Source: Actinomycetes bacterium
GTDB lineage: Bacteria; Actinomycetota; Thermoleophilia; BMS3ABIN01
Direction: 5' to 3'
Length of the DNA stretch: 60,216 bases
NCBI GenBank assembly: GCA_021790115.1
Contig: JAJYIM010000005.1
Location: forward strand, 1-60,216
In this document: positions 1 to 60,216 of the stretch, piece by piece
Numbering within the stretch: the stretch's first letter is position 1
How the letters are laid out: each line of letters opens with the position of its first letter
Notes under the pieces: model-generated
Told to the model about the DNA's origin: nothing
The model's database searches: none
The model's input: the letters and a program-made list of their open reading frames with translations, nothing else
Program-made: the position numbers and the translations under genes

Positions 1-3
1 TTT

Positions 4-651
4 TCAGCCTCGTCGGTCCCCCCCCGTCTCCAGGTTAAGACGGATAAGATCAAAAATCTGGTAAAGGTCGTGCGGATACAAATCTATATGCCGATTCAGA
101 AGGTTGATATTACGTGCTCTTTTTTTATCAATGTCTTGCTTGCACCAAGGTTTGTGAATAATCGTTATCTCAGAGGGAACATATGCGCATAAATCTCGGT
201 TGGGAACTGTCAGCTTCTCATGAAAAATTCCTTCATACCTAACCTCTGGAGATCTCTTAAAAAGGCGCAGGCTTCTCATTGCTGTCCATTTGGGAGATAA
301 CTGTATGAGAACTTCGTACCCCCGGATCTCATCCCGCTGAACCGCCGCTTTTATTTGGTTTTTACTTTGCGGGGCAAGAACTTCATCGGCATCAAGAACA
401 AGAATCCAGTCCCCGCTAGCATGGTCAAGAGAAATATTGCGCGGAATTGAGAAGCTGTCATTCCATTGATGAAAGAAAATCAGAGCTCCAAACGATTCGG
501 CAATCGCGGCCGACTTATCACGTGACCCCGTATCAACCACAATTATTTCGTCTGCTACATCTTTGACACTATTGAGGCATTTTGCCAGATGCTCCTCCTC
601 GTCTCTGACGATCATGCAAAGGCTGATTGACGTAACGTCCATAATCTTCAC
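4..651 (-). CDS. GT2 glycosyltransferase (SunS-like / GT2-TPR type), probably truncated by a frameshift in a G8 tract near its 3' end
   Basis: SISLCMIVRDEE...IIVVDTGSRD, WILVLDADE (DxD), RLFK...YEGIFHE motifs; last gene of the minus-strand operon at the window edge. Confidence 0.85.
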   Translation of the reverse strand: MKIMDVTSISLCMIVRDEEEHLAKCLNSVKDVADEIIVVDTGSRDKSAAIAESFGALIFFHQWNDSFSIPRNISLDHASGDWILVLDADEVLAPQSKNQIKAAVQRDEIRGYEVLIQLSPKWTAMRSLRLFKRSPEVRYEGIFHEKLTVPNRDLCAYVPSEITIIHKPWCKQDIDKKRARNINLLNRHIDLYPHDLYQIFDLIRLNLETGGDRRG

Positions 652-664
652 GCAAAAGAACTTC

Positions 665-958
665 TCAGGGTGCAGACAAAACGGCCAGATTCAATCTTTT
701 CATTTCATCTATGAACCTCATTATGTCTGCACGCGCCCGCTCCTCATCCACGTCAAATCTGAGGCACACCCCTTCAATAATTTCCTGAATGGTTCTTTCC
801 CCGTCGCAGTTTTTCCATAGAAAGCTCGCCGTTTTATTAAGCTGAAATACCTTCTCCTCGTCATCCTTTATTAAAATAATGAAGAGATCCGACTCGATTT
901 CCCGCCAGGCAACATTTTCGTCAATCCGGTTAATGCGGCATTTGCTGATATCCTCCAT
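665..958 (-). CDS. PqqD-family protein / RiPP recognition element (RRE)
   Basis: 97 aa; VAWREIE...FQLNKTASFLWKNCDGERTIQEIIEGVCLRFDVDEERARADIMRFIDEM is a typical PqqD pattern; GGAGG RBS before ATG 958. Confidence 0.9.
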   Translation of the reverse strand: MEDISKCRINRIDENVAWREIESDLFIILIKDDEEKVFQLNKTASFLWKNCDGERTIQEIIEGVCLRFDVDEERARADIMRFIDEMKRLNLAVLSAP

Positions 959-1817
959 GAACATCCTCCAGTGCTTCGATCGGGTCCCAAAAACTTTTAT
1001 CCCTTTTAAAAAAAAGGCGGTAGTATGGCACCTTTTCCGCCAACTCGTTCACACAATTCAACAAATATTGGAATGCTTGTCTTCGGCCCCCGGATAAAAC
1101 AGGCTGAGGCAGAAAGATTTCGGGCAGGACTGCGCTTGCAAATTCGTCCCGGCTGCCTTTCTCTATTTTTGCTTCATCGCTTTTATGCAGCGAAAAAAAC
1201 ATTGACAGCGGTCCCCTGCGATCTGAAAGACGGAGCTGCGTCGGGTTGAATGGAATTCCCTGTACAAGTGACCCCTTCTGACTCATGACAACCAAGTTCA
1301 TGTCGTCGTGAAGCACTTCGCATCTTTCAGAAAAATGGGCAACAGTACTTTTACCGCTCCCCGCGGGCCCAAAAAAGACGTATCCTTTCCCATTTTTGAT
1401 GACGGCAGAGCTGTGGACTATGAAGGCTTTTTTATCATCCCCCTTCTCTTTAAAGAACAGCGTATAAAAAATACGGCACATTATGCGGTTGAGGAGCCAG
1501 ATTTCTTCCGTACTGAGAATAGATTCGCTTAACGCAAGCCGACACGTCCTTTTTTTATCGTTCCAGGACCCTTTGATCAGGTCGGGGCCGAAGTTGAATT
1601 TATGCTTGTCAACAGAATGCACATAGCTTTTGCCTGACTCGATATTTGGAATATTCTCATCTGACAGAACGGAAACCTTGAGTGAAACGTCGGAAGGCGC
1701 TGCCGAGCTAGTTTCATCAAAATGAACCTTAATAAAATCGGCTACGTCTTCGCGCTCACATGTCAGATCAATGATAAAACTGCCAAATTGAACGCGCACT
1801 TCGACTTCTCTGGTCAT
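930..1817 (-). CDS. HprK-related kinase (resembles RiPP/lasso-peptide kinases)
   Basis: IVHSSAV catalytic His motif, Walker A GPAGSGKST, LHDD signature; overlaps the PqqD gene. Confidence 0.8.
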   Translation of the reverse strand: MTREVEVRVQFGSFIIDLTCEREDVADFIKVHFDETSSAAPSDVSLKVSVLSDENIPNIESGKSYVHSVDKHKFNFGPDLIKGSWNDKKRTCRLALSESILSTEEIWLLNRIMCRIFYTLFFKEKGDDKKAFIVHSSAVIKNGKGYVFFGPAGSGKSTVAHFSERCEVLHDDMNLVVMSQKGSLVQGIPFNPTQLRLSDRRGPLSMFFSLHKSDEAKIEKGSRDEFASAVLPEIFLPQPVLSGGRRQAFQYLLNCVNELAEKVPYYRLFFKRDKSFWDPIEALEDVHGGYQQMPH

Positions 1818-1934
1818 TCAGTTGATATTGCTCCAAATACAGAATCCTGTTTCCACTTTGTCATTCTTGTTTGTGGCCAATCAATCCCGACTCTTATAGG
1901 CTAATAAAAGAATTTTTATCTATACTCCAACGCC

Positions 1935-1980
1935 AAAAAGGCGCTTCCCATTTCTTGAAAGAAATAAAAAGCGCCTTTTT
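1935..1980. terminator. Intrinsic terminator-like stem-loop between peptide gene and kinase
   Basis: AAAAAGGCGCTT (1935-1946) / AAGCGCCTTTTT (1969-1980) perfect inverted repeat with inner ATTTCTT/AAGAAAT hairpin; T-tract on both strands. Confidence 0.75.
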
Positions 1981-2034
1981 CAGACTTGAATTTCTAGCCT
2001 TTTACAATCGCTTGCCGTTGACCGCTGAACTTGC

Positions 2035-2142
2035 TTATATGAAAGGACTTGCTACTGGCGGCATCCCAAAGCTAAAAGACTCCTCGAGGTCTATTTCTTC
2101 AATAACTGGGGATTCATATGCCTCTTTCGTCTTTCCTTCCAT
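2035..2142 (-). CDS. Putative RiPP precursor peptide, 35 aa: MEGKTKEAYESPVIEEIDLEESFSFGMPPVASPFI
   Basis: Hand-translated; strong AAGGAGG RBS, ATG at 2142, TAA at 2035-2037; YxxPxI leader motif; directly upstream of kinase and PqqD genes. Confidence 0.85.
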   Translation of the reverse strand: MEGKTKEAYESPVIEEIDLEESFSFGMPPVASPFI

Positions 2143-2265
2143 TGTTTTCCCCTCCTTCCCCTAAAAACTTACATAAATATTTCACGATCTTCGTAGTTTG
2201 TCAATAGAGGTACGATGCTTTCGTTGGCAATGTTTGCTTCGTGTTCTAACGGGAAATGATTAGGC

Positions 2266-2742
2266 ATGGAAAAAATCACAAAAACAGACGAGCAGTGGCG
2301 CCGGCAGCTGAGCCGCGAAGAGTATCGCGTAACCAGGAAGGGTGGAACGGAGCGAGCTTTTTCCGGCAAGTACGATGACTTTTTTGAGCCAGGGGTTTTC
2401 CATTGCGTTTGCTGCAGGCTAGAGCTGTTCAGCTCCCAGACAAAATTTCATTCAGGTACGGGCTGGCCCAGCTTTTGGGCGCCCGTCGATGAGGCGCACA
2501 TCAGCACTGCGCGCGACAACAGCCCGCCCGTCCCCCGGACTGAAGTAAAGTGCGCCCGCTGCGGCGCCCACCTGGGCCATGTATTTGCAGACGGGCCTGA
2601 GCCAACCGGGCGGCGCTACTGTATCAATTCTGTGGCGCTTAAGTTCGAGCGGGTGGACCAGTTGGCGCCGGCGCCGGGCTCAGGCGCGTCGGCCTGGACT
2701 GCCGTCAGGTGGCCTTCCGGGGACCCCGGCTGCGACACTTAA
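2266..2742 (+). CDS. msrB: Peptide methionine sulfoxide reductase B
   Basis: GTERAF, CxxC, SGTGWPSF, HLGHVFADGP, RYCINS motifs. Confidence 0.95.
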   Translation: MEKITKTDEQWRRQLSREEYRVTRKGGTERAFSGKYDDFFEPGVFHCVCCRLELFSSQTKFHSGTGWPSFWAPVDEAHISTARDNSPPVPRTEVKCARCGAHLGHVFADGPEPTGRRYCINSVALKFERVDQLAPAPGSGASAWTAVRWPSGDPGCDT

Positions 2743-2792
2743 GCGCCGCTTGCGCATGGCTATGCTCAAACCACGGCGCCGGCCGCCCAACG

Positions 2793-3284
2793 TCAGTTTT
2801 TCATGTTGACAAACTGCAGGGGCATTCCCAGATCCTTTGCCTTCAACATGCTGATCACAGCCTGCAGGTCGTCAATCTTCTTGCCGTTAACTCGCACCTG
2901 GTCTTCCATGATCTTGGCCTGAACCTTGAGCTTCAGGCCTTTGATCATTTTGACAATCTGCTTGGCGCTGTCAGGCTCGACGCCATCGATAATGCGGATG
3001 TCGCGCTTGATCATGTCCCCGGCGGCAGGCTGAATTTCTCCCAGATCCATCGCCTTTGGATCGACGCCGCGCTTGGAAAGGTTGGCGGAAAGATCCCCCA
3101 GAACAGCTTTCATCTTCATGCTGTCCTCGGTAAGGAGATGGATGTGGTGGTCTTTCTTGTTCAGCGTCAGCTCCGTCCGCGAACCCCGAAAATCGTAGCG
3201 GGTGGCAATCATCTTTTTTGCCATGTTGACAGCGTTGTCAACTTCCTGCATGTCAACCCTGTTGACGATGTCAAAGGTGGCCAT
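2793..3284 (-). CDS. yajQ: YajQ family nucleotide/c-di-GMP-binding protein
   Basis: MATFDIVNRVDMQEVDNAVN...RYDFRG...QVRVNGKKIDDLQ...PLQFVN. Confidence 0.95.
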   Translation of the reverse strand: MATFDIVNRVDMQEVDNAVNMAKKMIATRYDFRGSRTELTLNKKDHHIHLLTEDSMKMKAVLGDLSANLSKRGVDPKAMDLGEIQPAAGDMIKRDIRIIDGVEPDSAKQIVKMIKGLKLKVQAKIMEDQVRVNGKKIDDLQAVISMLKAKDLGMPLQFVNMKN

Positions 3285-4590
3285 CAGCGCTCCTTTCTTT
3301 GCTTGCTGACGCTTGTGCAGGAACCAGGTTTCCCGGGAGCAGCATCAACACCAGCATTGCCCACAGCAGCAAGTCCCTCAGTGTGACCTCGCCGACCATA
3401 AATTCGCTCATCCCCACCAGTTGTGGATAATGATAAGGATATTCGTACTGGGTCAACAGCAGCGCCACCAGAAAAAGCGCCACGATCATTCGCCTGCCGC
3501 CGCCCATCGCGAGCGGGATCAGTGGCAGCAGCCAGATGACGTACTGCGGCGAAAAGACCTTGCCGAACAAGATGAAAGTCAACAGGCTGATGGCCGCGAA
3601 GCGCACGATTTCCGCCTGGCCACCCGCTTTGTTTACTCCCGCTTCCCGGCTGGAATGATAAAACGCATAGTATCCCAAAGCCAGCACGGTAGCCAGCACA
3701 AGCCCGGAAAGCAGCGAAATGACACCCGTGTGCATGGAGACGATATTATCTGAGCCATACGTGAATTCGGTTCTCACGGGAATTTTTAGCAGTTCTTTGG
3801 CCCACAGAAATGGCAACGCCCACGTACTTTCGAGCTGCACTGGCCGTTGTAAATGATTAAGGAAGGAGCGCAGCAGCCCGGCGGGCGCCATCAGCGCGTA
3901 AGGCAGCGCGATCAGCAACGCCGCCAACGCCATCGCCATCGGGCCAAGCCAGAACCGCTTGCGCCCCTGCCGGTAATCGCCAATGAAATAAAGCGGCGCA
4001 AGCAGAACTGGCACCAGCTTCAGCATGATGCCCACGCCCAGGAACGACCAAGCCAGCAACTTTTTCCCTTTTAGGAAAAACGCGAGACTGAGTATGACCA
4101 GGAAGGCAATCAGGAGGTCGAAGCGCACCTGGACAAGGCTGCCTGTGGCTACAATCGCGAGCGCGTAGGTTAATAGGACTGCTGCCAGTTGTTTCAGGCT
4201 CAGCCCGAAATGCCTGGCAGCCAGGCCCATCAGGACGGTGATGCTGCAGGAAAACACGAGGGTCTCGATTTCAAACCACAAGAAATACCGGTCGAAGTCG
4301 GGACCGGAAAACAGCCAGGGAAGATAGAATACCGGCACAACAACTGGAGGATATTCCAACGAGAAATCCCGGTAGGGAACCAAGCCGGCAGCAATCCGCT
4401 GAGCGTAAAAATAATAAAGGTGCACGCTGCTTGCAGATTTGTCCTGAAACCAGAAACGCTGGAAGAGGACGAACCATATCAGCACCTGAGCAAGCAGGAA
4501 AGCAGCGACGATCAGCCAGAATCCGTATGCGCGAACGATTTGCTTGCCCGACCCGCCCGCTGTGCCGGCGCTTTTGAGGATCCTTTTCAT
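3271..4590 (-). CDS. Polytopic membrane glycosyltransferase (GT87/DUF2029-like, GT-C fold)
   Basis: PYRDFSLEYPP, RFD, KLVP, KVFSPQYVIWLLP motifs; many TM segments. Confidence 0.75.
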   Translation of the reverse strand: MKRILKSAGTAGGSGKQIVRAYGFWLIVAAFLLAQVLIWFVLFQRFWFQDKSASSVHLYYFYAQRIAAGLVPYRDFSLEYPPVVVPVFYLPWLFSGPDFDRYFLWFEIETLVFSCSITVLMGLAARHFGLSLKQLAAVLLTYALAIVATGSLVQVRFDLLIAFLVILSLAFFLKGKKLLAWSFLGVGIMLKLVPVLLAPLYFIGDYRQGRKRFWLGPMAMALAALLIALPYALMAPAGLLRSFLNHLQRPVQLESTWALPFLWAKELLKIPVRTEFTYGSDNIVSMHTGVISLLSGLVLATVLALGYYAFYHSSREAGVNKAGGQAEIVRFAAISLLTFILFGKVFSPQYVIWLLPLIPLAMGGGRRMIVALFLVALLLTQYEYPYHYPQLVGMSEFMVGEVTLRDLLLWAMLVLMLLPGNLVPAQASASKERSADGHL

Positions 4591-4617
4591 CCACCCCCCC
4601 CAGGCAGGCCGCGCCGG

Positions 4618-5184
4618 CTACGGCGTCAGCGCCTGCTTTAGCTCCAGCGTCAGTGGGTCCATCACGCGGCCCCTTGCCGCCAAGTAGCGCCGGTTAATCT
4701 CGATCGCCAGCCGCATGGCGCCGTTGACATCATCGTAGGCTAGCAGCCTGAGCTCGTCCAGGCGCGGCAGGGCGCGCTCCGGTTCGATCATATCGCCAAG
4801 AAACAGCAACTTGTCAGAAAGGCTCATTAGCGGATGGCCGGCAGTATGATAAAGCACGGCGCTGAGCACAGCCGCATCATCAATTTCAAGCTCGCGCCGC
4901 GCCATCTCCACCGCCAGCCTGCCGTGAAGCAGGATGGGAAACCGGCGGTCGATATCCCGCACAGGCAGCCCCAGCCGCTCGGCGGACTTAAGCATCTCGG
5001 CGTCGCTCATCCCGCGGGCGCTGTCATGCAGCAGCGCCGCCAGCTTCAATGGCTCCGCGTCCGCGCCATGGGCCGCGGCCAGGCCAGGTATCAGCTCGAG
5101 CACGCGCAGGCTGTGCCGCAGCCGCTCCTCATCAACCCTGGCCGCCAGCCAGGTCCGCACGCTATCTTGCGAAATTTCTTTCAT
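4618..5184 (-). CDS. yqeK: HD-domain Ap4A hydrolase YqeK
   Basis: RLRHSLRV, LLHDSAR, LLHG, YHTAG, DMIEP motifs; start taken at ATG 5184. Confidence 0.85.
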   Translation of the reverse strand: MKEISQDSVRTWLAARVDEERLRHSLRVLELIPGLAAAHGADAEPLKLAALLHDSARGMSDAEMLKSAERLGLPVRDIDRRFPILLHGRLAVEMARRELEIDDAAVLSAVLYHTAGHPLMSLSDKLLFLGDMIEPERALPRLDELRLLAYDDVNGAMRLAIEINRRYLAARGRVMDPLTLELKQALTP

Positions 5185-5384
5185 AACAGCAAAGGGCGGC
5201 CTTCCGGCGCCGCCCCTGCGCAACACACATCTGCAGCTTCTCATATTTTAACAATAACTGTCCCGGTTATCAGCAAATCGAGAACATCTCCTCAATCTAA
5301 AATACTCATTGACGGAGTAGTTAAAATCTAATTCTTTGACGCCGCTTGCCGGCACCTGGCCCACCGACGGCAGCGAAATCCGTT

Positions 5385-5750
5385 TCACTTTTGGCGCGAG
5401 GCCTTCAGCAAAGACTTGAAATCCCGCGGCAGCGGCTTGTCGGCCACGATGAAATCGTAGAGCTGGTCCGCGAGTTGCGGCGACCGGTAGAGGGCCTGCT
5501 GCAGGCCCCGCTGGCGGTACTCAAAAAAGTGCTCCGGTTTTACCCTCAGCGCCCTGGCGATAATCCTGATGACTGAATCTGCCGGCACCGGGCGCGAACC
5601 GCAGGCCAGGTGATTAAGGTAGCCTGCCGACAGTTTTGTCCGTGTGGCCAGCCGCCGGTAACTGATGTTGCGCAACTCAAGCAGCTCTTTGAGAGCCTCT
5701 GGAAACGGCAGCGCCGTGTTGGAAACTTCCTTTGGAGAAACCGGTTTCAT
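5385..5750 (-). CDS. XRE-family helix-turn-helix protein
   Basis: ISYRRLATRTKLSAGYLNHLACG HTH; ATGA overlap with trpA stop. Confidence 0.8.
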   Translation of the reverse strand: MKPVSPKEVSNTALPFPEALKELLELRNISYRRLATRTKLSAGYLNHLACGSRPVPADSVIRIIARALRVKPEHFFEYRQRGLQQALYRSPQLADQLYDFIVADKPLPRDFKSLLKASRQK

Positions 5751-6532
5751 TGCTTTAGCGCCTCATTCATCTGGGAGAGAAAGGTCTTCACCGCCCGGCC
5801 AGCGATATCGATCTCGCCGGCGTCGCGGACGATGCTGATCAGCTTGCTGCCGATGATGACGCCGTCGGCATGGCAGGCCACCGCGGCGGCCTGCTCCGGG
5901 GAAGAGACGCCAAACCCCACAGCCAGCGGCACTTCCGTCTTCGCCCTCACCCGCGCCAGAAACCCAGGCAGCTGACCGCTGAGCGAAGCCCGGGCGCCAG
6001 TCACGCCGGCGACCGAGACACAGTATATAAAGCCCGATGCCCGGGCGGCAATCATCTCAATGCGCTCGTCGGTGCTTGTGGGCGCCACCAAGAGGATCGG
6101 GTCCACCCCATGGGCGCGGCAGATATCAATAAACTCTGACGCTTCGTCAACAGGAAGATCAGGCACGATCAGCCCGCTGACGCCGGCGGCGGCGGCGGCC
6201 TTCACAAATTCCTTCTGGCCGCAGGCGAAAACGCAGTTGTAATATACCAGCAACACCACCGGCAGCCGGCCGCTGTAACGGGACGCCAGCTCCAGCACGT
6301 CAACCGGGGTAACCCCCTCGTCCAGAGCCTGCTGCGCCGAAGCCTGCACCACCGGGCCGTCGGCGAGAGGATCAGAGAAAGGAACGCCCAGCTCGATCAT
6401 GTCGGCGCCGCCCTCAATAAAAGCATCCAGCACGTGTCCGCATGCGTGCATGCTGGGATAACCACCGGTGATATATGGCATCAGCAGCGCCTTCTTCTGG
6501 CGGTTGGCAAAGAGCTCCTTCAGGGCGCTCAA
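5747..6532 (-). CDS. trpA: Tryptophan synthase alpha chain
   Basis: [27 protein letters not shown] motifs. Confidence 0.97.
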
Positions 6533-7707
6533 AGCAGCTCCAGTGCCCTGGCCGCCTGATAGACATCCTTGTCGCCGCGGCCGCTTAAGTTGACAATTAT
6601 TAGATCATCGGCTGCAAAGCGGTCAATATGCTTGGCCAGGTAGGCAATCGCGTGCGCACTTTCCAGCGCCGGGATGATGCCCTCTGTTTCCGAAAGCATG
6701 GTAAAAGCTTTTAGCGCTTCGGCGTCAGTTACAGAATCGTAGCGCACCCGGCCCTCGTCGTGCAGGAAGGAGTGCTCCGGCCCCACCCCGGGGTAATCAA
6801 GGCCGGCCGAGATTGAGTGGGCTTCCATGATCTGGCCGTACGCGTCCTGAAGCACGTAAGAGAGCGAGCCGTGCAGCACGCCGCGCTTCCCCCGCTCAAT
6901 CGAGGCGCCGTGCCTGCCGCTGTCCAGGCCCTCCCCTCCGGCTTCCACTCCAGTTAACCGGATCTCCTCCTTATCAAGGAAAGAGACGAACAGGCCCATG
7001 GCATTGCTGCCGCCGCCAACACACGCGATCAGCTCCGTCGGCAGGCGCCCCTCTGCTTCCTGTATTTGAGCAAGCGCCTCGCGGCCGATGACGCTTTGCA
7101 GTTCCCGCACAATTGCCGGATACGGAGCCGGGCCGGCGACGGAGCCAATGACGTAGTAAGTGTTTTCCACGTTTGTGACCCAGTCGCGGATAGCATCGTT
7201 CATGGCGTCTTTCAGCGTGCGGCTGCCGGAGCTTACCGGGATGACCTCGGCGCCCAGGAGCTTCATCCGCACCACGTTCAGCTCCTGGCGGTCAATGTCC
7301 TTCTCGCCCATGTAGATGGCGCAGGGAATGCCGAACAGGGCCGCCGCCGTAGCCGTCGCCACGCCGTGCTGGCCGGCGCCGGTCTCTGCGATCACACGCG
7401 ACTTGTTCATCTCCACTGCCAGCAGCAATTGGCCCACCGTGTTGTTGATCTTATGGGCGCCTGTATGGCAGAGGTCTTCGCGCTTAAGATAAACCCGGGG
7501 ACCGCCAAGCTTTGCTGTCAGACGCTCGGCAAAATAGAGCGGCGTTGGCCGGCCGACAAAGTTCTTGAGCAGTTCGTCCAGTTGGGACTGGAACCCGGGG
7601 TCGGCCCGCAGCCTGCCGTATGCAGCCGCAAGCTCATCAAGAGCAGGAATGACCGTTTCCGGAACATAGCGGCCGCCGTATGGTCCAAAACGGGCCGTGA
7701 TGCTCAT
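6529..7707 (-). CDS. trpB: Tryptophan synthase beta chain
   Basis: [42 protein letters not shown]. Confidence 0.98.
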
Positions 7708-8354
7708 CGCTTCATTTCTTTCAAAATGTCAAAGAGCCTTTCCATCTCGCCGGGATCCTTTACTCCCGGCGCCGATTCAATGCCGCTGGAGACATCAACC
7801 GCGAAGGGACCGACGGCGTCCAGCGCCTCCAGGATGTTTCCCGCGTTTAACCCTCCGGAGAGAATCAGCCTGCCTGAGCGTGTCTCCTCGGGCAGCGCCG
7901 CCGCCAGGCTCCAGTCAAAGATCTTGCCTGTGCCGCCGCGGCGCGCTGGACTATAAGTATCCAGTAGAAGCAGGCCGGTGTCAAACAAGGCAACGCTTTC
8001 GGGCAGCCGCGCTTCCCTTACCCGCAACGCCTTGATAACAATGACGCCGGCAAGGCCGGCCGCCCGGCGGCACTCTTCAGGCGTCTCTTCGCCGTGCAGC
8101 TGCACGGCCGTCAGGCCGCAGTTACGCACGGCGGCGGCGACTGCCTCCGGAGCCGCGTTGACAAATACTCCTACCTTCTCTATTCCCGCCGGGACGGCTG
8201 TCATAATCCGCGCTGCCTGCTTTACCGTCACGCGCCTGGGGCTCTCGCCGGCAAGGATGACGCCCACGGCCCAGGCGCCGGCCTTGGCGGCGGCGGCGGC
8301 GTCCCCTGGCCGGGTCAGCCCGCATATCTTTATTCTGGGAAGGTTACCGGCCAT
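7704..8354 (-). CDS. trpF: Phosphoribosylanthranilate isomerase
   Basis: IKICGLT, VQLHG, GGTG, SGGL, DVSSGIE. Confidence 0.97.
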
Positions 8355-8378
8355 TTAGCAGCCCGCCATCTGCCACGC

Positions 8379-8410
8379 GGCAGGCACAGGCTTTCAGGCT
8401 GTGCAGGCAC
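8379..8410 (+). repeat. REP-like palindrome, family A (consensus GGTAGGCACAGGCTTTTAGCCTGTGCAGACAC)
   Basis: GGCAGGCACAGGCTTTCAGGCTGTGCAGGCAC; matches other copies in window. Confidence 0.65.
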
Positions 8411-8545
8411 GGGCCTGTGCGAAAAAGAAATCTCCCAAAGGCAGGCAAACGCGCGCCATCTGCCTGATGTGATAAAAAAGCCCGGATAATCCGGACCGCG
8501 ATTGCACCCTGTATTTGTCTGACCAATTCCCGGCGGCCCTAAAAT

Positions 8546-9907
8546 TTACTCGTGGATGTGAATGGGAGCGCCCAGCGGCACCCAGTTAAAGATGTGATGG
8601 GCAGTCTCCACCGGCAGGCCCACACAGCCATGGCTGGAGCGTACCCCGAAAGTAGTAGCCCAGTAATTCCCGTGCATGGTGTAATCGCCGTCGAAGACCA
8701 TTACCCAGGGAACATGGGGAGCAAAATAGCCGGGGCCCCGCATATCCACGGAGGAAATCTTGGCGTAAATCGTGAAATCTCCCAGCGGCGTGGGGCTGCC
8801 GATAGCGCCGCTGGCGCACTGGTAACTTTCAATCGGGTTGCCGTTTTCCAGCAACGTCACTGTCTCGGTGGACACGTTCACGTCTATGGACTTCGACGGC
8901 GCCGTTGTGAATGTGGCCTGCATGTCACGATCGACAAATCCTCCGCTGATGCCGTGAAACGCCTGAGCGCCTCCTTTCAGCAGGATCGTGACATCCTGGA
9001 GATGATCCCAGCTCTTGGCGGGAACAAACTGCAGCTCATTGGGCTGAGGCCAGCTGAAACTGCCGGCTACCTTGGGCTCAATAGAGACGAGCTGCTGCGC
9101 CATCTGCGGATTGGAAACCGGCTCGCTAAACACGATCGTAGGATGCGCATCGGTGCTGGCGTTGGTGACGCTGTCGGCAGGCGAGAATGTCACACCCAAT
9201 GAGGGCGGCGTGCTTAAGGTCGCGGTCACCGGCTGATTCATCTGGACGCCGTTCTTCGAAGTGGCCGCGGTTATCGTCAGCGCATATTTCTTGCCCTGCT
9301 CAAACTTGGCCAGGGAGATAATCGCGGTGCGGCCGTCGTCGCTGACTCTGGACGTGCTCTTTACGCCGTCCAGCTTATAATTAAAACTGCTGATGGGGAT
9401 ATTCCACTGCAGCTTCAGGTCCTGGCCATTCTTGACAACCAGCCCATCCTTGCTCACGACCGGCATAGGCGTGATCAGGGTTGTAAATGTTGATGTTTCC
9501 TGCACCTGCCTGTCGGCAATGCCGGATAGCCCAATCTTCTTGACGGTGCCGCTGACCGTGACAGTATACTCTGCATCCGCCACCAGCGGATTTGATCCAT
9601 CAGCCGCTACAAATTTGCCATTTTGCAAATGGCCTGCAATTATCCGTCCGTTGTCCCGGGAGCCGTCCGGGGCAATTTTCTTCTCCAGCACGCTCACCGA
9701 AGTGATCGCGGCGCCCCAGTGGCTGGCGGCAATTTCAAGCGACTGCTGTGAGGGGTTTATCTCGCTGGCGCCATTGGCGGGGCTGATAGCAATCCCGGGC
9801 GGAAAAACCACGAGCACCAGGACGACGGCAATTATTACCAGGGCAATAATAAACCCGGCCACAAGGGCAGCCAGTTTCCTTGGAGCCATCGATAAAAACC
9901 GTGGCAT
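8546..9907 (-). CDS. L,D-transpeptidase family protein with N-terminal TM and Ig-like domains
   Basis: C-terminal YkuD motif MHGNYW...SHGCVGL; TPLG; beta-rich Ig-like middle. Confidence 0.85.
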   Translation of the reverse strand: MPRFLSMAPRKLAALVAGFIIALVIIAVVLVLVVFPPGIAISPANGASEINPSQQSLEIAASHWGAAITSVSVLEKKIAPDGSRDNGRIIAGHLQNGKFVAADGSNPLVADAEYTVTVSGTVKKIGLSGIADRQVQETSTFTTLITPMPVVSKDGLVVKNGQDLKLQWNIPISSFNYKLDGVKSTSRVSDDGRTAIISLAKFEQGKKYALTITAATSKNGVQMNQPVTATLSTPPSLGVTFSPADSVTNASTDAHPTIVFSEPVSNPQMAQQLVSIEPKVAGSFSWPQPNELQFVPAKSWDHLQDVTILLKGGAQAFHGISGGFVDRDMQATFTTAPSKSIDVNVSTETVTLLENGNPIESYQCASGAIGSPTPLGDFTIYAKISSVDMRGPGYFAPHVPWVMVFDGDYTMHGNYWATTFGVRSSHGCVGLPVETAHHIFNWVPLGAPIHIHE

Positions 9908-10262
9908 CTTTGGTAGCTCAGCTTGTTTTGCAGCCTCTCTGCCCAGCTTAACCGCCCTGCCTGATGCTTGATATGATAATTAGGCCTTCCGAAACTGCTG
10001 CCGGAATAATACTTTAGAATCTACCCTGCCGGCGCCACCGTCTAACCCCCGCTTGCCGGTATCATGTTGCCACTTGCCTTTTTGACAACAAGCCTGCCGG
10101 CGGCTGTGCCCCAAATTAAAAAAGTATAACAATTGCAGCAGTTTGTTTCCAGATAATTTATAATTACTGCAAACATTTTACGAGTTCCTGCTTATTTTTT
10201 TACAATTTGCTTTCGGGGGGCTGCCATGATTGCCGCCCAGGCAGAATCTGGCGCAAATTATG

Positions 10263-10724
10263 ATGGAATTGAAGCGGGAAAAAATTTTGGTTAGCGGCTG
10301 CCTCGCCGGGCTCCCCTGCAGTCATGACGGCCAGGGGCGCCTCAACAAAACGGTCAGGCGCCTGGTTGATGATGGCGCCGCAGTGCCCGTCTGCCCCGAG
10401 CAATTGGCGGGCCTGCCTTCGCCGCGTGAAATGGCCGAGATTGATGGCGGTGACGGAACCGGCGTCCTGGACGGAAAAGCCCGCGTCCGCTCGCGCCCGG
10501 GAAAGGATCTGTCGGCCGCTTTCACCAAAGGCGCGCAGGAAACGCTTAAGCTTGCCCGCCGCCACAGCTGCCGCATGGCGGTGCTTAAAGCCAGAAGCCC
10601 CTCCTGCGGCCGGGGACAGATTTACAACGGCAGTTTCCGTGGCCGGCTGAAGTCCGGCAGCGGCGTCACGGCGGCTCTGCTCATGCGCGCCGGCATTGAG
10701 GTTGCCACTGATGAAGAAATATAA
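10263..10724 (+). CDS. DUF523 family protein (TudS-like thiouracil desulfidase)
   Basis: ILVSGCLAG, VCPE, LKARSPSCG, GVTAALL motifs. Confidence 0.88.
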   Translation: MELKREKILVSGCLAGLPCSHDGQGRLNKTVRRLVDDGAAVPVCPEQLAGLPSPREMAEIDGGDGTGVLDGKARVRSRPGKDLSAAFTKGAQETLKLARRHSCRMAVLKARSPSCGRGQIYNGSFRGRLKSGSGVTAALLMRAGIEVATDEEI

Positions 10725-11733
10725 AGCAATCGCGCTGCTCTCCGGCGGCCTGGACAGCCGCCTGGCCGTCAAGATGATGCTCGATCAGGGCATTGAGCTG
10801 GAAGCGGTCAATTTCGTCACCGCTTTTTGCACCTGCACCGCCAAGAGCAGTTGCAAATCCGAAGCCAGCAAGGCGGCGGCGGAATTTGGCATCCCGCTGA
10901 AAGTTCTCAACGCCACGGACGAGATCCTGACAGCGGTGAGGGAGCCCCGGCATGGTTTTGGCCGCGGCCTCAACCCGTGCCTGGACTGCCGCATCAGCAT
11001 GTTTCGCCGGGCCGGGCGGCGCATGCGCGAAACTGGCGCCGGCTTTATCGTCACGGGCGAGGTCTGGGGAGAGCGCCCGATGTCGCAGCGCCCGGATGCG
11101 ATGCGCATCATTGAGCGGGAGTCCGGCCTGGAAGGGCTGATCGTGCGGCCGCTCTGTGCCCATCTGTTCGAACCCAGCCTGCCGGAGCGCGAGGGCTGGG
11201 TCGACCGCGGGCGGATGATGGCAATTGCCGGGCGTTCGCGCAAGCCGCAGATGCAGCTGGCGGCGGAGCTGGGGGTTTATGACTATCCCTGCCCGGCGGG
11301 TGGCTGCCTGCTTTGCGACCGCAACTTCTCTGCCCGCCTGCGGATGCTGCTGGCGGAAAACCCGGAGCCCGGGATTGCCGAGATCCAGGCGCTCAAGCTG
11401 GGGCGGCTATTTATCTCCTCCAGCGGCAGCAGGATCATCATTCCGCGCAACGAGGAAGAAACCAGCCGGCTTGAGGCTCTGGCCCGCCCCGGCGACATCA
11501 TCATGAGCGCCGATGGTTTCGCGGGCCCGACGACGCTGATAAAGGGAGCCGGCGACGGTGATGGCAGCATCGAGGAGGCGGCGGCGCTGACGGCGCGCTA
11601 CGGCCGGGCAAGGGAAGAGGAAACAGTATCAATAAGCTGGCGCCTCGCCGGCGCGGCAGAGAAAACGGCAGAATCATTGCAGGCCTTGCCGGCAACGGGC
11701 CGGCGGCTGGCCGGCACGCTGGAGCGCCTCTGA
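10711..11733 (+). CDS. ThiI/MnmA-like PP-loop tRNA sulfurtransferase family protein
   Basis: LLSGGLDS PP-loop, NPCLDC, GERPMSQ, YPCPAGGCLL; overlaps DUF523 gene by 14 bp. Confidence 0.8.
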   Translation: MKKYKAIALLSGGLDSRLAVKMMLDQGIELEAVNFVTAFCTCTAKSSCKSEASKAAAEFGIPLKVLNATDEILTAVREPRHGFGRGLNPCLDCRISMFRRAGRRMRETGAGFIVTGEVWGERPMSQRPDAMRIIERESGLEGLIVRPLCAHLFEPSLPEREGWVDRGRMMAIAGRSRKPQMQLAAELGVYDYPCPAGGCLLCDRNFSARLRMLLAENPEPGIAEIQALKLGRLFISSSGSRIIIPRNEEETSRLEALARPGDIIMSADGFAGPTTLIKGAGDGDGSIEEAAALTARYGRAREEETVSISWRLAGAAEKTAESLQALPATGRRLAGTLERL

Positions 11734-11762
11734 CAAAGCGGTTTCAGATACAATGAATCCTT

Positions 11763-11777
11763 TAATAATCATTAAAA
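11763..11777. promoter_or_regulatory. Possible Fur/PerR-family 7-1-7 operator
   Basis: TAATAAT-C-ATTAAAA upstream of the putative selenoprotein. Confidence 0.3.
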
Positions 11778-11843
11778 TCTAAGTTATTGATGATTGCGCT
11801 CCGAAACAATAAACATAACCAAGAGAAGCGAGGGGGAGAATAA

Positions 11844-12164
11844 GTGCAATCCATAATTCCTGTTTTTGGCTCACGTTATCTTGATTCCTGCTCCGGCGGT
11901 TGAGGGCCAAGCTGGTCTCTGGAAGAGGTCACCGAAACTATTAACAGGCAACTGGCCCACGATTTTGACGGCGGCGCCAGGTTGCGTTATGTCGATTTTG
12001 ATTCCCATGATCTTGCCGAATACCCTGATGTGCGCCAAAAAGTTAAGCAAGGCTCCATCGAGCCCGGCGCCATTATGATTGAAGGCAAGCTCGTTAACAT
12101 CTGGGAAATCTCTTACACCAGGCTGCTCGCCGAGTTTGAGCGGCTGGGGGCAAAAAAACAGTAA
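11844..12164 (+). CDS. Probable selenoprotein, YuzD/DUF1462-like thioredoxin fold (106 aa, CSGGU motif)
   Basis: RBS AGGGGGAG + GTG 11844; frame open except TGA 11901-11903; continues into ORF 11982..12164; hairpin GGTCTC-TGGAA-GAGGTC at 11914-11930. Confidence 0.8.
11914..11930 (+). promoter_or_regulatory. Candidate bacterial SECIS element
   Basis: Stem-loop whose G-containing loop starts 16 nt after the UGA. Confidence 0.6.
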
Positions 12165-12256
12165 GATTCCGCCTCAAGGGAATGTCCCGTTCCGACCGGC
12201 TGTCAAAGTATTTTGGCTTTGCCTCGCAGCGGATTGCCTTTTGAGACAAAATCCAG

Positions 12257-13108
12257 TTACTTGATCCGCTTTAGCAGCACCGGCACTTCTGTTTGCCTCA
12301 GGATCCCCTTTACCGTTGCCGCCCGTTCGCCTGCCATCTGCCCGCGCCAGATGAGAGCTATCATGTCCTCGTGTTGCTCGCGCGCAAAGGCAAGAGTCTC
12401 GGCAACGGTGCCTCCCGTCCGGTAGACGAGACGGATGTTTGCTTCGGGTTGCCGGGCCGCGAAGCGGCGCATGAACTCATCGGCCCATCCTGACCAGTCG
12501 TAATGAGGCCGGTCAAGATATCTGGGGCCGGTGAATGCACCTGCTTCGACGGGCTGCCTGGCGCTGACGGCAACATGAAGCACGTCAATATCCGCTCCCA
12601 TCATCTGCGCCAGGCTAAAGACCTGGTCCACCTCGCTTGCCGTCACCGGCGAGCCGTCATGAGGAATCAGCATCCGGCCCGGCTGCCAGTCGCGGTCGGG
12701 TGTGCCCTGCCTGAGCGGGCGCACCACCATCACCGGGATATCGCATTGCTGAATCACGTTCATGGTGACGCTGCCGGCAACGAGCCCGGCATCGTGCGTT
12801 CTGCCATGGCTAGACATGACAATCATGCTGGCGTCGAGGCTGGTGCCCAGCTCCAGAATGGCATTGACGATTTGACCGGTAGGTTGATGAAAAATGATTT
12901 TTTTGGTGTTGACCTGGCCCAGATTGAGCAGCCGCAGCAGCTGTTCTTCCGGCTGCGGCTCCTTGCCAACGTAAACAACGTGCAATGACGCCTCCAGCAG
13001 CCGCGCCACGGCCTCGGCGGCGCCGAAGGCCCGGGCGGCTGTGCGTGAGCCGTCCAGAGGAATGATGATCGCGCGCTGGTAATTACCATTGTCAGGATGA
13101 TTTATCAA
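12257..13108 (-). CDS. Universal stress protein (tandem Usp domains)
   Basis: IIIPLDGS, IVMSSHGR...GSVT, LIPHDGS; TTG start after GGAGG, overlapping GH65 end. Confidence 0.85.
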   Translation of the reverse strand: MINHPDNGNYQRAIIIPLDGSRTAARAFGAAEAVARLLEASLHVVYVGKEPQPEEQLLRLLNLGQVNTKKIIFHQPTGQIVNAILELGTSLDASMIVMSSHGRTHDAGLVAGSVTMNVIQQCDIPVMVVRPLRQGTPDRDWQPGRMLIPHDGSPVTASEVDQVFSLAQMMGADIDVLHVAVSARQPVEAGAFTGPRYLDRPHYDWSGWADEFMRRFAARQPEANIRLVYRTGGTVAETLAFAREQHEDMIALIWRGQMAGERAATVKGILRQTEVPVLLKRIK

Positions 13109-16100
13109 AAAGGCCTCCCTTCTCCCCGGCCGGCCCCTGATCGCCCGGCAGCGCAACAACGCCGGCGCCGGGCTCGGCGCCGGGCCGCTTAAAATCGCCC
13201 CAGCCGTCTCCCCCCCAGCGTGAAACATAGCTGCCTGCCGCCAGAGGCGTCAGCCGGCCGCCGAATATTCCTAACTTAGCCTCCCCCTCTCCCGCAATTT
13301 CCACACCGGTTTCAGCCTCCCGCCTGACGGTGAAACGCAACTGCATGTTTCGCCAAAGCAGCGTGAATTCGATTTTGCCCCATTGCCCGGGCAGCCGCGG
13401 GTAAACGTAAATGCCTTCCCTGGTTATCCTGACGCCGGCAAAACCCATAATCACCTGTTGCCAGAGCCCGCCCAGCGCCGCCACGTGAATGCCGCCGGCG
13501 GCATTGCCGTAGGTCAAGTCAATTCTTGCGCCCCTGCGGAAATAATGCCAGGCAGTCTCCATCAGGCCCAGCCGCGCGGCCACCAGGCCATAAATGGCAG
13601 GCGAGAGCGAGCTGCCGTGGCAGGTGCGGGGCTCGTAATAATCAAAGCTGTTTCTAACGGCGGCCGGATCAAGTTCCTCTTCCAGCAGGTAAAGCGCCAT
13701 GACAACATCGGCCTGCTTGACAAGCTGGGAAGCGACCGTGCGCTCGTGGCCCAGCAGCACGTCAACCGGCGCCCAGCGCGGCTCCAGCCGGCCAAGGTCA
13801 ATGTCCTCCAGCTGAAAGTAGCCGCCAAACTGCTCAATGACGCCTGCGGCTGTGCCTGTTGGCGCGCCGGCAGGTCCGCCCTTGGCGTCGGCGCCGCGCG
13901 CCGCCTCCGTGAGCCCGGCTTCTCTCGGGCCGGCCGGCAGTGGCTTTTTTTCTGCACGCTTGCCGGCCACCCGGGCGGCCGGCCCCAGATGCATGCCGGC
14001 GGCCACCTGCCGCCAGCGCGCAGGCTCGCCGTCGTCAAACCCCAGCTTTTCCGCCAGCAATTGCCATTCCTGCGGCCACCCGGCCTTAAGCCACTCCACC
14101 ACCTCGGCGGCGCGCCTTAAATTCCAGCGCGCCGTCAGGTTGGTGTAAAAGTTGTCATCCACACCCTCGTCGTGATACTCATCCGGGCCTTCCACGCCGA
14201 GAATATGGAAAACCCCATCCCTGGCGGTAACGCGGCTGGCCCAAAAGCGGGCGGTCTCGATCAGCAGCTCGGCGCCGGCGCCGGCCATGAAGCTGTCATC
14301 GCCGCTGACGTTCCAGTACAACCAGGCGCCCCAGGCAACCGCGGCGCTGATGTGGTGCTCGAGCTTGCCGGAAAGAACGGGCACAACCTCGCCTTTGGCG
14401 TCAAGCACAGCAGCCGGCGTCATGTCCGCGCCCGTAGCGGTTGCCTCCCAGGAAAAAAGCGCCCCGGCATAACCCTTTTTGATTGCATTGCCGCGGGCCG
14501 CAGACAGGGTGTGGAAACGGTACATGAGCATGTTGCGGGCCGTAGGCGGATGAGTGAAGATGAAAAAAGGCAGGATAAACATCTCTGCGTCCCAGAAAAT
14601 ATGTCCCTTGTAGATGGACCCGGTAAGCGCCCGGGCGCTGATGGAAATCCGCTCGTCATGAGGATTGCCGGCGCTGATCAGGTGATAGCAGGCAAAATTA
14701 AGCCACTGCTGACTCTCCGGGTCATCCACGCTGATGGCGACTGCGGCGCGCCGCTGCCGCCACGCCTCTGCCTGATCCAGCAACAGCCCGGTGAATCCGC
14801 GCTTGCTGAGCCGGCCTGCATGTGACCTTGCCTCCTGGGCGGGGCCGGCGCTTTCCCGGGAAGTGTAAATGCCGACGTATTTCTCAATCGTGACCGGCTG
14901 CCCGGGCGCGGCCCGCCAGCGCCAGTTTTCGAACACCCCCGAATCGTCCGACTGGCTGTCCCGGGCCGGCTCGATAAAACCCGGGGCCGCGGCGCTCCTT
15001 TGATGCTGGACCAGAGTTATGCCCGTATATGCCGTCCGGGCTTCAATAAAGACGCCGCCGTTTTTCCCCGCATCTTTTTCGATAATCTGCAGCGCCGGAA
15101 CACAGCCACCACATATCTTTAATCCGGTCTTGAGGTGGATATCGCCGCGGTAATTTTCCGGCCTTACCGTTACTCTTTCCACGAGGCCATGCGGATCGGC
15201 CAGCGGTGCAAAGCGGGTGAACCTGATCAGCGTTATCCGGTTGTCATGTCCCCGGTGGCGCCACTCGCGGAAGAGCACACCCCTGCTCAGGTCCAGGATG
15301 CGCCTTTGTTCCAGCAGACTTTTCTTGGCAGCGTACAGGTGCTCACCGTTGACAGTGATGCGCGTGAAGATCCAGTCAGGCGCCACGATCAGCTCTTCAA
15401 TCGATTCTTCGCTTGTTTTGTCGTACAACCCGGCTACCAGCGTCGCCGGCGCCGAAGACCTGACCTGCTCCGCCAGGGAGCCGCGGCTGCCCAGATAGCC
15501 GTTGCCAATGGCAAGCAGGGACTCAATTTCGCGCTCCCGCAGATGATTAAAACCGGTCTCTTCCAGCACGGCGGCCGGGTCATCTGCAGGCAGCAGTTGC
15601 CGGTGCAAGCGGATCTGGGCCTGCAGCAGCTCTAAAAAACAGGCAGGGCCGCCGCCTAAATACCGGACCTGGGCAGGAACGCCGTTGGGCTCCGGGCCCA
15701 CGGAGATATAGGTGGAGCCAGACGGCCAGTCTTCAGCTTCGGCGGCAGGGCCGGCTGCACCTGGCGCGGCCAGCTCGGGCAACACCATGTGAAAATCGCT
15801 GCCCTCAAAGCCGGCCACGGGTCCAAACTCGTCGCCGCCAATGAGCATGTCTGCAAAGGGAATATTTCTTTTGCGGCAAAGCTCGCCGGCAATCCAGCGC
15901 ATCGAATCTGACTTGTCGGTGAGGCCGACTTCGATGTGCTTGACGTCGCTGGTGACCCGGGCCCCGGCGAGGCCGAAGCGCCGGGAGTAATAGGCAGTCA
16001 GCTCAAAAGCGCTATGGATGCCGCCGGCAAAGCCGCCGTCCCGAAGGCGGGCTTCCGTTTTTTTGATAAGCTTGCCGATCTGTGATTTGGGCGGGTCCGG

Positions 16101-16553
16101 CCATTCGGGAATGAGGTCAATCTTGCGGCGGTTCAGGCGGTCGAAAACCACTGCAACGGAGACGCGGGAGCGGCCCTCGATGTCCTGCCTGACGGCAGTG
16201 GCGATCCGGTCCAGTAGCTCATTTTCGTGTGGAGTCGCTTCCTTGTGGTAAATGAGCATAGGGGATCCGCCTTCGTCAAAACCGTACACTTCCGAGCCCC
16301 GGTTGGTGCAAACATGAAGGCGGCGCTTGTGGGGGCTGTTAATAAGAGAGCACACCTGGCGGTCGATGTTGCCAAAGTTAGTGCCGGTGACAATGACAAT
16401 GAAAACTTCCAGCTCAAGCAGCTCTTCCAGGGCGGCCGCCACCGGGGCGGCGTCGGCGCGCCGGTCGCTGACGGCCGTGCCGTCCCAGTCAAAAGCAATT
16501 ATCCGGAATAAGTGCTGAGCCGCCTGCGGAAACGCGGCAAGGCAACCAGGCAT
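13092..16553 (-). CDS. HAD-like domain fused to GH65 glycoside phosphorylase (trehalose/maltose/kojibiose type)
   Basis: N-terminal FDWDGT and GDEFG; GH65 motifs IGNGYLGSRG, YKGHIFWD, GPDEYH, KQAD, HGSSLS. Confidence 0.88.
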   Translation of the reverse strand: MPGCLAAFPQAAQHLFRIIAFDWDGTAVSDRRADAAPVAAALEELLELEVFIVIVTGTNFGNIDRQVCSLINSPHKRRLHVCTNRGSEVYGFDEGGSPMLIYHKEATPHENELLDRIATAVRQDIEGRSRVSVAVVFDRLNRRKIDLIPEWPDPPKSQIGKLIKKTEARLRDGGFAGGIHSAFELTAYYSRRFGLAGARVTSDVKHIEVGLTDKSDSMRWIAGELCRKRNIPFADMLIGGDEFGPVAGFEGSDFHMVLPELAAPGAAGPAAEAEDWPSGSTYISVGPEPNGVPAQVRYLGGGPACFLELLQAQIRLHRQLLPADDPAAVLEETGFNHLREREIESLLAIGNGYLGSRGSLAEQVRSSAPATLVAGLYDKTSEESIEELIVAPDWIFTRITVNGEHLYAAKKSLLEQRRILDLSRGVLFREWRHRGHDNRITLIRFTRFAPLADPHGLVERVTVRPENYRGDIHLKTGLKICGGCVPALQIIEKDAGKNGGVFIEARTAYTGITLVQHQRSAAAPGFIEPARDSQSDDSGVFENWRWRAAPGQPVTIEKYVGIYTSRESAGPAQEARSHAGRLSKRGFTGLLLDQAEAWRQRRAAVAISVDDPESQQWLNFACYHLISAGNPHDERISISARALTGSIYKGHIFWDAEMFILPFFIFTHPPTARNMLMYRFHTLSAARGNAIKKGYAGALFSWEATATGADMTPAAVLDAKGEVVPVLSGKLEHHISAAVAWGAWLYWNVSGDDSFMAGAGAELLIETARFWASRVTARDGVFHILGVEGPDEYHDEGVDDNFYTNLTARWNLRRAAEVVEWLKAGWPQEWQLLAEKLGFDDGEPARWRQVAAGMHLGPAARVAGKRAEKKPLPAGPREAGLTEAARGADAKGGPAGAPTGTAAGVIEQFGGYFQLEDIDLGRLEPRWAPVDVLLGHERTVASQLVKQADVVMALYLLEEELDPAAVRNSFDYYEPRTCHGSSLSPAIYGLVAARLGLMETAWHYFRRGARIDLTYGNAAGGIHVAALGGLWQQVIMGFAGVRITREGIYVYPRLPGQWGKIEFTLLWRNMQLRFTVRREAETGVEIAGEGEAKLGIFGGRLTPLAAGSYVSRWGGDGWGDFKRPGAEPGAGVVALPGDQGPAGEKGGLFDKSS

Positions 16554-16669
16554 AATTTCCCCCCGGGCGGTTTACAATGGTTGGCTTAAACCTGCAAGTA
16601 GCCTATCCCAAGCCGGCGGGGTTGAAACGCGCCTGATTAGCCTCAACAACGCGTAGATGGCAGACTTTC

Positions 16670-16760
16670 GGTAGATGGCAGGCTTTTAGCCTGCCTTTGG
16701 GAGAGTTTATCTACGCAAAGAGAAGCCCTCATCTGCACAGGCTAAAAGCCTGTGCCTACC
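16670..16760. repeat. Inverted pair of family A REP-like palindromes (REPIN-like doublet)
   Basis: GGTAGATGGCAGGCTTTTAGCCTGCC (16670-16695) and TCTGCACAGGCTAAAAGCCTGTGCCTACC (16732-16760). Confidence 0.75.
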
Positions 16761-16770
16761 AAGCTAGGCT

Positions 16771-17412
16771 CTAAAACCCGTAAGACGCGGGCAGGAAAAG
16801 ATGGTAAAGCCCGCTGAAGACGCTGATCAGGTTGAACTGGATCATGATAAAGAAAAGCAACATAATAAAAAGCATGCCGTACTGATCCAGACGGATCCAG
16901 CGAATGTAAGCCTCGCGGTTTAGAAATCCACCCAGAATGCGCGACCCATCCAGCGGCGGCACCGGAATTAAGTTAAACGCCATCAGGATCATATTCAGCT
17001 GGAAGACCAGAAACAGAACGCCAAGAAAGGTGCTGTCCACGGGGACCGGATACAGCCATTTCAGCGCCAGCGCCGTCGCTGACGCCAGCATGAAATTGGC
17101 GGTAGGCCCGGCGGCGCCAACCCACATCATCCCCCTCTGGGGATTTTTGAAATAGCTCGGGTTGATGGGGACGGGCTTGGCCCAGCCAAACAGCATGCTG
17201 CCGCCGGAGAGAAAATAGGTAAGAAAAAGCATCAGCGTCCCCAGCGGATCCAGGTGCCTGACAGGATTTGCCGACAGGCGCCCCCGCTTCAACGCCGTCT
17301 CGTCCCCGAGGCGGAAGGCGACATAGCCATGGGCCACCTCGTGGAAAACCATCGAGACCAGCAGCGCCGGCAAGGTTATTAAAAATCGCAACAGAAGTTG
17401 ACTGCCTAACAT
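16771..17412 (-). CDS. Site-2 protease (peptidase M50)
   Basis: HEVAH, AGP, FNLIPVPPLDG. Confidence 0.93.
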   Translation of the reverse strand: MLGSQLLLRFLITLPALLVSMVFHEVAHGYVAFRLGDETALKRGRLSANPVRHLDPLGTLMLFLTYFLSGGSMLFGWAKPVPINPSYFKNPQRGMMWVGAAGPTANFMLASATALALKWLYPVPVDSTFLGVLFLVFQLNMILMAFNLIPVPPLDGSRILGGFLNREAYIRWIRLDQYGMLFIMLLFFIMIQFNLISVFSGLYHLFLPASYGF

Positions 17413-17431
17413 TTAAGCTTTCGTTTGTCCG

Positions 17432-17464
17432 GTGTCTGCACAGGCTGGAAAGCCTGTGCCTACC
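17432..17464 (-). repeat. REP-like palindrome, family A
   Basis: GTGTCTGCACAGGCTGGAAAGCCTGTGCCTACC. Confidence 0.75.
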
Positions 17465-17477
17465 GTTCTGATTGTGT

Positions 17478-20138
17478 CTACCGTCTTGCTTGTTTGGCGG
17501 CCGCCAGCCGCCGGGCGGCGGCGAGCTGCTCCTTGCGGTCGCCAACCTCGCCCTCGATTTTAAGCCGCCGCACCTCCGCCAGGATCTCCCCCAGTTCAGG
17601 AGATTGCTTAAGCCCGGCGGCTATCAGGTCGCGGCCGCTAATGCTTATATCAATAAATTTAAGCTCTGTTAAGTAAAGCTCCAGCAGGGCGGCGGCCCCA
17701 TCGTCCCTGGTCTCAGCCCAGGCCAGTAAAACCGCTTCAGGAGGCACGCGCGCCAGCATCTCATAAACAGCCGAGCGCGAAAGTTTTTCACCACCAAGGC
17801 GGCTCAAAATCTGGCGCGCCACCACGACGCCGCTAATGATCCGCTCGGCGTCCGGGCGCTTCAGTTTTAACCGCTCTGCCCAAAGCTCGAGTTGACTGGC
17901 TTCCATTTTCCTGGCCAACGCGGACAGCCGCAGGCACCAGGGCTTGATCTGGTCAAGCAGCCGGAAGCGGCGCGCGCCCGCATCGGCGCGCCTGACCAGC
18001 TCCGCGGTGGCGGCGTCCATCAACAGCGCCGGATGGATGGCGGCAGCCAGGCCCAGCTCGCCGATCCTAAGAATAGTATGCTCCACTTCCGGCTCCGAGA
18101 ACAACCAGACAAGCTCGTCCCTAAGCCGCGCCGAAGAGAGGTCGCCAACCAGGTTCATCTCCACGCAGCCGCGGGCCAGGCCGAGCGTATGCCGGTTCAT
18201 CCTGAACCCAAGACGGTTCTCATAACGGATAGCCCGGAAAATGCGGGTCGGGTCCTCAATGAAGCTGAGGTTATGCAGCACCCTGATCACCCGCTCCTCT
18301 ATGTCCTTAAGGCCGCCAAAAAAATCAAGCAGGCGGCCGAAGTCATGCAGGCCCAGTGAAACCGCCATGGCGTTGATGGTAAAATCGCGGCGGTAGAGGT
18401 CGCGCTTAATGGAGGCATGCGCCACCGTTGGCAGCGCCGCCGGGTAATCATAAAACTCGGTGCGGGCCGTGGCCACGTCCACGCGCATCTGCGGTTGCGT
18501 GTCTTGGAGGATGATCACCGCCGTGTTGAATTTATGATGAGCCCGCACCCTCCCCCCCAGCTCCGCCGCCAGCCGCCGGGCAAACTCGATTCCATCACCT
18601 TCCACCGCGATGTCAACATCGTTGTTGGGCTCGTCGAGGATCAGGTCGCGCACGAACCCGCCTACCAGATAGATACCGCGGAAATCCACGCTTAGGCGCC
18701 CGGCGGCGTCCAGCAGCGGCTTCAGCTCCGGGCGCGCCGCCAGCCGGCCGCGGAAATTTACGCCCGTGCGGGCCGCCGCCTCAGCGGCTTCTTCAATCTG
18801 GGCGCCGTGCAGGGTGCGAAGAATATCCGTGCGGGTGACGATTCCGGTCACCTCAGCAGCAGCGACCTGGCGCGAGCCGGCCGCTGCAGCGCGCACGACC
18901 GGGATGCGCCCCACCGTGCCGGTTGCCATCAGGCGGCGCAGCTCGTGCAGAGGGGCGTCCTCGGCCACGACCTTGACTTCCCGGGACATGACGCCCTTGA
19001 CAGGCGCATGCCCCAGTTTGTGCGCCAACGCCTTATCCAGGTCCTTGCGCGAGACAACGCCGGCCAGAAGGCCGCCTTCGCTGATGCTGACGCCGCTGTG
19101 CCCATGGCGGTGGCAGAAGGCCAGGGCTTCGGCAATCGCCATCTGCGCGTCAATAAAATGAACAGGATGGGACATGATGTCGCCGGCGCGCAACGGCTCC
19201 TCAACCACCCGGGGCAGCGCCGCAAGCAATGCCTGCCGGGCCTCTTCGAGGCTCTTGCCCTTGATGATAGCCGAGGCGGCCTGGCTGTGCCCGCCGCCGC
19301 CGACCGCCGCCAGCGCCCGGGCCACATTCAGAAGGCGACTCTTGCTGCGCCCGACAACGAAAATGCGGTCCTCCATTTCCACGGCCACGATCAGCGCCTG
19401 GCAATCAGTGACGTCCATGATCTTGTGCGCCACCACGCTCAGGCCCTCGACGTATACCGGGCTGCGCACAGCGGCAAGGAACACCTCCACGTCATCGGCC
19501 GAGGCGGGCTCCAGGCGGTCGACGAGCAGCAGCAGCAGCTGCCGCTGCCCCTCACTGAGAGGGTTGTGCAGATATTTGCCAATCAGGCTCTGGCTTGCCC
19601 CCAGCCGCATGCAAAGCGCCAGGGCCTCGGCGTCGCGGGCGGTGGTGGTCGGATAAGTGAGGGAACCGGTGTCCTCGTGAATTCCCAGGGCGAAAATGGT
19701 TGCTTCCAGCGGCGAGACCTCCACTTTGCGGTCGTGGATGATCTTCAACATGGTTGTCACCAGAGAGCCGTCTTCGGAAAGAACATAGTTGTCCTCCGAG
19801 ACAAATGCCGGCCGCTGTGACGCGGCCCTCAGGCGGTGATGATCAAAAACAATTGTCTCGACTGCCTCGTGGCCGCAGATTTTCTCAAACTCGCCCAGGC
19901 GGTTGCAGTGAATCGTGTCAACCATGATCAGGCGCTCAAGGCGCTCAAAATCAACCAGGGATGTGTCCACCGTGTCGATCTCATCCGCATGCAGGTTGTA
20001 AAACTCGCGTACGTTGCGGTTAAGTGACCCGGGGAAGCAGATGCGGGCTTCGGGATACAGCCTGCTGGCGGCCACGGCGGCAGCAAAGCCGTCGAAATCG
20101 GTATTTGTGTGGGTAACTATGATCTCGGGGATGTTCAC
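17478..20138 (-). CDS. tRNA nucleotidyltransferase with DHH/DHHA1 and CBS domains (A-adding/CCA enzyme)
   Basis: HTNTDFD, DHH, GGGH, CBS pair, VGGFVRD, DVD, DLYRRDFTINA, EDPTRIFRA; start at GTG 20138 is inferred. Confidence 0.9.
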   Translation of the reverse strand: MNIPEIIVTHTNTDFDGFAAAVAASRLYPEARICFPGSLNRNVREFYNLHADEIDTVDTSLVDFERLERLIMVDTIHCNRLGEFEKICGHEAVETIVFDHHRLRAASQRPAFVSEDNYVLSEDGSLVTTMLKIIHDRKVEVSPLEATIFALGIHEDTGSLTYPTTTARDAEALALCMRLGASQSLIGKYLHNPLSEGQRQLLLLLVDRLEPASADDVEVFLAAVRSPVYVEGLSVVAHKIMDVTDCQALIVAVEMEDRIFVVGRSKSRLLNVARALAAVGGGGHSQAASAIIKGKSLEEARQALLAALPRVVEEPLRAGDIMSHPVHFIDAQMAIAEALAFCHRHGHSGVSISEGGLLAGVVSRKDLDKALAHKLGHAPVKGVMSREVKVVAEDAPLHELRRLMATGTVGRIPVVRAAAAGSRQVAAAEVTGIVTRTDILRTLHGAQIEEAAEAAARTGVNFRGRLAARPELKPLLDAAGRLSVDFRGIYLVGGFVRDLILDEPNNDVDIAVEGDGIEFARRLAAELGGRVRAHHKFNTAVIILQDTQPQMRVDVATARTEFYDYPAALPTVAHASIKRDLYRRDFTINAMAVSLGLHDFGRLLDFFGGLKDIEERVIRVLHNLSFIEDPTRIFRAIRYENRLGFRMNRHTLGLARGCVEMNLVGDLSSARLRDELVWLFSEPEVEHTILRIGELGLAAAIHPALLMDAATAELVRRADAGARRFRLLDQIKPWCLRLSALARKMEASQLELWAERLKLKRPDAERIISGVVVARQILSRLGGEKLSRSAVYEMLARVPPEAVLLAWAETRDDGAAALLELYLTELKFIDISISGRDLIAAGLKQSPELGEILAEVRRLKIEGEVGDRKEQLAAARRLAAAKQARR

Positions 20139-20146
20139 GGACTTCT

Positions 20147-21193
20147 TTACGCGAAAAACGTCCTGGCCAGCTCCCAGAGCTCCGGCCGCACCAGTTTGCG
20201 CTCGCCAACCGCCACCGCAAGCGGCACAGACACGATCTCGTCTCCCTGAAGGGCGGCCATCTGGCCCCACTGCCCTGCCTCAACCATCTCAGCCGCCTTG
20301 ATGCCGTAGCGGGTGGCGAGGATGCGGTCATGGGCCGTAGGCGTGCCGCCGCGCTGGATGTGTCCCAGCACTGTCGCGCGGGTCTCGAAACCGGTGCGGC
20401 GCTCAATCTCCTTGGCCAACAGGTTGGCGACGCCGCCCAGCTTGACGTTGCCGAAGGCATCAACCTCTTCAGACTGCGTCACCAGCTGTTCCTCACCTTC
20501 CCTGGTCAGCAGCTTCGCGCCCTCGCTGACGGCGACGATATTGAAGTTCTTGCCGCCCCCACGGCTGCGGCGCAGGGCATCGCAGACCTCGGCCACCGAG
20601 ACCTCAAACTCAGGCAGCATGATGACGTCGGCGCCGCCGGCGATGCCGGCCATCACAGTGATCCAGCCGGTGTGCCGGCCCATGATCTCAACCACGATTG
20701 TGCGGTCGTGGGATTCGGCAGTGGTGTTCAGGCGGTCGATACACTCCGTGGCGATCTGGACCGCGGTGTCGAAGCCGAAGGTGTAGTCAGTGCCGGAGAG
20801 GTCGTTGTCGATTGTCTTGGGCACGCCCACCATGTTCAGCGAATATTCGCCGTGCAACTTGTTGGCGACCCCCAGGGTATCATCACCGCCGATGGCGATA
20901 GTCGCCCAAATATCATTTTGTTGCAAATTGTCAACGAGCAGCTCAGCGCCGCCTGACTGCTTCATCGGATTTGTGCGCGAGGTGCGCAGGATGGTGCCGC
21001 CCTTGGCCAGGATGTCAGCCGTGGATTTAATGTCAAGCGGCATGTATTCGTTTTCCAGCAGCCCGCGCCAGCCGTGCCGGACGCCGACCATCTCAAAGCC
21101 AGCCTTGACCAGCTTCAGGGTGGCGGCGCGGATGACTGCGTTAAGCCCCGGACAGTCGCCGCCGCCGGTGAGGATTGCAACTTTCTTTGCCAT
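20147..21193 (-). CDS. pfkA: 6-phosphofructokinase
   Basis: LTGGGDCPGLN, IGGDDT, PKTIDND, EIMGR, LGHIQRGG; GGAGG RBS. Confidence 0.96.
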   Translation of the reverse strand: MAKKVAILTGGGDCPGLNAVIRAATLKLVKAGFEMVGVRHGWRGLLENEYMPLDIKSTADILAKGGTILRTSRTNPMKQSGGAELLVDNLQQNDIWATIAIGGDDTLGVANKLHGEYSLNMVGVPKTIDNDLSGTDYTFGFDTAVQIATECIDRLNTTAESHDRTIVVEIMGRHTGWITVMAGIAGGADVIMLPEFEVSVAEVCDALRRSRGGGKNFNIVAVSEGAKLLTREGEEQLVTQSEEVDAFGNVKLGGVANLLAKEIERRTGFETRATVLGHIQRGGTPTAHDRILATRYGIKAAEMVEAGQWGQMAALQGDEIVSVPLAVAVGERKLVRPELWELARTFFA

Positions 21194-21494
21194 CTGACAA
21201 CCTCCGTTTTTTAGCCTGTTGCCGGTTCGAGGCCTGCCACAGGAGCCCCGAAATTTCTCAAGGCGAATAATATCTCTGGAGGCTTGATAATAAAACCTTC
21301 CCTGCCCACATTTCCATTTCGAACAGTCGGGGCGGCCGGGAAAATAAGAAGAAAATCTTATGAATTTATTAAGCAATACTGGAGAGAATGCGGCGCAATA
21401 ACATATTGTTTAAATACACCTAGAATAGTAAGATTATTATTGCCTGTCCCGGCTGGAAACTTTTAAGGCAGCTTTGCAAACAGCCGAGATAAGT

Positions 21495-21700
21495 AACAGG
21501 CGCCAAGGGACCACACAGGTCGCTTGAGCGCCGCCGGCTTTGCTCGTGCGGGTAAGAGAGACCAGCGCAGGTCGACAGCCATGTGCCGTAAATGTCTTTC
21601 GCTGTGCCTCCCGCCCTCCACAGGTGGACGCGCGGGCAACTGATTTCCCGGGGACGTGATGCGGGCCAAAGCGCGCATCACGTCCCCGGCCCAATTTTTG
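21495..21700 (+). ncRNA. Candidate structured ncRNA (family not assigned)
   Basis: Three consecutive hairpins followed by a perfect 16-bp stem and short T tract in a gene-free ~600 bp gap. Confidence 0.45.
21648..21699 (+). terminator. Strong hairpin, probable terminator
   Basis: CCGGGGACGTGATGCG (21648-21663) / CGCATCACGTCCCCGG (21674-21689), then TTTTT at 21695-21699. Confidence 0.65.
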
Positions 21701-21769
21701 GGGACGCAGTGCGGGCGTTGTCAACGTCAAGCCCCGTCCTACATGTAAACGTAAACAAGGCCAACCAAA

Positions 21770-21795
21770 GGCACGCTGGAAGCCTGCCATATACC
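21770..21795 (-). repeat. REP-like palindrome, family A variant
   Basis: Reverse complement GGTATATGGCAGGCTTCCAGCGTGCC resembles 16670-16695. Confidence 0.5.
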
Positions 21796-21804
21796 GAATA
21801 ATAA

Positions 21805-21984
21805 TTATTCTTCGAATTTGATGACTTCGCGGCCCTTGTAGGTGCCGCAGGTGGGACAGACGCGGTGGGGCAGCTTGAAGCTATGGCATTGGGGACAAGT
21901 GTTTACGCCCGGCGCCTGAAGGGCGTCGTGCGAGCGCCGCTGGTCGCGGCGCGCCTGTGAAGTTTTTCGTTTGGGGACAGCCAT
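21805..21984 (-). CDS. rpmF: 50S ribosomal protein L32 (59 aa, Zn-ribbon form)
   Basis: Hand-translated [19 protein letters not shown]...CPQC...[16 protein letters not shown]; follows DUF177. Confidence 0.97.
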
Positions 21985-22061
21985 TTAATTAGTTTCAGGT
22001 TTCGGGTTTTAAATTTTGAATTTCGAGGAATTTGCCAGTTCCAAAAAGGAAGGATAGCACA

Positions 22062-22601
22062 TTAGTCCGCTGCCTTCCACTGCCTCAGCTTTCCCCAGCG
22101 CTCATCAATCGGCGGCTTGCAGCCGCACTCCCCGGCATTGAGGTTGACGCCGCACTGCGGGCATAGCCCCTTGCAATCCTCCCGGCATAGAATCTGCGGC
22201 GGCAACAACTCGGCGATGGCGCTGCGTGCCCACTCGGACAAATTCAGGCTTCCGTCCTCCATAAACCAGAGCGACGGCTCTTCCTCCTCCCCGGTCTCCG
22301 CCACCGGCGGCAATTTGGTCTCGAAATAATCCTCTGCCTTGACATCAAGGTCAAGGTCGGCCCGCTCCAGGCAGCGCCAGCAGACGCCCTCGAGGCGGCA
22401 GCTGAACCTAAGTTGCGCCGCAAAGCCCTCGCCTGCATAGGTGACCGTCAGCCGGGCCGGCACCACTTCGGGAACGAAACCATAATCACGGCCGGCCAGC
22501 CTGAGCGGCGGCAGGTAGAGCTCCAGATCAAACGTGCGGGCGGCGCCCGCCCTCGGCGGCACCAAGGCAAGATCAAAAGTAGTGGGTTTGCGCTTGGGCA
22601 T
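22062..22601 (-). CDS. DUF177/YceD family protein
   Basis: CWRC, LCREDCKGLCPQCGVNLN...CGC...IDERW; upstream of rpmF. Confidence 0.92.
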   Translation of the reverse strand: MPKRKPTTFDLALVPPRAGAARTFDLELYLPPLRLAGRDYGFVPEVVPARLTVTYAGEGFAAQLRFSCRLEGVCWRCLERADLDLDVKAEDYFETKLPPVAETGEEEEPSLWFMEDGSLNLSEWARSAIAELLPPQILCREDCKGLCPQCGVNLNAGECGCKPPIDERWGKLRQWKAAD

Positions 22602-22661
22602 GAAAGAAAAAGTTTCGAGGCTGCTTCGTGGACTGACCGGGAAACCGGACCCGCGCAAGAT

Positions 22662-23141
22662 TTATTCTGCTTCTTGTGGCTGCTGCTCTTCCTCGCCGGT
22701 CTTTCCCTGGAGCCGCTCGCGGCCGCGCCTGACCGCCGCCAGGAATTTCTCTAGGTTTACTTCCAGCGTCTCCAGAACCTCGTCAGCGTAATCCTCGGCA
22801 CCCAGGCGGATCTCACGCTCGCGGGCGCGGGCGTCCTCCATGATCTGGGCGGCGTTGCGCTCGGCCATTTTTACAACTTCCTGCTCGGATGTCAGCCGCT
22901 CCGCCTGGTCGTTTGCCTCCTTGACGATGCGGTCGCTTTCTGTCTTGGCCTCAGCCAGCATCTCCTGCCGCTCCTTGACGATCCAGCGCGCCTGCTTGAT
23001 CTCCTCCGGGATCGTGGTCCGCATCTGGTCGAGGATGTCATAAATCTCCTCGCGCTCAATCATGACCTTGTCGGTCATCGGCATCGGCCGGGCGTTGTTG
23101 ACTATTTCATCAAGCTTGTCTATTAAAACCAGTACGTCCAC
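22662..23141 (-). CDS. Coiled-coil protein of the coaD-DUF177 locus (DivIVA/SepIVA-like)
   Basis: IPEEIKQARWIVKER...GAEDYADEVL; conserved position. Confidence 0.75.
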   Translation of the reverse strand: MDVLVLIDKLDEIVNNARPMPMTDKVMIEREEIYDILDQMRTTIPEEIKQARWIVKERQEMLAEAKTESDRIVKEANDQAERLTSEQEVVKMAERNAAQIMEDARAREREIRLGAEDYADEVLETLEVNLEKFLAAVRRGRERLQGKTGEEEQQPQEAE

Positions 23142-23162
23142 TTTGCCTCCAGGGTTCCAGGT

Positions 23163-23648
23163 TTACTGGAAAAGCTCAGCAAGCCGCCCGGCCACCACCG
23201 GTGGAACCAGGTCATCAACCTTGCCGCCAAATTTTGCTATCTCCTTAACGCCGCTGGAGCTTAAAAAGCTGAACTCCGGCGACGCCATCAAATAAACTGT
23301 TTCTATGTCTGGGGCCAGTTTCCTGTTAAGCTGCGCCATTTGAAATTCGTATTCGAAATCGGAGATGGCCCTGAGGCCCTTCACCAGCGCCCGCGCCTTC
23401 CATTTGCGCGCGAAATCAACCAGCAGGGTGTCAAAGACATCGACTTCGATATCTTCCCCCAGCGATGCTTTTAAAAACGCAGCCCGTTCTCCAGCGTCAA
23501 ACATCGTTTCCTTGCGCGGCTCGGCCACCACGCCGACCACTACCCGGGAAAAAAGGCCGCCGGCGCGGCGGATAATGTCAAGGTGCCCTTCGGTGACCGG
23601 GTCATATGTGCCCGGGCAGACGGCAATAATATCGGAAAAATCTGCCAT
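23163..23648 (-). CDS. coaD: Pantetheine-phosphate adenylyltransferase
   Basis: PGTYDPVTEGH, KGLRAISDFEYE, LSSSGVKE. Confidence 0.97.
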   Translation of the reverse strand: MADFSDIIAVCPGTYDPVTEGHLDIIRRAGGLFSRVVVGVVAEPRKETMFDAGERAAFLKASLGEDIEVDVFDTLLVDFARKWKARALVKGLRAISDFEYEFQMAQLNRKLAPDIETVYLMASPEFSFLSSSGVKEIAKFGGKVDDLVPPVVAGRLAELFQ

Positions 23649-23661
23649 GAGAGCGTAACCC

Positions 23662-24198
23662 CTAGTCAGCCTGAAACAGCCGAACCCGCGTATCGCCGTA
23701 CATTTTGCTGGCAAGCAGCCTGAAAGGAAGAATCACATCCTCGCGGGAATCAAACTCAATTACGACCCTGCCGCCAGGCGCTGCCACCCGCGGCAGCCAA
23801 GTTTCCAGTTCGGCCTCGATAACGCGGTGAATTTTATAGGGAGGATCAACAAAAATCAAATCAAAGCGCTGCTGCTTTTTGGCTGCATCTTTAAGAAAAG
23901 CAAGGTAGTCGCGGCGGCTGAGGGCGGCGTTTTCAAGTTTTAGTTTTGTGGTATTACTGGCGATTGTCCTGACGGCCGCGGCGCGGTTGTCAACCATGGT
24001 GGCCGCCGCGGCGCCGCGGCTAAGCGCCTCCAGGGCCAGGGCGCCGCTGCCGGCAAACAGGTCAAGCACGCGCAGGCCGGCAACATCTCCCAGCATGCTG
24101 AAGACCGCCTCCCGCACCCGGTCGGCCGTCGGCCGCGTCCGCGTCCCCCGCGGCGCGGCGATGATGGTTCCCTTCCTGGAGCCGGCAATTATGCGCAT
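23662..24198 (-). CDS. rsmD: 16S rRNA m2G966 methyltransferase
   Basis: MRIIAG, TRPT, LDLFAGSG, EALSRG, DPPY. Confidence 0.95.
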   Translation of the reverse strand: MRIIAGSRKGTIIAAPRGTRTRPTADRVREAVFSMLGDVAGLRVLDLFAGSGALALEALSRGAAAATMVDNRAAAVRTIASNTTKLKLENAALSRRDYLAFLKDAAKKQQRFDLIFVDPPYKIHRVIEAELETWLPRVAAPGGRVVIEFDSREDVILPFRLLASKMYGDTRVRLFQAD

Positions 24199-24331
24199 GG
24201 AATTTTAATGGACCGCGCCTTCACTATGGCGAGAGTATCGAGGCGTTACTTGCTATGGAAACACCGGCCTTTGCCGCTGTTCTTACCGCCGGCGGCGCCA
24301 ATGTCCCCAGCGCCGATACCGTATGCGGGCA

Positions 24332-24691
24332 CTAATTCCCGTACAACCAGACTGCTTCCGCCGCGATTGTCGCGAAAAAGCGGCTCCCTTGCTTGAGGGA
24401 ATCCCATTCTTCTTTAGTGTAAACCAGCAAATCGGTTGGCACCGGCAGACTGGCGAGATCCCATTCAACAGCCCTTTTTTCAAATGGCTCGTTTGAACTA
24501 TCAATAACCGCAATTAAGTCAAGATCGCTGCCGACGCCCCAGTCACCCCTGGCGTAAGAGCCAAAATATCCAAGCCTGATGACGTCGTTTCTTTGCGTCA
24601 GTACATCCCTAGCCCAGCGCCCGGCGGCCTGCCTGACTGCATCGCCGTCAGGCCATCTGAGAACCGGCGAACCCAATAATCGCACCGGCAT
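24332..24691 (-). CDS. Minimal nucleotidyltransferase (MNT), partner of HEPN
   Basis: FGSYARG...SDLDL; overlaps HEPN gene. Confidence 0.85.
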   Translation of the reverse strand: MPVRLLGSPVLRWPDGDAVRQAAGRWARDVLTQRNDVIRLGYFGSYARGDWGVGSDLDLIAVIDSSNEPFEKRAVEWDLASLPVPTDLLVYTKEEWDSLKQGSRFFATIAAEAVWLYGN

Positions 24692-25031
24692 ATTCAAGCG
24701 CCCCCTTGCTCTGCAGCGGCCCATAATGCTCAAACGGCGCCCCTGCCGGATGTCCGTTGGGATAACGGGCCGGAATGTAAAAGTTGTCAAGCACTTTGGC
24801 TTTCTCGATCAGATCTGCCGGCACTTCAAGCGGCAACTCCTCAAGCAGCCGCGCCACGACGTGCCCCCAGGCTTCCTGGCCCAGATGCAGATGGATAGCT
24901 TTCACGGCCTTTTCCGCCGCCTGTTGAGCGGCAAAACATGCCCACTCATGCCGGCCGGCCTTTTGAGAATCACCGGCCTGCTCCAGATCCCGCCTGGCCT
25001 GATTTAGCCAATCATGCGCCCTCGTTGGCAC
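24648..25031 (-). CDS. HEPN domain protein
   Basis: DWLNQARRDL, ACFAAQQAAEKAVKA, GH, YIPARYP; GTG after AGGAGG. Confidence 0.88.
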   Translation of the reverse strand: MPTRAHDWLNQARRDLEQAGDSQKAGRHEWACFAAQQAAEKAVKAIHLHLGQEAWGHVVARLLEELPLEVPADLIEKAKVLDNFYIPARYPNGHPAGAPFEHYGPLQSKGALEYAGAIIGFAGSQMA

Positions 25032-25142
25032 AATTTTCCTCCTCCTCAAAAGAGATGAGAACTGCCGGACATTTCACCGCATTTTCAGGATATTTTGGCG
25101 GATTTTCATGCCTGTGATTTTACCACAGAAGCAATCCCGATC

Positions 25143-25223
25143 AAGGAGACACCAAACCTATTTCAGCCCTCCGCCCGTATGTTCGGCAAGCAAGGGGAGA
25201 AAAAATAGGTATGGTTTCCCCCT
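25143..25223. repeat. Imperfect 21-bp inverted repeat
   Basis: AAGGAGACACCAAACCTATTT vs reverse complement AAGGGGAAACCATACCTATTT (18/21). Confidence 0.55.
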
Positions 25224-25409
25224 TTACGCCATTCATATCCCTGGCCGAGATTGTCCGGACGAGCTTCCCCCGGATCGTTAACACCACAAATGACAGTCTT
25301 CCCTCACCTGTTTGCCCCAGACAGTAATAAATCGACTCTGATTTCGAATGCCCTTCGTCAACGACGATAAATAAAAGCTAGTTGAAGCTTTGACGAATGA
25401 AGGGGCTAA

Positions 25410-25588
25410 AAGCCTATTTCGATAGGCGTATTCTGCTGCGGCCGGCTGCAAAGACCATGGGCTGCGTCCTCGGAGCAAAAAGTCCAGGGCGTACCGCAGC
25501 GGGTACGACTGCGGGCTTTTTACTCCTGCGTCCTTGCCCATGGCCTTTTCGCTCGGCCTCGCAACGAATTACCTATCTAAATAGGCTC
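25410..25588 (-). mobile_element. 179-bp palindromic MITE-like / structured element, copy 1
   Basis: Terminal inverted repeats, TAA on both flanks, homologous to 44206-44384. Confidence 0.75.
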
Positions 25589-25840
25589 TAAGCGACATCA
25601 ATCAGATCCTCCTGAATAAACTCTAGACGTCGCGGCTTGACGGCACGGGTCGAAACAAGCTCAACAAAGCGTAGGCCGATCACTGGATCAACCTCTACAA
25701 GTATGTCAATGTCGCTGTCTGCTTGTTGCTCGCCGCGTGCATAAGAACCAAAAAGTGCTAACCGCTTCATGCCCTACCTGCGCTTGAGCTCAGGTTCCAG
25801 CCCTTTGAGAATTATTTATAACTTCAGCCCTGGTTTTCAT
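25588..25840 (-). pseudogene. Degraded MNT antitoxin gene
   Basis: MKTRAEVIK then frameshift to ILKGLEPELKRR*GMKRLALFGSYARG...DSDIDIL; in-frame stop, apparent internal deletion, no partner toxin. Confidence 0.75.
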
Positions 25841-26157
25841 CGGCAATTTCTGATTTTTGCTTGTTTGATGAGTTTTTACAGCTTATAGGGACGCCTCGAT
25901 CCCTATTTTACGTCATTGAGATGAATTGCGGAACCTATGGACATAATCACCTTACGGCGGAAAAGATGGTGCTTTAATTCACTGGACGGATTTACGGCAC
26001 GAGGTAACCGGAGCCGGCTTTGAAGATACCCACGCAATCGTTAGCCACGTCCGGAATCAGGCAGCCAGTATTCCAGTTAGTGTCAACAGGGTATTCTCTC
26101 GCGACATCAAAAACCACGTTTGCCGTTGACAGGCACTTTTTGCGAGCAGCGGTTTAA

Positions 26158-26189
26158 GTGTCTGCACAGGCTAAAAGCCTGTGCTTACC
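26158..26189 (-). repeat. REP-like palindrome, family A, overlapping folD stop
   Basis: GTGTCTGCACAGGCTAAAAGCCTGTGCTTACC. Confidence 0.75.
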
Positions 26190-27048
26190 GGGCCTGTGCC
26201 GGCAACGTCATCTGCGTGGCCTTTAACGTGTTTTTCATCAGCATGGCGATGGTCATGGGGCCGACGCCGCCGGGGACGGGAGTGATGGCGCGCGCTTTTT
26301 CCCTGGCGGCCTCAAAATCAACGTCGCCAACAAGTCCCTCGTCGGTGCGGTTTATGCCGACGTCGATCACGGTGGCGCCTTCCTTCACCATGTCGCCGGT
26401 AATCATTTTTGGAACTCCCACGGCCGCCACCAACACATCGGCGCCGCGGCAGACGCCTGCCAGGTCCCTAGTCTTGGAATGAGCTATCGTGACAGTGCAG
26501 TTTTCAGCCAGGAGAAGCAGCGCCGCCGGTTTGCCGACGATGTTGCTGCGGCCGACGATAACCGCGTTCGCGCCCTCCAGCCGGGCGCCGCTGCGCTTGA
26601 GCAGCTCAACACAACCTGCGGGCGTGCAGGGAGGCATGGTCGCTTGTCCGACAGCCAGCCGCCCGACGTTGACCGGATGGAAACCATCCACATCCTTGTT
26701 GGGCTCAATTGCCAGAAGCACCTCGGCGGAATCCAGCTGCGAGGGCAGCGGCAACTGTACCAGGATGCCATGGATGTCATCACGATTGTTGAGCTCGTAG
26801 ACGAGATCCATCAGCTTTTCCTGGCTCGTATCGGCGGGAAGCTCAAATTTGAACGAATTGAAGCCGACCTCCGCGCAGGCGCTCTCCTTGTTGCGCACGT
26901 AAACCTGCGAGGCCGGATCCTCACCCACCAGCACTACGGCCAGTCCAGGAGTAAGGCCATGCTTTGACTTTAGCTTCTTTACTTCAGCGGCCACTTCCGC
27001 ACGGATGTCGGCTGAAATTTGTTTGCCGTCGATTATCTCTGCAGCCAT
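26185..27048 (-). CDS. folD: Methylene-THF dehydrogenase/cyclohydrolase
   Basis: [39 protein letters not shown]. Confidence 0.97.
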
Positions 27049-27156
27049 TGAAAACCTCCATTATCTGCATTGACCACAGGGCACTCATATTTCTGACATG
27101 CCCGCAATTAGCGCCAGATATTATCAAAAAAAACGCAGGGGCGCACGGCCGGCGTC

Positions 27157-27912
27157 CTACTGTGAAAATATTTTGTCGAAAAGCGGGGCTGCAGCCGCAA
27201 CAACCGGCGCCTCATCGCTTAACTCCATCAATGACGTTCCCGCCACCTCAGCTTTAAACAGGCCGGCGTCCTCGGGGATAACCGCAACAAGTGGAAGTTT
27301 CAGGCGTTCGATCTCCGGAGAAAGCGCCGCCAGAGATTCATCAGTGGCCCGGTTGAGCACAAACATGCTCTCTCCCACATCTATCTTCATCTCTACTGCT
27401 AAATCAAGCACCCGCCTGGCTGCCTGGATGCCGCGCACGCCGGCGTCGGCGATTACCAGCAGCACGTCGGTTTTCCTGGTTGTGCGCCGCGACAGGTGCT
27501 CAAGCCCGGCCTCGTTATCCATCACAACATGGCGGTAGCCGCCCGCGAGCCCGTCCATGAAACGACGGATGAGATTATTGACAAAGCAGTAGCAGCCTGC
27601 CCCCTCGGGCCGGCCCATCGTCAGCAGGTCAAACCCCTCGCCCTCGGCCAGCGCCTCGCTCATTTTGTACTCGACGAACTGGTCCTTGGTCATGCCGCCG
27701 GGGATGTCGCGCTGGCCGGCAAAGCCCTGCTCCCGCAGGGAACCCACGGTCAACCCGACCTTGATTCCCAGGGTCTGACCCAGGTTTGAATTAGGGTCGG
27801 CATCGACCGCCAGCACGGGGGTCTGGCCTGCCTGAAGCAGATAACGCACCGCCAGAGCAGCTATGGTTGTCTTGCCCGTCCCGCCTTTTCCTGCCACTGC
27901 AATTGCCGCCAC
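27157..27912 (-). CDS. cooC: CooC/AcsF-type CODH/ACS nickel-insertion ATPase
   Basis: GKGGTGKTT, DADP, GCYC, DNEAGLEHLSR. Confidence 0.9.
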   Translation of the reverse strand: MAAIAVAGKGGTGKTTIAALAVRYLLQAGQTPVLAVDADPNSNLGQTLGIKVGLTVGSLREQGFAGQRDIPGGMTKDQFVEYKMSEALAEGEGFDLLTMGRPEGAGCYCFVNNLIRRFMDGLAGGYRHVVMDNEAGLEHLSRRTTRKTDVLLVIADAGVRGIQAARRVLDLAVEMKIDVGESMFVLNRATDESLAALSPEIERLKLPLVAVIPEDAGLFKAEVAGTSLMELSDEAPVVAAAAPLFDKIFSQ

Positions 27913-28003
27913 AGCAACCTCCTAAACTTGTAAAAAGGGTTAAAAAATGTTTAACATGCGTATGCACATATTATTAAATTGTATACCGTAGCTATAATTA
28001 ATT

Positions 28004-28279
28004 ATGTCCAAATATAACAAAAGAACACAGGTGCTTTTGTCTGAAGAGCAATACGAGCGGCTGATGCGAGAGGCCAAACAGCGTGGGGCGTCTCTGGGCT
28101 CCCTGATTCGTGACGCGCTGGACGAAACTTATCCCGCTCCAGATTACGAACGCAAGAAAAAAGCCCTCGAAAAGATTCTGGCGATGGAAGAGCTTCCGGT
28201 TCCAGACTGGGAAACCATGGAAGAAGAAATACTCACCATGCACGATTGGTGTCCCGATGAGCGCGATGAGCAAGCTTGA
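28004..28279 (+). CDS. Antitoxin (RHH/CopG-like, VapB)
   Basis: KRTQVLLSEEQYERL...SLGSLIRDALD; overlaps PIN gene. Confidence 0.8.
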   Translation: MSKYNKRTQVLLSEEQYERLMREAKQRGASLGSLIRDALDETYPAPDYERKKKALEKILAMEELPVPDWETMEEEILTMHDWCPDERDEQA

Positions 28280-28742
28280 CTCTCCTCAAAAAGAATCGAA
28301 GCCGGGTATTTTCTTCCTTGACACCAATGTCTTTATGTATGCTAAAGGAGCTGCCTCACCTCTTCAGCGGCCCTGCTTACAGATACTCGAGCACGCAACT
28401 GCCGGCGTCCACACGATCAAGACCAGCGCCGAGGTAATTCAGGAAATTCTGCATCGGTACGCATCGATCGGCCGCAGAAACTTCGGCGTCGAGCTAGCAG
28501 AAAGAATCCTTGAGATTTTCGATCCGGTTCTACCTGTTATGCACACCGACATAAGACTCGCCTCTGAATTCATGTCTCGTTACCCGGCCATTAGGAGCCG
28601 CGACGCTATTCATGCTGCCGTGGCGATTAACAATGGGATCAGCTGCATTATCAGCACGGACAGGCATTTTGATCTAATCAAAGAAATCAAGCGCCTCAGT
28701 CCTGCCAAGTTCTCCAAGGCCGGTTCCCAGCGGGAAAGTTAA
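28257..28742 (+). CDS. vapC: PIN-domain toxin (VapC family)
   Basis: FLDTNVFMY, EVIQE, RDAIHAA, STDRHFD. Confidence 0.88.
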   Translation: MSAMSKLDSPQKESKPGIFFLDTNVFMYAKGAASPLQRPCLQILEHATAGVHTIKTSAEVIQEILHRYASIGRRNFGVELAERILEIFDPVLPVMHTDIRLASEFMSRYPAIRSRDAIHAAVAINNGISCIISTDRHFDLIKEIKRLSPAKFSKAGSQRES

Positions 28743-30682
28743 CCCAGCTTCCGCAGCATCTTCTCCATCCGCGGAAAGTACTTCATGTCCGTGTGCGGGA
28801 AGAACAGCGCCGCCATGTACTCATCCATGAATGACTGGTTGTCAGAAAGCTCAATATTTGTCATCATCCGCGCCACCTGCTCTGCCTCGGCCAGCATATC
28901 CTTGGAAAACGAGACCAGCCGCGCCCCCAGCAGGGAGCCGTTGCCGACAAAGGTAAATTTCTCCGGCTCCATCTCCGGGAAAAGACCGATGGCGGCGGCG
29001 CGGTCCACCTGCAGGTACTTGCCAAAGCCGCCGGCGATGATCACCTGCTCCACAACGTCCATGTCCATGCCGACGCTGGCCAGCAGTGTAGTAATCCCGG
29101 CAAAGATGGCGCCCTTGGCCCGCATCAGGTTGTCGATGTCGGGCTCGGTGATGACGATATCCTGCCCGCCGGCCGTGTACTGGCCAGAGGTCAGCACATA
29201 TTCCCACTGGCCATCCTCGTTTTTACGCAGCCACTCGCCCGCGGCTGCTTCCTTGAACTTGCCGTTCTGGCCCAGGATGCCGGCTTCAACCAGCTCGGCA
29301 ACCGCATCAATAATGCCCGAGCCACAGATGCCGATCGGCTTCTTGCCGCCAATTGTGAGGATGTGCGGCTCGCCGGTGGACGGCTCGATCTGCACTGCCT
29401 CGATGGCGCCGCGGGTGGCCCGCATGCCGTGTTTGATGCCACCACCCTCAAATGCCGGTCCCGCCGAGCAGGAAGTGGCCACCAGCCATTCCCTGTTGCC
29501 GACGACTGCCTCGCCGTTGGTGCCGATGTCAACATAGAGAGTGATCTTGTCGGTCTGGAAAACCCCGGAGCCGATAATGCCGCTGACGATGTCGCCGCCA
29601 ACATAGCTTGATACGCAAGGAAAAGTATACAAATGGACATGATCACAAAGATCAATGCCCAGGCTTGTGGCCCGCACCGGCGGCAGAAAGGCCGCTGCCG
29701 GCACATAGGGAGCAATGCGGATATATTTCGGATTTACGCCCAGCAATAAATGTGTCATGGTGGTGTTGCCGGCCGCCACCATGTGCGACACCTGGCAGCG
29801 GTCGACGCCCGCTTTTTCCAACACCTGGTCAACGACGGCGCCAACAGTATCGACCACCGCCTGCTGCAGCTTTTTTCTGCCGCCGACTTTCTGCGAGTAA
29901 ACAATGCGGGTGATGACATCCTCGCCAAAACTGATCTGGCCATTGTATTCTGAGGCCTGCGCGGCAGTCTCGCCCTGGTTCAAGTCAAGCAGTTGCGCAT
30001 AAATACTGGTTGTGCCAATGTCAAGCACGATGGAGTAGTCCTTGCCGGTCAGGTCGTCCGGTGTCACCTGGATCACTTTCGGCCCCCGGGACGTCTCCAC
30101 GACGGTGACCGTCACCAGCCAGTCCTGCATGCGCATGGTTCCAGGAAGATCACGAATAACGTGAAAGTCCACGGAAGCGTTCTCGATGCCGTGCTGCGCT
30201 TTTAAACCCAACTTCACCCGGTCCAGGTCATTGATGTTGTTGGCCTGATCTGGCGCATCAAGCTCAAGGGCATATTTCTTGACAACAGGGTTGACGCTCC
30301 AGCCGCTGACGAGATTGTCCAGATCCTGGGGCGTCAGCACCCGGCCCGGTCCCGGCCGCCGCTCGTGCGTCAGCGCGGCCGAGTCGCCCATGCGGGATTC
30401 CTCAGGTATGGTGACGGTCAGATCCCCCATCACCCTGACGCGGCAGGCCAGCCGCAGGCCGGCCCGGTAATCCTCATCCGGCAGCTTGGCGGATTTGCCG
30501 CCTTCAAAGTTGCCTTCGATAGCAACGCGGCATTTGCCGCAGGCACCTGTGCCGCCGCAGGAAGCATTGATATGCACACCCTCCAGGAGGGCTACCCGCA
30601 GCAGGTTGGCGCCGTGCTCAATGCCTTCGCAGGCAATGTCGCCGGGCTGAAAAATGACAGTATGTAATGATGTTTCCGTCAT
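28739..30682 (-). CDS. acsV: ASKHA-type reductive activator of corrinoid proteins (RACo/AcsV, DUF4445) with N-terminal 2Fe-2S domain
   Basis: CGGTGACGKC...RLAC; DIGTT, VGGD, DIGTNGE, AGPAFEG, GICGSG, AGGFG. Confidence 0.88.
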   Translation of the reverse strand: MTETSLHTVIFQPGDIACEGIEHGANLLRVALLEGVHINASCGGTGACGKCRVAIEGNFEGGKSAKLPDEDYRAGLRLACRVRVMGDLTVTIPEESRMGDSAALTHERRPGPGRVLTPQDLDNLVSGWSVNPVVKKYALELDAPDQANNINDLDRVKLGLKAQHGIENASVDFHVIRDLPGTMRMQDWLVTVTVVETSRGPKVIQVTPDDLTGKDYSIVLDIGTTSIYAQLLDLNQGETAAQASEYNGQISFGEDVITRIVYSQKVGGRKKLQQAVVDTVGAVVDQVLEKAGVDRCQVSHMVAAGNTTMTHLLLGVNPKYIRIAPYVPAAAFLPPVRATSLGIDLCDHVHLYTFPCVSSYVGGDIVSGIIGSGVFQTDKITLYVDIGTNGEAVVGNREWLVATSCSAGPAFEGGGIKHGMRATRGAIEAVQIEPSTGEPHILTIGGKKPIGICGSGIIDAVAELVEAGILGQNGKFKEAAAGEWLRKNEDGQWEYVLTSGQYTAGGQDIVITEPDIDNLMRAKGAIFAGITTLLASVGMDMDVVEQVIIAGGFGKYLQVDRAAAIGLFPEMEPEKFTFVGNGSLLGARLVSFSKDMLAEAEQVARMMTNIELSDNQSFMDEYMAALFFPHTDMKYFPRMEKMLRKLG

Positions 30683-30780
30683 GCGGTTTGATTATATATT
30701 AGATGGCAATTCCCGGGTGACGCTACTTTTCCCCGCCTGGCAGCAGGTTAAATATAAGTCTTGACAAACTAACCAGTAAA

Positions 30781-32517
30781 ATGATGTCACCGATGAGAAG
30801 CAAACAAAAATACAACCTCAGCGGCGGCAAGGCCTGGGGCAGGAGGACGGGACGTTATCTGACAATTGCCGGCTGGCTGCCGGCTTACAAGTGCGCCTGG
30901 CTGCCGGTGGATATTATCGCCGGCATCGCCCTGGTGGGCTTGCTGGTGCCAGAAGGCATGGGATACGCGGGCATCGCCGGCGTGCCGCCACAAGCAGGAC
31001 TGTACGCAGCCCTGGCAGGGCTTTTTATCTATGCTCTGTTCGGCTCCAGCAGGCAGGTTGCTGTCTCGGCTACTTCGTCAACTGCGGTCATCGTCGCGGC
31101 GACGGTGGGCCCGCTGGCCGGCGCCGATCCTGGCCGATACGCCGAGTTGACCTCGGCAGTTGTGCTCCTGGCGGGTCTGATCTTTCTCGCCGCCTGGCTG
31201 GCCCGTCTCGGATTTGTCTCGGACTTTATTGCCAGGCCGGTAGTCCTCGGATTTGTTTTCGGGCTGGCGCTCATTATCATCGTCCGCCAGGCGTCAAAGT
31301 TGCTGGGCATCCATGTAAACGAGGGAAACTTTTTTAAGATGTCATGGGAAGTCCTTTCAAACCTCGGACACGCCAATCTGCCGACGCTCACGGTTACCCT
31401 GACCGGCCTGGCCACGCTTGTCATCCTCGGGCGCTATGCCAAAAAGGTTCCGGCAGCCTTGCTGGTTCTTGCCGGCGGCATCGCTGCGTCTTACTCGCTG
31501 GGGCTGGCCGGCCGCGGCGTCGCTCTCGTCGGCGCCGTGCCGTCGGGATTGCCGGCCCCGTCCCTGCCCGGCATTTCCTGGGGCGACCTCAGCACACTCC
31601 TTGCCGGGGCCGCCGGCATCGTTCTGGTTGCCTATGCGGAAGGCCTGGGATCAGCCCGCATGCTTGCCGACAGGCACAAGTATGAAATTGACCCCGGCGC
31701 TGAACTGCGGGCGACCGGCCTGGCAAACATCGGCGCCAGCCTTCTGGGCGGCATTCCGGTTGCCGGCGGCCTCTCCGGATCTTCTGCCAACGACAGCAAT
31801 GGGGCCAGAAGCGAGATTTCCTCGATGGCCGCATCAGCTTTTCTGCTGCTGACCCTGCTGCTGCTGACCCCGCTGTTTCGTCAACTGCCGGAAGCTGTGC
31901 TGGGGGCAATTGTCGTCTACGCCGTCAGGCACATGATGAACATCAAGGAAATCATGCGGTTTGCCCGTATCAGGCGGGACAGCCTGAGCATGATCCTGCC
32001 GGCCCTTTTTGGCGTGCTCCTGCTCGGGGTCCTGCCCGGGCTTGCCCTGGCTGTTGTGCTCTCATTTGCAGTGATAGCAAACGAGCTGAGCAGGCCGCGC
32101 GTTGTCCTGCTGGGCAAAATGAAAAAAACAGGCGCCTGGGTGGACGCCGCCCGCCACCCGGAGGCGCAGCGCTTTACGGGGCTTTCCATTTACCGCATCC
32201 AGGGCGTGCTCTTCTTCGCCAGCGCCGACGTGGTTCGCAACGCTATCCGCAAGTCAGTACAAAAGGCCGATCCCCGCCCCAAAACAGTCGCGATTGACCT
32301 GGAAGCGCTTTATGATATTGACGCCACTTCAGTAGTCATGCTTGATGACTTATGGCAGGATTTAAACAGCGCCGGCATCAGCGTTGTGTTTACGAATGTC
32401 CACCGTCCGGTGCGGGAGGTCCTGAAGCGCGAAGGACTTATTCAGCGGCTGGGCCTGGGGAAATTCTACAGCAGCGTCGATTCGGCGGTGGCGCAGCTGG
32501 GCCAGGCCGGTAATTAG
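30781..32517 (+). CDS. SulP family anion transporter with STAS domain
   Basis: DIIAG...PEGMGYA...GLY, FGSS, TM core, C-terminal LFFA/STAS. Confidence 0.92.
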   Translation: MMSPMRSKQKYNLSGGKAWGRRTGRYLTIAGWLPAYKCAWLPVDIIAGIALVGLLVPEGMGYAGIAGVPPQAGLYAALAGLFIYALFGSSRQVAVSATSSTAVIVAATVGPLAGADPGRYAELTSAVVLLAGLIFLAAWLARLGFVSDFIARPVVLGFVFGLALIIIVRQASKLLGIHVNEGNFFKMSWEVLSNLGHANLPTLTVTLTGLATLVILGRYAKKVPAALLVLAGGIAASYSLGLAGRGVALVGAVPSGLPAPSLPGISWGDLSTLLAGAAGIVLVAYAEGLGSARMLADRHKYEIDPGAELRATGLANIGASLLGGIPVAGGLSGSSANDSNGARSEISSMAASAFLLLTLLLLTPLFRQLPEAVLGAIVVYAVRHMMNIKEIMRFARIRRDSLSMILPALFGVLLLGVLPGLALAVVLSFAVIANELSRPRVVLLGKMKKTGAWVDAARHPEAQRFTGLSIYRIQGVLFFASADVVRNAIRKSVQKADPRPKTVAIDLEALYDIDATSVVMLDDLWQDLNSAGISVVFTNVHRPVREVLKREGLIQRLGLGKFYSSVDSAVAQLGQAGN

Positions 32518-34220
32518 AATAGCCCCTTGATCCTCCCCGTCTCCACGTCAATGTCAACATCGACGGCCGCCGGGCGCACGGGCAGGCCGGGCATTGTTGA
32601 CATCGTGCCGAGAAGCGGATACAGGAAGCCGGCGCCAATGCTGGGGCGGATGTCGCGGATCGGCACCCTAAAGCCGGTGGGCCGGTTCTTCAAATTGGGA
32701 TCATGCGACAATGACAGGTGCGTCTTGGCCATGCAGATGGGCAAATTGCCGTAGCCGGCCTCGGTGAACAGCTTGATTTTCTGCTCCGCTTCAGGCATGT
32801 AATCAACGCCATCGGCTCCGTAGACCTTGGTGGCGATAGTCTCGATCTTCTCCTTGATCGGGGCGTCGTCCGGATAAAGGAAATGAAAATCGCTGGGCCG
32901 CTCGCAGGCCTCGACCACGGCGTTGGCCGCCTCGACGCCGCCCTCGCCGCCATGGGCGTGCACAGTAATCGGGTTGCAGGCCTCGGCGCCAAACTCAAGC
33001 GCCTTTTTATGCACCAGCTCAACCTCGGCGTCCGTGTCGGCGGCAAACCGGTTTACCGTGACGACAACCGGGATCCCGAACAGCTTCATGTTCTCAATCT
33101 GCTTGGCCAGGTTCTGACAGCCTTCCTCCAGCCTGCCCAGATCCTCTTTCTCCAGCTCCGCCCGGTCAACCATACGGCCAAAGCCGTGCATCTTCAGCGC
33201 CCTGATGGTGCAGGTTATGTTGACCGCGCTGGCTGAGAAGCCGCCGTAGCGGCAGGTGATATCCATGAATTTCTCGGCGCCCAGGTCGGCGCCGAAACCG
33301 GATTCGGTGACCACGTAATCGGCCAGCTTAAGGGCGACCTTGGTAGCCAGCACAGAGTTGTTGCCGTGGGCGATGTTGGCAAACGGGCCGGCGTGCATAA
33401 ACACAGGACCGTGCTCAAGCGTCTGGATCAGGTTCGGCTTAAGGGCGTCCTTCATCAGGACAGTCATGGCTCCGGCAGCGCCAATGTCCTCCGCCGTGAC
33501 CGGCTTGCCGTCCCGGTCATAAGCAAAGACAATACGGCCCATTCGCTTGCGCAGGTCCTTGAGGCTGGTGGCCAGCGCCAGGATCGCCATCACCTCAGAC
33601 GCCACGGAAATATCAAAGCCGGTCTCGCGCGGCGTGCCATTCAAGTAGCCGCCCAATCCAATCACAGCATGTCTCAGCGCGCGGTCGTTCATGTCTATGA
33701 CCCGGCGCCAGCTGACGGTGAGCGGGTTGATGTTCAGCTTGTTCCTGCCCTCCATCAAATCGGTGTCGATCATGGCGGCCAGCAGGTTATTGGCAGCCGA
33801 GACCGCATGGATGTCGCCGGTGAAGTGAAGGTTCAGATCCTCCATCGGGACCGCCTGGGCGTAGCCGCCGCCGGCAGCGCCGCCCTTGATGCCGAAAACG
33901 GGGCCAAGGGACGGCTCCCGGATGCAGAGGAAGACCTTCTTGCCGATCTTTCTCAGAGCCTGCGCCAGCCCGAGGGAGGTAACCGTCTTGCCTTCGCCCC
34001 AAGGAGTCGGCGTGATGGCGGTGACATCGATCAGCTTGCCATCCGGCCTGTCCTTCAGGCGCTCCAGGATCAAGGCATAATCAACCTTGGCCTTGTAGCG
34101 GCCGTAATATTCCAGTTCTTCCTCGAGGATGCCGGCGCCGGCGGCAATCTCACCGATCGGCTTCATCTCAGACGCCTGCGCAATCTCAATATCTGATGGG
34201 ACAGTCATTCCGGGGGCCAA
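32514..34220 (-). CDS. fhs: Formate-tetrahydrofolate ligase
   Basis: SDIEIAQ, TAITPTPWGEGK, GIKGGAAGGGY, NLHFTGD, HAGPFANIAHG, TMPGLP; start TTG 34220 (AAGGAG RBS) or ATG 34208. Confidence 0.97.
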   Translation of the reverse strand: MAPGMTVPSDIEIAQASEMKPIGEIAAGAGILEEELEYYGRYKAKVDYALILERLKDRPDGKLIDVTAITPTPWGEGKTVTSLGLAQALRKIGKKVFLCIREPSLGPVFGIKGGAAGGGYAQAVPMEDLNLHFTGDIHAVSAANNLLAAMIDTDLMEGRNKLNINPLTVSWRRVIDMNDRALRHAVIGLGGYLNGTPRETGFDISVASEVMAILALATSLKDLRKRMGRIVFAYDRDGKPVTAEDIGAAGAMTVLMKDALKPNLIQTLEHGPVFMHAGPFANIAHGNNSVLATKVALKLADYVVTESGFGADLGAEKFMDITCRYGGFSASAVNITCTIRALKMHGFGRMVDRAELEKEDLGRLEEGCQNLAKQIENMKLFGIPVVVTVNRFAADTDAEVELVHKKALEFGAEACNPITVHAHGGEGGVEAANAVVEACERPSDFHFLYPDDAPIKEKIETIATKVYGADGVDYMPEAEQKIKLFTEAGYGNLPICMAKTHLSLSHDPNLKNRPTGFRVPIRDIRPSIGAGFLYPLLGTMSTMPGLPVRPAAVDVDIDVETGRIKGLF

Positions 34221-34395
34221 ATCCTGCTCCTTTCCGCTAAAGTACGCATAAAAAAATAAAGGCAACGTGACAAAGAAGGAATTATATTCGTAATCGCGGT
34301 TGAGGGTCAATAGACCGCGCGGGAGCGGGCACAGGCTTTTGGGAAAGCACAGGCCTCCGGCAGACACAAAAGCTGCGCGCTGGCTACCGTCTTAT

Positions 34396-35607
34396 CTACT
34401 CCAATCCTGCCGCCGCCTGCCGGGCGGCGTCATAAACAGCCGCCAACGGGACGCCTTTTTCCAAAGATATCCGGCGGCAGTCTTCGTACTCCGGCGAAAT
34501 CGTAACCGCGCGGCCGCGCCAACTGCCAACCTTTACCATTACCGTCCCGTGACGCGTCTCCACTGCCTCCACCCGCCGTTGCAAGCAATGGCGCTCAACA
34601 TCGCCGATGCGCACGCCAAATGTCGATGACTCTGAAAAAATCAAATCGAGATGCTTTCCTTCGTCTCCAGGAGGGCATAGAACCGAGAGCAGAACGCCCG
34701 GCCTGCCCTTTTTCATCAGCACCGGCGCCAGCCAGGCATCGGCCGCACCGGCCCCGAGCAGCCTTTCAGCCAGATAGGCAAGCTGCTCGGGTGTGCAATC
34801 ATCAATGTTTGTTTCCAGCAACACTTGCCGCTCTATCTGTTCATCCGCCGCAGCACCCGCCCGCTGTCCCAGGATCAAGCGCAGCAGGCTTCTTCCTTTC
34901 TCCCCCCCTCCCCGTCTTGCTTCAGAGCCGGCGCCGTAACCGACCCGGTTCATCTTCATCATTGGCAGCGGACCGAAAGAATCGGCAAGGTATGACACCA
35001 GGGCGGCTCCTGTCGGCGTGGTCAGCTCTCCCCGGCCCGGTCCCTGGAAAACGGGAATTTCCTTAAGCAGGACCGCGGCGGCGGGAGCCGGCACTGGCAT
35101 CCGCCCGTGCCTGGTTTCCACGGTTCCTGATCCCAGCGCCAGCGGCGACACGATGATTTCCTTCGGCGCCAGCAACTCGACCAGAATGCAACTGCTAACG
35201 ATATCAATAATGCTGTCAACCATGCCCAGCTCATGGAAGTGAACTGTTTCCAGCGTCTCTCCGTGCGCCTCCGCCTCCGCGCGGGCCAGGCCGCCGAAAA
35301 TTGCCAGGCAGTGAGAGCGCACAGACTCGGCAAGCCTGCTTCCGGCAAGCAGATCTTCGATTGCCGCCAGGCTGCGCGGCTCTTCTTCTCTTCCCAAAGT
35401 GACAACGAATCGGCTGGCTGCGACCCCTGCAGCAGTAACCTTCTTAAGCGAGATTGACCACCCATCAAGGTCAAGCTTGGCAAGCTCTGCCCGCAGCAGT
35501 TCCAACGAGCCGGCCCCAAGATCAAGCAAGGCAGCGGCAAACATGTCGCCGGCAATACCGGAAAAACAATCCAGGAACAAAGTCTGACCAGTCAGATCCG
35601 CATTCAT
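34396..35607 (-). CDS. larC: Nickel pincer cofactor biosynthesis protein LarC
   Basis: DCFSGIAGDM, VHFHE, PVPAPA, ELTTPTG, ETNIDD, MKKGRPG, PEYED. Confidence 0.95.
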   Translation of the reverse strand: MNADLTGQTLFLDCFSGIAGDMFAAALLDLGAGSLELLRAELAKLDLDGWSISLKKVTAAGVAASRFVVTLGREEEPRSLAAIEDLLAGSRLAESVRSHCLAIFGGLARAEAEAHGETLETVHFHELGMVDSIIDIVSSCILVELLAPKEIIVSPLALGSGTVETRHGRMPVPAPAAAVLLKEIPVFQGPGRGELTTPTGAALVSYLADSFGPLPMMKMNRVGYGAGSEARRGGGEKGRSLLRLILGQRAGAAADEQIERQVLLETNIDDCTPEQLAYLAERLLGAGAADAWLAPVLMKKGRPGVLLSVLCPPGDEGKHLDLIFSESSTFGVRIGDVERHCLQRRVEAVETRHGTVMVKVGSWRGRAVTISPEYEDCRRISLEKGVPLAAVYDAARQAAAGLE

Positions 35608-35803
35608 ACCGGTATTGTATTCACTGGGCCCGCGGCGCTCAAGCAAGCCCGCCTCATTCAGGCGCCGCCTGATTAAGACATGTGCTTTCCCTGTACATAA
35701 CCAATTAAGTTTCTTTTAAAGTCTTATTTCTTGTTTGCCGATAAAGCAGGCGCTCCACTAGGCAGCACCCAACGGGTGGGGGGACACCCATGAAAGAGGG
35801 CAA

Positions 35804-38587
35804 ATGAGGGTCAGTTCGCGCCCTGCCTTTCCAGGCGGCATCGGCGTCAAAATCATCTTGCCGACTTTGCTTGCTGTTTTCCTGCTGATTTTTCCCGCGG
35901 CTCTCGCAATCCGGGGGATGCACGGCGGCAGGCTCGGCTTTCTGGCCACCATGTCACTGGCGGCGCTGGCCGGCCTGGCGCTGGCGTTGCTGCTGGCCAG
36001 AAAAACAACAATGTATACTGCCGGACTATCACACGCCGCCACGGAGCTTTCCCGCGGAAACATGGCCGAGCGCGTCAAGCTTGAGGGCAGCGGTGAGCTG
36101 GCCCAATTAGGGCAAGCATTTAATGACATGGCCGCTTCGCTGGAAATTAGAACCGAAGCGCTGTTAAACGAACAGAGCAAGCTCCGCTCGATACACCAGA
36201 GCATTACCGATGGCATTATTGTCATGGGGAACAGCAACTTCCTCGTCTCCGCCAATCCAGCGGCTGAAGCAATTATGAAGCGGACGGAATCATCGCTGGC
36301 CGGCTCGCGCAAAACCGGCATCAAGGAGCTGGACGAAGTCCTGGAAAAAACAGAGCTGGTCAGACCCGGGCAAATGGTGTCCTGCTGGGAAAAAAAATCG
36401 TGCCGGCATTTTGACTGTCCTTCATATCAAAGTAATGATTTGAGGTGCTGGCTTCAATGTGGCACTCATTGCCACAATGAAATCCAGGGAACTTTTTCCA
36501 AAAAACGCGACGCCTGCGAACGCTGTGACGTTTACCATCAAAATAGCTGCATCTCCACAGAAGCGGAGCTAAACAACAAGGTATACGCCGTGACAGTGGC
36601 ACCGATTCTCAATGATGAGGGCCAGGCTGAAGGCCGCCTGGCGGTGCTGCACGACATCACCGGGGAGCGCCACCGCTCCAGTCAGCTGAAACTGCTTTAT
36701 GAAATCGCCAGTTCCATCGCCATGACGACTGAGATCAATGACTTGCTTAAAAATTGCCTCAACTTGTGCATTACGGCAATGAAGGCGACCAGCGGCTCGA
36801 TCTTGTTGCTGGATGATAACAGCGAACTTGTCATGGCGGCGCACGAAGGCCTGCCGGCTGAGACTATTTCTGGTTTTTGCCAAAAAATAGGCGAGGGCAT
36901 TGCCGGCTGGGTAGCAGAAACCGGTGAGCCACTGTTGCTCACGGAGAAAAATCCTGATCCACGGTTTTCAAAAATCAAGGGGATTAGAGACGCTGTCTGC
37001 CTTCCCATTCGTGATGAACAAGAAGTAGTTGGGGTGTTAAGCCTGAATGAACGGAAAACTGACGAAGGCTTTACCCGGGACAGCCTGGATTTCCTCGCCC
37101 CCGTAAGCGTGCAAATCGGCATGGCTCTCTCACGCGCCCGCCTGCATGCAAGCATTATTGAGGAAAAAGAAAAACAGGCGGCGATTGTTGAGGGTATGGG
37201 AGAAAGCCTCTATGTCAGGGATTCCGACCATACCATACTTTTCGCCAACCCGGTCCACAAACAGATCTTTGGCGAAGACTGCGTCGGCAAAAAATGTCAC
37301 CAGGTTTATGTTGGCCGCAAAAACGCCTGTCCCGGCTGCCCGCTGGAGCTTTGCTTTACAACGGGTGAAACCGTGAGACGCACGCGTTTCGTTCTCGACA
37401 GGCTGGGCAACCGGCGGCAACTGGAGGCAACTGCTTCCCCATTCAGGGACGCCAGTGGCATAACCAGTTGCATCGAGATCAGCCGTGATGTTACCGAAAT
37501 GTTACGAATCAGAGACCAAGCCAAAAGCCGGCTCGACTCCCTGACGGCCCTGTTTGAGGTTTCCAATTCACTGAGCTCCAGCCTGGAATTGGATAGCATC
37601 ATTGACAATCTCGCTCAATCGACAGTGACAGCGCTGAAAGCCTCCACCGTCGCAGTTTTGACTTTCGAGGAACCGGCCCGGCGGCTGGTGCTGCACTCCA
37701 TCGCCGGAGAAACCAGAGGCTGGCCTTTAAAATGTGGCGACGCTCTTGACTTATCCAACTACAGCCTCAACGGGCTGGTATCCAGCGGTGGGCCTTTTTG
37801 CGCCACCCATCCGGGCCAGATGACGCCAGCCTCCATATCGCTGGCGCCGCCTGCTGCCCAATCAGTGGTGATAGGGCGGCTTTTATCCAGAGGAAAACTG
37901 CTGGGGTTGATCTCTATGTCCAGCGCCCGGAAAAATGCGTTCTCAGAGCCCGGCCAGATGGAACTGTTTACAGACATCACAAATCAAGGAGCAGTCGCCA
38001 TCGACAATGCGCAAACCTATAAGCGCCTGGAGGCAACTTTTTGGAGCACAATCCGTTCGCTGGCTGAAGCCATCGACGCAAAGGATTCCTACACCCGTGG
38101 ACATTCCGACCGGGTGGCGGAGTATGCCGATGCGCTGGCGAGGCGCTTGAACCTGGCCGAAAATGAGCTAAACGCCGTACGCTGCGCCGGGTACCTGCAT
38201 GACACGGGCAAAATCGGCATTCCGGACGCAATCTTGCTGAAACCCGGCAGGCTCACCGACGAAGAATACCGCCTGGTCAGGAACCACCCCGTCCTGAGCC
38301 ACAAAATCATCGAGCCGGTAGATTTCCCTTACAATGTCAAGCCGCTGGTGCGCCACCATCATGAAAGGATCGACGGCTCCGGATACCCGGATGGGCTCGT
38401 CGGCGATGAGATCCCATTGGGGGCGCGCATCATCGGCATCGCGGACGCTTACGAAGCGATGACCTCCGACCGCCCCTATCGCAAAGCGCTGACGCGGGCT
38501 GCAGCCGTCGCCGAGCTTAAGCGTTGCGCAGGCACACAGTTTGACGCCGGCCTCGTGAGCTCCTTTATTGAAATTCTGGATGACTAA
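35804..38587 (+). CDS. Membrane HD-GYP phosphodiesterase with HAMP, PAS, Cys-rich two-CW insert and GAF domains
   Basis: 2 TM + HAMP; GEGIAGWVA GAF; AIDAKDSYTRGHS, HD, HHERIDGSGYP. Confidence 0.9.
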   Translation: MRVSSRPAFPGGIGVKIILPTLLAVFLLIFPAALAIRGMHGGRLGFLATMSLAALAGLALALLLARKTTMYTAGLSHAATELSRGNMAERVKLEGSGELAQLGQAFNDMAASLEIRTEALLNEQSKLRSIHQSITDGIIVMGNSNFLVSANPAAEAIMKRTESSLAGSRKTGIKELDEVLEKTELVRPGQMVSCWEKKSCRHFDCPSYQSNDLRCWLQCGTHCHNEIQGTFSKKRDACERCDVYHQNSCISTEAELNNKVYAVTVAPILNDEGQAEGRLAVLHDITGERHRSSQLKLLYEIASSIAMTTEINDLLKNCLNLCITAMKATSGSILLLDDNSELVMAAHEGLPAETISGFCQKIGEGIAGWVAETGEPLLLTEKNPDPRFSKIKGIRDAVCLPIRDEQEVVGVLSLNERKTDEGFTRDSLDFLAPVSVQIGMALSRARLHASIIEEKEKQAAIVEGMGESLYVRDSDHTILFANPVHKQIFGEDCVGKKCHQVYVGRKNACPGCPLELCFTTGETVRRTRFVLDRLGNRRQLEATASPFRDASGITSCIEISRDVTEMLRIRDQAKSRLDSLTALFEVSNSLSSSLELDSIIDNLAQSTVTALKASTVAVLTFEEPARRLVLHSIAGETRGWPLKCGDALDLSNYSLNGLVSSGGPFCATHPGQMTPASISLAPPAAQSVVIGRLLSRGKLLGLISMSSARKNAFSEPGQMELFTDITNQGAVAIDNAQTYKRLEATFWSTIRSLAEAIDAKDSYTRGHSDRVAEYADALARRLNLAENELNAVRCAGYLHDTGKIGIPDAILLKPGRLTDEEYRLVRNHPVLSHKIIEPVDFPYNVKPLVRHHHERIDGSGYPDGLVGDEIPLGARIIGIADAYEAMTSDRPYRKALTRAAAVAELKRCAGTQFDAGLVSSFIEILDD

Positions 38588-38596
38588 CTTGCCGGC

Positions 38597-38628
38597 GTGC
38601 CTGCACAGGCTAAAAGCCTGTGCCTGCC
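38597..38628 (-). repeat. REP-like palindrome, family A
   Basis: GTGCCTGCACAGGCTAAAAGCCTGTGCCTGCC. Confidence 0.75.
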
Positions 38629-38718
38629 ATCGTAGCTACTTATCAAAAGGCCCGCCTTTTCAGCTATCCGGCAATCAGGTAGTATTGCGCCATTGCCACC
38701 AGAATGGAGGAGCAGGAC

Positions 38719-39714
38719 ATGCCAACACTTTCCGACCCCCTCATCAGCGGTAAAATCACGCTTAAAAACCGAATCGTCATGCCTCCCATGGCTAACGATA
38801 TGTCAAGCGAAGCCGGCGAAGTCAATGACAGGCATCTGAGTCATTACCGCGCCAGGGCTGAAGCCGGTGTCGGCTTGATCATCGTTGAACACAGTTACAT
38901 TATGCCCGCGGGAAAAATGACCAAAAAACAGCTTGGCATTCATGAAGATGGATTGACTGAAGGGCTTAAGCTGCTGGCCGACGCAATCCGCGGCGCCGGA
39001 GCGATGAGCGCCATTCAACTTACTCATGCCGGCGCCAACACGACCGCTGATGTGTGCGGTTGCCAGCCCGCCGGGCCTGCAGATATTCCTCCGCCCAAGC
39101 GGACCGAAGCGCCTCATCCGCTGGAATTGGGCGAAATCGAAGAAATTGTCGCCGCCTACAGGCAGGCTGCCCGCAGGGCCGTGATGGCCGGTTTCGACTC
39201 AATCGAGATCCACGGAGCCCACGGCTTTTTGTTGAATGAATTTGTTTCCCCGTACACAAACCGCAGAAATGATATCTACGGAGGCAGCACTGAAAACCGG
39301 CTGCGGCTCCCCCTGGAAGTTATCACTGCAGTGCGCGAGCAAGCGGGCCCCGCCTTTCCGTTGCTTTACCGGTTCGGCGCCAGCGATTTCATGCAGGGAG
39401 GGCTGACGCTGGAAGAGGCGCAAAAAATTGCGCCGCTGCTGGTGGAGGCCAGTGTAGACATACTTGATGTTTCCGGCGGGCTGTGCGGATCGCGCCCTAA
39501 AGACCTGGCAGATAATCAAGGATTCTTTGTGCCGCTTGCCACCAGCATCAAGTCCGTCATTGACGTTCCTGTAATCGCTGTGGGTGGCATCACGGATCCC
39601 CTTTATGCCAATAGCGTCATTGCCGAGGGCAAGGCCGACCTGGTGGCTGTGGGAAGAGCACTGCTGAAGAACCCAAACTGGGCCGGCGAAGCCCTGCATC
39701 AAATGCAGGAGTAA
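38719..39714 (+). CDS. NADH:flavin oxidoreductase (old yellow enzyme family)
   Basis: LKNRIVMPPM, EIHGAHGFLL, YGGSTENR, DLVAVGR. Confidence 0.92.
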   Translation: MPTLSDPLISGKITLKNRIVMPPMANDMSSEAGEVNDRHLSHYRARAEAGVGLIIVEHSYIMPAGKMTKKQLGIHEDGLTEGLKLLADAIRGAGAMSAIQLTHAGANTTADVCGCQPAGPADIPPPKRTEAPHPLELGEIEEIVAAYRQAARRAVMAGFDSIEIHGAHGFLLNEFVSPYTNRRNDIYGGSTENRLRLPLEVITAVREQAGPAFPLLYRFGASDFMQGGLTLEEAQKIAPLLVEASVDILDVSGGLCGSRPKDLADNQGFFVPLATSIKSVIDVPVIAVGGITDPLYANSVIAEGKADLVAVGRALLKNPNWAGEALHQMQE

Positions 39715-39716
39715 TG

Positions 39717-41303
39717 TTAGCGGAGCCCGTTGCGGCGGACAAATAAACCTAAATCCAAAGGTGGCATATCCCAGTTTTGGACCCGTTTCCAGGATTTAGC
39801 CATTACCGCGCTGATCTGCGGCGAGGCGGGATAATTGCCCAAAGCTCCGTCTCCGCTTACTAGCCAGACACGATCAGCCGTCTGCAGATAACTGTTGATC
39901 TTACTGTCCAGCTCATTGCCGCGGTACTGCGAAAAAAACTCCCTGTTGCTATAGCCACCCCATGGCTTCGAGCTTAAGTCGGCGCCGTAGCTCTGAACAT
40001 ACCCGCCAAACATTTGCAGATTCCCCGGCAGATAAAATGCGGCGGCTACCGCGCAATGAGTTTCAGGGAAACATAACATTTCGTCCCCTCCGCTCCGGTT
40101 TGCCGCGATAATTGACATGACGCCCCGCCAGTTTTCGTTGCGCGGCACTTTTAGCTCAACTGCAGAATAATAGAGCATTGCGGCGATAAACGGAGTACCC
40201 GCCAGGAAAGCCAGCCGGGGTGGAATGTTTGACACAATCAAACCCAAAAACAAGGCGAATGCCGGCGCCGCCCAGGCATAGTAACGCTCAGCAAAACTGG
40301 CGCCTGGAGCAGCAAGTTGGACGGCTACAGGACCCGCCACCAGAATCAACAAGTATACTCCAGCGGCAACAATTTCACGTTTTATCAACATTCGCCTGGC
40401 CGGCTTAAATGCGGCCAAAGCCAGCATGAGAAGACCAGCAATTGCCATGACGATGATTGCTTCCCGGTGAGTGATCAGCACGCCCAGAACGCCACCACCA
40501 ATATCCTGGCTAGCATAACCCTGAACAAAAGCAATGGGCCAGTAAATTACATCTTTAGCAAAAAAAGTCAGAGACGGCATGGACAGCCCGGAACGGCCGG
40601 CTGTAGCCGAGCGGGTCAGCAGGAAAAAAACAGTTAATACCATCCCCAAAAAAACGTGGCTGACAGCCCATCCGCTAACGCGGCGATTCCGCGAATCAGT
40701 TAAAAGCCAATAAACGGCCAGGCCGGCAAAAACCATGATGAAAGCGAGGTAAAAAGAAAAGATCATCAAAAGTGTGGCAATGATGTACAGGGCCCAATTC
40801 TTCCACCCGCCTCTTTTGCTGCATCTTGCCAGGAAATAGAAAGATAACAAGGAAACCAGCGTCAGCCAGCTGTAAGAAGTCGCATCACGGGCATACCAAA
40901 CCATCAAAGGAGAAATGGCCGCGAAAGCTGCGGCCCAAAGACCTGCCCGACGTGAGTGGATTTCTTTGCCCGTGGCATAAATCAAAGGAATGATCAACAC
41001 CCCAAAAAATGCAGACAAGAAGCGCGCCCATATCTCGCCACCGGCCGGCATTGGCCAGAAGTATGCAAGTAGGTTAAAGACGGGAGGATGTCCCTGGGCA
41101 ATTGCTTCTGAAATGAGCCGGCCGAGTGGCAGCTTGCTCGTCCACACACTGGCCAGCTCATCATAATTGAGGCTTTCGTGCGCCAACTTAAAAAAACGGA
41201 CAAAGGCGCCCGCGAGAATCAGTAACTCAAGAACCATTGCCGGCATGTGCTGTTGCCAATTTGCGGCGCTATCTTTAAGCGCGGCTGCTCTACCGCTCAT
41301 CAC
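39717..41303 (-). CDS. GT39/ArnT-like membrane glycosyltransferase
   Basis: SLNYDE, HPP, ARFLS, ERY motifs; many TM segments. Confidence 0.75.
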   Translation of the reverse strand: MMSGRAAALKDSAANWQQHMPAMVLELLILAGAFVRFFKLAHESLNYDELASVWTSKLPLGRLISEAIAQGHPPVFNLLAYFWPMPAGGEIWARFLSAFFGVLIIPLIYATGKEIHSRRAGLWAAAFAAISPLMVWYARDATSYSWLTLVSLLSFYFLARCSKRGGWKNWALYIIATLLMIFSFYLAFIMVFAGLAVYWLLTDSRNRRVSGWAVSHVFLGMVLTVFFLLTRSATAGRSGLSMPSLTFFAKDVIYWPIAFVQGYASQDIGGGVLGVLITHREAIIVMAIAGLLMLALAAFKPARRMLIKREIVAAGVYLLILVAGPVAVQLAAPGASFAERYYAWAAPAFALFLGLIVSNIPPRLAFLAGTPFIAAMLYYSAVELKVPRNENWRGVMSIIAANRSGGDEMLCFPETHCAVAAAFYLPGNLQMFGGYVQSYGADLSSKPWGGYSNREFFSQYRGNELDSKINSYLQTADRVWLVSGDGALGNYPASPQISAVMAKSWKRVQNWDMPPLDLGLFVRRNGLR

Positions 41304-41431
41304 TTCCTCTCCGCTTCACGCTCCAAACAATGGCAGAACCTGCCGGCGTCAAGATTGAGGGAAAAACAAGTCTCCCGGCATGAGTAACCCGGCCGATATT
41401 TATTTTAAGAGAAAGGCGCGGGAGGAGACAA

Positions 41432-42340
41432 GTGGAGGGTGGTCATCAAACCCGTCACGCGGAATCGTCAATCGGCCGGTGCCCAGTGCACCCGGACGAG
41501 CCGTTGACGGGTCTATGCAGCTGTGGCACATTCTTCTGCCACCGTTGCTCGCCGTCGGCGGTGTTCTGCGCCCGCTGCTACCAAACCCGGGTTTACTCTA
41601 CCAGCTTCAGGATTGCGGCAGGAACAAGTCTTTCTGTTTCGGGCGCTTGCGCAGCGACCGGGCGGGTGACCTACAGGCGGCCACTGGCACAAAGAATATT
41701 GATTGAGGCGCTGCTTCTAATTATCAGCACCATCCTGATCATGGGAGGATTGCTCTTCCAGCAGAGCCGTACCCTGGCTGCCTCTGACGGGCAGGTCTTT
41801 GGTTTCGGCATTAACGCCGGCAATGACCCGCAGCAAAAAAACGCCCCTTATTTCTCTGACAGCATCAAGTTTAACGACGCCACTGTCACGCTAACGAGTG
41901 ACACCTCTTACTCAATCAGCGCCCGGGTTCAGAGCGTGCACGCTTATGATGACATGATTAGCCCTGCCATTCCGGACGACCTGCTGCTGTCGTGGGGGAA
42001 ACTGGCCGACCCTGACACAGCCAGCCGCTTTAGCTGGAAACAATCCGGCCGCCACGGCACCATTTCAGGGCCTTTAGATAGCGACTTGACATCGAGTTAC
42101 ATTATCAGTCATGTCAGCAATAATCACCTCATTCCCGCCAATGACAGCATCCGCGCGGCGCTAAGCCTGGTGAAACCAGGCGACCTTGTTCATATTGATG
42201 GCCGCCTCGTTGATGCCAGGATGGTTATTGACAATACGGAGATCTCCGTTCAGACCAGCAAGAGCCGCGCTGACCAAGGTGATGGCGCCTGCGAAATCAT
42301 CTATGTCGAACATCTGCGAGTGAATGGGCAGTCGTTTTAG
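41432..42340 (+). CDS. Hypothetical membrane protein with N-terminal B-box-like Cys/His cluster
   Basis: CPVH...CSCGTFFCHRC...CARC, one TM, C-terminal domain with SNNHLIP and GDGACEII. Confidence 0.65.
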   Translation: MEGGHQTRHAESSIGRCPVHPDEPLTGLCSCGTFFCHRCSPSAVFCARCYQTRVYSTSFRIAAGTSLSVSGACAATGRVTYRRPLAQRILIEALLLIISTILIMGGLLFQQSRTLAASDGQVFGFGINAGNDPQQKNAPYFSDSIKFNDATVTLTSDTSYSISARVQSVHAYDDMISPAIPDDLLLSWGKLADPDTASRFSWKQSGRHGTISGPLDSDLTSSYIISHVSNNHLIPANDSIRAALSLVKPGDLVHIDGRLVDARMVIDNTEISVQTSKSRADQGDGACEIIYVEHLRVNGQSF

Positions 42341-42441
42341 AAAAATATGAAACAGGTGACCGGCAGCGCCGGGACCGGCTGGACATTTCCGCAGCTTTTC
42401 GCTTTAATTCAATTTTCAGGCTCCCGACTTTCAACTTCGGC

Positions 42442-42696
42442 ATGCAGATAACGATTGACTCCATTTGCAAGGAATTCGATATCAGGGCGGAAGAGATCTT
42501 TGCCTTTATGGACGAAGAGAACATTCACCTAGGCGGCAGCCTCATGCATGACATCGCCATTGATATCCCTGATTTCCGCAAATTCATCGAGTATTGGCGG
42601 CGGCAGCTAAAGCAACGAATAAAAACAGTAGAGCAGGACCTGGCACAGTTGGACGGCAAGGCTGAAAACTTCCTGAGATCTCTGAACGGCTGGTAA
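42442..42696 (+). CDS. Hypothetical protein
   Basis: 84-aa ORF with natural composition filling the gap before tal. Confidence 0.55.
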   Translation: MQITIDSICKEFDIRAEEIFAFMDEENIHLGGSLMHDIAIDIPDFRKFIEYWRRQLKQRIKTVEQDLAQLDGKAENFLRSLNGW

Positions 42697-42698
42697 GT

Positions 42699-43811
42699 TC
42701 AGATCGCCAGCAGCCTCTGTTTCTCTTTTATGCCAGCAATCAGCTTGTCGAGCGAGTCACCAAACAGGCGCACCCCATCAACCTGCAGGTCCTCGGTAAC
42801 CTTGTTCATATCGACGCCGGCGCTGGCAAGTGCTTTAATCGTCCTTTCGGCCTCGTCCAATCCCGCCTGCAGGGATGGTGCGACGGCTCCATGATCAAGA
42901 AAGGCGCCAAGCGTCTCGGCCGGCATCGTGTTTATCGTCCCGGGCCCAATCAGTCCCTCAACATACATAACATCGCTGTAAGCAGGGTTCTTGGTGCTGG
43001 TGCTGGCCCAAAGCACGCGCTGAACGCGTGCGCCCTTCTCCCTCAGAGCCGCAAACCGCTCGCTGCGCATCACCTGTTCATAACGGCGGAAAGCCAGCTT
43101 GGCGTTGGCAATGCCGGCCTTGCCCAGGAGGGCTTTAAGCTCGCCGCGTCCGCCATCAATAAGCTCCTGTAATTGGCCGTCAACGGACGTATCCACCCGG
43201 CTGACAAAAAACGAGGCGACAGATGCGACTTTGCTTAAATCGCCACCGCTGGCAGCCAACCGCTCCAGGCCAGACATGTAAGCCTCGGACACGGCATTGT
43301 AATGGCTAACGGAAAACATCAGCGTAATATTGATATTGATGCCTTCGCCGATTAGTGCCTGGACGGCCTGGATTCCCGGCGGCGTGCCGGGAACCTTCAG
43401 CATGACGTTAGGCCGCAGCTCCAAAGCGTGGTAAAGATGGCGTATCTCTGCAATTGTGCCATCGGTATCATAGGCAAGCGCCGGGCGCGGCTCGAGCGAT
43501 ACGTATCCGTCAGCAGCTCGGGTTCGTTCGTAGACAGGCCGTAAAAGATCAGCAGCTTCACGAATATCACTCAATATCAAGTTCTCATAAATCGCGGCAG
43601 CTTCCAATCCACGGGCGGATAGCGCTTGCAAATCGTCATCATAGTCACCACTGCCGCTGATGGCTTTTTCAAAAATAGAAGGGTTTGACGTAACGCCAGT
43701 GACTCCCAGATCAATCAGCCGTTGCATTTCGCCGGTCTTAAGCAGCCGCCGAGCAATATTGTCATACCAGACAGACTGGCCCATTTTTTGCAGTTGCTGA
43801 AGTTTCGCCAT
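42699..43811 (-). CDS. tal: Transaldolase (actinobacterial/plant type)
   Basis: GQSVWYD, GVTSNPSIF, NVMLKVPGT, NITLMFS, SVASFFVSRVD, WASTSTKNP; GGAGG RBS. Confidence 0.96.
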   Translation of the reverse strand: MAKLQQLQKMGQSVWYDNIARRLLKTGEMQRLIDLGVTGVTSNPSIFEKAISGSGDYDDDLQALSARGLEAAAIYENLILSDIREAADLLRPVYERTRAADGYVSLEPRPALAYDTDGTIAEIRHLYHALELRPNVMLKVPGTPPGIQAVQALIGEGININITLMFSVSHYNAVSEAYMSGLERLAASGGDLSKVASVASFFVSRVDTSVDGQLQELIDGGRGELKALLGKAGIANAKLAFRRYEQVMRSERFAALREKGARVQRVLWASTSTKNPAYSDVMYVEGLIGPGTINTMPAETLGAFLDHGAVAPSLQAGLDEAERTIKALASAGVDMNKVTEDLQVDGVRLFGDSLDKLIAGIKEKQRLLAI

Positions 43812-44007
43812 CTGGATTCCCTCCCGCCAAAGAAGATTAGCCTGTTTTTCAATAAAGTACCCGTTCCTGTGGAAACAAAGCTTTTTCGATTCAACGCGGG
43901 TTAAAGGCAAGGGAGTCAACCAGATAGGCTAAATAAACAGGTCATTGGGAAACGCGGATTTGGGGAAGAATTCAAGTGATACTACGCAAGCTATTAATGG
44001 AGGCGCC

Positions 44008-44205
44008 ATGAGCGGCAAAGGAGAAGGAAAAAAGCGAAATCGGGCGGCTCAGAGCGAGCAGCATGGCTTTCAGGAACGCTCCCTGGAGAAAGCTGAGAAG
44101 CCGGCCGGGGAAGAGACGCGCCAAGTAGCAAACCATGAAAAACAGCGGGTGGTGGATAAGCTGCGCAGGCTGGAGGAGCGCCGCCGCCAGCAGGAGGAAA
44201 GCTAA
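44008..44205 (+). CDS. Small highly charged hypothetical protein (65 aa)
   Basis: GGAGG RBS before ATG 44008. Confidence 0.55.
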   Translation: MSGKGEGKKRNRAAQSEQHGFQERSLEKAEKPAGEETRQVANHEKQRVVDKLRRLEERRRQQEES

Positions 44206-44384
44206 AAATCTATCTCATAAGGCTGTTCGCAGCGAGGCCGAGCGAAAAGGCGACGGACAAGGACGCAGGAGTAAAAGCCCGCAGTCATACCCACTGCGGT
44301 ATGCCCTGGACTTTTTGCCCTTAAGGACGCCGCCCATCGCCTTTGCAGCCGGCCGCAGCAGAATATGCCTTTTGAGATAGATTC
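44206..44384 (+). mobile_element. 179-bp palindromic MITE-like / structured element, copy 2
   Basis: Terminal inverted repeats; homologous to reverse complement of 25410-25588. Confidence 0.75.
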
Positions 44385-44392
44385 CAAGTGTT

Positions 44393-45061
44393 CTAAGCTT
44401 CAGGAAGATAATTTTTGATAAGTTTCATATCTTCCCAAACAAGTTTTTTCAGTTCCCGCGCGCCGGACCCGGCGCCGCCGCGCCGGAGGATAAAGGCTGG
44501 ATGGAAAGTCGCGATTATGCGGGATCCAAAGGGCCCTTCGAACCATTGGCCCCTTTGCTCGGTAATGCTAAAGCCAGGATCGATCACACCTTTGCCAGCC
44601 GGCGAGCCCAGACAAAGGACTACTTTAGGCTGGATAATCTCCACCTGCCGCACCAGGTAAGGCCTGCAGGCGGCCACTTCCGGCGCCATCGGCGCCCGGT
44701 TCTGCATACGGCCCTCGACCAGGTCGGCGGCCCGGCATTTGACAATATTAGTAATGAAAACAGTGGGCCGCGGAAACTCTGCCGCCAAAAGTATCTTGTC
44801 CAGCAGCTCGCCGGCCCTGCCAACAAAAGGCCGGCCCCGGGCGTCCTCGTTCTCGCCCGGCCCTTCCCCCACGATCATCAAACGGGCTGCGGCGTCTCCT
44901 TCGCCAGGAACCGCGTTTCGCCGGTTGCGGCACAGCGGGCAAAGAACGCACTCGCGCACAAAACGCGCAACCGCCTCCAGTTGGTCCTCGCGCGAGGACT
45001 GCTCACTAACAGCCGCATCGATAGGGTCAAACAAATCCAGGTTTCGTGTAAGCAGGGACAT
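44393..45061 (-). CDS. Uracil-DNA glycosylase family 4
   Basis: CxxCxLC, VGEGPG, PFVG, NIVKC, TFHPA; start uncertain. Confidence 0.93.
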   Translation of the reverse strand: MSLLTRNLDLFDPIDAAVSEQSSREDQLEAVARFVRECVLCPLCRNRRNAVPGEGDAAARLMIVGEGPGENEDARGRPFVGRAGELLDKILLAAEFPRPTVFITNIVKCRAADLVEGRMQNRAPMAPEVAACRPYLVRQVEIIQPKVVLCLGSPAGKGVIDPGFSITEQRGQWFEGPFGSRIIATFHPAFILRRGGAGSGARELKKLVWEDMKLIKNYLPEA

Positions 45062-45362
45062 TAATAACAAACAACCAAAGACCTCATCGAAAGCCTGCCT
45101 AAATTTATCACAGAATGCCGGTTTCGGAACTTGCCACAAAAAAATCAGCTCTTCTTTAAGGCTATCTGTCTAAGTCGCCAGCGGCTATGTCATTATCACC
45201 CAACAGATGAATCATTTACCAACCCTTATAACTGATATGCCGGCCTTGTCGGCAAGCAGAACGGATAATATCAGATGTTTTTCACAGGCAACCGGCGCTA
45301 AAAAGGCCGCAGCCCAAAAGTTTTTGGCTCCCCAGGGGGGCATCCGCCCTCCCTGGAAAGAT

Positions 45363-46325
45363 TCATGGCTGACTCTTAAAGAAATTCCATATCAAATAAG
45401 TTGCAGAAATAGCGGTGCTTGGAGTAGCCGCGGCGGCTCTCGCCTTTTGTCCGCCAGGCCAAGAGTGGCCGTCGCTCGAAGTGACGCAGAGTTCCACCTG
45501 TGTGTTGGCCATGCCGCCGCTATAAAGATCACAATATGCGTTCTGGCTGCCCGGGATTTTCTGAGAAAGGCTACCAACCTTATCAATAGCAACCCATTTT
45601 GAGATGGTGGCTGCGACGGATGTAAAATTAACCTTGCTCCCCAGAAGCCCCTGGCCGTTTCCTCCGCCAAATGGAACATTTTCATCGTTCAAGGCATGAA
45701 TGTGCATGATGGAGACAGGCCTTGAGGGCCGGCAGTTAAAATCATTATCCGTGCCAGCCACCGAAGCCACGGCTTTAAATTGATCTGACATCTCACAGGC
45801 AAGCCGGTATGTCAACATGCCCCCGTTGGAAAAGCCGGCGCCAAAAACTCTGGAGCGATCGACATTATATTTAGATTTCATATCAGCAAGGATTGCTTTG
45901 ACAAAACCGATATCATCAACGTTATTACTTTGTGCGTACCCACAACAATTACCAGCATTCCAGGTGCTTAGCCCGGCAGGTCCACTTGTGCCATTGGGAA
46001 AAGCGACGATAAAACCCTGCTGATCTGATTCGGGAATCCAGTTATAATAAGTTGCCATGTTATCTGCGTTGCCGCCGCCGCCATGAAAGACTAAAACCAG
46101 CGGCGCGGGCCTGTCCGCATGATAAGCAGCAGGGACATGGACGCGATATGTTCTATTGAGGTTTCCGACTTGCAGGGAATAATCATAATTTCCCGGCCGT
46201 GGAGCAGGACCGCCGCCGGATTGAGACTGTGAAGAGCAGGAACTTCCCAGCATTATTAATGCCAGAAAAATGACAATGGCGCTTGCCCGCTCGGCCAGCA
46301 CGAGAATATTTTTTAGCTCTGGCAT
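45363..46325 (-). CDS. Secreted/lipoprotein esterase, PHB depolymerase/LpqC family
   Basis: HGGGG, WNAGNCCG, DDIGF, GFSNGG, GHSWPG. Confidence 0.88.
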   Translation of the reverse strand: MPELKNILVLAERASAIVIFLALIMLGSSCSSQSQSGGGPAPRPGNYDYSLQVGNLNRTYRVHVPAAYHADRPAPLVLVFHGGGGNADNMATYYNWIPESDQQGFIVAFPNGTSGPAGLSTWNAGNCCGYAQSNNVDDIGFVKAILADMKSKYNVDRSRVFGAGFSNGGMLTYRLACEMSDQFKAVASVAGTDNDFNCRPSRPVSIMHIHALNDENVPFGGGNGQGLLGSKVNFTSVAATISKWVAIDKVGSLSQKIPGSQNAYCDLYSGGMANTQVELCVTSSDGHSWPGGQKARAAAATPSTAISATYLIWNFFKSQP

Positions 46326-46440
46326 AACTGGTGCAGAGAAAGGGGCGCAGCTCCAATCAAGGGAAGGACCATCTTAAAACTGCCCGTTTCGAGGCCGGTT
46401 TTAATGGGCATAAAACAGCCTCTAATCAGGAAAACAAGCT

Positions 46441-46515
46441 TGGTGGGCGATGGCGGATTTGAACCACCGGCCCCCTGCTTGTAAGGCAGGTGCTCTCCCA
46501 CTGAGCTAATCGCCC
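46441..46515 (-). tRNA. tRNA-Val(TAC)
   Basis: GGGCGATTAGCTCAGTGGGAGAGCACCTGCCTTACAAGCAGG...GGTTCAAATCC...CCA. Confidence 0.97.
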
Positions 46516-46632
46516 ATAAATCAGATTCTGGATGCCGGATTCTGGATAAATCTGGCTGAATCGAAACCAACTCATAATATTTTAAAGGGATTTATCCAGT
46601 ATCTAGAATCCAGTATCCAGCATCCGCTTTAA

Positions 46633-46708
46633 TGGTGCCCCCAGGGGAATTCGAATCCCCGCCGCCGCCTTGAAAGGGCGGTGTCCTAGGCCACTAGACG
46701 ATGGGGGC
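46633..46708 (-). tRNA. tRNA-Glu(TTC)
   Basis: GCCCCCATCGTCTAGTGGCCTAGGACACCGCCCTTTCAAGGCGG...TTCGAAT...CCA. Confidence 0.97.
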
Positions 46709-46831
46709 AAAAATCTGATGGTGGATGGCAGATGCTGGATGGTGGATAAAAGACAAGGTACGTCTTCACTTTGCTTAAGAATGACAACCCACGGTTATCC
46801 ACCATCTACCATCCACCATCTACCATCCGTT

Positions 46832-46907
46832 TGGTGAGCCGTACTGGACTCGAACCAGTGACACCCGGATTAAAAGTCCGGTGCTCTACCAACTGAGCTA
46901 ACGGCCC
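46832..46907 (-). tRNA. tRNA-Lys(TTT)
   Basis: GGGCCGTTAGCTCAGTTGGTAGAGCACCGGACTTTTAATCCGG...GGTTCGAGTCC...CCA. Confidence 0.97.
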
Positions 46908-47198
46908 TTGGAGCATATTCTTGATATCGTCGCTCCTTGATGCTGGATTCCGGATAAACCTGCTGACAGAATTTTTTATCCAGCATCCGGATGCATAGTG
47001 TACTATAGCCTGGTGTCAGCAAACAAACAGAAAACAGATGCCGGATGCCGGACATTGGATCCTGGCTAAACCCTGACAAAAGTTTTTAGCCAGCGTCCAG
47101 AATCCGGAATCCAATGTCTGCTTTACTGCTTCACTTTCCCCCTAAGCGGGGAATATCAAAACGCTCAGTCGTTTATCATTCACGAGGGAAGGTTGCAA

Positions 47199-49244
47199 AT
47201 GAACAAAACTGAACAACTGGACCGGCTGTGCATCGATACGATCAGGTTCCTGGCGGTGGACGCCGTCCAGAAAGCCAGCTCCGGCCATCCGGGCATGCCG
47301 ATGGGCGCGGCGCCGATGGCCTATGTTCTTTGGACCAAATTTCTCAAATTTGATCCCAGCGATCCGCACTGGCCCAACCGCGACCGGTTTATCCTTTCCG
47401 CCGGGCATGGCTCGATGCTGCTTTACGCGCTTCTTTTCCTGACCGGATACGAGGAAATGACTATCGATCAGATCAAGAATTTCCGCCAATGGGACAGTAA
47501 TACGCCCGGCCACCCGGAAAGCCTGCTGACCGAAGGCGTTGAAGTCACCACGGGGCCATTGGGGCAGGGCTTCGGCTGCGGCGTCGGCATGGCAATTGCT
47601 GAGCGCTACTTGGCCGCGCTTTACAACACGCCTGAGCACAATATCATTGACCATTACACCTATGCTATCACCAGTGACGGCGACCTGATGGAGGGGGTTG
47701 CCTCCGAAGCGGCTTCCATCGCCGGGCACCTGGGATTGGGCAAGCTGGTTTATCTTTATGACGACAACCATGTTTCCATCGAAGGTAGCACAAAGCTGGC
47801 ATTCACCGAGGACCGCGGCAGGCGATTCGAGGCTTACGGCTGGCATGTGGAGCATGCCGAGGACGGCAATGACCTCGCCGAGATCGAGACCGCCATCGAA
47901 GCTGCCCGGCTGGAGCTTGAGCGGCCTTCTCTCGTCATTGTGCGCACCCATATCGGTTACGGCAGCCCCCACAAGCAGGACACGGCCGCCGCCCACGGCG
48001 AGCCGCTGGGCGCCGAGGAGGTGAGACTGACCAAGGAGGCGCTCGGCTGGCCGCTGGAGCCTGATTTCCTCGTGCCTGACGAAGCGCTCGCCCATTTTCG
48101 CGAGGCAAGGGCCAGGGGAGAACTGCTCAACGGCGAGTGGCAGAGCCGCTTTTCCGTCTACGAAGAAAATATGCCCGGGGAGGCGTCCCGTTTCCAGGCT
48201 GCCTTGAAGCGGGAGTTGCCCGACGGCTGGCAGGACAGCCTGCCCTCATTTAAAACGGGCGACGGACCGCTGGCCACCCGGGTGGCGTCAGGCAAGTGCA
48301 TTAATGCGCTGGCGCCGAAACTGCCGCAGCTGCTGGGCGGGTCCGCCGACCTGGCGCCTTCGACGATGACCTTGATCGAAGGCGGCGGCGACTTCGAGCC
48401 CGGGTCAACCGGGCGCAACCTTCATTTTGGCGTGCGTGAGCACGGCATGGGCGCCATTGTCAACGGCATGGCCCGGCACGGTGGCGTCATCCCGTACGGG
48501 GCAACATTTCTGATTTTTTCCGATTACATGCGCGCCTCCATCAGAATCGGGGCGCTGCAGCAGGCGCCCGCCATCTGGGTATTCACCCACGACAGCGTCG
48601 GTCTGGGCGAGGACGGCCCCACCCACCAGCCGGTCGAGCATCTGATGTCGCTAAGAGCGATACCCGGCCTGGTCCTTATCCGCCCCGCCGACGCCTGTGA
48701 GACTGCTGCCGCCTGGCGAGAGGCCTTAAAGCTGTACCGGCGGGGGGTGCCCGTGGCCATGGCGCTCACGCGGCAAAAATTGCCTGTGCTCGATTTTGCA
48801 GACGCGGCGGCAGGCGTGGCCCGGGGAGCTTACGTGATCTCGGAAGCAGCAGGCGGCGCCATGGTAATCGACGTGATCCTGATCGCCACGGGGTCGGAAG
48901 TGCACGTGGCCCTTGAAGCCAGACGGCTGCTGCAGGAAAGAAAAATTCAGGCACGGGTGGTGAGCATGCCCAGTTGGGAGATGTTTGAGGAGCAGGATGA
49001 GGAATACCGGCAGGAGGTTTTGCCGGCCGCGGTTGCCACCCGCGTTTCTGTGGAAGCCGGGGTTACTCTTGGCTGGAGCCGCTATGTGGGCGGCGCCGGC
49101 GCTGCGGTGGGAATCGACCGCTTTGGCGCCTCGGCGCCAGGCGGCATTGTCATGGATAAGCTGGGCATCAATGCGGAAAACGTGGCGGCGAAGGCGCTAA
49201 AGCTGATAGCGCATGAGCCGGGGAAGGCCGCGTGGGATCTGTAG
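47199..49244 (+). CDS. tkt: Transketolase
   Basis: [46 protein letters not shown]. Confidence 0.97.
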
Positions 49245-49268
49245 GGGCGCAGCATGCTGTACCCCTAC
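49241..49268. repeat. REP palindrome, family B (RAYT-associated)
   Basis: GTAGGGGCGCAGCATGCTGTACCCCTAC; contains both tkt and RAYT stop codons. Confidence 0.8.
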
Positions 49269-49805
49269 AACTTATGCATGCGATTCTCCGGATCTTCCAT
49301 CCATTTGCAAGGATTTCCTGCGATGTATTCCTGGATTTCGGCAAGGTCATCGGCGTTTCTGATCACGTGCTCGAAATAATTTCGTTGCCAGACAGGCGCG
49401 CCGGGGGTGGCCCGCATCTCGTTGATTCGTTTGGTTGCAGCGGATTTAAATTGACCGACAATGGCGCCGATGGAACCTGGCGGCGGTCCTTTCGGGACTG
49501 TGGAACGCGTAGGGGCGACCCGCCGGGTCGCCCCTACATCATACATCATATTTGATAACAATTATACCGTGGATATGATTAGGCATAACCACATACATAT
49601 CCAATTCGACACTGGGGCGAATAATTTCTGCCTTTAGCCATTCATCCTCTACGATTCGTCCAATATTGGTCAACTTGACACCGCCATCAATAACTTCTCC
49701 AAAGATACATTGTCTACCTTGAGTACAAATTGTGACAACATATCCGCCCTTTTGAGTATAGTCGTATCCCTGGATTCTGATTGACCGTCTTTTTTGCTGT
49801 CTCAT
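49265..49805 (-). pseudogene. REP-associated tyrosine transposase (RAYT, IS200/Y1 family), frameshifted
   Basis: RRSIRIQGYDY, YVVTICT, VVMPNHIHGII (HUH), FKS, VWQRNYFEHVIR, YIAGNP; 7-bp duplication CATCATA at 49537-49550 breaks the frame. Confidence 0.88.
49509..49537. repeat. REP palindrome, family B, inside the RAYT gene
   Basis: GTAGGGGCGACCCGCCGGGTCGCCCCTAC. Confidence 0.85.
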
Positions 49806-49818
49806 GATTTCCCCTTAC

Positions 49819-49845
49819 GGGGGCGACCCGCCGGGTCGCCCCTAC
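49819..49845. repeat. REP palindrome, family B, upstream of RAYT
   Basis: GGGGGCGACCCGCCGGGTCGCCCCTAC. Confidence 0.85.
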
Positions 49846-49930
49846 GCCCCGCGGGCCGCTAACGCTTATTCCGGCCAGCATTAACCTCGAGCCAAGATTG
49901 AGTGGGAAATGAATTCGGAGGACTGTGAAC

Positions 49931-51490
49931 CTAATGCAAAAAGTGCCGCACGCGGGTGAAGATCATCGCGACGCCCTTATCGTCGCAGACCTTGATGGCT
50001 TCCTGGTCGCGGCTGGCGCCGCCGGGCTGGATGACACAGGTTACGCCTCTGGAAATAAGCAGGTCCAGCGCATCAGTGAATGGGAAAAAAGCGTCAGAAC
50101 CGCATGCGGCACCGTCGATGTCGGCCTGGGCCTTGTGCAGCGCCAGGCTGGCGGCGCCCACCCGGCTCATCTGGCCGGCGCCGATGCCTGCCGTCGTCAG
50201 ATCCTTGGCGATGACGATGGCGTTTGAGCGCGCATGCTTGGCCACCCGCCAGGCAAACAGGGCGTCGCCCCATTCATCCTCGTTTGGATGGCGCTTGGTG
50301 ACGACCTGCATGTTCTCGCGCTCGTCAATGCCGGAGTCCTTGTCCTGAACCAGCATGCCGCCCATCACCCGCCTGTAATCAGGCTCGCCGGTGACAGCCT
50401 TGCGCCGCTCTTCGTTGACCAATAACCTGATTCTTGGTTTCTTTGTCAGCAACTCGGCCGCCTCGGCGGTGAAACCGGGCGCCAGCAGCACTTCAATAAA
50501 CTTCTTGGCCATCAGCCCGGCCAGCTCTTCGTCGATTATCCTGTTCACAGCCACCACCGAGCCAAAGGCGCTAATGGGGTCGGCCGCCCAGGCTTTCCGG
50601 TATGCGCGGATGATGTCCTCCGCCACAGCGGCGCCACAGGGGTTGTTATGCTTGGTAACTACTGCCGCCGGCAGCGAGAACTCCCTCAGCAATTCGCGGG
50701 CGCTGTTAATATCAAGCAGATTGTTAAACCCCAGCGCGATGCCGTGCAGTTGGGTCACCCGGCTAAGAAGATGGCGCCGGGCGCCGACTTCGGCGTAATA
50801 AGCCGCCCGCTGATGCGGGTTTTCCCCGTACCGGAGCGGTTGCACCCTTTCAAAGTCCAGCAGCATGAAGGGTGGAAAGTCGTCCGCGCCCTCGCTGAAC
50901 CAGTTGGCAATGACCGTGTCATAGTGGGCAATGCTGTGGAATGTCTGCGTGGCCAGCCGCCGCAGCGTCGCGGCGCTCAACTGGTTGTCGCTGGCTTTCA
51001 TCTCCTCAATGATCCCGGCGTAGTGGCGCGGATCGGTGACCACGGCCACACTCTTGAAATTCTTCGCCGCCGCGCGCACCATTGTCGGGCCGCCAATGTC
51101 AATATTCTCAATGACTTCGTCATCGGTGACACCCCGCCGGCCGGACACCTCCTCAAACGGATATAAATTAACTACCACCATGTCAATCGGCTTGATGTTG
51201 TGCTCTTTCAAGGTCAGCATATGCTCGTGCTTGTCGCGGTCGGCCAGCAATGCCGCGTGGATGTGCGGATGCAGGGTCTTGACGCGGCCGTCGAGAACCT
51301 CGGGAAAGCCGGTGACATCACTGATGGGAATTACCTTGACGCCCGCCTCCTCCAGGAAACGGGCGGTGCCGCCGGTGGATATGATCTCGACCCCCAGGTC
51401 AGCCAGCGACCGGGCAAATTTATCGAGGCCGATCTTGTTGGAAGCAGAGATGAGTGCGCGTTTGACTTTCAAATTGGACCTCCCCTGCAT
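49931..51490 (-). CDS. purH: Bifunctional AICAR transformylase/IMP cyclohydrolase
   Basis: STGGT, GRVKTLHP, IDIGGP, LRYGENPHQ, KHNNPCG, SDAFFPF, RHFLH. Confidence 0.97.
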   Translation of the reverse strand: MQGRSNLKVKRALISASNKIGLDKFARSLADLGVEIISTGGTARFLEEAGVKVIPISDVTGFPEVLDGRVKTLHPHIHAALLADRDKHEHMLTLKEHNIKPIDMVVVNLYPFEEVSGRRGVTDDEVIENIDIGGPTMVRAAAKNFKSVAVVTDPRHYAGIIEEMKASDNQLSAATLRRLATQTFHSIAHYDTVIANWFSEGADDFPPFMLLDFERVQPLRYGENPHQRAAYYAEVGARRHLLSRVTQLHGIALGFNNLLDINSARELLREFSLPAAVVTKHNNPCGAAVAEDIIRAYRKAWAADPISAFGSVVAVNRIIDEELAGLMAKKFIEVLLAPGFTAEAAELLTKKPRIRLLVNEERRKAVTGEPDYRRVMGGMLVQDKDSGIDERENMQVVTKRHPNEDEWGDALFAWRVAKHARSNAIVIAKDLTTAGIGAGQMSRVGAASLALHKAQADIDGAACGSDAFFPFTDALDLLISRGVTCVIQPGGASRDQEAIKVCDDKGVAMIFTRVRHFLH

Positions 51491-51520
51491 GGCTCGAAAG
51501 TTAATAACACATACCGGCGC

Positions 51521-52165
51521 TTATTCAACAATGACCCGACGCGAATTATCACTGTCGAAATGGACGCGGCCGACGGCAATCAGCTCGATGGCCTCCGGCA
51601 ACAACCTGTGCTCAACCTCGTGGATCCGGGCGGCCAAGCTTTCAACGGTGTCATTATATGCTATGTCCACAGCTTCTTGAAGAATAATGGGGCCGGTGTC
51701 GGTGCCATCGTCAACAAAGTGCACGGTCACGCCCGTGATGCGGACGCCGTAGGCGATGGCGTCCTCGATGCCGGAGACGCCAGGGAAAGACGGCAGCAGC
51801 GCCGGGTGCAGGTTAATGACGCGCTGGGGGAAACGCTTAAGCAGCGCCGGCGTCACCACCCGCATATAGCCGGCCAGCACCACCAGATCAACGCCGCGGC
51901 GCTCGAGCTCGGCGGCGATGGCGAGATCGTGGGCTGGACGCCCGGGAAAAGCCTGGGGCTTAATGACGGCTGTAGGAATGCCCGCCCGCTCGGCCCGCGC
52001 CAGTCCGTAAGCGTCCGGCCTGTCGCTGATGACGACGGCCACCTCAATGCCTTGCGGCTCCCGGTGCAGCTTGTCGATGATGCTTTGCAGGTTGGTGCCT
52101 GAACCCGAGACCAGCACTCCCAGGCGGAAAGCGCGCCGCGCCTGCTCTTGCACCTCATTCCCCAT
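51521..52165 (-). CDS. purN: Phosphoribosylglycinamide formyltransferase
   Basis: SGSGTNLQ, LAGYMR, INLHPALLP, TVHFVD...DTGPII. Confidence 0.96.
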   Translation of the reverse strand: MGNEVQEQARRAFRLGVLVSGSGTNLQSIIDKLHREPQGIEVAVVISDRPDAYGLARAERAGIPTAVIKPQAFPGRPAHDLAIAAELERRGVDLVVLAGYMRVVTPALLKRFPQRVINLHPALLPSFPGVSGIEDAIAYGVRITGVTVHFVDDGTDTGPIILQEAVDIAYNDTVESLAARIHEVEHRLLPEAIELIAVGRVHFDSDNSRRVIVE

Positions 52166-53189
52166 TGATAAACTCGACTCTGGCTGCCCCGGCCTCAATG
52201 CGGCCGATTGTCAACGAGCCGGGCGCCGCCGCCAGCGCTTTTTTCTCACAGCCGGGCGGCACAATGGCCACATAGCCGATTCCCATATTAAATGTGCGCC
52301 GCATCTCTTCGGCCGCCACATTTCCCAGGCGCGCCAGCTCGGTAAACAGAGGTGGCACCTGCCAACTGGAAAGATTGATGTGGGCTGTGAGCCCGTCCGG
52401 GATCACTCGCGCGAGGTTTCCGGGCAGGCCGCCGCCGGTGATGTGAGCCATGGCGCGCACTTTGCAGGCAGCCGCCAGCGCGGCCGCCCGGCCAGTGTAG
52501 ATGACGGTCGGCTCCAGCAGCAGCTCCCCGACGGGGCCCAGGCCGGGCAGCTCATCAACATAGGAGATTTTATTAACCTCAAGTATTTTTCTTACCAGTG
52601 AAAAACCATTGCTGTGGATGCCGCTGGAAGCGAGGCCGATAATTGCGTCTCCTGCCTGCACCTGCGCGGGGTCGATGATCTTTTCCTTCTCCACCACGCC
52701 CACGGCAAAACCGGCCAGGTCAAACTGCCCATTCTGGTAAAGGCCGGGCATCTCCGCAGTCTCGCCCCCCAACAGGACGCAGCCCGAGCGGCGGCATCCT
52801 TCAGCCACGCCCTCCACCAGTGCCGCTGCTTTTTCCGGCTCGAGCCTGCCGGCGGCCAGGTAATCAAGAAAGAGGAGCGGCCTGGCTCCCGTGGTTATCA
52901 GGTCGTTTACCGACATCGCCACCAGGTCGATGCCGACGCCGGAAAAGCGTCCCAGCGCCTCGGCAACCAGTACCTTGGTGCCGACGCCGTCGGTGGCGGC
53001 CGCCAGCACCGGGTTTTTTAACTTCGGCAGCTCGACAAGGCCGGCAAAGCCTCCCAGCCCTCCCAGGACCCGGGCGCCGCTGGCAGTTGAGGCAACTGCG
53101 GCCCTGATCCGCCTGACCACCTCGGCGCCGGCATCTATGCTAACGCCGGCGCCCGCGTAGGTAAGGCGCTCTTTCGGGCCGCCGTTTAT
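52155..53189 (-). CDS. purM: AIR synthetase; probable non-canonical ATA start
   Basis: TDGVGTK, GGETAEMPG, HSNG, HITGGG, TFNMG; conserved LTYAGAGV lies upstream of the first canonical start (53120). Confidence 0.93.
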   Translation of the reverse strand: MNGGPKERLTYAGAGVSIDAGAEVVRRIRAAVASTASGARVLGGLGGFAGLVELPKLKNPVLAAATDGVGTKVLVAEALGRFSGVGIDLVAMSVNDLITTGARPLLFLDYLAAGRLEPEKAAALVEGVAEGCRRSGCVLLGGETAEMPGLYQNGQFDLAGFAVGVVEKEKIIDPAQVQAGDAIIGLASSGIHSNGFSLVRKILEVNKISYVDELPGLGPVGELLLEPTVIYTGRAAALAAACKVRAMAHITGGGLPGNLARVIPDGLTAHINLSSWQVPPLFTELARLGNVAAEEMRRTFNMGIGYVAIVPPGCEKKALAAAPGSLTIGRIEAGAARVEFINGE

Positions 53190-54658
53190 GCTACCGGCTC
53201 CTTGTTGACTTTGCCGTCGGGGGCTGTGCCTTGCTCCACCTGCTCAAACCGGTGCTTGCTTGCCTTCACATCTTCCGGAATATCAATGGGATAATGCCCG
53301 GTGAAACAGGCGCGGCAGAAGCGCTCCGGCGGCAGCCCCACTGCACGTTGCAATCCTTCCAGGGTAATGTACTCCAGCGATGTCGCGCCCACATGCCGGC
53401 GGATCTCATCAATGTTTTTCTCCGAAGCAATCAGCTCCGTGCTGGTGGAAGTATCAATCCCAAAAAAGCAGGAATGTGTGATCGGCGGGGAGCTGATGCG
53501 CAGATGCACCTCTTTTGCCCCCGCGCCAAACAGCATCTGCACAATCTTGTGGGTGGTGTTGCCGCGCACGATCGAGTCATCCACGACCACCAGGCGCTTG
53601 CCCTTGATCAGCTCCGCCAGCGGATTCAGCTTGACGCGGATGCCATGCTGGCGCAAGTCCTGATCCGGCTGGATAAAAGTGCGCCCCACGTAGCGGTTCT
53701 TGATCAGCCCCTCTCCGTAGGCGATGCCACTCTCGCGGGCAAAACCAATGGCTGCCGGCGTGCCGGTGTCGGGAATTGGAATCGCCATGTCAGCCCGGGC
53801 GGGGGACTCGCGCGCCAGCTCCTCGCCCATCCGGTTGCGGATGCGCGAGACTGTCTGCCCCTCGATCACCGAGTCGGGCCGGGCGAAATAAATAAACTCA
53901 AAAATGCAAAGACCCTGGTCGCGGGCAGGCGGCACGACTTGACGCAGCTCCATTTTCCCGGCCTTAAGCACAACCATTTGGCCGGGCTTCACTTCCTGAA
54001 TAAAACTGGCGCCTACGATGTCAAGACCGCAGCTTTCCGAAGCAAGCATAAAATTGCCGTCCTCCAGCCTGCCCACGCAAAGCGGCCGCACCCCCCAGGG
54101 ATCGCGAAAGCCGACGACTACGCCCTGGCTTAAGAGCACCACGGAGAAGGCGCCCCGGAGCTGGGGCATTACCGCCGCCACCGCCCCCGTGATATCCGGC
54201 GCCGGGTTGGTGGCAATCAGCGCCGCCAGCAGTTCGCTGTCGCTGGTTGTGGTGAACTTGACGTTATGACCGGAAAGTAATTGTCTCAGCTCCGCCGTAT
54301 TGACAATGTTGCCGTTGTGCGCCAAGGCAACCGTATGCCCGTCGCGGATGTGGCAGACCGGCTGCGCGTTGCACCAGCGCGTCGAGCCGGTAGTGGAATA
54401 GCGCACGTGGCCGATGGCCGCCTGCCCGGAAAGGCTTTTCAGGGTCTCTTCCTTAAAGACCTGGGACACCAGGCCCATGTCCCTAAAGACGGTCAAGTGG
54501 CCGTTGTCGGAGACGGCGATGCCCGCGCTTTCCTGGCCGCGGTGCTGCAGGGCAAACAGCGAGAAAAAGGCCAGCCGGCTGACGTCGCGACCCGGGGCGC
54601 TGATGCCCACTATGCCGCAGGCTTCTTCCGGTTTATCATGTTCAAGAATTATAGCCAA
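53186..54658 (-). CDS. purF: Amidophosphoribosyltransferase
   Basis: EACGIVG, LQHRGQE, GHVRYST, HNGN, VDDSIVRG. Confidence 0.97.
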   Translation of the reverse strand: MAIILEHDKPEEACGIVGISAPGRDVSRLAFFSLFALQHRGQESAGIAVSDNGHLTVFRDMGLVSQVFKEETLKSLSGQAAIGHVRYSTTGSTRWCNAQPVCHIRDGHTVALAHNGNIVNTAELRQLLSGHNVKFTTTSDSELLAALIATNPAPDITGAVAAVMPQLRGAFSVVLLSQGVVVGFRDPWGVRPLCVGRLEDGNFMLASESCGLDIVGASFIQEVKPGQMVVLKAGKMELRQVVPPARDQGLCIFEFIYFARPDSVIEGQTVSRIRNRMGEELARESPARADMAIPIPDTGTPAAIGFARESGIAYGEGLIKNRYVGRTFIQPDQDLRQHGIRVKLNPLAELIKGKRLVVVDDSIVRGNTTHKIVQMLFGAGAKEVHLRISSPPITHSCFFGIDTSTSTELIASEKNIDEIRRHVGATSLEYITLEGLQRAVGLPPERFCRACFTGHYPIDIPEDVKASKHRFEQVEQGTAPDGKVNKEPVA

Positions 54659-54719
54659 AATACCTCATACCCTTAGCAGGTTTAAAATCGTCAAGGCCTG
54701 CCTGACGCCGGTTGTCAGC

Positions 54720-56936
54720 TCACTTTTTTCCGCTAACCATTGCCTCAAGCGAGCCTTGCCAGGCCTGCTCCACCTGCGCCACCGGGACGCTGACAACAGC
54801 TGCGCCGCCGGCTTTGATCACCAACTTGCCGCCGCCTGTCTGGCCGATCTTCCTTAGCGGCAGGCCAGCCGCCAGCCCGCGCAGGCGCTCCACATCCGCG
54901 GGCACCGCCGTTAGCACAATCAATCCGGGCGCCTCGCCAAACAGGAGGATGTCTGCCCGCCGGCCCGGCTCCATCTCAATGACGACGCCAACGGCGCCGG
55001 CAATCGCCGACTCGGCCAGGCAGCAGGCCAGGCCGCCGTCACTGACATCGTGAGCGCTTCTCACCAGTCCTTTAAGGATAGCTTCCCTTACCAGCAATTG
55101 CATCTTTTTTTCCAGCTCAAGGTCAACGTCGGGGATTCGTCCCGCCACCTCGCCGTAAATGCGCAGCTGGTACTCGGAGCCGTCCATGGCCGGCCGGGCG
55201 CTGCCCAGCAGCAGAACGGCGTCGCCCTCCTCCTTGAAGGCGAGGGTCTGAATGCGGCCGGTGTCCTCGACAAGGCCCATCATGCCGATGACCGGGTTGG
55301 GATAGATGGCCTTGCCAAAGCTTTCGTTATAAAAACTGACGTTGCCGCCGGTGACCGGCGTCTCCAGCGCCCGGCAGGCCTCCTTCATGCCGGCCACCGC
55401 CTCCTTGAACTGGTAATAAATGCCGCCCTTCTCCGGATTGCCAAAGTTAAGGCAGTTGGTGACCGCCAGCGGCCTCGCTCCCACGCAGGAGAGGTTGCGG
55501 GCCGCCTCCGCGACCACGGCGCGGGCGCCGCGGCGCGGGTCCAGGTAGCAGCGGCGGCCGTTGCCGTCAGTGGTAAAGGCGACCCCCTGGCGGCGCCCCT
55601 TGAGGCGCAGCACCGCCGCCTCGCCGCCCGGCCAGAGGGCGTTATTGGTCTGCACCATGTGGTCATACTGCTGCCAGACCCAGCGCCGGGAGCAGATATT
55701 GGGCGAAGCCAGCAGCGTCAGCAGGATTTCATTCAGGTTGGCCGGCTGAGGGTAATGGCCTTCCGCCAGGGGCTCATCGGTCTCATGCGCGGGCCTCACC
55801 GGCTCAACAAGATAAGTCGGCGCTTCGTCAACAAGGGCCGCCACCGGCATGTCGCCGATCAGCCCGGCGCCGTTGAAGACGCGCAGGCGGCCGCTGCCGG
55901 TCACCTTGCCGACCACAGTGGCGTCCAGGTCCCACTTGGCACAAATCCCCTTGACCGCCTCCTCGTTTTCTGGTATGACGCAGGCGAGCATCCGCTCCTG
56001 CGACTCGGAGATCATGATCTCGAAAGGCTCCATGCCCTCCTCGCGCAGGGGCACCCGGGAGATATCCAGGTCGATGCCGGAGCCGCCCTTGCTGGCCATC
56101 TCGCTGGCGGAGCTGGAGAGGCCGCCGGCGCCCAAATCCTGAAGACCGACAAGCAGGCCCTCGTCCCGCATCTGAAGGCATGCCTCCAACAGTTTCTTTT
56201 CCGTGAAGGGATCGCCCACCTGAACGGTCGGCCGCTTTTCGCCGGCAGTCTCGTCAAATTCGGCCGAGGCGAGAATGCTGGCGCCGCCAATGCCGTCGCG
56301 GCCGGTAGTGGAGCCAACCAGAAGAATCAGGTTTCCCTCGCCCCGGGCCGAGGCTTTTAAAATATCGCCGTGCCTGACGAGGCCGGCACACATCACATTT
56401 ACGAGGCAGTTGTCCTCATAGGAATCCTCAAAGTGGATCTCGCCGCCAATGGTGGGGATGCCCATGCAGTTGCCGTAAGCGGCGACGCCGGCCACCACCC
56501 CCTCCAGCAGGAACTGCTGGCGCGCTTTTTCCAGCGAGCCGAAGTGCAGGGGATCCAGGCAGGCGATCGGGCGGGCGCCCATGGCAAAGATGTCGCGGAC
56601 GATGCCGCCAATGCCGGTGGCCGCCCCCTGGAACGGCTCAATCGCCGAAGGATGATTGTGGCTCTCAATCTTCATGGCGATGGCAAGGCCGCCGCCGATG
56701 TCAACAACGCCGGCGTTTTCACCTGGGCCCTGGAGGATGCAGTCGCCGCCGACAGGAAGATCCTTCAGCAGCGGCCGCGAGTGTTTGTAACCGCAGTGCT
56801 CGCTCCACATCAGCGAGAAAATCGCCAGCTCAACGTAGTTGGGCTCGCGGCCCAGGCGGGCGCAGATGTCGTCGTACTCCCTGGCCTTGAGGCCGAGGAG
56901 CTCGTAGGCGGGTTTGGAGCCGGCCTTATTGGTCAT
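54720..56936 (-). CDS. purL: FGAM synthase large subunit
   Basis: MWSEHC, ESHNHPS, QDLGAGG, SESQERM, GGNVSFYN, HDVSDGG. Confidence 0.97.
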   Translation of the reverse strand: MTNKAGSKPAYELLGLKAREYDDICARLGREPNYVELAIFSLMWSEHCGYKHSRPLLKDLPVGGDCILQGPGENAGVVDIGGGLAIAMKIESHNHPSAIEPFQGAATGIGGIVRDIFAMGARPIACLDPLHFGSLEKARQQFLLEGVVAGVAAYGNCMGIPTIGGEIHFEDSYEDNCLVNVMCAGLVRHGDILKASARGEGNLILLVGSTTGRDGIGGASILASAEFDETAGEKRPTVQVGDPFTEKKLLEACLQMRDEGLLVGLQDLGAGGLSSSASEMASKGGSGIDLDISRVPLREEGMEPFEIMISESQERMLACVIPENEEAVKGICAKWDLDATVVGKVTGSGRLRVFNGAGLIGDMPVAALVDEAPTYLVEPVRPAHETDEPLAEGHYPQPANLNEILLTLLASPNICSRRWVWQQYDHMVQTNNALWPGGEAAVLRLKGRRQGVAFTTDGNGRRCYLDPRRGARAVVAEAARNLSCVGARPLAVTNCLNFGNPEKGGIYYQFKEAVAGMKEACRALETPVTGGNVSFYNESFGKAIYPNPVIGMMGLVEDTGRIQTLAFKEEGDAVLLLGSARPAMDGSEYQLRIYGEVAGRIPDVDLELEKKMQLLVREAILKGLVRSAHDVSDGGLACCLAESAIAGAVGVVIEMEPGRRADILLFGEAPGLIVLTAVPADVERLRGLAAGLPLRKIGQTGGGKLVIKAGGAAVVSVPVAQVEQAWQGSLEAMVSGKK

Positions 56937-56996
56937 CAGTTCCGGGTTTCGAGTTGCGCGTTGCGAGTTGCTGTGGGAAAATTGCGATCTTGGCTG

Positions 56997-57731
56997 TCAT
57001 ATTCTTGCCTGCGCGATGCTGCTGATGATTGATTCAAACACGCCGCGGCCGTCAGATCCACCGACAACGGGGTCGCAGACCCGCTCCGGATGAGGCATGA
57101 GGCCAAAAACGTTGCCTGCCCGGTTGCAGATGCCGGCGACATTGCCCAGCGAGCCGTTCGGGTTGGCGTTTTTTGTGACTTCTCCCGACGGGTCGCAATA
57201 CCTGACTACGATCTGGCCATGCGCTTCCAGCTCCGCCAGGCCGGCCGCGCCGACGAAATAGTTTCCTTCCATATGGGCAATTGGAATCCGGATAACTTGA
57301 CCTTGTTTATACTTGTTAGTAAAAGGCGTGACCGCGTTTTCCACCCGCAGGTTGACCAGCCGGCAGACGAATTTCAGCCCCTCGTTGCGGTGCATGGCGC
57401 CGGGGAGCAGCCCCGCCTCCAGCAGGATCTGGAAGCCGTTGCAGATGCCGATCACGAGGCCGCCGTCCCCGGCGAAACGCCTGACGGCCTTCATGATTGG
57501 TGAAAAGCGGGCGATGGCACCCGAACGCAGGTAATCCCCATAGGAGAAGCCGCCGGGGAGAATGACGCAGTCAAGGCCGTCCAGCTCCATGTCCTTGTGC
57601 CAGAGATAGCGCGCGCCGGCGGCCGCAAACGTACCCACGGCGTCATAACTGTCGGCGTCGCAGTTGGAGCCGGGGAAAACGACGATCCCAAAGCGGACGG
57701 TCCTATTCTTGGTCTGTGACAGGGCAGACAA
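56997..57731 (-). CDS. purQ: FGAM synthase glutaminase subunit
   Basis: [28 protein letters not shown]; start TTG 57731 inferred. Confidence 0.96.
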
Positions 57732-57750
57732 TTCCTGATCTAATCGTGAT

Positions 57751-57990
57751 CTAGCCGGGCACGAGCTCGTACCGGAAGTCCTCAATGATCGGGTTGGCCA
57801 GCAAGTTTTGGCACATTTTGTCTACTTCATCAACAGAATCCTCGCCGCCGGGCAGGTCAAGCTCGATGTACTTGCCGACGCGCACGTTGCCGACGCCCGC
57901 AAACCCCAGCGCCGGCAAGGCCCGCTCGATGGCCGCGCCCTGGGGATCCAAAATCCCCTTTTTGGGTGTGATATAGACTTTTGCCCTCAT
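57751..57990 (-). CDS. purS: FGAM synthase subunit PurS
   Basis: [18 protein letters not shown]. Confidence 0.96.
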
Positions 57991-58081
57991 GACCTTTCCT
58001 CCGAATTTCGGTTTCTGGTTTCGGGTTAAAACAGCGCCACAATCAGGAAAACTGGAAACTTTAAGCTCGAAACAAGAGATT

Positions 58082-58789
58082 TCATTTCTCGACTCTTTTC
58101 AACATCTCCGCATACGCTTCTTCGACGTCGCCCAGGTCGCGGCGGAAACGGTCTTTGTCCAACTTCTTTTTTGTATTCGCATCCCAAAAGCGGCAGGTGT
58201 CGGGGCTGATCTCGTCCCCGAGGACGATGTTGCCCTCGCTATCCTTGCCAAATTCCAGCTTGAAATCAACAAGCATCACGCCGCGCTCGGCGAAGAACTT
58301 TGACAGGACGGCGTTAATCTTTAGCGCCAGCCGCTTGATTTCGCCAAGCTCCTCGCCGCCGACCAGCGCCAACTCCTCGATGTGGACCTCGGTCACCAGC
58401 GGGTCGCCGAGGGAGTCATTCTTGAGGAAAAACTCCAGCAGCGGCTGCTTCATCTGCGCGCCTTCCTCAAATCCCAGGCGCTTGCAGATGGAGCCGGCGG
58501 CGTAATTTCTGACGACAACCTCGACCGGGTACATCTGAAGCTTCTTGCAAAGCAGCGTGTCTTCGAAGATCAGGTCCACCAGCTGCGTGGCGATGCCGTG
58601 CTCCTCCAGCAGCCGGAAAAGGATGGCGGAGATCCTGGCGTTGCACACGCCCTTGCGGGCGATCTGGCCCTTCTTCTTGCCGTCGAAGGCGGTGGCGTCG
58701 TCCTTGAACTGTTGCGCCACTTCGTTGGGGTCTTCAGTGGCCCAGACAATCTTGGCTTTGCCTTCGTACAGTTTGTTTTCCCTTGTCAT
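58082..58789 (-). CDS. purC: SAICAR synthetase
   Basis: YEGKAK, EVVVRN, DFKLEFG, DEISPDTCRFWD, DKDRFR. Confidence 0.97.
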   Translation of the reverse strand: MTRENKLYEGKAKIVWATEDPNEVAQQFKDDATAFDGKKKGQIARKGVCNARISAILFRLLEEHGIATQLVDLIFEDTLLCKKLQMYPVEVVVRNYAAGSICKRLGFEEGAQMKQPLLEFFLKNDSLGDPLVTEVHIEELALVGGEELGEIKRLALKINAVLSKFFAERGVMLVDFKLEFGKDSEGNIVLGDEISPDTCRFWDANTKKKLDKDRFRRDLGDVEEAYAEMLKRVEK

Positions 58790-58819
58790 GTTACCAGCTT
58801 CCTGTTGTTTGCCAATTGT

Positions 58820-60121
<1,302 letters not shown>

Positions 60122-60216
60122 ACGGCCTCTTATCCGGTTGCAGATCGCTAAGCAATAGAACGCCTTATTATTTAACGAACCGGGCAGGACGTCCAGCCCG
60201 GAAGGCAGATGAAAAC

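Follow-up and report, generated by a model that had tools for sequence, protein, structure and literature searches.

A horizontally acquired six-gene cassette that may make a short phospho- and/or glyco-peptide in the manner of the linear polyphosphorylated peptides

Paeninodin-type lasso peptides reportedly undergo RRE-guided serine phosphorylation by an HprK-type kinase, and the glycosylation of pseudomycoidin is said to be the work of a nucleotidyltransferase-like enzyme rather than of a GT2. Glycocins carry a double-glycine leader and depend on a peptidase-ABC exporter; their pathways are not known to include an RRE, a kinase or a SipW-type peptidase. Pseudomycoidin is first phosphorylated on a terminal residue and then glycosylated (Zyubko et al. 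2019, PMC6993621). Popov et al. (Nat Commun 2026, PMC13381572) describe the linear polyphosphorylated peptides (LPPs) of Paenibacillus alginolyticus, encoded by lppA-K-B-S-D-N, whose biosynthesis relies on an HprK-like kinase together with a discrete RRE and a leader peptidase resembling SipW. As described there, the kinase polyphosphorylates core S3, the peptidase LppS requires the RRE and favours phosphorylated substrate, the NTP-transferase is inactive in a heterologous host, the leader carries the motif YxxPxVLxHQxIxFETxxS, and the family is presented as restricted to Bacillota (PMC13381572). The LPP family of Bacillota is the closest characterised system to the locus described here. The first-pass annotation, which knew of no characterised class with such a combination of genes, has to be corrected on this point, as LPPs share the logic of kinase, RRE and SipW-like peptidase (PMC13381572). 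Apparently undescribed are the GT2-TPR protein, the presence of two kinases, their ScmC type and the shortness of the cores: our literature search found the LPP paper alone, although its Supplementary Data 1-2 and Supplementary Fig. 1 may already list non-Bacillota or GT-containing SpI clusters.

The window analysed (60,216 nucleotides in all) starts at a contig break within a poly-G run. Its positions 4-2142 hold, all on the minus strand, genes for a 35-aa YxxP peptide, a P-loop kinase-like protein (K1), a PqqD protein and a GT2, with a strong hairpin between the first two. These five features had been proposed from the letters alone, and the ORF list, the sequence, domain matches and folding bear them out. 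Another contig, C43, overlaps window 1-136 with 98% identity, so that the operon carries on there (C43:137-2293) with the TPR half of the glycosyltransferase (L004:84-632), a second kinase-like gene, K2 (L004:629-1495), and a SipW-type peptidase (L004:1516-2049), before the ancestral flank begins. The expectation that the cluster extended past the left edge was therefore right, as was that of a peptidase, but neither a radical SAM enzyme nor a nucleotidyltransferase is present, and no lasso cyclase lies just outside the window. The gene order is precursor, hairpin, K1, PqqD-type RRE, GT2-TPR, K2 and SipW-type serine peptidase, a six-gene cassette whose order and conserved precursor are found again in 9 other public loci. 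Wherever sequence is available at the relevant point, a GT2 gene follows PqqD (8/8 loci), K2 follows the GT (5/5) and the peptidase follows K2 (4/4). Domain searches of the six genes identified neither an exporter nor an NTP-transferase domain, which counts against an LPP-like reading: the LPP cluster includes an MsbA-like exporter (LppD), and the cassette has GT2-TPR in place of the LPP NTP-transferase (LppN).

The cassette is a discrete, horizontally acquired unit of about 4.4 kb, recently inserted, of which window 1..2250 (minus strand) is one part and C43:137-2293 the rest. This follows from the empty site in a genome of the same genus (G122), where, on a single contig, 255 bp separate the flanks (C43:2293 and window:2251) and the cassette is absent, and from base composition (GC 0.443 and 0.437 in the cassette vs 0.594 and 0.592 in the flanks). 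The MacB/HlyD genes near the cassette belong to the ancestral flank, the same genes adjoining the empty site in G122. The methyltransferase gene 3' of the peptidase (L004:2270-2878) was considered as a cassette member and rejected as ancestral flank, because homology to G122 begins at C43:2293. An unrelated-looking methyltransferase-like gene lies 3' of the peptidase in L005 and L051. A promoter scan returned 2 sites vs 2.0 expected by chance, so that TTGACA-17-AATATT at 2204..2176 carries no weight. Orthologues of K1 at E <= 1e-20 were found in none of 300 other sampled genomes of the phylum, a sample including one genome of the same genus and two of the same family. The nearest copies of the cassette come from MAGs whose titles name Thermodesulfovibrionia, Thermodesulfobacteriota and Proteobacteria, in contrast to the Bacillota of the LPPs. 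RpoB of the host is about 55-70% identical to that of the 8 named MAG genomes giving a match (10 tried), and BamA was not found in the host genome (97.6% complete), so the contrast with Bacillota is drawn for those MAGs and not for the host.

The precursor gene (2035..2142, minus strand), recognised from the ORF list and from conserved orthologous ORFs, encodes 35 aa, MEGKTKEAYESPVIEEIDLEESFSFGMPPVASPFI, and its start is preceded by a strong Shine-Dalgarno-like GGAGG stretch. Orthologous short ORFs lie directly 5' of K1 in L005, L006, L007, L051, L052 (two copies), L054 and L056, and the ORF is kept at this position in 8/8 related loci covering the region, as the first-pass annotation had asked of homologous loci. 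This conservation is, by these alignments, more than chance. Residues Y9 to G26 form a conserved leader and junction, with Y9, P12, E16, D18, E20, F23, S24, F25 and G26 invariant in the 9 aligned precursors and Y9-x-x-P12-x-[V/I/M] present in all of them. Position S22 is Ser in 8/9 precursors and Thr in one, with E or K just before it. The C-terminal tail varies between precursors and is rich in Pro; that of the window peptide contains S32-P33, and all nine have a Ser near the C-terminus, as in phosphorylated lasso peptides. Precursors are 28-41 aa long, with 6-20 residues after the F-S-F-G block, whereas those of LPPs have 35-200 aa with a 45-aa core. A conserved leader and junction followed by a variable C-terminus, a YxxP leader, and a small hydroxyl residue after an acidic or charged one, just ahead of a conserved Ser, are common to cassette and LPP precursors. 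The likeness is partial, however. Only the Yxx-P-x-hydrophobic part of the LPP leader motif is matched and the central H-Q-x-I-x-F is absent; [E/K]-[S/T] with a Ser two residues on resembles the E-T-x-x-S of LPPs; and the distance from Y to the candidate cut is 14 or 18 residues instead of 16.

The PqqD-family RRE is a discrete protein of 99 aa (665..964, minus strand; Pfam PqqD 1.5e-17). Its top PDB match is LppB (9x8z_B, E 0.0022), ahead of the lasso protein TbiB1. In LppB, N33 and D70 hold the leader Pro and Tyr, and their counterparts here are N43 and D80; the Asn is kept in 8/8, and the Asp in 7/8 with Glu in the remaining one. The peptidase scores 67.1 bits against TIGR02228 (cut-off 51.85) and 1.2e-9 against the SipW model. 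Its S27-M28, H65-R66 and G83-D84 are found in 10/10 aligned sequences, and S27/H65/D84 match the Ser/His/Asp triad mutated in LppS (PMC13381572). The LPP leader peptidase is likewise of the SipW/archaeal signal peptidase I type. In 4/4 complete loci the peptidase and PqqD genes share one operon. The earlier proposal of an RRE-dependent peptide-maturation operon with its own conserved YxxP precursor is supported.

K1 (930..1817, minus strand) is a 295-aa P-loop protein of the ScmC family (PF27840), identified by motifs, profile alignment and the precomputed family of K1 and its homologues. It carries the HprK/PEPCK-like core H...GxxGxGKST...HDD, and its motifs H135-S-S-A-V, G150-P-A-G-S-G-K-S-T and H170-D-D are invariant or nearly so in 12 aligned homologues. 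K1 has no significant match in the local Pfam collection, where only PEPCK_ATP (0.044) appears at E <= 0.1, and among PDB sequences its profile found no significant match either (best PEPCK, 0.07). All NCBIfam matches are below cut-off (ScmC 4.9e-6, at 26.1 vs an equivalog cut-off of 125; HprK-related kinases A and B 1.1e-3). K2 is a second ScmC-type paralogue, recognised by its position 3' of the GT and by conserved motifs (H130, GxxxxGKTT and HDD, kept in 5/5 orthologues); searches of Pfam and NCBIfam, HprK models included, gave no match. On sequence both proteins are thus only remotely HprK-like, which counts against an LPP-like reading. LPP and cassette would share a P-loop kinase of the HprK superfamily, but the cassette has two, of the ScmC family, where LPPs have an HprK-like kinase (LppK). 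K1 is predicted to be an ATP-dependent peptide Ser kinase.

It is unlikely that the product is a glycopeptide only, with GT2-TPR O-glycosylating S24 or S32 and the ScmC proteins serving as ATP-dependent scaffolds, chaperones or leader-handling factors. The GT relatives GmaR and SunS are peptide or protein glycosyltransferases, and our literature search found no characterised ScmC family member and hence no ScmC activity. The family gave 2,770 representative clusters at E <= 1e-3, and among 43 loci with distant K1 relatives PqqD occurs in 32, a SipW-like peptidase in 20 and radical SAM/SPASM maturases, which bring no obvious need for a kinase, in 27; the cassette GT2-TPR occurs in none. Two radical SAM/SPASM maturases (ScmE, ScmF) distinguish SynChlorMet cassettes, which resemble ours in the ScmC family membership of K1 and in the best NCBIfam match of the RRE (ScmD, 40.7 vs a cut-off of 100); our cassette has GT2-TPR and another ScmC paralogue instead of such a maturase, and both ScmC and ScmD scores are far below equivalog cut-offs. 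Against the glycopeptide-only explanation, the His, Walker A and HDD motifs are arranged like those of HprK/PEPCK-type phosphotransferases and are invariant in both paralogues, and hhalign of the K1 profile with an HprK_rel_A-type kinase of the same genome (contig C58) aligned the catalytic core at 96% probability (E 3e-9). Moreover, the counterpart gene in LPPs is described as a proven Ser kinase (PMC13381572).

The GT2 catalytic half of the peptide/protein glycosyltransferase is read in the window as a 215-aa frame (4..651, minus strand; Glycos_transf_2 4e-20, D-A-D motif). Its solved relatives in the PDB are GmaR (2.9e-28), SunS (2e-17) and 7msk (2.7e-11). GmaR is a flagellin O-GlcNAc transferase and SunS a peptide S-glycosyltransferase. 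By sequence, the fold plan is a GT-A catalytic domain with D-x-D followed by a helical TPR-type domain, as in GmaR and the glycocin enzymes. The score of 72.4 bits against the SunS family model TIGR04195 is, however, far below its cut-off of 350, 8/9 precursors have no Cys and their tails are Pro-rich, in agreement with the original view that the cluster is neither of the lasso type nor a glycocin cluster.

The stop at window 4-6 is not the real end of the gene, because the 8-G run 5' of it (18..25, the poly-G/C run at the GT2-TPR junction) sits at the contig break. In 4/4 complete loci the orthologue is encoded by one uninterrupted ORF (380-389 aa), and no homopolymer occurs at the junction in relatives. 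Comparison of tract lengths gave 8 G in the window contig, 11 in C43 and 10 in a contig of 5,997 bp assembled independently from run X1; of the lengths from 7 to 12 G tried, only 7 or 10 produce one open frame (380 or 381 aa), and 214/380 residues of the single-frame protein are identical to the L005 orthologue. Run X2 has low depth and covers parts of the stretch only, and run X3 has next to none of it, so neither is counted as evidence. A frameshifted GT could mean that the organism's copy of the cassette is in decay or has been turned off, as both contigs of this assembly give shortened frames (215 or 216 aa; tracts of 8 and 11 G). We regard this as improbable. The X1 contig spans the junction and encodes an intact 381-aa GT2-TPR, although this 10-G form is one contig, perhaps from the same data; the remaining cassette genes are all intact; and contig breaks at long homopolymers suggest an assembly or read problem or population heterogeneity. 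The tract might also act as an on/off switch of glycosylation in this organism.

Between the precursor and the enzyme genes lies a hairpin with a U-run (1935..1980, minus strand). Folded against shuffles, 1980..1935 forms 21 paired positions at -28.7 kcal/mol (z = -6.0, 0/200 shuffles as stable). L006 (z -7.1) and L052 (z -6.9) have similar hairpins 3' of their precursor genes, and L051 a weaker one (z -2.7); the fold of L005:655-700 (z -0.2) missed the hairpin of L005, which sits just upstream. A simple terminator scan of the region reported none, because the predicted pairing runs well past its 20-pair count. The hairpin is probably a partial terminator or attenuator setting the precursor to enzyme ratio. 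Its attenuator-like position 3' of the short ORF, together with GmaR as closest PDB relative of the GT, would also fit a regulatory leader peptide preceding enzymes that modify a cellular protein, as GmaR does with flagellin, in which case the cassette would not be a RiPP system. This is very improbable, as the peptide is kept at the amino-acid level with synonymous drift (243 synonymous vs 136 non-synonymous pairwise codon differences over the 18-codon Y..G block), it carries the YxxP motif and is encoded alongside a PqqD protein that has the corresponding Asn and Asp, and precursor, RRE and leader peptidase occur together in all complete loci.

That the cassette tailors a lasso peptide produced from another locus of this genome, with C58:56511-58367 as candidate partner, has scarcely any probability and was rejected: the C58 locus does carry an HprK_rel_A-like kinase, a lasso-type PqqD and a B2 protease, and LPP and lasso clusters are reported often to co-occur (PMC13381572), but the cassette is a recent insertion, equipped with an RRE, a precursor and a leader peptidase of its own, that moves as a unit in other genomes, the window peptide after S22 (candidate cores from F23 or M27) has no Asp/Glu for ring closure, neither a B2 cysteine protease nor an Asn-synthetase-like cyclase is found among the six genes or the flanks, and no cyclase adjoins the C58 locus (genome-wide, Transglut_core3 is found only on C58, and Asn_synthase matches on C34, C20, C11, C8 and C59). 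In lasso peptides the Asp/Glu acceptor sits at core position 7-9. LPPs too have no macrolactam cyclase.

We therefore favour, with reasonable though not strong confidence, a cassette that works like the LPP pathway and converts the 35-aa peptide into a short linear Pro-rich phospho- and/or glyco-peptide. The genes, their conservation and catalytic motifs, the limits of the cassette and its acquisition are observed; the chemical steps, their order and the cleavage site would, we infer, be as follows. The RRE would capture the YxxP motif (Y9-P12) of the precursor, and one or both of the ScmC-family HprK-like kinases would phosphorylate a serine, the candidates being S24, which is invariant within the F-S-F-G junction block, and S32-P33 close to the C-terminus. 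The GmaR/SunS-like GT2-TPR would use an NDP-sugar to glycosylate either a Ser/Thr hydroxyl or the phosphate, and the product is probably glycosylated. The SipW-type peptidase (S27/H65/D84) would then take off the leader in an RRE-dependent manner, in our preferred reading after S22 to leave a 13-residue core, since [E/K]-[S/T] there echoes E-T at -2/-1 of LPP leaders, or alternatively after G26 to leave a 9-residue core. More tentatively, and with a good deal of doubt, the cassette could define its own small RiPP class of 6-20-residue Pro-rich linear peptides bearing both phosphate and sugar, with two diverged ScmC-type kinases acting on S24 and S32, the GmaR/SunS-like GT2-TPR adding the sugar, and ScmC, PqqD and SipW-like peptidase forming a general module that phosphorylates and then cleaves the leader. 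If true, such a module would explain the SynChlorMet-type cassettes, long without an assigned role and widespread in Chloroflexota, Acidobacteriota, Nitrospirota and other phyla.

The logic of RRE, kinase and SipW-type leader peptidase therefore exists in a compact mobile form, with its nearest copies in Nitrospirota-type, Desulfobacterota-type and Proteobacteria MAGs, while LPPs, reported only in 2026, were thought to be confined to Bacillota. Here it comes together with a glycosyltransferase recognisably of the peptide/protein type and with a core of very few residues, and the cassette should therefore be an easier system than LPP in which to solve the structure of a mature phospho/glyco-peptide. 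It also ties the ScmC family, SynChlorMet cassettes included, to a testable activity.

The first-pass annotation had placed a peptide gene, a stem-loop, a kinase-like gene, a PqqD protein and a GT2 glycosyltransferase on the minus strand between positions 4 and 2142. ORF listing, Pfam searches and folding recover all five, in the order precursor, hairpin, K1, PqqD, GT2 from 2142 to 4. The precursor ORF (2142..2035, 35 codons) is preceded by a strong Shine-Dalgarno-like sequence and followed by a long hairpin (1980..1935; -28.7 kcal/mol, z -6.0). Folding also places a hairpin with a U-run after the precursor in the related loci L006 and L052. Then follow K1 (1817..930, 295 aa), the PqqD protein or RRE (964..665, 99 aa; Pfam 1.5e-17) and the GT2 frame (651..4; Pfam 4e-20). 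The kinase motifs named earlier are found in K1 as H135-S-S-A-V, GPAGSGKST and H170-D-D, and are (near-)invariant in an alignment of 12 sequences.

The window is the start of its contig (C57). A second contig of the same assembly, C43, overlaps window positions 1-136 in reverse complement (98% identity), the sole difference being a run of 8 G in the window (18-25) and 11 G in C43 (112-122). As had been suspected, the cluster runs past the left edge. C43 supplies, downstream, the TPR half of the glycosyltransferase (L004:84-632, 182 aa), a K1 paralogue, K2 (L004:629-1495; 21% identity), which shares the H, Walker A and HDD core, and a signal peptidase I of the archaeal type (L004:1516-2049, 177 aa; TIGR02228 67.1 bits for a cut-off of 51.85; SipW model 1.2e-9). 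With 8 G or 11 G the GT2 frame stops after 215 or 216 codons, and with 8, 9, 11 or 12 G the GT2 and TPR frames stay apart. A tract of 10 G (or 7) joins them into a protein of 381 aa (or 380 aa), which is identical to the L005 orthologue at 214 of 380 residues. GT2 and TPR form a single ORF of 380-389 aa in all 4 complete copies among relatives. A Logan contig of 5,997 bp from sequencing run X1, which spans L004:1-2100 and extends 2,882 bases past the first base of L004, differs from L004 by one G less (10 G as deduced from this comparison); these data are not independent since X1 may be the source sample. As 10 G (or 7) gives a joined frame, an intact glycosyltransferase is most likely. The break at the G run reflects either an assembly problem or true heterogeneity in tract length. 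The tract lies within the gene, precisely at the ends of two contigs, and its length in three assemblies is 8, 11 and 10 G. No homopolymer occurs at this site in the five orthologues compared, and G/C runs of 8 or more number just 13 in the whole genome. It could be a phase-variable switch or a mere assembly artefact.

No K1 orthologue was detected at E <= 1e-20 in 300 other sampled genomes of the phylum, among them one genome of the same genus (G122, 98% complete) and two of the same family. In G122 both flanks lie on a single contig, 255 bp apart. Homology between C43 and G122 stops at C43:2293, just within a methyltransferase gene, and that between the window and G122 begins at 2251, 15 bases ahead of msrB. 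The adjacency of the flanks in G122, together with these boundaries, confirms C57 and C43 as neighbours; the span between the two homologies is about 4.4 kb and corresponds to exactly six genes. The cassette has a GC content of 0.443 and 0.437, against 0.594 and 0.592 for its flanks and 0.573 for the genome, where only 0.7% of 2-kb windows have a GC <= 0.46. RpoB is only ~60% identical to that of three cassette-bearing MAGs, compared to 42-62% for the cassette proteins. The absence from 300 genomes, the G122 site, the GC content and the RpoB contrast together indicate horizontal acquisition of a complete unit. The six genes include no exporter. By comparison with G122, the MacB/HlyD genes on C43 belong to the ancestral flank. 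The ancestral flank also contains a gene for a 439-aa polytopic membrane protein (window 3271-4590, minus strand) whose match to GT87 is marginal (25.5 bits for a cut-off of 25).

A pattern scan of species-representative genomes retrieved 46 loci with a K1 relative, 43 of them more distant and 3 close and syntenic (42-49% identity). The latter come from MAGs titled Thermodesulfovibrionia (L005), Thermodesulfobacteriota (L006) and 'Proteobacteria' (L007). Six further close loci (L051-L056) were found among the 80 metagenome loci kept. The short YxxP ORF expected near kinase homologues is kept upstream of K1 in all 8 loci covering the region, window included (L053 and L055 start within K1 and were left out of this count). 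In the window and close loci, a GT2 gene follows PqqD (8/8), K2 follows the glycosyltransferase (5/5) and the peptidase follows K2 (4/4). L052 (1276-3058) shows a variant order, with PqqD, two tandem precursor genes with differing tails and K1, after which the contig stops. In L051, a methyltransferase-like gene right behind the peptidase (4207-4796) resembles L005:4431-5309 and is apparently cut short. A small neighbouring ORF resembles an IS3-type transposase OrfA, which fits a mobile context.

Nine precursors, numbered as in the window, share invariant Y9, P12, E16, D18, E20, F23, S24, F25 and G26. At position 21, seven have E and two have K; at position 22, eight have S and one has T. The tail beyond G26 is Pro-rich and variable (6-20 residues), with a Ser 2-5 residues from the C-terminus that is followed by P in 8/9 and G in 1/9. 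Over the 18 codons of the Y..G block, pairwise comparison gives 243 synonymous and 136 non-synonymous codon differences, and the invariant residues are encoded by 1-3 codons each. The precursor is therefore conserved at the protein level.

In the local Pfam copy K1 had no significant match, and in NCBIfam it matched models only below threshold (ScmC 4.9e-6; HprK-related kinases A and B 1.1e-3). PF27840, named ScmC in the Atlas, is the precomputed label of K1 and of 10/10 word-search homologues. The K1 profile matches the genome's own HprK_rel_A-like kinase at 96% across 54 columns (hhalign). K1 and K2 appear to be ScmC-type kinases of an uncharacterised family that is HprK-like, but only remotely. 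When 1.84 billion representatives were searched exhaustively for K1, 2,770 proteins scored at E <= 1e-3, 343 of them at <= 1e-10 and only 9 at <= 1e-30, which makes K1 a rare branch within a large family. Among the 43 distant named-genome loci, BLAST and clustering found PqqD in 32 and a SipW-like peptidase in 20, as well as a radical SAM/SPASM cluster in 27 and a C25 peptidase cluster in 28 (the last two labels from two tested members each), all lower bounds because many loci are incomplete. The cassette GT2 was found in none of the 43 by the same method. Their gene content is the SynChlorMet-type architecture, for which a literature search found no paper. Loci L008-L050, from named MAGs, and L057-L130, from metagenome contigs, combine an ScmC-type kinase with PqqD, radical SAM/SPASM, SipW-like peptidase and C25 (gingipain-type) peptidases of very large size; MAG titles include Chloroflexota, Acidobacteriota, Methylomirabilota, Nitrospirota, Omnitrophota and others. 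This family of kinase loci is large and apparently unpublished. The Atlas look-up of K1 also returned a 69-member cluster labelled Peptidase S24-like/ScmC fusion (ScmC in 26% and Peptidase_S24 in 14% of members). Such a fusion, if real, would tie peptidase and kinase-like protein functionally, and is a lead only.

Two other RRE loci occur in the genome, neither adjoining the cassette. C58:56511-58367 (L132:338-2194) carries an HprK_rel_A-like kinase (366 aa, 2.3e-16), a PqqD of the lasso type (B1) and a lasso B2 protease that scores 38.9 bits for a cut-off of 33. No cyclase lies beside it, and Asn-synthase-like genes are on C34 and C20. C39:20892-22343 encodes a PqqD and radical SAM/SPASM maturase pair; downstream (L131; locus to 22590) is an ORF of 61 aa that contains a Y-R-A-P stretch and has a Cys-rich C-terminus, which we take to resemble a sactipeptide- or ranthipeptide-type precursor. 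BamA (TIGR03303) was not found in this 97.6%-complete genome and was matched in 7/7 diderm controls. RpoB is short (1188 aa; C12, L142:466-4032). The host is probably a monoderm.

The nearest solved relatives of the glycosyltransferase in a PDB search are GmaR (2.9e-28) and SunS (2e-17). GmaR is a flagellin O-GlcNAc transferase and SunS a peptide S-glycosyltransferase. In the lasso peptide pseudomycoidin, a terminal residue is phosphorylated and then glycosylated (PMC6993621). The first-pass annotation was right in kind in proposing an RRE-dependent RiPP system. Its claim that the gene combination was new is out of date, since linear polyphosphorylated peptides (LPPs) share the logic (Popov et al., Nat Commun 2026, PMC13381572). 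There, LPPs are described in Bacillota and called restricted to them, with a leader consensus YxxPxVLxHQxIxFETxxS, a discrete RRE (LppB) and an HprK-like kinase that adds several phosphates to core Ser3, where the acceptor had to be Ser. The SipW-like peptidase LppS (catalytic S29/H68/D93) cleaves after T-1, depends on LppB and processes the unphosphorylated precursor poorly. The clusters encode an MsbA-like exporter, the NTP-transferase was inactive in the heterologous host, and end product and biological role are given as not established (PMC13381572). In the cassette peptidase, S27, H65 and D84 are kept in 10/10 aligned sequences. The best PDB match of the PqqD protein is chain B of 9x8z at E 0.0022, with lasso TbiB1 behind it at 0.01. 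The source describes 9x8z as the LppB-leader complex, in which N33 and D70 hold the leader Pro and Tyr (PMC13381572). With the published numbering mapped on the chain (offset 18 set by Y27, T30, L32 and N33, checked by F74 and M78), these align with N43 (8/8 orthologues) and D80 (D in 7/8, E in 1/8). The cassette leader matches the LPP consensus in its first third only, and its [E/K]-[S/T] pair (positions 21-22) is similar to the E-T that LPPs have at -2/-1.

What the sequences establish is the gene content, the motifs, their conservation and the history of the cassette. In the pathway that we infer, the RRE would bind Y9-x-x-P12 of the precursor, K1 and/or K2 would phosphorylate Ser, the glycosyltransferase would attach a sugar and the SipW-type peptidase would take off the leader. 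Candidate acceptors are S24, strictly Ser like the acceptor reported for LPPs, and S32, which recalls the C-terminal Ser that paeninodin-type peptides reportedly have. The likeness of positions 21-22 to E-T suggests a cut after S22. Signal peptidase cleavage classically follows a small-residue rule at -1/-3, under which a cut after G26 would be equally allowed. The system is best classed as a variant on LPP-like logic in which the kinases are of the ScmC family, the glycosyltransferase is a GT2-TPR enzyme and the genes sit on a mobile cassette of 4.4 kb.

Follow-up and report, generated by a model that had tools for sequence, protein, structure and literature searches.

Close to the first base of the window, by which the whole analysed stretch of 60,216 nucleotides is meant here, an unannotated frame of 35 codons is found. 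The question raised by this locus is whether the frame encodes the precursor of a RiPP and, if so, what kind of peptide would be made from it and by which enzymes. The sequence-only reading of this DNA had described a 35-residue precursor with an AAGGAGG ribosome-binding site, a lasso-like leader and a core unlike that of lasso peptides. Both the frame and the ribosome-binding site are present as described: the frame runs from ATG to TAA on the minus strand, reads MEGKTKEAYESPVIEEIDLEESFSFGMPPVASPFI, and contains Ser residues at positions 22, 24 and 32 in addition to Ser11 within YESP. The precursor region comprises the following features.

2176..2204, minus strand: candidate sigma-70-like promoter (TTGACA and AATATT spaced by 17 nt, TG preceding the -10 element; 10/12 matches)
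2151..2157, minus strand: ribosome-binding site AAGGAGG, 8 nt 5' of the ATG at 2142, read directly
2035..2142, minus strand: predicted precursor peptide gene (A), 35 aa plus stop, from the ORF reading, synteny, codon pattern and profile matches
2101..2118, minus strand: codons Y9-I14 (YESPVI), predicted RRE-binding motif, from the conservation of Tyr and Pro and from contacts in a complex model
2065..2100, minus strand: codons E15-G26 (EEIDLEESFSFG), conserved end of the leader, from column counts of 29 peptides
2038..2064, minus strand: codons M27-I35 (MPPVASPFI), hypervariable Pro-rich tail and putative core, from tail statistics of 29 peptides
1935..1980, minus strand: stem-loop of 21 bp bordered by A and U runs, from folding (z -4.3 to -4.5)

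By itself, a frame of this length does not stand out from chance, since 173 ORFs with 25 aa or more occur in the first 14 kb. Similarly, the promoter candidate, located ~34 nt upstream of the precursor ATG, is weak when taken alone, because the region held two such sites compared to 0.9 ± 0.9 in shuffled sequences. The stem-loop lies ~55 nt past the precursor stop, between the precursor and the first enzyme gene, and a similar hairpin is found in six of the eight loci that were folded. A simple terminator scan of positions 1750-2350 called no site, despite the 21-bp hairpin obtained on folding. Judged from its sequence, the stem-loop is a candidate for a partial terminator or an RNA-stabilising hairpin, and its position 3' of the precursor gene would probably raise the ratio of precursor to enzyme transcript.

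The frame is the first gene of a cassette of six, which encodes the precursor (A), a P-loop protein of the ScmC family (K1), a discrete PqqD-type RRE protein, a GT2-TPR glycosyltransferase, a second ScmC-family protein (K2) and a signal peptidase I homologue. Only the first four genes are located in the window, where the enzyme genes and an associated homopolymer are arranged as listed here.

930..1817, minus strand: K1, ScmC-family (PF27840) P-loop protein of 295 aa with a PEPCK/HPr-kinase fold, from family, fold and motifs
665..964, minus strand: discrete PqqD-type RRE of 99 aa, overlapping the end of K1 by 35 nt (PF05402, 1.5e-17)
4..651, minus strand: GT2 catalytic N-terminal part of the GT2-TPR glycosyltransferase; the gene runs on into contig C43 past window base 1
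18..25, no strand assigned: homopolymer of 8 C on the plus strand, read as poly-G in the gene; the assembly break and the loss of the glycosyltransferase frame both fall here

The start of the window coincides with the end of contig C57, and contig C43 of the same genome overlaps window positions 1-136 in reverse orientation. C43 continues the operon beyond the window with the TPR domain in another frame, the kinase-like K2 (a 288-aa Walker-A protein) and the signal-peptidase-type predicted leader peptidase (177 aa). The overlap of the two contigs differs solely in the poly-G tract, which counts 8 bases in C57 and 11 in C43; the glycosyltransferase gene is in frame with 10 G and out of frame with either 8 or 11. 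Homologues of this enzyme are single GT2-TPR proteins of 380-389 aa; both fragments encoded in this genome align to them and meet precisely at the homopolymer. Furthermore, another assembly of sequencing run X1 contains a 5997-nt contig (depth 14) that spans C43:1-2100, has 10 bases at the tract and runs 2882 nt past the first base of C43 on the side of the window overlap, with the limitation that it does not count as independent DNA because X1 may be the source sample. Since this contig crosses the junction with a 10-base tract, the cassette is contiguous and the glycosyltransferase most likely intact. The frameshift is thus probably an assembly matter, while phase variation at the poly-G tract is possible.

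Among 5.8 billion clustered proteins, ten relatives of K1 were retrieved at 41-56% identity, all of them with a precomputed PF27840 assignment. Close loci are found in public contigs at least six times in metagenomes (L004-L009) and at least three times in genomes, namely a Thermodesulfovibrionia MAG (L084), a Thermodesulfobacteriota MAG (L085) and a MAG labelled Proteobacteria (L086). The order A-K1-RRE-GT-K2-peptidase is present in all three listed loci of sufficient length (L004, L084 and L086) and, across C57/C43, in the genome studied here. L006, L007, L008 and L085 show parts of the cassette as far as the length of each locus permits, and in L005 the RRE gene lies upstream of the precursors. 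No lasso cyclase, B2 protease, radical SAM protein, NTP-transferase or exporter was detected among the cassette ORFs of this genome, L004, L084 and L086. The absence of a cyclase and a B2 protease agrees with the earlier view that the core is not a lasso core. Methyltransferase genes located 3' of the cassette in this genome and in L084 were considered as members and dropped, the two proteins being mutually unrelated (E 0.035). A literature search in the contexts of HprK, PqqD, glycosyltransferase, RRE and radical SAM yielded no published description of this cassette.

Conservation in syntenic loci, which the sequence-only reading had named as a test, was observed: a precursor-like small ORF, homologous to the frame, is located directly upstream of K1 in all seven close listed loci with upstream DNA, a count that leaves out L006 and L008, which begin inside K1. 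Two precursor ORFs occur in tandem in L005. Degenerate precursor copies that lack the YxxP motif are present in L009 and L085. Alignment of nine peptides shows Y9, P12, E16, D18, E20, F23, S24, F25 and G26 to be invariant, with the consensus YExPx[VI]EE[ILV]DLEESFSFG for residues 9-26. A profile built from these nine retrieved 20 further proteins at E<=1e-3 among 1,835,955,588 representatives, all 31-56 aa long, whereas within the genome studied here it matches one site only (E 2.1e-17). No match of the profile to PDB sequences was obtained.

The nine aligned peptides and the 20 profile matches together form a family of 29 distinct peptides, to which all of the following counts refer. Tyr9 is present in 28/29 and Pro12 in 29/29, and position 14 is V, I or M in every member, so that the lasso-like YxxP leader noticed earlier is borne out. 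At the end of the leader, position 22 is Ser in 28 peptides and Thr in one, Phe23 and Phe25 are each found in 28/29, position 24 is occupied by 25 S, 2 N, 1 G and 1 A, and position 26 by 28 G and 1 A. The tail beyond position 26 is hypervariable, with a length of 6-18 aa and a Pro content of 28% (81 of 291 residues); 28 of the tails contain Ser or Thr, three contain Cys, and Asp or Glu occurs in nine and is missing from the other 20. A Ser-Pro pair lies within the final five residues of 16 peptides. The alignment had been proposed as a means of finding an invariant Ser among the three presumed acceptors, and its outcome is mixed: Ser22 is near-invariant, Ser24 varies, and no Ser of the tail is invariant across the family, the Ser-Pro near the end being restricted to the 16 peptides mentioned. 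As read from these sequences, a conserved leader followed by a hypervariable C-terminus is the usual pattern of RiPP precursors. The codon pattern points in the same direction. Pairwise comparison within the conserved block of 18 codons gives 107, 56 and 327 differences at the first, second and third codon positions, respectively, and the differing codon pairs comprise 243 synonymous versus 136 non-synonymous ones. This excess of third-position and synonymous differences indicates that the precursor frame is translated and under selection at the protein level. Overall, there is little doubt that the ORF is a real precursor of an RRE-dependent RiPP.

The PqqD-type protein has ScmD as its best NCBIfam match (2.1e-10, 40.7 bits vs a cut-off of 100), and in profile comparisons with the PDB it matches PbaB1 (9x90_B, 3.1e-6), TbiB1 (5.3e-6) and LppB (9x8z_B, 3.1e-4). 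A model of its complex with the peptide, computed alignment against alignment, scored 0.66 compared to 0.02 for the best of three controls, a value that may reflect likeness rather than binding of this particular pair, because solved RRE-leader complexes already exist (5V1U/5V1V, 6JX3, 9X8Z, 9X90). Of 157 solved complexes, 116 reach the mark applied to such models, as do 2 of 215 mismatched pairs. At least 94% of contacts were shared between runs, with a partner pLDDT of at least 59. In the model, peptide residues 6-17 and 19 contact RRE residues 37-46 and helices in the usual strand-addition mode, which agrees with the recognition role that the sequence-only reading had assigned to the YxxP leader. 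Residues 20-35 are absent from the confident contacts, which fits a free end that would be presented to the enzymes.

K1 contains the Walker A sequence GPAGSGKST, and its AF2 model (pLDDT 86.5, pTM 0.86) matches ATP-dependent PEP carboxykinases (best 1.8e-8) and the HPr kinase/phosphatase 1knx (6.5e-5). It has no match in the local set of Pfam models, which lacks PF27840; this family is named ScmC in the Atlas, and the structure compares at a TM of 0.81. The NCBIfam scores of K1 are below the curated cut-offs, with 26.1 bits vs 125 for ScmC and 18.2 vs 200 for HprK_rel_A. K1 and K2 share ~21% identity, and the Walker A motif G-x4-GK[ST]T as well as an H-D-D motif are invariant in both. No demonstrated activity of ScmC-family proteins was found in the literature.

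The glycosyltransferase matches GmaR (1.1e-30), SunS (2.5e-18) and ThuS (1.5e-12), and its best NCBIfam model is that of SunS (TIGR04195), with 72.4 bits vs a cut-off of 350. The peptidase passes the model for archaeal-type signal peptidase I (TIGR02228, 67.1 bits vs 51.85) and has its best PDB matches in SEC11. Its residues S27 (in S27-M-x-P), H65 (VTHR) and D84 (RGD) are invariant in all four sequences compared. According to its sequence, the protein is devoid of an N-terminal hydrophobic anchor, the hydrophobic segments being located C-terminally.

The described system closest to this set of proteins is the pathway for linear polyphosphorylated peptides (LPP) of Bacillota, encoded by lppA-K-B-S-D-N (Popov et al., Nat Commun 2026, PMC13381572). 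The LPP precursors contain the motif YxxPxVLxHQxIxFETxxS. The HprK-like enzyme LppK transfers several phosphates onto Ser3 of the core, after which the SipW-like peptidase LppS (S29/H68/D93) cuts behind T-1, 16 residues past the Tyr; LppS requires the RRE protein LppB and prefers phosphorylated substrate. In the same text, LPP clusters are called restricted to Bacillota and often co-occur with lasso clusters (PMC13381572).

The cassette shares with LPP a short precursor that has YxxPx[V/I] near its N-terminus and a variable C-terminus, a discrete PqqD-type RRE, a P-loop protein with an HPr-kinase-like fold and the lack of a macrolactam cyclase. Both systems also have a signal peptidase I of the archaeal/SipW type with an unanchored N-terminus and a Ser/His/Asp set, although its role as leader peptidase is predicted in the present case, and both show a patchy, HGT-like distribution and an RRE/B2 set of lasso type at another place in the genome. 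The differences concern almost every component. The leader here ends in EE[ILV]DLEESFSFG instead of VLxHQxIxFETxxS, and when the LPP consensus is compared with the family by eye, only YxxPxV and, shifted by two residues, E-[ST] match. The tails measure 6-18 aa compared to the 45-aa core of the studied LppA. Two kinase-like paralogues are present, both belonging to the ScmC family, a GT2-TPR protein takes the place of the NTP-transferase LppN, and the MsbA-like exporter LppD is absent. The RRE protein is no closer to LppB than to the lasso B1 proteins in the comparison given above, and the named hosts are Thermodesulfovibrionia, Thermodesulfobacteriota and 'Proteobacteria' MAGs rather than Bacillota. 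In the table of 199 peptidases with RREs and precursors in that paper, the strings SFSFG, EESF, WLRILS and LNKTA have no occurrence (PMC13381572). Taken together, the cassette is most likely a variant of the signal-peptidase-processed linear RiPPs, a kind first described in 2026. It may have arisen independently of LPP. As such a variant, it extends RRE-dependent, signal-peptidase-processed linear RiPPs beyond Bacillota within months of their first description and newly adds a GmaR/SunS-like glycosyltransferase to these pathways.

The reading preferred overall, and considered likely, is that the six-gene cassette makes a linear, non-lasso RiPP in an RRE-dependent manner. Slightly greater confidence attaches to the narrower statement that the peptide is linear and that the signal-peptidase homologue processes it, whereas phosphorylation and glycosylation as outlined below are favoured by a small measure only. 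In the first step, according to the complex model, the PqqD-type protein would hold the leader through Y9-x-x-P12-x-I14 as an additional beta strand. K1 and K2 would then phosphorylate Ser on the free C-terminal part, for which the near-invariant Ser22, Ser24 or Ser32 of the Ser-Pro pair are candidates, and the GmaR/SunS-like GT2-TPR enzyme would place a sugar on Ser/Thr or on the phosphate; folds, motifs and analogy suggest both reactions. In phosphorylated lasso peptides a C-terminal Ser is modified, which recalls the Ser of the C-terminal Ser-Pro found here. Peptide P0028 has no Ser or Thr beyond its SFSYG block, which suggests that at least one modification can be situated in the conserved block. 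Finally, if the analogy to LppS applies, the archaeal signal peptidase I of cytoplasmic type (Ser27/His65/Asp84) would cut the leader within S22-F-S24-F-G26 and so release a modified, Pro-rich peptide of 9-13 residues.

The cleavage site probably lies in the E15-G26 block, which may also contain a modified Ser. The sequence-only reading had placed the cut near the EE-S or F-G junction, and a position near EES/SFSFG is indeed plausible from the alignment, with three candidate sites. A cut after Ser22 would have E-[S/T] at -2/-1 as in the E-T of LPP, at a near-invariant position, with Tyr at -14. Cleavage after residue 24 would match the LPP-like spacing to Tyr (-16), with S/N/G/A at -1 and S/T at -3. 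The third candidate, after Gly26, coincides with the boundary between conserved and variable residues; position -1 would be G/A and position -3 S/N/G/A. Small residues at -1 and -3 are the classical signal-peptidase rule.

Several other explanations of the same data have to be weighed. One of them retains the RiPP precursor and questions the chemistry: the ScmC-type proteins would not be Ser kinases, but might activate, adenylylate or scaffold, and the product would be glycosylated or carry some other modification, but no phosphate. Evidence in this direction comes from distant relatives of K1 (25-37% identity), of which 16 loci with 114 ORFs were collected and 52 ORFs from 13 loci scanned. 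A radical SAM/SPASM gene lies beside the relative in ten of the 13 scanned loci and a Pfam PqqD match adjoins it in eight, and NTP_transf_5 and C25 peptidase were each found in two; no GT2-TPR protein or S24/S26 peptidase occurs among the 52 ORFs. Both K1 and K2 belong to this same family (PF27840), no kinase role is to our knowledge described for ScmC relatives in a radical SAM/SPASM setting, and the HprK-related NCBIfam score is a mere 18 bits. On the other hand, the fold is that of PEPCK and HPr kinase, the Walker A and H-D-D motifs are invariant in both paralogues, and HprK-like enzymes working with discrete RREs phosphorylate Ser in LPP and paeninodin (PMC13381572). A product without phosphate for this reason is therefore regarded as rather unlikely.

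The two remaining alternatives dispute the nature of the peptide itself. The conservation of the N-terminal 26 residues, the strong hairpin with a U run that follows the ORF in six of eight loci and the degenerate copies without YxxP in L009 and L085 could all be understood if the frame were an upstream leader ORF or a small protein, whose acidic N-terminal part acts, for instance, as an attenuation peptide coupled to that hairpin or as a decoy or regulator of the RRE and whose tail is unimportant. This is improbable, given that the tail is biased in composition (in its Pro content and in the presence of Ser/Thr in all but one peptide), that a dedicated peptidase and two types of tailoring enzymes are co-inherited with the ORF, and that a leader with a hypervariable tail is typical of RiPPs, including the LPP precursors (PMC13381572). 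It is highly improbable that the frame encodes a lasso precursor on which lasso enzymes from other parts of the genome act in trans. The leader does have a lasso-like YxxPx[IV]; moreover, contig C58 encodes an HprK-related kinase, a lasso-type PqqD protein and a B2 protease (NF033537, 38.9 vs 33 bits), and the three other named genomes with the cassette likewise have Transglut_core3 matches above the cut-off. Against this, a search for a lasso cyclase yielded none: both Asn-synthase homologues pass the model for glutamine-hydrolysing asparagine synthase and score 247-249 bits vs a lasso cyclase cut-off of 525. In addition, the tail encoded here, like 20 of the 29 tails, is free of Asp and Glu, and the cassette carries its own RRE and peptidase. 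The non-lasso core claimed at the outset is hence upheld, and the linear, RRE-dependent RiPP remains the preferred reading.

Its relation to other known systems can be specified further. Phosphorylated lasso peptides of the paeninodin and pseudomycoidin type combine a YxxP or WxxP leader and a discrete RRE with an HPr-kinase-like enzyme whose target is a Ser at the C-terminus or close to it. The Ser-Pro within the final five residues of 16/29 peptides is a likeness to this group, whereas the cassette differs from it in having no cyclase or B2 protease, no acidic ring residue and another leader peptidase. Membership of the lasso peptides was rejected, as MPPVASPFI contains no acidic residue for ring closure at positions 7-9 and the cassette has neither of the two lasso enzymes. 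The GT2 catalytic domain followed by a helical/TPR C-terminal domain resembles the GT2-TPR enzymes of glycocins and of protein O-glycosylation (SunS, ThuS, GmaR). Assignment to the SunS-type glycocins, in which an S-glycosyltransferase modifies Cys, was rejected as well, on account of the TIGR04195 score below the cut-off (72.4 vs 350), the presence of Cys in only 3/29 tails and the lack of a double-glycine leader and a C39-ABC exporter; the system described here is, furthermore, predicted to be RRE-dependent, in which it differs from glycocins.

A different kinship is suggested by the SynChlorMet cassette, which combines ScmC and ScmD with the radical SAM/SPASM proteins ScmE/ScmF (TIGR04248-04251, PF27840) and for which no paper using that name was found in the literature. 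K1 and K2 are both ScmC-family proteins, and a kinase-like gene directly followed by a PqqD gene is a module common to the two kinds of cassette. The present cassette differs in that radical SAM/SPASM proteins are absent, in that its ScmC and ScmD scores are sub-equivalog (26.1 vs 125 and 40.7 vs 100), and in three further proteins, namely a glycosyltransferase, another ScmC paralogue and a signal peptidase. Since ScmC and ScmD are the best matches and kinase-PqqD adjacency recurs in the distant loci, the K-RRE pair looks like a reusable module. It may tentatively be proposed, at a confidence short of even, that the cassette represents a separate RiPP family and no offshoot of LPP, in which a ScmC-ScmD-type module for recognition and activation, elsewhere associated with radical SAM proteins, a duplicated ScmC, a GmaR-like O-glycosyltransferase and a soluble signal-peptidase-type peptidase yield a phospho-glycosylated, Pro-rich peptide of 6-18 residues. 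If true, this family would provide a first handle on the widespread, uncharacterised ScmC family (PF27840), and it would mean that SipW-type leader peptidases have been recruited to RiPPs well outside Bacillota. The 29-sequence precursor family together with the compact six-gene cassette offers a route to the action of ScmC on peptides. The case also illustrates how precursor genes too short for gene-calling cut-offs can be picked up by reading the sequence and then confirmed by synteny.

The cassette has the character of an island. Its GC content is 40-48% in 400-base windows within positions 1-2200, compared to 58% for the whole contig and 53-62% for other contigs, and cassette loci as a group range from 36 to 51%. 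Among 40 relatives of the genome studied here, no close K1 or K2 was detected, the best match reaching 71 bits over part of the model, whereas K1 and K2 of this genome score 446 and 350 bits with the same models. In a sample of the class to which the L084 genome belongs, a match at E<=1e-40 was obtained in 1 of 151 genomes, which is the L084 genome itself. The patchy occurrence, the GC contrast and neighbouring genes indicate that the cassette is a rare, horizontally moving island; these neighbours are an IS-type transposase gene adjoining the cassette in L004 and a CI-like repressor gene adjoining it in L086.

Within the gene for the GT2-TPR glycosyltransferase, the assembly splits the cassette at a poly-G tract, between the contig of the window (C57) and the contig that carries its continuation (C43). 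This break and the edges of the island on the two contigs are located as follows:

Window 18-25 and about 113-123 of the continuation locus L003 (G000:C43): poly-G tract inside the GT2-TPR gene, assembly break point
Window 2200-2300: island edge, where GC content jumps from about 40% to 56-65%
Window 2266-2742: msrB, divergent, adjoining the island edge (SelR, 2.5e-49)
C43, near base 2100-2300: second island edge, ahead of a methyltransferase gene

The tract counts 8 G in C57 and 11 G in C43, and GT2-TPR is out of frame with either; in another assembly, of run X1, it counts 10 G and the gene is in frame. The tract is either an assembly artefact or phase-variable.

The close metagenome locus L005 has a variant gene order (1276-3058), in which the RRE gene is followed by two tandem precursor genes, with tails MAVVSP and MPPPISG, and then by K1. 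In the near-identical loci L009 (metagenome) and L085 (MAG), a degenerate precursor-like ORF lies directly upstream of the true precursor (3265-3339 and 5688-5804, respectively). These ORFs read MNVIKFEAI[Y/N]LKESFGFG..., keeping ESFGFG without the YxxP motif, and may be decayed duplicates. The hairpins 3' of the precursor in the two loci (L085 5912-6000; L009 3485-3572) have identical stems and mutually reverse-complementary loops, a difference that amounts to a small inversion inside the palindrome.

Lasso-type parts are also encoded elsewhere in genomes bearing the cassette. The genome of the window itself (G000) holds a separate lasso-type trio at L137 (G000:C58, 4512-6368):

HprK-related kinase, 366 aa (HprK_rel_A, 59.7 bits, under the cut-off)
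Lasso-type PqqD protein (62 bits, under the cut-off of 80)
B2 leader protease (NF033537, 38.9 bits, over the cut-off of 33)

Neither a cyclase nor a YxxP precursor was found in the surroundings of this trio on C58, and the two Asn-synthase homologues elsewhere in G000 look like ordinary amidotransferases. All three genomes of the close MAG loci L084-L086 (G041, G042 and G043) have Transglut_core3 matches over the cut-off outside the cassette, one of which, at 159 aa, has the size of a B2 protease. The cassette of G042 is spread across two contigs, and its glycosyltransferase is truncated. This co-occurrence of the cassette with lasso-type parts in the three genomes echoes reports on the linear polyphosphorylated peptides (PMC13381572).

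Cassettes combining ScmC-like, PqqD and radical SAM/SPASM proteins occur in many MAGs of Chloroflexota, Acidobacteriota and others (L010, L014, L025, L028, L030, L035, L046, L058, L094, L100, L103 and L110), some with an additional NTP_transf_5 protein or large C25 peptidase. The Atlas search with K1 (window 933-1817) returned a cluster of 424-aa proteins with 69 members, auto-named Peptidase S24-like/ScmC, in which 26% carry Pfam ScmC and 14% Peptidase_S24; provided that such proteins are genuine fusions, both activities would be functionally linked through them.

Follow-up and report, generated by a model that had tools for sequence, protein, structure and literature searches.

A probable selenoprotein gene with a conserved in-frame TGA, related to DUF1462 and ArsD, beside a ThiI-like gene in a Thermoleophilia-type actinomycete

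An open frame of 106 codons interrupted by a single TGA may be a decayed gene, a short peptide followed by a separate protein, or a selenoprotein gene in which the TGA encodes selenocysteine (Sec). Such a frame lies within the 60,216-nt stretch of DNA analysed here (the window), and a sequence-only reading had proposed that it hides a redox selenoprotein with a YuzD/DUF1462-like fold. The selenoprotein interpretation is well supported, with the Sec machinery of the genome, a conserved TGA and Cys-containing homologs all in its favour. The locus is very probably an intact selenoprotein gene whose product would act as a redox or relay protein centred on Sec20, most likely for a ThiI-like enzyme encoded next to it. 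The features on which this account draws are collected in the table below.

Features of the selenoprotein locus and of its upstream neighbours (positions in the window)
Feature	Position	Strand	Remarks
SD-like GAGGGGGAG	11830-11838	+	5 nt upstream of the GTG start; read from the sequence
Selenoprotein CDS, 106 aa + TAA stop	11844..12164	+	Translated with TGA = U
GTG start codon; TAA stop codon	11844; 12162-12164	+	Ends of the selenoprotein CDS
In-frame TGA, codon 20 (U20)	11901-11903	+	Probable Sec codon of the selenoprotein CDS
Cys16 codon TGC	11889..11891	+	Likely partner of Sec20 in a C-x3-U motif
SECIS-like hairpin UGGUCUCU-GGA-AGAGGUCA	11913..11931	+	8 pairs; stem 11913-11920 with 11924-11931, GGA loop 11921-11923
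ThiI-like PP-loop ATPase with C-terminal NFACT-R_2 RNA-binding domain	10696..11733	+	Pfam ThiI, tRNA_Me_trans, NFACT-R_2; ends in a TGA stop
DUF523 / 2-thiouracil desulfurase (TudS-type) gene	10230..10724	+	Pfam PF04463, 137.8 bits; context only

Translated with TGA as U, the product reads VQSIIPVFGSRYLDSCSGG[U]GPSWSLEEV...GAKKQ, and the ribosome-binding site, GTG start, internal TGA and GAKKQ terminus are all where the sequence-only reading had placed them. The start is shared with relatives: in 20 of 20 examined, the start codon lies 7-13 codons ahead of the FGSRY motif, and a GGAGG-like stretch closely precedes it in nearly all. A promoter and terminator scan of positions 11650-12350 found none. 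As had also been remarked, the mechanical ORF list catches just the C-terminal 60 aa (11982-12164), and the protein database entry P0003 is this same fragment. Among 40 representative database matches, 16 are proteins of 43-90 aa whose starts lie beyond the Sec column (P0004 being the one inspected as a sequence). Gene callers shorten the gene because the Sec TGA is taken as a stop, which bears out the expectation that standard pipelines would miss it.

The genome is equipped to read UGA as Sec. The machinery named in the earlier reading as a check is present in full, with selA, selB, selC and selD all scoring above their curated cut-offs. The selA (591 bits) and selB (349 bits) genes adjoin on one contig (C60), selD (367 bits) carries its own in-frame TGA, and the selC product, tRNA-Sec (69.9 bits, anticodon TCA, i.e., UCA), is the only tRNA with a UCA anticodon found. 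An FdhA-like gene with the motif ...CARTUH... is encoded as well. Elsewhere TGA serves as an ordinary stop, ending the upstream ThiI-like gene and 12 of the 31 long frames in the window.

Comparison with relatives places the TGA within a conserved coding sequence. The gene is present in 26 of 61 related genomes, and every copy, across 12 genera, holds exactly one in-frame TGA; these genomes are kin, and their counts are not independent. A scan of genome contigs gave 13 loci, all of them duplicating genomes already counted. Conservation on both sides of the site, the pattern that the sequence-only reading had looked to homologs for, is seen in 26 of 26 sequences, and the motif FGSRYLDSC-SGG-U-GPSWSLEE spans the TGA in the 21 that were aligned, all of which have Cys16. 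Conserved residues before and after the TGA are encoded with synonymous variation (major-codon share 0.30-0.81), and both flanks are therefore coding in one frame. At the hairpin-forming codons (23 and 25-29), a single codon is used in 18-21 of the 21 sequences. Other Actinomycetota families hold more Sec forms: the family profile A1 matched in 10 of 401 genomes, with a TGA in all, and profile A3, which includes DUF1462-scoring relatives and 10 database proteins, gave 34 matches in 24 of the 401, 22 with one TGA, 11 with no TGA and one with a TAA. Trp, Arg or Gly at the site had been named as the mark of a simple nonsense mutation, and here the outcome favours Sec, with one qualification: Cys occupies the Sec column in eight of the 10 database proteins in the A3 alignment and in the close homolog P0002, and Trp stands there in three database homologs (P0007, P0012 and P0029). 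These Trp forms may have arisen when a gene caller translated the TGA under a TGA = Trp code. A metagenome scan with the Trp-form alignment returned two loci, both rejected as unrelated proteins that share just a short GGWGPRW motif.

In the bacterial SECIS (bSECIS) model, a stem-loop lies shortly 3′ of the UGA and presents a G-containing apical loop. The hairpin at this locus fits that description, at low stability. Its stem starts at the 10th nucleotide after the UGA and its GGA loop lies 17 nt past it, or 16 nt with the closing U:A pair counted as open, essentially the 10 and 16 nt first reported from the sequence. Measured from the U of the UGA, the loop occupies +20..22, the same spacing as in the selD hairpin of this genome; in the FdhA-like gene it occupies +21..25. 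Across the 26 sequences, pairing is maintained in 208 of 208 cells, versus 38-63% in controls with slid partner columns, and two pairs show compensatory change (UA to CG, and GC to UA/UG). RNAalifold independently predicts the same helix, and distant subfamilies retain a GGN-loop hairpin on different stems. In isolation the hairpin has little stability (-4.7 kcal/mol), folding 66 nt of the region gives no advantage over shuffled sequence (z = 0.63), and an Rfam scan of positions 11700-12300 yielded no SECIS family and one chance-level snoRNA match. Support for this candidate SECIS element lies in the comparison with relatives rather than in thermodynamics.

Two readings would deny that the UGA encodes Sec. 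That it is decoded as Trp, Cys or some other residue is very improbable, even though the three Trp-bearing homologs point that way and the only tRNA-Cys detected in the genome is an atypical RNA of 97 nt to which the tRNA-Sec model gives a score. The anticodon of this tRNA is GCA, not the UCA that is found on tRNA-Sec alone, and a full selA/selB/selD set, a hairpin spaced as in selD and the use of TGA as a normal stop in neighbouring genes further argue against such decoding. Scarcely credible is the view that the TGA is a true stop, which would leave a pseudogene, or else a short peptide upstream and a separate protein, such as the 60-aa ORF, downstream. Gene callers do annotate C-terminal fragments only, but these calls start at scattered profile columns, from 26 to 74, and hence reveal no conserved internal start. 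A true stop is also at odds with a TGA kept in all 26 matches from 12 genera and in further Actinomycetota families, with a single frame in which, on either side of it, amino acids are conserved while synonymous sites vary, and with a predicted fold that would need strand 1 and helix 1, both absent from the 60-aa product.

The relationships of the predicted protein are distant at the sequence level. With Cys in place of Sec, the 106-aa protein matches no Pfam or NCBIfam family at E <= 1, three other Sec subfamilies have no NCBIfam match, and searching PDB sequences with this one protein returned a chance-level match only. For the DUF1462 model PF07315 (gathering cut-off 25 bits), neither the 106-aa protein nor L029, L039 and L040 gave a match at E <= 1, whereas the Sec forms L066-L069 score 25.0-34.9 bits and the Cys forms P0026, P0038 and P0041 pass. 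An AlphaFold2 model of the 106-aa protein (pLDDT 86.5, pTM 0.77) adopts a thioredoxin fold in the order beta-alpha-beta-alpha-beta-beta-alpha, in which strand 1 comprises residues 3-9 and helix 1 residues 26-41. The active-site loop (residues 17-21) has a pLDDT below 50, and the geometry of Cys16 and Sec20 is therefore not given by the model. The top structural match in both aligners is 1xg8 (Foldseek TM 0.60; VIA Z 7.3 over 96 residues), identified as a DUF1462 structure in a 2010 fold classification (PMC3091736). Generic thioredoxins come within about 1 Z unit of 1xg8, and no PDB entry reached E <= 0.001 in Foldseek, where every row was a thioredoxin-fold protein. In profile comparisons, hhalign joins A1 to A3 with 99.7% probability (E 5e-26), A3 finds 1xg8 at E 3.5e-10, and U20 shares a column with the second Cys in the C-A-S-C motif of 1xg8. 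The 106-aa protein is divergently related to the DUF1462 (YuzD / SA0798) and ArsD branch of the thioredoxin fold. The fold guessed from the sequence thus holds through the structural match and the profile alignment, for a protein that itself has no PF07315 match; the placement of the UGA at the second Cys, with three intervening residues, is likewise correct, the motif being C-S-G-G-U.

Like the DUF1462 proteins (PF07315; Bacillus subtilis YuzD, Staphylococcus aureus SA0798 and 1xg8), which are ~100-110 aa long and thioredoxin-folded, the 106-aa protein carries its reactive motif in the loop that joins strand 1 to helix 1. The differences are that DUF1462 has a CxxC motif where C-x3-U, with Sec as the second member, is found here, and that the named members YuzD and SA0798 come from Firmicutes, whereas the 106-aa protein comes from a Thermoleophilia-type actinomycete. 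A literature search found no functional study of YuzD. Classical thioredoxins (PF00085, which gives no Pfam match to the 106-aa protein) bear a WCGPC-type CxxC motif at the N-terminus of helix 1, whereas here the motif precedes the modelled helix by 5-6 residues. The small thioredoxin-fold selenoproteins catalogued in Table 1 of PMC13188914, for example Trx (UxxC), Grx (UxxC) and the thioredoxin-like Sec.1/Sec.2 (PF13192; CxU, UxC), likewise have a Sec redox motif, and they share with the 106-aa protein the existence of Cys homologs and a SECIS hairpin just 3′ of the UGA; they differ from its C-x3-U-G-P motif, and their Pfam/NCBIfam models miss it. The family described here matches no Pfam or NCBIfam model and is absent from that table, whose 119 prokaryotic selenoprotein families (2026) include no DUF1462, ArsD or CxxxU entry. 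A literature search for DUF1462 or ArsD as a selenoprotein found neither, and supplementary tables might name the family otherwise.

The neighbours of the selenoprotein gene are the ThiI-like gene, for which NCBIfam ThiI/MnmA matches are weak, the TudS-type gene and a Usp gene. In 20 of the 21 loci from the selenoprotein's own taxonomic family (8 genera), the ThiI-like gene immediately precedes the selenoprotein gene on the same strand, and the two are presumably co-transcribed; the TudS-type gene was found in five of the 21 loci, as far as their flanks reach. This ThiI-like link is confined to that taxonomic family. All five sister-family loci instead have the order trxA, selenoprotein gene, FmdB-like gene (Pfam assignments), with a ThiI-like gene encoded unlinked in two of these genomes (G032 and G052) and not found at E <= 1e-20 in the other three (G037, G047 and G057). 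In other subfamilies the neighbours are ferredoxin, ArsA/Acr3 and DUF1015 genes.

From these observations we infer that the product is a selenol/thiol redox or relay protein, and a mechanism can be sketched. Translation would begin at GTG 11844, the hairpin at 11913-11931 would recruit SelB carrying Sec-tRNA(UCA) to UGA 11901-11903, and Sec would be inserted as residue 20 before translation continues to the TAA ending at 12164. In the flexible strand 1-helix 1 loop, Sec20 would be the reactive centre, with Cys16 four residues upstream, and would alternate between the selenol and either a selenenylsulfide formed with Cys16 or a mixed Se-S bond to a partner, to be re-reduced by thioredoxin. L057 and L058, two of the five sister-family members, have no Cys16, and the Cys-Sec selenenylsulfide is therefore not the universal mechanism. 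In its own lineage, the 106-aa protein would most likely serve the adjacent ThiI-like PP-loop RNA sulfurtransferase as a reductant or as a sulfur (chalcogen) relay. Taken on its own, this partner role is a tentative assignment, with odds that we would place well short of even.

Two further accounts accept the same selenoprotein and assign it other work. In one, it is a redox protein of general use, reductase- or peroxidase-like and dependent on thioredoxin, and the ThiI-like neighbour is a coincidence of one lineage. This account is possible, if doubtful: it is consistent with the thioredoxin fold, with trxA immediately upstream in all five sister-family loci and with the ThiI-like gene being unlinked outside the selenoprotein's own taxonomic family. 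However, chance gene order does not usually persist as the ThiI-like adjacency has, in 20 of 21 loci over eight genera, and the motif does not sit at a helix N-terminus as it does in classical thioredoxins and glutaredoxins. The other account, an ArsD-like chaperone for soft metals or metalloids, is rather unlikely; here Cys16 and Sec20 would serve as ligands for As(III), Sb(III), Hg or the like, to be passed on to a pump or enzyme without redox cycling. ArsD (PF06953) is also a small thioredoxin-fold protein whose reactive residues lie in a flexible loop preceding helix 1 and not at the N-terminus of that helix, and its structures are among the structural matches (3kgk, Z 6.0; 3ktb, Z 5.8). 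Several relatives have weak ArsD Pfam matches (<= 24.7 bits versus a cut-off of 27), and the Sec-containing subfamily members L076 and L077 sit between ArsA and Acr3-type transporter genes, the place expected of ArsD. In these two, however, the Sec is displaced: judged by eye, it precedes the Sec column of the family by about 10 residues. The 106-aa protein itself has no ArsD Pfam match, no ars genes flank its gene or those of its relatives, and it offers two candidate ligands, Cys16 and Sec20, whereas ArsD uses three Cys. The preferred reading remains a Sec20-centred redox or relay protein, with the ThiI-like enzyme as its candidate partner.

New thioredoxin-fold selenoprotein families turn up regularly, and the present one is a sound, incremental addition to them if the proposed partner is not borne out. 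Were it borne out, the branch beside the ThiI-like gene would be a selenoprotein acting directly in RNA thiolation, for which we know of no precedent. On a broader and fairly improbable view, the gene represents a single branch of a sizeable and so far uncatalogued set of Sec-containing DUF1462/ArsD-like proteins in small-genome, probably anaerobic Actinomycetota, in which Sec was recruited into a flexible loop to serve different partners: as a sulfur relay or selenium-based reductant for a ThiI-like RNA-thiolating enzyme here, coupled to thioredoxin in the sister family, and as an ArsD-type arsenic chaperone elsewhere. The gene is systematically mis-annotated, and databases keep only C-terminal fragments of its product. 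Sec usually marks a catalytic residue, and confirmation of the selenoprotein would provide a reactive-site assignment for DUF1462/YuzD, a fold family without known function. It would also extend the use of Sec in Thermoleophilia-type Actinomycetota and supply testable partners in the ThiI-like sulfurtransferase, thioredoxin and ArsA/Acr3.

The sequence-only reading had proposed a ribosome-binding site and GTG start opening a frame that passes through a TGA, and the DNA reads as such: from GTG 11844 the frame meets TGA at 11901–11903, codon 20, and closes in TAA. Automated annotation misses the gene, as had been anticipated; the mechanical ORF list covers just its last 60 codons, and P0003 in a large protein collection is the identical 60-aa fragment. 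TGA is an ordinary stop in this organism, given that the upstream neighbor ends in one (11731–11733), as do 12 of the 31 long stop-to-stop frames of the window.

The source genome (G000; 1.81 Mb assembly, 97.6% complete) can make selenoproteins. All of selA–selD, named earlier as the machinery to look for, are present: a tRNA-Sec with anticodon TCA (69.9 bits), selB (349 bits) adjoining selA (591 bits) on contig C60, and selD (367 bits), which carries its own in-frame TGA (...HGAGUACK...). An FdhA-like gene likewise reads ...CARTUHAP.... As a side observation, ARAGORN reports 40 tRNAs in this genome, and the sole tRNA-Cys(GCA) among them is a 97-nt species with a long variable arm to which the Rfam model for tRNA-Sec gives 51.3 bits (gathering score 47). 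CysRS is present, and no SepRS scored above cut-off in G000. We take this tRNA to resemble published tRNA-Sec-like or "allo" species.

Coordinates of the selenoprotein gene, its signals, and other features discussed (window positions unless a contig or locus is named)
Feature	Position	Strand	Remark
SD-like GAGGGGGAG	11830-11838	+	precedes GTG start at 11844
Selenoprotein CDS	11844-12164	+	single frame, 106 codons + TAA, provided TGA 11901-11903 is translated
SECIS-like hairpin UGGUCUCU-GGA-AGAGGUCA	11913-11931	+	starts nine nt after UGA
Fragment in mechanical ORF list	11982-12164	+	last 60 codons
DUF523 gene	10230-10724	+	two genes upstream, Cys form
selD	G000:C30:32412-33341	-	in-frame TGA
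FdhA-like gene	G000:C56:10696-11445	-	in-frame TGA
97-nt tRNA-Cys(GCA)	G000:C40:21745-21841	-	= L002:1497-1593
FmdB-family gene, sister family	L054:1804-2013		equivalents in L055-L058
Sec-containing DUF1462/ArsD-like gene	L076:~1534-1842	+	also in L077

The gene was recovered from 26 of 61 related genomes searched in six frames, with exactly one in-frame TGA in every match; it occurs in 20 of 23 genomes of the window's own family (f1) and five of seven of the sister family (f5), and was not found in the remaining seven families searched. The gene-bearing relatives are MAGs of Thermoleophilia, Gaiellales, and Actinomycetes. The 21 sequences extracted from f1 share the motif FGSR(Y/W)LDSC-x-(G/S)-G-U-GP(S/T)WSLEE, with a start codon 7–13 codons 5′ of FGSR and, in nearly all, a GGAGG-like site ahead of it. 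The f5 motif (n = 5) is GS(R/H)..D..x-R-x-GG-U-(G/A/R)P.LSLEE, and the upstream Cys is missing from two of these genes (L057 and L058). Searching 401 sampled genomes of the phylum Actinomycetota with the f1 profile matched 10, all with the TGA, including a third family, f60, which reads C-FSGG-U-GPSW (loci L066–L069, equal to L072–L075). A broader profile, A3, gave 34 matches in 24 of the 401 genomes, with one TGA in 22, none in 11, and a TAA in one; the TGA position was read in 14 of the 22 single-TGA matches. A further Sec subfamily, in f33 (L079–L084, L087, L090), has the motif SC-G(F/S)G-U-GS.

Synonymous variation occurs at conserved residues both 5′ of the TGA (e.g., G9, S10, R11, D14, and C16) and 3′ of it (e.g., G21, P22, T30, and R35), with major-codon shares of 0.30–0.81. 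This free variation implies protein-level selection on both sides of the TGA in one frame, so that the region can be neither a pseudogene nor a pair of unrelated ORFs. Homologs were found to keep the TGA at the Sec site with both flanks conserved.

A stem-loop with a G-containing loop had been claimed to start 10 nt downstream of the UGA, and one with a GGA loop was found at essentially that position. We term it SECIS-like by the general criteria for bacterial SECIS elements. Across 26 distinct f1 and f5 sequences, 208/208 pair cells are standard, compared with 38–63% in a control with slid 3′ partners, and RNAalifold gives the same helix unaided. The outer two pairs vary on both strands (UA to CG, GC to UA or UG) and one further pair on one side only. 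Within f1 the stem is nearly invariant: codons 23 and 25–28 are a single codon in 20–21 of 21 sequences and codon 29 in 18 of 19, while the major-codon share is at most 0.81 for the remaining 35 conserved degenerate codons. These frozen codons look like an RNA constraint superposed on the coding constraint. The f60 and f33 genes differ in stem sequence yet retain a hairpin whose loop is GGC or GGA, with C:G as the innermost pair in f60. The window loop lies at +20..22 from the U of UGA, as does the GUC triloop of selD from the same genome, and adjoins the position of the GGUCU loop (+21..25) of the FdhA-like gene. Two G-U pairs leave the window hairpin at just −4.7 kcal/mol, the 66-nt regional fold around it was no better than shuffles, and Rfam returned no match to the hairpin region.

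Pfam and NCBIfam scans assigned no family to the window protein. An AlphaFold2 model built from the 21-sequence alignment (pLDDT 86.5, pTM 0.77) displays the strand-helix-strand-helix-strand-strand-helix order of a thioredoxin fold, with the loop at residues 17–21 its sole poorly defined part. Foldseek retrieved thioredoxin-fold proteins exclusively, at weak E-values, with the best TM-score for 1xg8 (0.60, probability 0.99), the DUF1462 structure (PMC3091736). An exhaustive structural aligner also placed 1xg8 on top (Z 7.3, 96 residues aligned), followed by ArsD structures at Z 6.0 and 5.8; since generic thioredoxins fall within about one Z unit of 1xg8, fold alone cannot settle the subfamily. 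Searching 1.84 billion representatives by profile yielded 40 proteins. Among 20 full-length homologs, three scored above the Pfam DUF1462 cut-off and 13 more below it, with ArsD and Thioredoxin_3 as weaker alternatives, and the f60 Sec forms scored 25.0–34.9 bits (cut-off 25). The f1 profile aligns with A3 at 99.7% probability (E 5e-26), which confirms homology rather than constituting independent discovery, A3 having been built from f1-profile matches. A3 in turn reaches 1xg8 by sequence (E 3.5e-10), with the second Cys of C-A-S-C aligned to the Sec column, as had been suggested from YuzD; where DUF1462 has CxxC, the window protein has C-x3-U. Sequence comparison does settle the subfamily and makes the protein a divergent DUF1462 relative. 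The proposed YuzD/DUF1462-like fold thus stands as fold and homology, while the protein itself falls below the Pfam threshold for the family.

At the Sec column, Cys occupies eight of the 10 database proteins of the A3 alignment, and P0002 (59% identity to the window protein) reads CSGGCG. Sixteen of the 40 representative matches are 43–90 aa proteins whose first residues fall at profile columns 26–74 (P0004 alone read), the pattern of gene calls restarted past a TGA. Trp, which the sequence-only reading had associated with a simple nonsense mutation, sits exactly at the Sec column in three full-length proteins (P0007, P0012, and P0029; GGWGP); it could be a genuine TGG, or a TGA that a metagenome gene caller translated with TGA=Trp. 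Two metagenome-scan matches sought as DNA of the Trp forms were unrelated proteins with the same short motif only.

In f1, the same-strand gene directly 5′ encodes a PP-loop ATPase of 345 aa that matches ThiI and tRNA_Me_trans and carries an NFACT-R_2 RNA-binding domain at its C-terminus. It holds this place in 20 of 21 loci; at the exception, L025, the locus stops at a contig edge and the ThiI-like gene opens another contig of the same genome. The two genes are co-present or co-absent across 23 f1 genomes, which adds little because they are adjacent. A DUF523 2-thiouracil desulfurase gene lies ahead of both in the window's genus and one other locus. The window's DUF523 copy reads ...SPSCG...; DUF523 is listed as a selenoprotein family, with SxSUG in a Desulfosarcina (2025 study PMC12013277; also PMC13188914). 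From fold, motif, and gene order we infer that Sec would be the reactive residue, sited in a flexible loop, that in the window's lineage it may form a selenenylsulfide with Cys16, and that thioredoxin would re-reduce the Sec-containing center. The leading candidate for its partner would be the ThiI-like RNA sulfurtransferase, for which the selenoprotein might act as reductant or relay chalcogen, a putative link that we hold tentatively.

A generic thioredoxin-coupled redox role is about equally plausible. All five f5 loci display the order trxA, selenoprotein gene, FmdB-like zinc-ribbon gene, with trxA directly 5′, and the ThiI-like gene of these genomes either lies away from the locus or was not detected. 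Somewhat less likely is an ArsD-like metal(loid) chaperone role, to which the ArsD structural matches and the f39 and f74 relatives, flanked by ArsA and Acr3-type transporter genes, point. Elsewhere, a 4Fe-4S ferredoxin-like ORF (judged by eye) is just upstream in f60, and the f33 gene adjoins DUF1015.

Two side observations concern these neighborhoods. ArsD occupies the slot between ArsA and transporter genes in ars operons. In L076 and L077 (genomes G120 and G367), a Sec-containing DUF1462/ArsD-like gene (...GAGGUGPVCEPADCGP...) has ArsA ATPase genes on one side and a transporter gene of Acr3 type (SBF family) on the other, with a strong hairpin (−20 kcal/mol) 3′ of the UGA. Its Sec precedes the column usual for the family by ~10 residues, and its product is possibly a selenocysteine ArsD-type arsenic chaperone. 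The f5 FmdB-family genes (CxxC...CxxC), which overlap or abut the selenoprotein stop codon, are Cys forms; for some organisms, FmdB-family proteins appear among the selenoproteins (UxxU) in Table 1 of PMC13188914.

A 2026 review (PMC13188914) compiles 119 prokaryotic selenoprotein families or subfamilies, giving motifs as well as Pfam or NCBIfam identifiers. PF07315, PF06953, and the motifs CxxxU and GGUGP are all absent from its table, where thioredoxin-like Sec.1 and Sec.2 (PF13192; CxU, UxC) come nearest, and none of its listed models matches the window protein. BSepDB is described as assembled from families reported earlier (PMC13326102), and the family is not among the new deep-Sep families in the accessible text of PMC12013277. 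Full-text literature searching returned no paper joining DUF1462 or ArsD with selenoprotein, though supplementary tables of these studies may carry the family under another label. On this evidence the family is new but its kind is familiar: thioredoxin-fold selenoproteins that have Cys homologs. Less usual are its motif spacing, loop location, and non-universal partner Cys. That it is a genuine selenoprotein gene is very probable, and the statement as a whole is quite probable; the original observation holds, as does its interpretation. A systematic mis-annotation is thereby corrected. The gene also indicates which residue of DUF1462, a fold family without known function, is likely to be reactive, and it supplies concrete partner candidates.
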